Of a stretch of 12,783 nucleotides of DNA, positions 1 to 12,783 are shown in pieces. The DNA is from Candidatus Sigynarchaeum calidifontis (GTDB lineage Archaea; Asgardarchaeota; Lokiarchaeia; Sigyniarchaeales; Sigyniarchaeaceae): the NCBI GenBank assembly GCA_030587475.2, contig JAUQYZ020000188.1:1-12783 (forward strand), in the 5' to 3' direction. Each line of letters starts with the position of its first letter. The stretch's first letter is position 1. The notes beneath the pieces were generated by a model, which was not told the origin of the DNA, searched no databases, and was given only the letters and a program-made list of their open reading frames with translations. Both the position numbers and the translations under genes were made by a program.

Positions 1-1337
1 ACGTCGCCGGCACTGTCGAAGTTACAATCGACAAGCGTGACAGCTCGGGACGCGGTTGATCCACTGTATTCCATAAAAGAACTTCCTTGGCTACCATATT
101 GGAACGAAAACTGGCTGTCGAACCAACAATTTGCGAATGTAGTTGGTGGTAAACCATCGTACCGAAACCCTATCATCTTACAAAAACCAAAACCTTGTGC
201 GATGATATTCTTGTTGAAACTCGCCCAACTGTACGGACTTGCTTTGATTGTGTCGAGAAGGAATTCACACGACGTGAATTCACAGTTGACGACATCGGTT
301 TTACCGGCAGAGAGGTCGTACAAAAGATACGACATTTCCGAATCGATGATCTGTAAACTATTCATGTCATCGGATGGGCTGATATTGAAGAGGCTCCAAT
401 CGTCCTTGCATGACTCGATGACCATTTCGTTCGCATTGCGGAAGAAGATCATAGATTGCCTTTTTATAACGTTTGCACTGCTCCCAGCTGGGAGATCGAT
501 AACCAGACAGTCCCCCGAATCTAACGGGAATGTGGTATCTTCCTGTGTCGGTTGACCGTTAACGGTTATATCATATTTCTTTCCATTTTTATTGGGGTCA
601 ATTTGAGTCCCAGGTTTTATTGCAAAGCTCTTCGTCTTTTCCGAGTCACCTTTAACGTATATAACTGGTACGAGCAAGCCTATCGTCGAGGCGCTGTCAA
701 TCGATTTAACTATGCCCATGCCGGAAAAAAGCACCATGATCTTGCTCCCGATAATGGTTAATTCGGAGAACTCGTCGACCATGAGCAAGGCATTAATCTC
801 CGAATCCTCGATAATCGGCTCCGCAACCAACCGAATTGAATTCGAAGGGGGGGGAGTGTAGGGTTCACGGTCAGGATCGTTGGGTTTTGACATCCCACCC
901 GTGTCGAGAAAGCCCGCGTTCACGATGGATTTTTTCGCTCGGAACACATGGCCATGACTAGGTGCGCAAAAAATGCTGTATTTTACGTTCACCTCCGAGT
1001 TTTGAATTTCAAAATTCTGGTCGTCTTCAGGATTACCAGCATTACAGAAGTAAATCTGATCAGCATCTAGCCGCGTTTTGTTCGCTTGGTCGGGACCATC
1101 AGTCTGTATCGAGGAACAAAAACTCGCAATCCCATCGCAGAATAATTTCGGCACCCCATTTTCATTACCGATAAGTCGAAGATGCCCCATATGAGTTGAA
1201 GTTACCCCGGTAGTATCTGGATTAATGATATATACATCCGTGTCAAGATTGTCTGAAATCCCAAACCCCGAGTCATAATAGCAAAGTCCGTCCTTCGCAT
1301 TCACCGTAGCCCCCCCGTCGATGACAAGCTCCCCACC
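1..1337 (-). CDS. In-frame continuation of the surface protein beyond TAG 1338-1340 (beta-helix-like repeats); runs off the window edge
   Basis: Manual translation of 1337 down to 3 gives 445 codons with no stop: GGELVIDGGATVNAKDG ... KPNDPDREPYTPPPS ... VVNCEFTSCEF ... FANCWFDS ... VTLVDCNFDSAGD. It is missing from the ORF track, probably because its stop lies outside the window. Confidence 0.85.
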
Positions 1338-2300
1338 CTAGATGTGGATGTACCCGTCCACGTACAAGGTTGATCCGTTAGTCACTGTTAATTTGCCATC
1401 AGCATCCACGTCATCCCCGTTGATGATGATATCGTGGACAACCTCACCTTCATAGAAATTAACACCTTTCCAAGAGAAAGGATATCCACCTATCACCATG
1501 ACATCCGTTGGATCGACTACTATGTTTTTATGGCCAGAATTCCACGAGTAATCCACCGCGTCGACGTACATGTCCCCTGCTGCAACAAATTCGAGTCGCT
1601 TGAGATTGTTCGTGGATAGCAGCGTCAAGCCCTTGAATTGTAATACTGTATTCAGCCAGACGTTATAGGTGTATTGGTCAAGGCGGCTGGAACCCATAAC
1701 GGGATCATCAATCCCTCCAGATGCCAGGGTGAACTCGATTAGCACGTGATACCATGAAGAGCCCCCTGAATAATGACACTCGCCGAATTGCCCCATCTCG
1801 TATGTATCTGGGGATCGAGAGATCAAGGCTTGAACGTTCCCATCACTCCCGAACTTGATGTCAATTGCAAGGTTGGCCGTGGGCGTTGAACCATCATATA
1901 TCTTCACGTGATGATCTGCCGTGTTGCTGCTGAACGCCACGTAGAATTCGATGACTCCGCTCTCTTGTGCTGAAGCGAACTCGTTGGATACCGTGATCTC
2001 CGTGTCTGAGAAATCGAGCAGCATCACCGTCTTGTGATGATTTTCGACGTTTTTGAGCGTTCCTCCAGGCCATGCACCACTTTTGAATGAATCGTTCGCC
2101 GGATACTCCAGGTCAAAAGAGAATCCCGATTCTTCGATTTGCGGGATAGTGTCGATCTTCTTCTCAAATGCTGATTGTGCCGGTGTTCTCGTGGAGGAAG
2201 GGCTTTCAATCAGCGGAACAGAAATCGCCATGACCACCACGAGCACGAGCAATGATCTCGCCAGTCGTTTGCTTGTTAATATCTTTTGGTCGTGTTCCAT
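1338..2300 (-). CDS. Large secreted/cell-surface protein, N-terminal part (signal/TM helix, ConA/LamG-like beta-sandwich, start of beta-helix); ends at an in-frame TAG that is probably not the ancestral terminus
   Basis: 320-aa ORF. Basic N-terminus then a hydrophobic helix (KRLARSLLVLVVVMAISVPLI). Motifs YPANDSF, HHKTVMLLD, QESGVIEFYV, WYHVLIEF and YVDAVDYSW resemble, from memory, the ConA/LamG-like module of Lokiarchaeia extracellular proteins. GKLTVTNGSTLYVDG has a beta-solenoid pattern. Confidence 0.8.
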   Translation of the reverse strand: MEHDQKILTSKRLARSLLVLVVVMAISVPLIESPSSTRTPAQSAFEKKIDTIPQIEESGFSFDLEYPANDSFKSGAWPGGTLKNVENHHKTVMLLDFSDTEITVSNEFASAQESGVIEFYVAFSSNTADHHVKIYDGSTPTANLAIDIKFGSDGNVQALISRSPDTYEMGQFGECHYSGGSSWYHVLIEFTLASGGIDDPVMGSSRLDQYTYNVWLNTVLQFKGLTLLSTNNLKRLEFVAAGDMYVDAVDYSWNSGHKNIVVDPTDVMVIGGYPFSWKGVNFYEGEVVHDIIINGDDVDADGKLTVTNGSTLYVDGYIHI

Positions 2301-2357
2301 ATTCGTTCACTCTTTTCTTCATGATACCGGAGAGCAAAGTGATAATCGACCCTCCTG

Positions 2358-2389
2358 GAGATCATTCACGATTTCAATTGAATGATCTC
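2358..2389. promoter_or_regulatory. Perfect 11-bp inverted repeat, putative operator over the transcription start
   Basis: gagatcattca (2358-2368), 10-nt spacer, tgaatgatctc (2379-2389), directly adjacent to the TATA box. Confidence 0.55.
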
Positions 2390-2390
2390 G

Positions 2391-2398
2391 TTTATATA
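2391..2398 (-). promoter_or_regulatory. Putative TATA box (TATATAAA) for the surface-protein gene
   Basis: Plus-strand tttatata reads TATATAAA on the minus strand, about 90 nt upstream of ATG 2300. Confidence 0.5.
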
Positions 2399-2473
2399 CC
2401 ATAGGAAGAGTAATAAACCCCTATACTCCAAACATGGAACCGCACCAGCAAGCACTTGAACGAGATTTTTTTT

Positions 2474-2526
2474 TTCAATTGTTCATTGAAGGGTGAAAAT
2501 ATACTCTTTTTCAACCTTTTCTTGAA
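2474..2526. promoter_or_regulatory. Two TTCAA-N7-TTGAA palindromes in tandem, putative transcription-factor sites
   Basis: ttcaa-ttgttca-ttgaa at 2474-2490 and ttcaa-ccttttc-ttgaa at 2510-2526, 36 bp apart. Each is preceded by a T run and followed by GGG within 1 nt. Confidence 0.45.
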
Positions 2527-2702
2527 AGGGCTTTCAGCTCACTTCTGGCGAGTTAAATGATGCTCATCAGGTCCATTTGCGGCACGTGTCATGCACCTTG
2601 GAACGGGATTCCCGACGACAATGTGTAAAAGCACAGCACCAGATGAGATCGGTTCTCCGAGATATAAACCGATTGGATGGGTCGCATCACTCTCGAAATG
2701 CA

Positions 2703-3734
2703 TTATTTAGAATCCCGTTCACCTAATGTATCGTTCAACCATCGCAGCATCTGGCCGATGAGCACGTGCTCTTGTCGGATGAACCAGTGATTGCCGTGTT
2801 TCAAGGCGAGATAGTGATCGGGGGACAAGCCGAATGCCTTTATGTTCTCCTCGAAGTTGAAATAAGGAACCGTGCAATCGTCCTCGCAATGGATGAGAAA
2901 CACCTTTTCGGCTATCCGGGCATCGCTCCAGACGGGATGGTCGAAGAACCCGAATTGCTTGTCCGCGTAGAACGCGGGACTGACAAGGAAATCTTGCAAC
3001 TTGCTCGGGTCCATCTCCAGGCCGCTCCATTCAAACGATTTCTTCATCCACCAGTCGCTCGTGAGCGGCATGATGCGCCGCGTCGACGTTTTCCTGAAAT
3101 CGTGCACGCCGGCGAGGGCGATGACGCATTTTATGTCGGGATCGCACGCGCCATGCGTTAAACCGACGATGGCACCGAGAGAGATCCCGACGAAGCCGAT
3201 ACGATTTCCATCGAGATCGGGACGCCCCTTCACGAACTCGACTATTCGCCTGAGTGCCCGCATGATCTCCATTATCTCCGTCTTGTCGCCGGGGCTCCGC
3301 TCGTCGATAACCTCGCTGCCGCGCCGCTTCATGACCTTGCCATGTCCCAGCGCGTTGTAGAGCAGCACCGCGTATCCGTTCAAGGCGACGGGATACGCGT
3401 AAACGAGCATGCGGCGGTACGTGGAACCATAGCCGTGGTGCATGATCACGACGGGCGCGCCTGTCGCGGGCGTGTGGTGGGACTTGATCAACGTGGCGTG
3501 CATGTTGCGGATCGACAAGGTCTCGATGGAGAATTTATTGGACGAGAGCACCGCTGTGCCGGGTTCGTCGTCGAACCGGAAGAATGACTGCTTGACGCTC
3601 GATACAACGATTTCCAGGATTAGCAATGCAAAGATGATGCCGAGCAGCGTGGCGAGCAAGGGATTCACTTGGTTCAAGAAGGTCAAGAGCATGATCGAGG
3701 CGGCGATGTACGCGGCGAGTCTCGGGACTTGCAT
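2703..3734 (-). CDS. Membrane-anchored alpha/beta-fold serine hydrolase (lipase/esterase/S9-like), about 343 aa
   Basis: Oxyanion motif HHGYGS, nucleophile GISLG preceded by RPDLDGNRIGFVG, acid in HCEDD-TVP, His in HGNH, and two N-terminal hydrophobic helices. Start moved from 4118 to ATG 3734 (MQVPRL) to remove the overlap with the divergent gene. Confidence 0.85.
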   Translation of the reverse strand: MQVPRLAAYIAASIMLLTFLNQVNPLLATLLGIIFALLILEIVVSSVKQSFFRFDDEPGTAVLSSNKFSIETLSIRNMHATLIKSHHTPATGAPVVIMHHGYGSTYRRMLVYAYPVALNGYAVLLYNALGHGKVMKRRGSEVIDERSPGDKTEIMEIMRALRRIVEFVKGRPDLDGNRIGFVGISLGAIVGLTHGACDPDIKCVIALAGVHDFRKTSTRRIMPLTSDWWMKKSFEWSGLEMDPSKLQDFLVSPAFYADKQFGFFDHPVWSDARIAEKVFLIHCEDDCTVPYFNFEENIKAFGLSPDHYLALKHGNHWFIRQEHVLIGQMLRWLNDTLGERDSK

Positions 3735-3761
3735 GGCTATCGAGGCATCATTGGACGCCCC

Positions 3762-3774
3762 TATACTTATTAAT
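3762..3774. promoter_or_regulatory. AT-rich putative bidirectional TATA element between the hydrolase and Fe-S genes
   Basis: tatacttattaat is the main AT patch in the 64-bp gap, about 30 nt from each proposed start (3734 and 3799). Confidence 0.45.
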
Positions 3775-3798
3775 GCCTTCGATGCTCGTGTTAACATC

Positions 3799-4620
3799 GT
3801 GACAACCCGCCCGACCTTGACATTGAAAGCTCGCATCAAGGGCGCCGCCGCGGAGCTACTCAAGCGGCAGCCGGCGATCGGCAAGGTCCTCGCCACGGCC
3901 ATGGGCGCGGTCGAGGTCTCGATGTTGAAAGTACTGCGCTTTTTAGGCAAGCACGTGTCGAAAGACTTCAAGATCCGCTTCATGCGAACCATTTTCAAGA
4001 ACAGATGGGGAGGCCGCATCGTCCCGCTGGGCGTGAACATTTCCGCAGGGACGAAATTCTTGCCGACGCAGGAGATCCTCGAGATCATAGGCCGGTCGCA
4101 CGCGTTCGGAATAGGCAAGTGTTATTGCCGCTCAACGCACAAGCTATGCGATAACCCGACCGACACGTGCATCTTGCTCGGCCCGAGAGCGGGCCGCGCG
4201 ATGGCCGATATCCCGTACCGAACATCGACGTTCACGAGCGTCTCCAAGGAGCGCGTCATGCAAGTGCTCGATGATGCCGACAAGCGCGGGCTCGTGCATC
4301 AAACTATCTTTTTCCCCTCACCAGATTATTTCTACGTCATATGCAATTGCTGCACTTGCTGCTGCGAGGTCTTGCACGATTTCAAGCGGTTCGGGACGCC
4401 GGCCATCATCAAATCAGATTTTATCGAAAAAACGAGTCTGGAGCGTTGCGAAGGTTGCGGATCATGCGTTCCAGCTTGTCCATTCGAGGCCAGGCACGTG
4501 ATCGATGGTGTCAAGGTTCTAGTTGAACCTGAGAAATGTTTTGGCTGCGGGGTGTGCGTTCGACGCTGTCCCCGGGGCGCCATTAGCCTCGTCAAGCGCA
4601 CGCTGCGACGCGAGGCGTGA
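3799..4620 (+). CDS. 4Fe-4S dicluster ferredoxin-domain protein with an extra Cys-rich N-terminal metal-binding region, about 273 aa
   Basis: CEGCGSCVPACP and CFGCGVCVRRCP (2x CxxCxxCxxxCP), plus CYCR, CDNPTDTC and GLVH...ICNCCTCCC. Start proposed at GTG 3799 (uncertain). The 3442-3798 extension is antisense to the hydrolase. Confidence 0.85.
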   Translation: MTTRPTLTLKARIKGAAAELLKRQPAIGKVLATAMGAVEVSMLKVLRFLGKHVSKDFKIRFMRTIFKNRWGGRIVPLGVNISAGTKFLPTQEILEIIGRSHAFGIGKCYCRSTHKLCDNPTDTCILLGPRAGRAMADIPYRTSTFTSVSKERVMQVLDDADKRGLVHQTIFFPSPDYFYVICNCCTCCCEVLHDFKRFGTPAIIKSDFIEKTSLERCEGCGSCVPACPFEARHVIDGVKVLVEPEKCFGCGVCVRRCPRGAISLVKRTLRREA

Positions 4621-4744
4621 TAGCGTTTGTTCGTGAACTGGTCGGCGAGCGGCGTTTCGACCGGTCGCTGGTCGTTTCGCATCGATCATCAGCCCGCTTC
4701 ATGCACGACACGAAATTGCCGACTTGCTAGGGCTTGTGAAAGGA

Positions 4745-6544
4745 TCAGCTATGTTGAGCGTCGACCTTCGCCTTCATGGCCATGAGCTCCTCGATTTCCT
4801 CGCCGACGTGGTCATAATACATAGGAAACTTGTCGTGGAGGGGGCTGATACGAGCAGCAAGCGACGCGCACTTGTACCACGGCACCACGACGATCTTCGA
4901 TGGCCCGGCGAGCGCGACCGCGTTCTTGAAGTCCTCGAGCGTGTGCTTGTCGTAGCCGCCGAGGAGGGCGAGCGGAAAAAAATAACCGATGCCAGGTAGC
5001 ACGTAGATGCCAAGCACGACGCAAGCGATCGCCGCGTATATCACGGGAACGACGAGCCCCAGGAGCGTGAAAACCCCGGAGACGACCCAGTAATAGACGA
5101 ACCCGGCCATGGCCGTCGAGATCCAGTTTTGCCACGCTGCCTTGCGGAAGTGCAAGGGGATGATGCGCCTCGTGATGTAGACCCAGCCCGCGCCTTGCTT
5201 GGCGGCGGTCGACAAGTAACCGGGGATGATGAGAATGTAGATGCCAAGCTGGAGATAAATACAAGTGATGATCGCCGTCATGCCCACGATTTGTTCGACG
5301 ATCGTGATGATCACGTTGAATTTATGATGGCCAGTGCCGATCAAGACCTCGTTCATCAAGTGCGAATGTTGAAATATGGTCCGATGAACGAGAACGACGA
5401 TGAAAATGCGGTTAAAAGTGCTGATGTAATCGTGGAAGAATTCATCGACGATCGCAGGGCCAAGGACGAGCACGAGCGGGATGATCATGAACGACACCTG
5501 GCCGATCGTCCGGAACCCGTTGCTCAGGATGTACTCGGCGTAATTCTGCTTCTTGTTGAAATACGCCTCGCACGTCGTGGCCTGGTGGTTGCCGATGTGC
5601 ATAGTGTTCACGGTCTCGGCGAGGCCCATGACCGGGCCGAGCGTCGACATGATGCCGACGAGCGTGCTGTAGTTGGGCAGCATGCGCGTGTAGAGCAAGG
5701 CAGTGAGCGTGCCGGGGATTTGATAGCTCAGCACGAATGCCATGACCCCGATGCCAAACTTGATGGAATCGCGGGCGATTTCCATGCGGATATGCGGGAT
5801 GAAAGCGTCGCGCAGCTTGAAGCCCCATGGCTTGATCATTTTCGAGAACATCCAGCCTGAGATCATGACGGTGGAGAAATCATCGACATAGTAACCGATG
5901 GTCATGCCGATAGCTGCTCCCATGACGCCGCCGATCTGGGGGCTCGCGTTGCCGAGGTACGCGCCGAGCTGCGCGCCCAAAGCGAGCGTGATCGACTGGA
6001 ACAGGACTGTGTTGATCAAGCTCACGATGCTCGTCTTGGCATATTGCTGGAATCCCTTCATTGCCTCCATGAACGTCCCCAGCATCCCTGGAAATTGAAT
6101 TATGCTGAGCCAGACGAAGAGCCATGGCATGTAGGAAATGTTCGTCGCGCCGAGGGCAAACAAGCCAAGAAATGAAACGACCGTCGTTTGCGCGAGCCCG
6201 GTGAACATTTGAAACCAAATAAAGAACCGGATGTACTCGATCGTGCGCTGCGGGTCCTTCACGCGATATTCTGCGATGAACCGGGCCAGCGAGCTCGCGG
6301 TACCAAGGTCCGCGAGCGTGAAGAAAGAACTAAAAATGCCCGTGAGAATGTTGTAGAAGCCCATGCTTTCCGGATAAGGAATGAAGACGGGTAGCAGTAG
6401 AACGTAACCAATCGCCACGACAGCGAAGATTATATAAAAATAAAAACCGCCAATCACCCGGTGATAACCAATCTTTTCCCATCTGTCAATCGCGGGGCGT
6501 GATGCATTTTCCATCACGGCCGTGCTGCCATTCTCCATGATCAT
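4745..6544 (-). CDS. MOP-superfamily (oligosaccharide flippase/MATE-like) exporter, paralog 1, about 599 aa
   Basis: About 12-14 hydrophobic helices, LADLGTASSLARFIAEYR (Wzx/MOP-like) and VLIGTGHHKFN. Start placed at ATG 6544 (or 6538), 7 nt after GGAGGT at 6552-6557. Confidence 0.8.
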   Translation of the reverse strand: MIMENGSTAVMENASRPAIDRWEKIGYHRVIGGFYFYIIFAVVAIGYVLLLPVFIPYPESMGFYNILTGIFSSFFTLADLGTASSLARFIAEYRVKDPQRTIEYIRFFIWFQMFTGLAQTTVVSFLGLFALGATNISYMPWLFVWLSIIQFPGMLGTFMEAMKGFQQYAKTSIVSLINTVLFQSITLALGAQLGAYLGNASPQIGGVMGAAIGMTIGYYVDDFSTVMISGWMFSKMIKPWGFKLRDAFIPHIRMEIARDSIKFGIGVMAFVLSYQIPGTLTALLYTRMLPNYSTLVGIMSTLGPVMGLAETVNTMHIGNHQATTCEAYFNKKQNYAEYILSNGFRTIGQVSFMIIPLVLVLGPAIVDEFFHDYISTFNRIFIVVLVHRTIFQHSHLMNEVLIGTGHHKFNVIITIVEQIVGMTAIITCIYLQLGIYILIIPGYLSTAAKQGAGWVYITRRIIPLHFRKAAWQNWISTAMAGFVYYWVVSGVFTLLGLVVPVIYAAIACVVLGIYVLPGIGYFFPLALLGGYDKHTLEDFKNAVALAGPSKIVVVPWYKCASLAARISPLHDKFPMYYDHVGEEIEELMAMKAKVDAQHS

Positions 6545-6557
6545 GCATTCGACCTCC

Positions 6558-6616
6558 GTGTATAAAATCGTCCTCGACGCCGGGTCGCGCAAACCCTCGG
6601 AGTTACTATAAAATAG
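6558..6616. promoter_or_regulatory. Divergent promoter region with two TATAAAAT boxes
   Basis: tataaaat occurs at 6561-6568 and 6607-6614, between the flippase (minus) and coiled-coil (plus) genes. Confidence 0.4.
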
Positions 6617-6665
6617 CCGGAAGCGATGTTTCTCCACGGCAAGGATACGAAAATGGTGATTCACC

Positions 6666-7688
6666 ATGTCCGAGGACATCGACTGGAACGACCTCAATCA
6701 AAAAGCCGCAGCGGGCAAGGAAGCGAAGGTGCTAGCGCAGCACGTCGTCGATTTGTTGCAGGAGCTTCGAACCGCAGAAAAAGATCGTGACCTGGCGAGG
6801 AATGAAATCAACAAGATGAAGGAGGACTTCAACCTCCAGAGCGTCCAGCTCGAAAAACTGGCCGAGGAATTGAGAAAAGCCCAGAAAACCCCCCCGCCCT
6901 CGGCGGAACTCGCCGAGTTAAAAAACAAGGTTGCCACGCTCGAGGCCGACAACAAGGGGAAAGCCCAGTTCATCGCCCAGCTCGAAAAGGAGGCCATGGA
7001 AGCCAAGAACAAGCTCGCCGAGCTGCAAAAGACGGCTGGTCCCGCGGGTGCAGAGGCCCGGATCAAGGAGCTCGAGGCGAAGCTCGAAGCCAAGGAGAAG
7101 GAATTGCAGGAAATGGCGGCCAAGGTCGAAGCGGTCGATTCTATCAAGGCAGATTTCGAGAAAATAAAAGCATCGAGCGGTGTAATACCCGGCAAGGAGG
7201 AATTCGAGAGGGAGAAGGCTGAATTCGAGGAGGAGAAAAAGAAGCTCTTCGCCGAGATGGAATCGTTCGAGGTCGGCTTGCGCATGGAGATGGAGCAGAA
7301 AGACGCGAGGATCAAGGAACTGGAAGCCCAGATCGCCGAGTTGAAGGAGCACCCGGCCGTCGCGCCGTCTGCGGTCATGGCCGCGACCACATCGGCAAGC
7401 CCGCGCACGAAGGAGAGCCTGATCGCCAAGCTCGGCCTGGAGGGCGTGACCGTGTCCAAGACCCCCGTGCCCGCGGCCAAGGACTTCGCCTACCCCGGCG
7501 TCGGCGCGAAGGCCGACGTCGTCATCCAGGCACCGACAGAGACTCGCATCGTTTGCCCGAAATGTGGAAACACCAACGTGCGCCCAGAAAACGACCGCAG
7601 TCGCGTTTTATCTTATATGGGGGGCGTTCCTCTCTATGCAAAGAAATACGTCTGTAAAAAATGCATGTTTGAATTCCGGGTTGATTAG
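6666..7688 (+). CDS. Coiled-coil protein with C-terminal zinc ribbon (hypothetical, Lokiarchaeia-type)
   Basis: GGTGA RBS at 6655-6659. E/K/A-rich heptads over roughly aa 20-228, an Ala/Pro linker, then CPKCG...YAKKYVCKKC. Ends with TAG followed by a T-rich tract. Confidence 0.85.
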   Translation: MSEDIDWNDLNQKAAAGKEAKVLAQHVVDLLQELRTAEKDRDLARNEINKMKEDFNLQSVQLEKLAEELRKAQKTPPPSAELAELKNKVATLEADNKGKAQFIAQLEKEAMEAKNKLAELQKTAGPAGAEARIKELEAKLEAKEKELQEMAAKVEAVDSIKADFEKIKASSGVIPGKEEFEREKAEFEEEKKKLFAEMESFEVGLRMEMEQKDARIKELEAQIAELKEHPAVAPSAVMAATTSASPRTKESLIAKLGLEGVTVSKTPVPAAKDFAYPGVGAKADVVIQAPTETRIVCPKCGNTNVRPENDRSRVLSYMGGVPLYAKKYVCKKCMFEFRVD

Positions 7689-7713
7689 ACCATCGGATCC
7701 AATTGTAAAATGC

Positions 7714-7729
7714 TTGTTCTTTCTTTTTT
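7714..7729 (+). terminator. Oligo-T archaeal terminator
   Basis: ttgttctttctttttt begins 25 nt after the stop of 6666..7688. Confidence 0.5.
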
Positions 7730-7890
7730 CAAGAATCTTATTAGCGAGTCCGCATGTATCGCCCGAAATTAGCGAGTATAAAAAAATCAGAACCTTTAAT
7801 TATCGGGTCGCGGGGAAATCTTATAGAAGCCAAGTCCGAACATATCCTTGTAATAGCGTTTAGCCAGTTTCCGTAGAGGTCGAAGCACCC

Positions 7891-8940
7891 GTGGAACTAA
7901 TGCTCGTGCCGATCATCACGCTCTCGCTCGTGTTCGTGGCCATTCAAGCGTTCGTCGTCGTGTTCCTTGCCAAGCGAGCGATCCAGCTCAAGCTGCGCAA
8001 TCTCTGGTTCCTGGTGGCTTCATTCATCGCCTACATCGTGACCGCGCTGTTCGGCGCGATGAACGCGCAATTCCAAATCCTTCTCCAGCCTTTCGGCCCG
8101 TTGCTCGGGATCGGGTTCACGAAAAGCACCTTCTACGACAAGGCGCGCTCCAATTACATGCTCGTCGTGCTAACCGCGACGTTTTTCACGGGCATGACCT
8201 TTTTCGTGAAATTGTTGCGATTGATCGCCGGCGACTCGGAGGTCTTGTACTTGATCAACGAGGTCGTGCTCTTTGGAGTTTTTTTGCCAGCATATGCGTG
8301 GCTCGCCAAGGCTTGTTTCGATGCAAGCCGTCGCATCTCCAAGGATGTTGGCATCGAACCTTGGATCAGGAAACGTTACTTGTTATTGGGAATATCTGCC
8401 GCGTTCATATCGCTCTTGATCACGCCCTCGCTTTTCATGGGGTCCATGGCCACCTTCTACACGTTGCAAGGATTCTTCTGCTTGCTATCGATCGTGGTAC
8501 AATTGCTCGTCTTCTCCATCTTGAATTATCTCTGCTGGGTCATGCCCCCGTGGTTCAAGAGGTGGCTGGGCACGAGGGTTGTCGAGCCGGGTGTGAGCTT
8601 GGCCAGAGCGGGTGAGCAGCGCGAAGCCCCGGCGATAGGAGACAGGGTGTTCACCACGCGCGAGACGATCACCATCGCCGACTACCTTGGCAACATGCTC
8701 GCGCCGATGATCAACAAGAGTCCCGCTGCCATCAAGGGTCTCTTGCTCGTCACGTTCCAGGACGAGCAGGAGGAGATGGGGCTCCAGCCGCTGAGCTTCG
8801 CCGACGTGATACATGCCATTAACCATCGATTGACGCAGCGCTTGGAACAGCTGGGCATCAGGGATGCCGATACGGTTGTAAAGGGATTCATCGAGAACGT
8901 GACGCGGAACCAGTCGATGCTGCTCATGATGCTGGTGTAG
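7891..8940 (+). CDS. Seven-transmembrane protein with C-terminal ~95-aa cytoplasmic helical domain (hypothetical)
   Basis: Seven hydrophobic segments by eye within aa 1-220, with IEPWIRKRY before TM6 and WVMPPWFKRWL after TM7. Soluble tail DYLGNMLAPMINKSPAAIKGLL...NQSMLLMMLV. GAGGT at 7876-7880 precedes the GTG start. Confidence 0.8.
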   Translation: MELMLVPIITLSLVFVAIQAFVVVFLAKRAIQLKLRNLWFLVASFIAYIVTALFGAMNAQFQILLQPFGPLLGIGFTKSTFYDKARSNYMLVVLTATFFTGMTFFVKLLRLIAGDSEVLYLINEVVLFGVFLPAYAWLAKACFDASRRISKDVGIEPWIRKRYLLLGISAAFISLLITPSLFMGSMATFYTLQGFFCLLSIVVQLLVFSILNYLCWVMPPWFKRWLGTRVVEPGVSLARAGEQREAPAIGDRVFTTRETITIADYLGNMLAPMINKSPAAIKGLLLVTFQDEQEEMGLQPLSFADVIHAINHRLTQRLEQLGIRDADTVVKGFIENVTRNQSMLLMMLV

Positions 8941-9904
8941 AATTCACGACATCGTCATGCTGTTGTTTTTTCCTGCTGCCGGCCAGCGCGATGATATTCC
9001 CTGCAACGATCAATCCCCCGCCCACCAGGACGAGAAAGGGGATTCCATCGAAAAAAAGAACCTGGAAGATCGATGCCACGACCGGCTCCGCATATGAGAT
9101 GATGAGCACGTTACCGCCCTTGTCTGACTTGAGCCCGTAGTTGAAAAACGTGAACGCCAGGGCTGTCGGTACCAGCCCGAGAAGGATCGCGGGGACGATC
9201 GCACCCGCCGTGCACATGATCGGCCCGTCGATCACCCACGCGAACGAGAACGATGCCGCGAGCCCGAGCACCGTGTACCACGTGATCCCGAACGACAAGT
9301 CGGCGATCGGGATGGGGGCGCGTGCACCACCATGGCCCATCGCGATAGCCTTCTCCTTGTTGAAGAGCATCTTCTTGCTCAGGTTGATGCAGCCAAGTGA
9401 AACGGCCGAGCAGATGCCCGTGAAGATCCCCCACGACAAGCTCGCGTCGCCCCACGGCTCCATCACGAGCACGCCCGCGATCGCGAGCCCGTAGGCGACG
9501 TACGTGACGCGGGGCATGGGTTCCTTGAGGAACAACCGCATGAAGATGATGGCGATCAAGTTCCCGACGTAGAGCAAGAACGCCGCGATGGCGAGGCCGG
9601 CCGTGTTGATGGTCAAGAAATAGAAAAAGATCGTGAGGACGCTGGTGGCGGTCACTGCCAGGATGAGGTACTTGTGCCCGAGCAGTTTCTTGATGACACC
9701 GAGGCGCCTCGTGGCGAACAAGATGCACGTGACCCATGCCCAGCCAAATAGCCCCCGGAACTCGACCGCGGCGAACACTTGCATGCCGAGGCCCTTCGTG
9801 AGGCAGGTCACGAAGAGGCCAACGGATCCCATGAACGTGGCGGCGAGGAACATGGACACGCGGGCAGCGAGCATCTCGCGGCTGGGCTTCACGATGCAAG
9901 GCAA
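8924..9904 (-). CDS. EamA/DMT-family drug/metabolite transporter
   Basis: About 10 TM helices in two repeats, with motifs FMGSVGLF, FFYFLTINTAGLAIAAFLLY, LFLKEPM, LGLVPTALAFTFFNYGLK, SYAEPVVASI and GGGLIVAG. The start is uncertain (TTG 9904, GTG 9892 or ATG 9874). Confidence 0.88.
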   Translation of the reverse strand: MPCIVKPSREMLAARVSMFLAATFMGSVGLFVTCLTKGLGMQVFAAVEFRGLFGWAWVTCILFATRRLGVIKKLLGHKYLILAVTATSVLTIFFYFLTINTAGLAIAAFLLYVGNLIAIIFMRLFLKEPMPRVTYVAYGLAIAGVLVMEPWGDASLSWGIFTGICSAVSLGCINLSKKMLFNKEKAIAMGHGGARAPIPIADLSFGITWYTVLGLAASFSFAWVIDGPIMCTAGAIVPAILLGLVPTALAFTFFNYGLKSDKGGNVLIISYAEPVVASIFQVLFFDGIPFLVLVGGGLIVAGNIIALAGSRKKQQHDDVVNSTPAS

Positions 9905-9989
9905 TGCGCGCTAGCTTGTAAATATTCACGCCAGCAACACGGCCACGAACTGGAGAGATGATCACGAATCAGTAAAGTAGACATGTCGA

Positions 9990-10283
9990 TTATTTCCTAT
10001 CCTTCCAATAATTTGGTTTCCGGCGCAGATGTGCAACAGCGACGATGATGATCTTCGTCGTCTCCTCTCGGTAAAGGATCGCAAATGGAAACCGCTTCAA
10101 CAAACATCTTCTAGTGATTCCTTTGAAGAAAGGCCAGAGTGCTGGATCATTCTCGATGTTTTTCACCGCGCTTTCGATTTCCTCCTCGAATTGCTTCCCT
10201 AGACCGCCAGACCGTTGCTCGTAAAAAAGGATTGCCTCCTCTAGTTCTCTCGAAGCATCGGGAAGGAAAATGGCGCTCTTCAT
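9990..10283 (-). CDS. Type II toxin, RelE/ParE family
   Basis: 97 aa: FLPDASRELEEAILFYE...GLGKQF...RRCLLKRFPFAILY...IIIVAVAHLRRKPNYW. ATGA overlap with the upstream antitoxin. Confidence 0.92.
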   Translation of the reverse strand: MKSAIFLPDASRELEEAILFYEQRSGGLGKQFEEEIESAVKNIENDPALWPFFKGITRRCLLKRFPFAILYREETTKIIIVAVAHLRRKPNYWKDRK

Positions 10284-10519
10284 CCAAGCTTAGACCTAAT
10301 TCTTTTAAAAACCTCGTCAGCGGGGATACCTCGCACCTTACCTTCTTCGTATTCACGATTTCGGCGCTCTACCTCTTTCATCCACTTTGATTCTGCTTCG
10401 GGATCCTCCTCGTCATCCAGGCTGCGAATGAGGCTCACGACCAAGCTCGCTCTCTCCTGGACAGGAAGCTGCAATGCTTTTTTCTTGATTTCCTCGCTCT
10501 TGGATGCCAGATTCATCAC
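10280..10519 (-). CDS. Antitoxin, addiction-module component (TIGR02574/unstable-antitoxin type)
   Basis: 79 aa: ALQLPVQERASLVVSLIRSLD...W..EVERR..EYEEGKVRGIPADEVF, translationally coupled to the toxin. Confidence 0.92.
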   Translation of the reverse strand: MMNLASKSEEIKKKALQLPVQERASLVVSLIRSLDDEEDPEAESKWMKEVERRNREYEEGKVRGIPADEVFKRIRSKLG

Positions 10520-10543
10520 CCGTGCGATCTAATGCATATCGTG

Positions 10544-10554
10544 ATTATTAAATT
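10544..10554 (-). promoter_or_regulatory. Putative TATA box of the toxin-antitoxin operon
   Basis: Minus-strand AATTTAATAAT, about 30 nt upstream of the antitoxin start. Confidence 0.4.
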
Positions 10555-10558
10555 ACGA

Positions 10559-10594
10559 CAAAGGACAATAAAGAAAATACAAATACAAAAAAAA
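10559..10594 (-). terminator. Oligo-T terminator of flippase paralog 2
   Basis: The minus strand reads T8 then GTATTTGTATTTTCTTT, starting 9 nt after the TGA at 10604. Confidence 0.6.
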
Positions 10595-10603
10595 TCGGAG
10601 AGG

Positions 10604-12565
10604 TCATTCAGCCAATGCAGGAACATGCTCTACCTTGTCCGGCGGCTGTTCCTCGTTTTTCTTGCGCTGGATCATGAGCTCGACCATCTCGCGCTCGGCA
10701 TCCTCGTGGTCCATGGGGAAGCGGTTGTGGAGCTTGGAGACCTTCGCGAGGGCGGCGGTCATCTTGTAGACGGGGATGAAGAAGATGCGGCTCGGGCCGG
10801 AAGCATACACGGCCTCCTTGAAGACCGCGAGCGTGTGGTCGTCCCAGCCACCGAAGGCACCGTAGAGGATGACGAAGTTGAAGATCAAGCCGACCACGAA
10901 GGCAAACGTGACCGACACGATGACCGTCGGGATGGGCCCGATGGTGCGGCTGAGCTCTGGGAACACGTAAGCAGCCCAGATCATGCCCTCGACGAGCGTG
11001 AGGGCACCGGGGATGAGCGGCGCGACGAACGACTGCCACCACGCGATCTTGATCTTGCAGATGTACTTGTTGATGTACCACCAGTCCGCGATGAACCGGA
11101 CGAGGTCGGCAGCGAGGTTTCCGCACGGGATGATCCAGATCATGGCGGCGAGACCGTAGGTTTGTGGGATCCGTGTAATGTAGAGCCAGAAGAATGTCAT
11201 GAAGTATGACAGCCCCATGTGCACGAAATTCATCATCGTCTTGAATACCGGCTTGTGCGCCATGATCAAGATCTTGTCACCTTCCCCTTCGGGCTGTTCG
11301 ATGAGCGTGCGCAAGAGATTGGGAAGAATGAACGGTATGGCAAGCAAGTAATTTTCCGCCCCGCCTACGTAAAGCATCACGGTGATCACGGTTGGCAAGT
11401 ACCCGATGACGAGGCATGCGATGCCGACCGTGAAAAACCCGTAATACTTGAACGTGTTCGCGATGTAATACTGGACGAGCTTGTGCTTCCCGTTGTTTAA
11501 AGCCTCGGCGAAAGCGCCTTTCGTGTTGATGCCCTCGGAGCGCTTGGATATATTGGCGATCTCGTCGGCGAGACCGTTGAGCGTGAGCATGGTCGCGTAC
11601 GCGGGGACGGCGTCGTACCACGAGAAGAAGACAAAGAACCCGATGACGGTCCCGACGAGGCCGGGGAGGGAAAGCTGGATCCCGAGGATCGTGCTGCGCT
11701 TGACCGTGTCCCACGTGAAGTTCGGCCGCACCGCGTCCCGTAGCCGCAATCCCATCGGCTTCAAGGCACGGCTCAAGTACCAGCCCGCGATGGCAGCCTC
11801 GCCGAACTGGTTCACGTAGGTGCCGATCACGAAACCGATAGCGGTGCCGAGCATGGCCCCGATGGCGGGATTACTGCCGATGTAGTACCGGCCGAACAGC
11901 ACGAGCCCGAACTCGCACAGCTTGTTGATGATCTCGTTTGCAAAGTTGCATTTCGACTCGTAATCGAACTTCTGGAGGCCCTTGATCGTCTGGAGGAACA
12001 CGTTGAGCATCGCCGGGTATTCGCGGGTCATGAGCAGCAATATTATCCACGATAGATGCGCCAGGCTGCCGGTCTTGACCACGAGTATCGTGTAAATGGA
12101 CGTGATCGTGATGATGCCAATGCCGGTGAGCATCTGATACCATATATAAAAAGACACGAACTGGAGCATCTTTCGAGGGTTCTTGATGCGATAATCGCCG
12201 ATCCATCGCTCGATCGCCCATGAGGTCGGCACGTTCATCGCCGTCTGGAAAATGGAGAACAGCACGCCCGCGACGGTCACGTAGGCCTTTGATTCCGGCT
12301 CCGGATAAAGCTGGCCGAGTAAGAACGGGATCACGACGGCCATGATGCCGGCGCCCAGGATCGCGTAGAAAAACTGGTACAGCCACCCGCCAAGTGGTCG
12401 CGAATACCCCACCCGGTCAAACGCGTTTAACTTGGTTCTATCAAACGCGGCGATTTCTTGCTCGGTCACGGGCGGCAATTCCTTCCACGTGACGCGGCGT
12501 GCCTCCGCGTGCAAGATTCGTGGCAACCAGGTGAGAACACCTTTAACCCGTTCCTTAAACGTCAT
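10604..12565 (-). CDS. MOP-superfamily (oligosaccharide flippase-like) exporter, paralog 2, 653 aa
   Basis: Polytopic membrane protein colinear with paralog 1: GYSRPLGG vs GYHRVIGG, PEPES vs PYPES, YRIKNP vs YRVKDP, IWYQMLTG vs IWFQMFTG, KGLQKF vs KGFQQY, GPSR...LHNRFPM vs GPSK...LHDKFPM. Confidence 0.82.
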   Translation of the reverse strand: MTFKERVKGVLTWLPRILHAEARRVTWKELPPVTEQEIAAFDRTKLNAFDRVGYSRPLGGWLYQFFYAILGAGIMAVVIPFLLGQLYPEPESKAYVTVAGVLFSIFQTAMNVPTSWAIERWIGDYRIKNPRKMLQFVSFYIWYQMLTGIGIITITSIYTILVVKTGSLAHLSWIILLLMTREYPAMLNVFLQTIKGLQKFDYESKCNFANEIINKLCEFGLVLFGRYYIGSNPAIGAMLGTAIGFVIGTYVNQFGEAAIAGWYLSRALKPMGLRLRDAVRPNFTWDTVKRSTILGIQLSLPGLVGTVIGFFVFFSWYDAVPAYATMLTLNGLADEIANISKRSEGINTKGAFAEALNNGKHKLVQYYIANTFKYYGFFTVGIACLVIGYLPTVITVMLYVGGAENYLLAIPFILPNLLRTLIEQPEGEGDKILIMAHKPVFKTMMNFVHMGLSYFMTFFWLYITRIPQTYGLAAMIWIIPCGNLAADLVRFIADWWYINKYICKIKIAWWQSFVAPLIPGALTLVEGMIWAAYVFPELSRTIGPIPTVIVSVTFAFVVGLIFNFVILYGAFGGWDDHTLAVFKEAVYASGPSRIFFIPVYKMTAALAKVSKLHNRFPMDHEDAEREMVELMIQRKKNEEQPPDKVEHVPALAE

Positions 12566-12589
12566 GATGATAACATTTCATCCTCTTCT

Positions 12590-12597
12590 GATAAAAA
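12590..12597 (-). promoter_or_regulatory. Putative TATA box for flippase paralog 2 (short or no leader)
   Basis: Minus-strand TTTTTATC, 25-32 nt upstream of ATG 12565. Confidence 0.35.
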
Positions 12598-12783
12598 GAT
12601 AGGTCGCAGCGTGAAATCACGAAGGAGCCGTTCGGTTAGAACGCCACGTCATCCTCGCCCAAGTGAACCGGTCCTCGAAAATCAAGCGGCGATCCTGCCA
12701 GCGACCATATCCGGGCGGTCTTGACACCCGATGCAGTGGCGACGCGTCGCTCGTCGGGCGACACGGCCACGTCTAAAACATGA

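Follow-up and report, generated by a model that had tools for sequence, protein, structure and literature searches.

A UAG codon inside an otherwise open archaeal gene can be read as pyrrolysine by the pylTSBCD system, which is known from methanogens and from some Asgard classes, e.g. Sifarchaeia (PMC9723677). Fewer than 6% TAG stops have been reported for Pyl users (PMC9723677). The gene described here shares with this system only an in-frame TAG in an otherwise open archaeal frame. It differs in that no pyl genes or tRNA-CUA were found, that TAG is used in the ordinary way, that the codon is not conserved, and that the protein has no relation to methylamine methyltransferases.

Strain-variable surface proteins, in which conserved flanks enclose a diverged middle, form a second class for comparison. 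They include many bacterial surface antigens and phage receptors, whose alleles are replaced by homologous recombination. Like these, the present gene exists in versions with identical N-terminal 320 residues, a shared C-terminus and a middle of ~450 residues that is ~50% identical, and the similarity climbs toward both edges of this middle. It departs from the class in its Asgard host, in the lack of a Pfam model and in the number of versions, which so far is two, one of them broken.

A third class comprises young nonsense alleles with a single lesion, as seen in prokaryotic populations and in MAGs. The gene resembles them in that a single stop differs by one base from the sense codon in intact conspecific copies, the frame is otherwise free of decay and the lesion is private to one assembly. 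However, the lesion here coincides with the border of a strongly diverged allelic segment, which makes an assembly or base-call artefact harder to exclude than usual. The original prediction for this locus had put forward pyrrolysine or programmed readthrough, with a single-base change or base-call error as an at least equally likely fallback; it is the fallback that the evidence favours, given that intact copies carry TAT (Tyr) at this position.

Results

An in-frame amber codon in a surface-protein gene

The window, i.e. the whole stretch of DNA that was analysed (12,783 nt), is the entire contig C201, and the gene is therefore cut by the contig end. The contig belongs to an Asgard MAG of 4.99 Mb in 269 contigs (89% complete, 5% contaminated). 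On the minus strand, an ORF of 320 codons runs from an ATG at 2300 to 1341 and is followed by TAG as codon 321 (1338–1340, minus strand). Past the TAG, a further 445 codons of this frame are open, up to window position 3. The junction translates as ...YVDGYIHI*GGELVIDGGATVNA, and the bases directly 3′ of the TAG are GGTGGGG.

The original prediction of an in-frame TAG within a frame of at least 766 codons was correct in both codon position and extent, the frame being open to the contig end. So was its remark on the lack of other decay: the TAG at codon 321 is the sole stop among the gene's 766 codons, and the downstream 445 codons carry no further lesion. Two other ORFs of the window, 6666–7688 and 7891–8940, likewise end in TAG, and these had been taken as apparent true stops; the next in-frame stops follow 27 and 17 codons on respectively. 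Reinitiation at the GTG at 1304 was considered as a route to the downstream part and rejected, since the product would be without a signal peptide and hence is unlikely to be functional.

Tyrosine at codon 321 of the intact copies

Searching the MAG with the read-through protein returned a second match, on contig C74. This contig opens at its second base with YIHI-Y-GGELAIEGG and runs for 764 codons, reading ...CATCTATGGTGGGG... at the site equivalent to the TAG; the DNA is CATC-TAT-GGTGGGG on C74 versus CATC-TAG-GGTGGGG in the window. C74 thus supplies a different form of the central segment, here called version B, followed by ~300 further C-terminal codons.

The protein database cluster holds five NCBI-derived sequences (P0003–P0007), of which P0004 is the window's own 320-residue fragment. 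P0005 is intact (1080 aa) and is encoded on two contigs of other NCBI assemblies; it is the same as the window protein at 320/320 N-terminal residues, has Tyr at 321 and continues with version B as on C74. Because P0005 is identical over 320 residues and then has Tyr, the TAG is one transversion from TAT. P0003, a partial protein of 445 residues, has the same construction (the window's N-terminal 320 residues, Y321, then version B), while P0006 and P0007 are C-terminal partials, the contig of P0007 being 39,851 nt long, as is C74. The C-terminal part of C74 differs from P0005 at a single residue, A versus S in ...FTVDGI-x-YTV.

The codon-321 column was also followed into five distant homologues (25–33% identity, 1241–2451 aa), which have V, Q, S, A or L there; the position is not conserved in this alignment. 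The ortholog comparison thus spoke against conservation of the TAG, with Tyr (TAT) in the intact allele and V/Q/S/A/L in the distant homologues, and the ancestral codon was TAT in the intact copies instead of the CAG that had been suggested. No relatives of P0005 were found in metagenome and genome contig collections, and no orthologue was present among 40 relative genomes, which gave two weak matches to the lectin domain only.

Predicted fold of the protein

The N-terminal 320 codons (1341–2300, minus strand), delimited by the ORF, by identity to P0005 and by fold matching, would encode a hydrophobic signal or anchor, a ConA-like lectin beta-sandwich and the first short beta rungs. On reading the translation, residues ~13–30 form a hydrophobic stretch in keeping with a signal peptide or membrane anchor. 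The product matched no Pfam family, Beta_helix included, at the cut-off. An AlphaFold model from a nine-sequence alignment, usable for residues ~80–335 only, folds residues ~80–255 into a beta-sandwich (pLDDT 60–87). By comparison, the single-sequence AlphaFold model of P0005 had a pLDDT of 32.

Foldseek returned 257 PDB matches to this beta-sandwich at E ≤ 0.001. The matches of residues ~80–255 included galectin-7 and -8, a sialidase CBM and the C-terminal domain of levanase, and superposition on galectin-7/-8 gave TM scores of 0.6–0.75, normalised to the target. The model therefore supports a concanavalin-A-like lectin domain at the level of fold, and the 'lectin-like' label of the original prediction is borne out at that level. 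In its likeness to the ConA-like lectin/glucanase fold the modelled domain superposes on the beta-sandwiches of galectin-7/-8, sialidase and levanase, but sequence identity is 10–16% and no Pfam family reaches threshold, and sugar binding is putative here.

A beta-solenoid running straight through the TAG had also been proposed. In its favour, the model has short, regular strands at residues 303–334 (pLDDT ∼70–76), i.e. across codon 321, before it becomes poor past residue 338. Against it, there was neither a Beta_helix Pfam hit in the protein nor a beta-helix fold match for the TAG region, and the Beta_helix domains of the distant homologues fall outside the part aligned with the window protein. 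On the strength of the model, a beta-solenoid across this region is plausible but unproven. Sequence searches of the PDB and of the ESM Atlas gave no reliable match (top score in the latter, 0.81).

Further along the intact protein, residues ~900–1080 of P0005 (C74:~1750–2296) form a beta-rich C-terminal domain ending in ...FYLDNIGIF. This recalls the ...MYVDAVDYSW of the N-terminal lectin domain, and local matches to that domain are very weak; the C-terminal domain may be a second ConA-like domain.

Two diverged versions of the central segment

Comparison with C74 and P0005 defines a version A of the central segment in the window (445 open codons, 3–1337, minus strand). Past codon 321, identity between versions A and B is 49% when all alignment columns are counted, with 53 gap positions, and 54% by BLAST; their DNA is about 68–84% identical in alignable blocks. 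The variable segment spans ∼1.3 kb and is flanked by sequences shared with C74. Its left boundary is a stretch of 69 nt (1285–1353, minus strand) that matches the opening 69 nt of C74 at 84% identity; at the left edge itself 29 nt match with one T/G mismatch, and at the right edge 66 nt match with one mismatch. The right boundary, the last 51 nt of C201 (window 1–51), is identical to C74:1354–1404.

Both the N-terminal and the C-terminal DNA occur once each in the MAG. Version A likewise occurs once, and its only database match is the window's own P0002. C201 continues without a break for 10 kb on the upstream side of the gene, and C74 extends 37 kb downstream. Since the two flanks are single-copy and 51 nt are identical to C74, the simplest reading of these sequences would be a single locus of which two alleles from the sampled population were assembled together, version A being joined to the upstream side and version B left with the downstream side. 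The 51-nt right boundary would then be the assembly-graph node at which version A rejoins the shared C-terminal part. A chimera of two different genes, fused at the TAG, was also considered and rejected: the exact match around the codon is only 15 nt, which is under the usual k-mer, and the N- and C-terminal parts are single-copy in the MAG.

P0003 and P0006, from another assembly of this species, stop at residue 445 and begin at residue 669 respectively (P0005 numbering). These ends lie inside the variable part and suggest that the polymorphism reaches beyond this sample and may occur in others. The same breaks, and the short, highly similar edges of the segment (29 nt on the left and 66 nt on the right, each with one mismatch), would also suit a scheme in which the two versions are exchangeable cassettes within a single genome, with gene conversion drawing on a silent copy, as for pilE/pilS or vlsE, and the TAG as a junction scar or as the 'off' state of programmed surface variation. 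We regard such programmed exchange as highly improbable, because version A is single in the MAG and joined directly to the N-terminus of the expression site, a separate silent copy was not found in the MAG, and no recombinase lies beside the gene; a two-strain bubble suffices for the contig structure.

The first base that separates versions A and B is the G of the TAG, a placement that raises the suspicion of an artefact. A base-call, consensus or assembly error, with the real version A having TAT or TAC (Tyr) and an intact gene, would be of the kind that arises where co-assembled strain variants diverge, beside a G-rich run. The G lies at a branch of the assembly graph and just ahead of GGTGGGG, and a typical Illumina phasing error near runs of G is to call a base as the one next to it. 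The 445 downstream codons show no other defect, and version A is without an independent copy in the databases searched. Assemblers, however, normally keep the majority k-mer, so that an error here needs either low coverage or a systematic miscall. Moreover, k-mers of 16 nt or longer tie the G to a version-A-specific base 14 nt downstream, and the G therefore belongs to the version-A read set. Taken together, these points leave an error as a tentative alternative, serious but rather unlikely.

Search for UAG recoding

The leading proposal of the original prediction was that UAG might be decoded as pyrrolysine, or read through in a programmed manner, to give a short and a long isoform. Pyl machinery does occur in some Asgard classes such as Sifarchaeia (PMC9723677). 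In a search of the MAG with the corresponding profiles, the top scores were 32.4 bits for pylS (TIGR02367; cut-off 178), 30.4 for pylB (cut-off 348), 20 for pylC (cut-off 248) and 20.5 for pylD (cut-off 150), all of them sub-threshold hits to unrelated paralogous families. As the MAG is just 89% complete, missing pyl genes or a missing tRNA are no proof of absence. Across the order, none of 41 genomes (23 of high quality) had a pylS match at E ≤ 1e-20; Methanosarcina acetivorans served as control and was positive above the cut-off.

Nor was a tRNA with a CUA anticodon found, either among 54 tRNAs predicted by aragorn with and without introns or among 49 Infernal hits to RF00005; the tRNA set being incomplete, such a tRNA is 'not found' rather than 'absent'. 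Lowering the aragorn threshold produced three 'cta' candidates, which had no Rfam tRNA match and were discarded as noise among > 1000 false tRNAs.

The tRNA survey brought up further features of the MAG. A tRNA-Sec (anticodon tca) was predicted by aragorn at C88:23669–23761 and also matched the Infernal tRNA family. Contigs C212 (11601–17719) and C82 (46–1816) carry dense arrays of about 20 and 11 tRNAs respectively, with short spacers and no introns. Such arrays are unusual for an archaeal chromosome, and the other tRNAs of the MAG are scattered and often intron-bearing; the arrays could stem from a virus or mobile element, or from bacterial contamination of the bin.

TAG terminates 729 of 3914 ORFs of at least 250 codons (18.6%) and 500 of 2858 ORFs of at least 300 codons (17.5%), i.e. 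17–19% compared with the < 6% of Pyl users (PMC9723677). Genome-wide, in-frame continuation after TAG proved no commoner than after TAA or TGA. At least 200 open in-frame codons follow 6.2% of TAG, 6.9% of TAA and 7.7% of TGA stops (ORFs of at least 250 codons), and 40 open, coding-like codons follow 10.4%, 11.9% and 8.2% respectively (ORFs of at least 300 codons). There is no TAG-specific continuation signal in this genome, in which TAG behaves like TAA and TGA.

To these results are added the Tyr at codon 321 of the intact allele, the variability of this position in homologues and the fact that the protein is not a methylamine methyltransferase. The reading of UAG as pyrrolysine by PylRS and tRNA-Pyl is thereby effectively refuted, and the two-isoform proposal is not supported, given the lack of detectable pyl genes and CUA tRNA, the ordinary TAG usage and the Tyr in the intact copies. 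As far as sequence allows, recoding is excluded.

Readthrough need not involve pyl genes. A real TAG could be decoded leakily by a near-cognate tRNA, e.g. tRNA-Tyr, so that a minority of full-length version A accompanies the 320-residue fragment. This would agree with the wholly open frame past the TAG, with Tyr at codon 321 of the intact allele and with yeast, where UAG readthrough inserts Tyr, Gln or Lys (PMC4150775). An open frame, however, is as much expected of a fresh lesion. The stop is conserved in no relative, coding sequence is not over-represented after TAG in the genome as a whole, and the RNA that follows shows no structure: the 116 nt beginning with the TAG have a folding energy of −24.9 kcal/mol, compared with a shuffle mean of −25.4 (z 0.17). 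Apart from Sec and Pyl, we know of no case in which programmed readthrough has been demonstrated in archaea. Leaky decoding of this sort is highly improbable. Its most specific form, in which the cell's own tRNA-Tyr partly reads the TAG as Tyr (near-cognate, G-psi-A type) and the cell would secrete a 320-residue lectin fragment plus little full-length protein, is more doubtful still; if true, it would be a first example of UAG leak-through with a function in an Asgard archaeon that lacks pyl machinery.

Neighbouring genes

Elsewhere in the window, a ParE-family toxin is encoded on the minus strand at 9990–10283 (Pfam PF05016, E 1e-7). A 79-codon ORF (10280–10519, minus strand) lies just upstream with a 4-nt overlap, and the two are probably a type II toxin–antitoxin pair. 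Two ORFs of ∼650 codons (4745–6697 and 10604–12565, both minus strand) match no Pfam family, one of them having a weak glycine-zipper hint. Closer to the surface-protein gene, a 471-codon alpha/beta-hydrolase ORF (2703–4118, minus strand) overlaps the ORF of a 4Fe-4S protein (3442–4620, plus strand) by ∼680 nt (3442–4118). The listed start of the hydrolase ORF is TTG; its domain occupies residues 219–466, so that the true start probably lies far downstream.

Discussion

We favour the view that the TAG is a fresh Tyr-to-amber nonsense allele of version A; this is the likelier account of the locus, held with some reserve. The gene would encode a secreted or anchored surface protein of ∼1080 residues, built of a signal or anchor, a ConA-like lectin domain, a long middle rich in beta structure and a C-terminal domain. 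Its middle 1.3 kb exists in two strongly diverged versions between common flanks, with one version per contig. Version B, present on C74 and in other assemblies, is the intact form with TAT (Tyr) at codon 321, and version A, that of the window, carries TAG through a one-base T-to-G difference. TAG would act as a stop in this organism and, being read as such, would leave version A with only the 320-residue lectin-domain fragment as product; the allele would be young and otherwise undecayed.

Two elements of this scheme go beyond the sequences themselves. We infer that real cells carry the G in their DNA and that it is not confined to the assembly, and the truncated product would have no programmed role. 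The undecayed 445 codons fit a very recent mutation and a sequence error equally well. An ordinary nonsense allele, or an artefact, in a strain-variable surface-protein gene is already known biology.

For work on these archaea, the analysis disposes of a misleading hint at an expanded genetic code in this Asgard lineage. By the genome-wide counts TAG behaves like TAA and TGA, and a lone TAG within a reading frame of this MAG should not be taken as a pyrrolysine site. What the locus does offer is a clear case of a strain-dimorphic Asgard surface protein, with identical flanks, a middle that is ∼50% identical and a ConA-like lectin head as modelled. The dimorphic middle segment is the reason why contigs of several assemblies break inside the gene, and a dimorphic surface protein of this kind is relevant to the cell-surface diversity of these archaea and to their interactions with viruses and partners.
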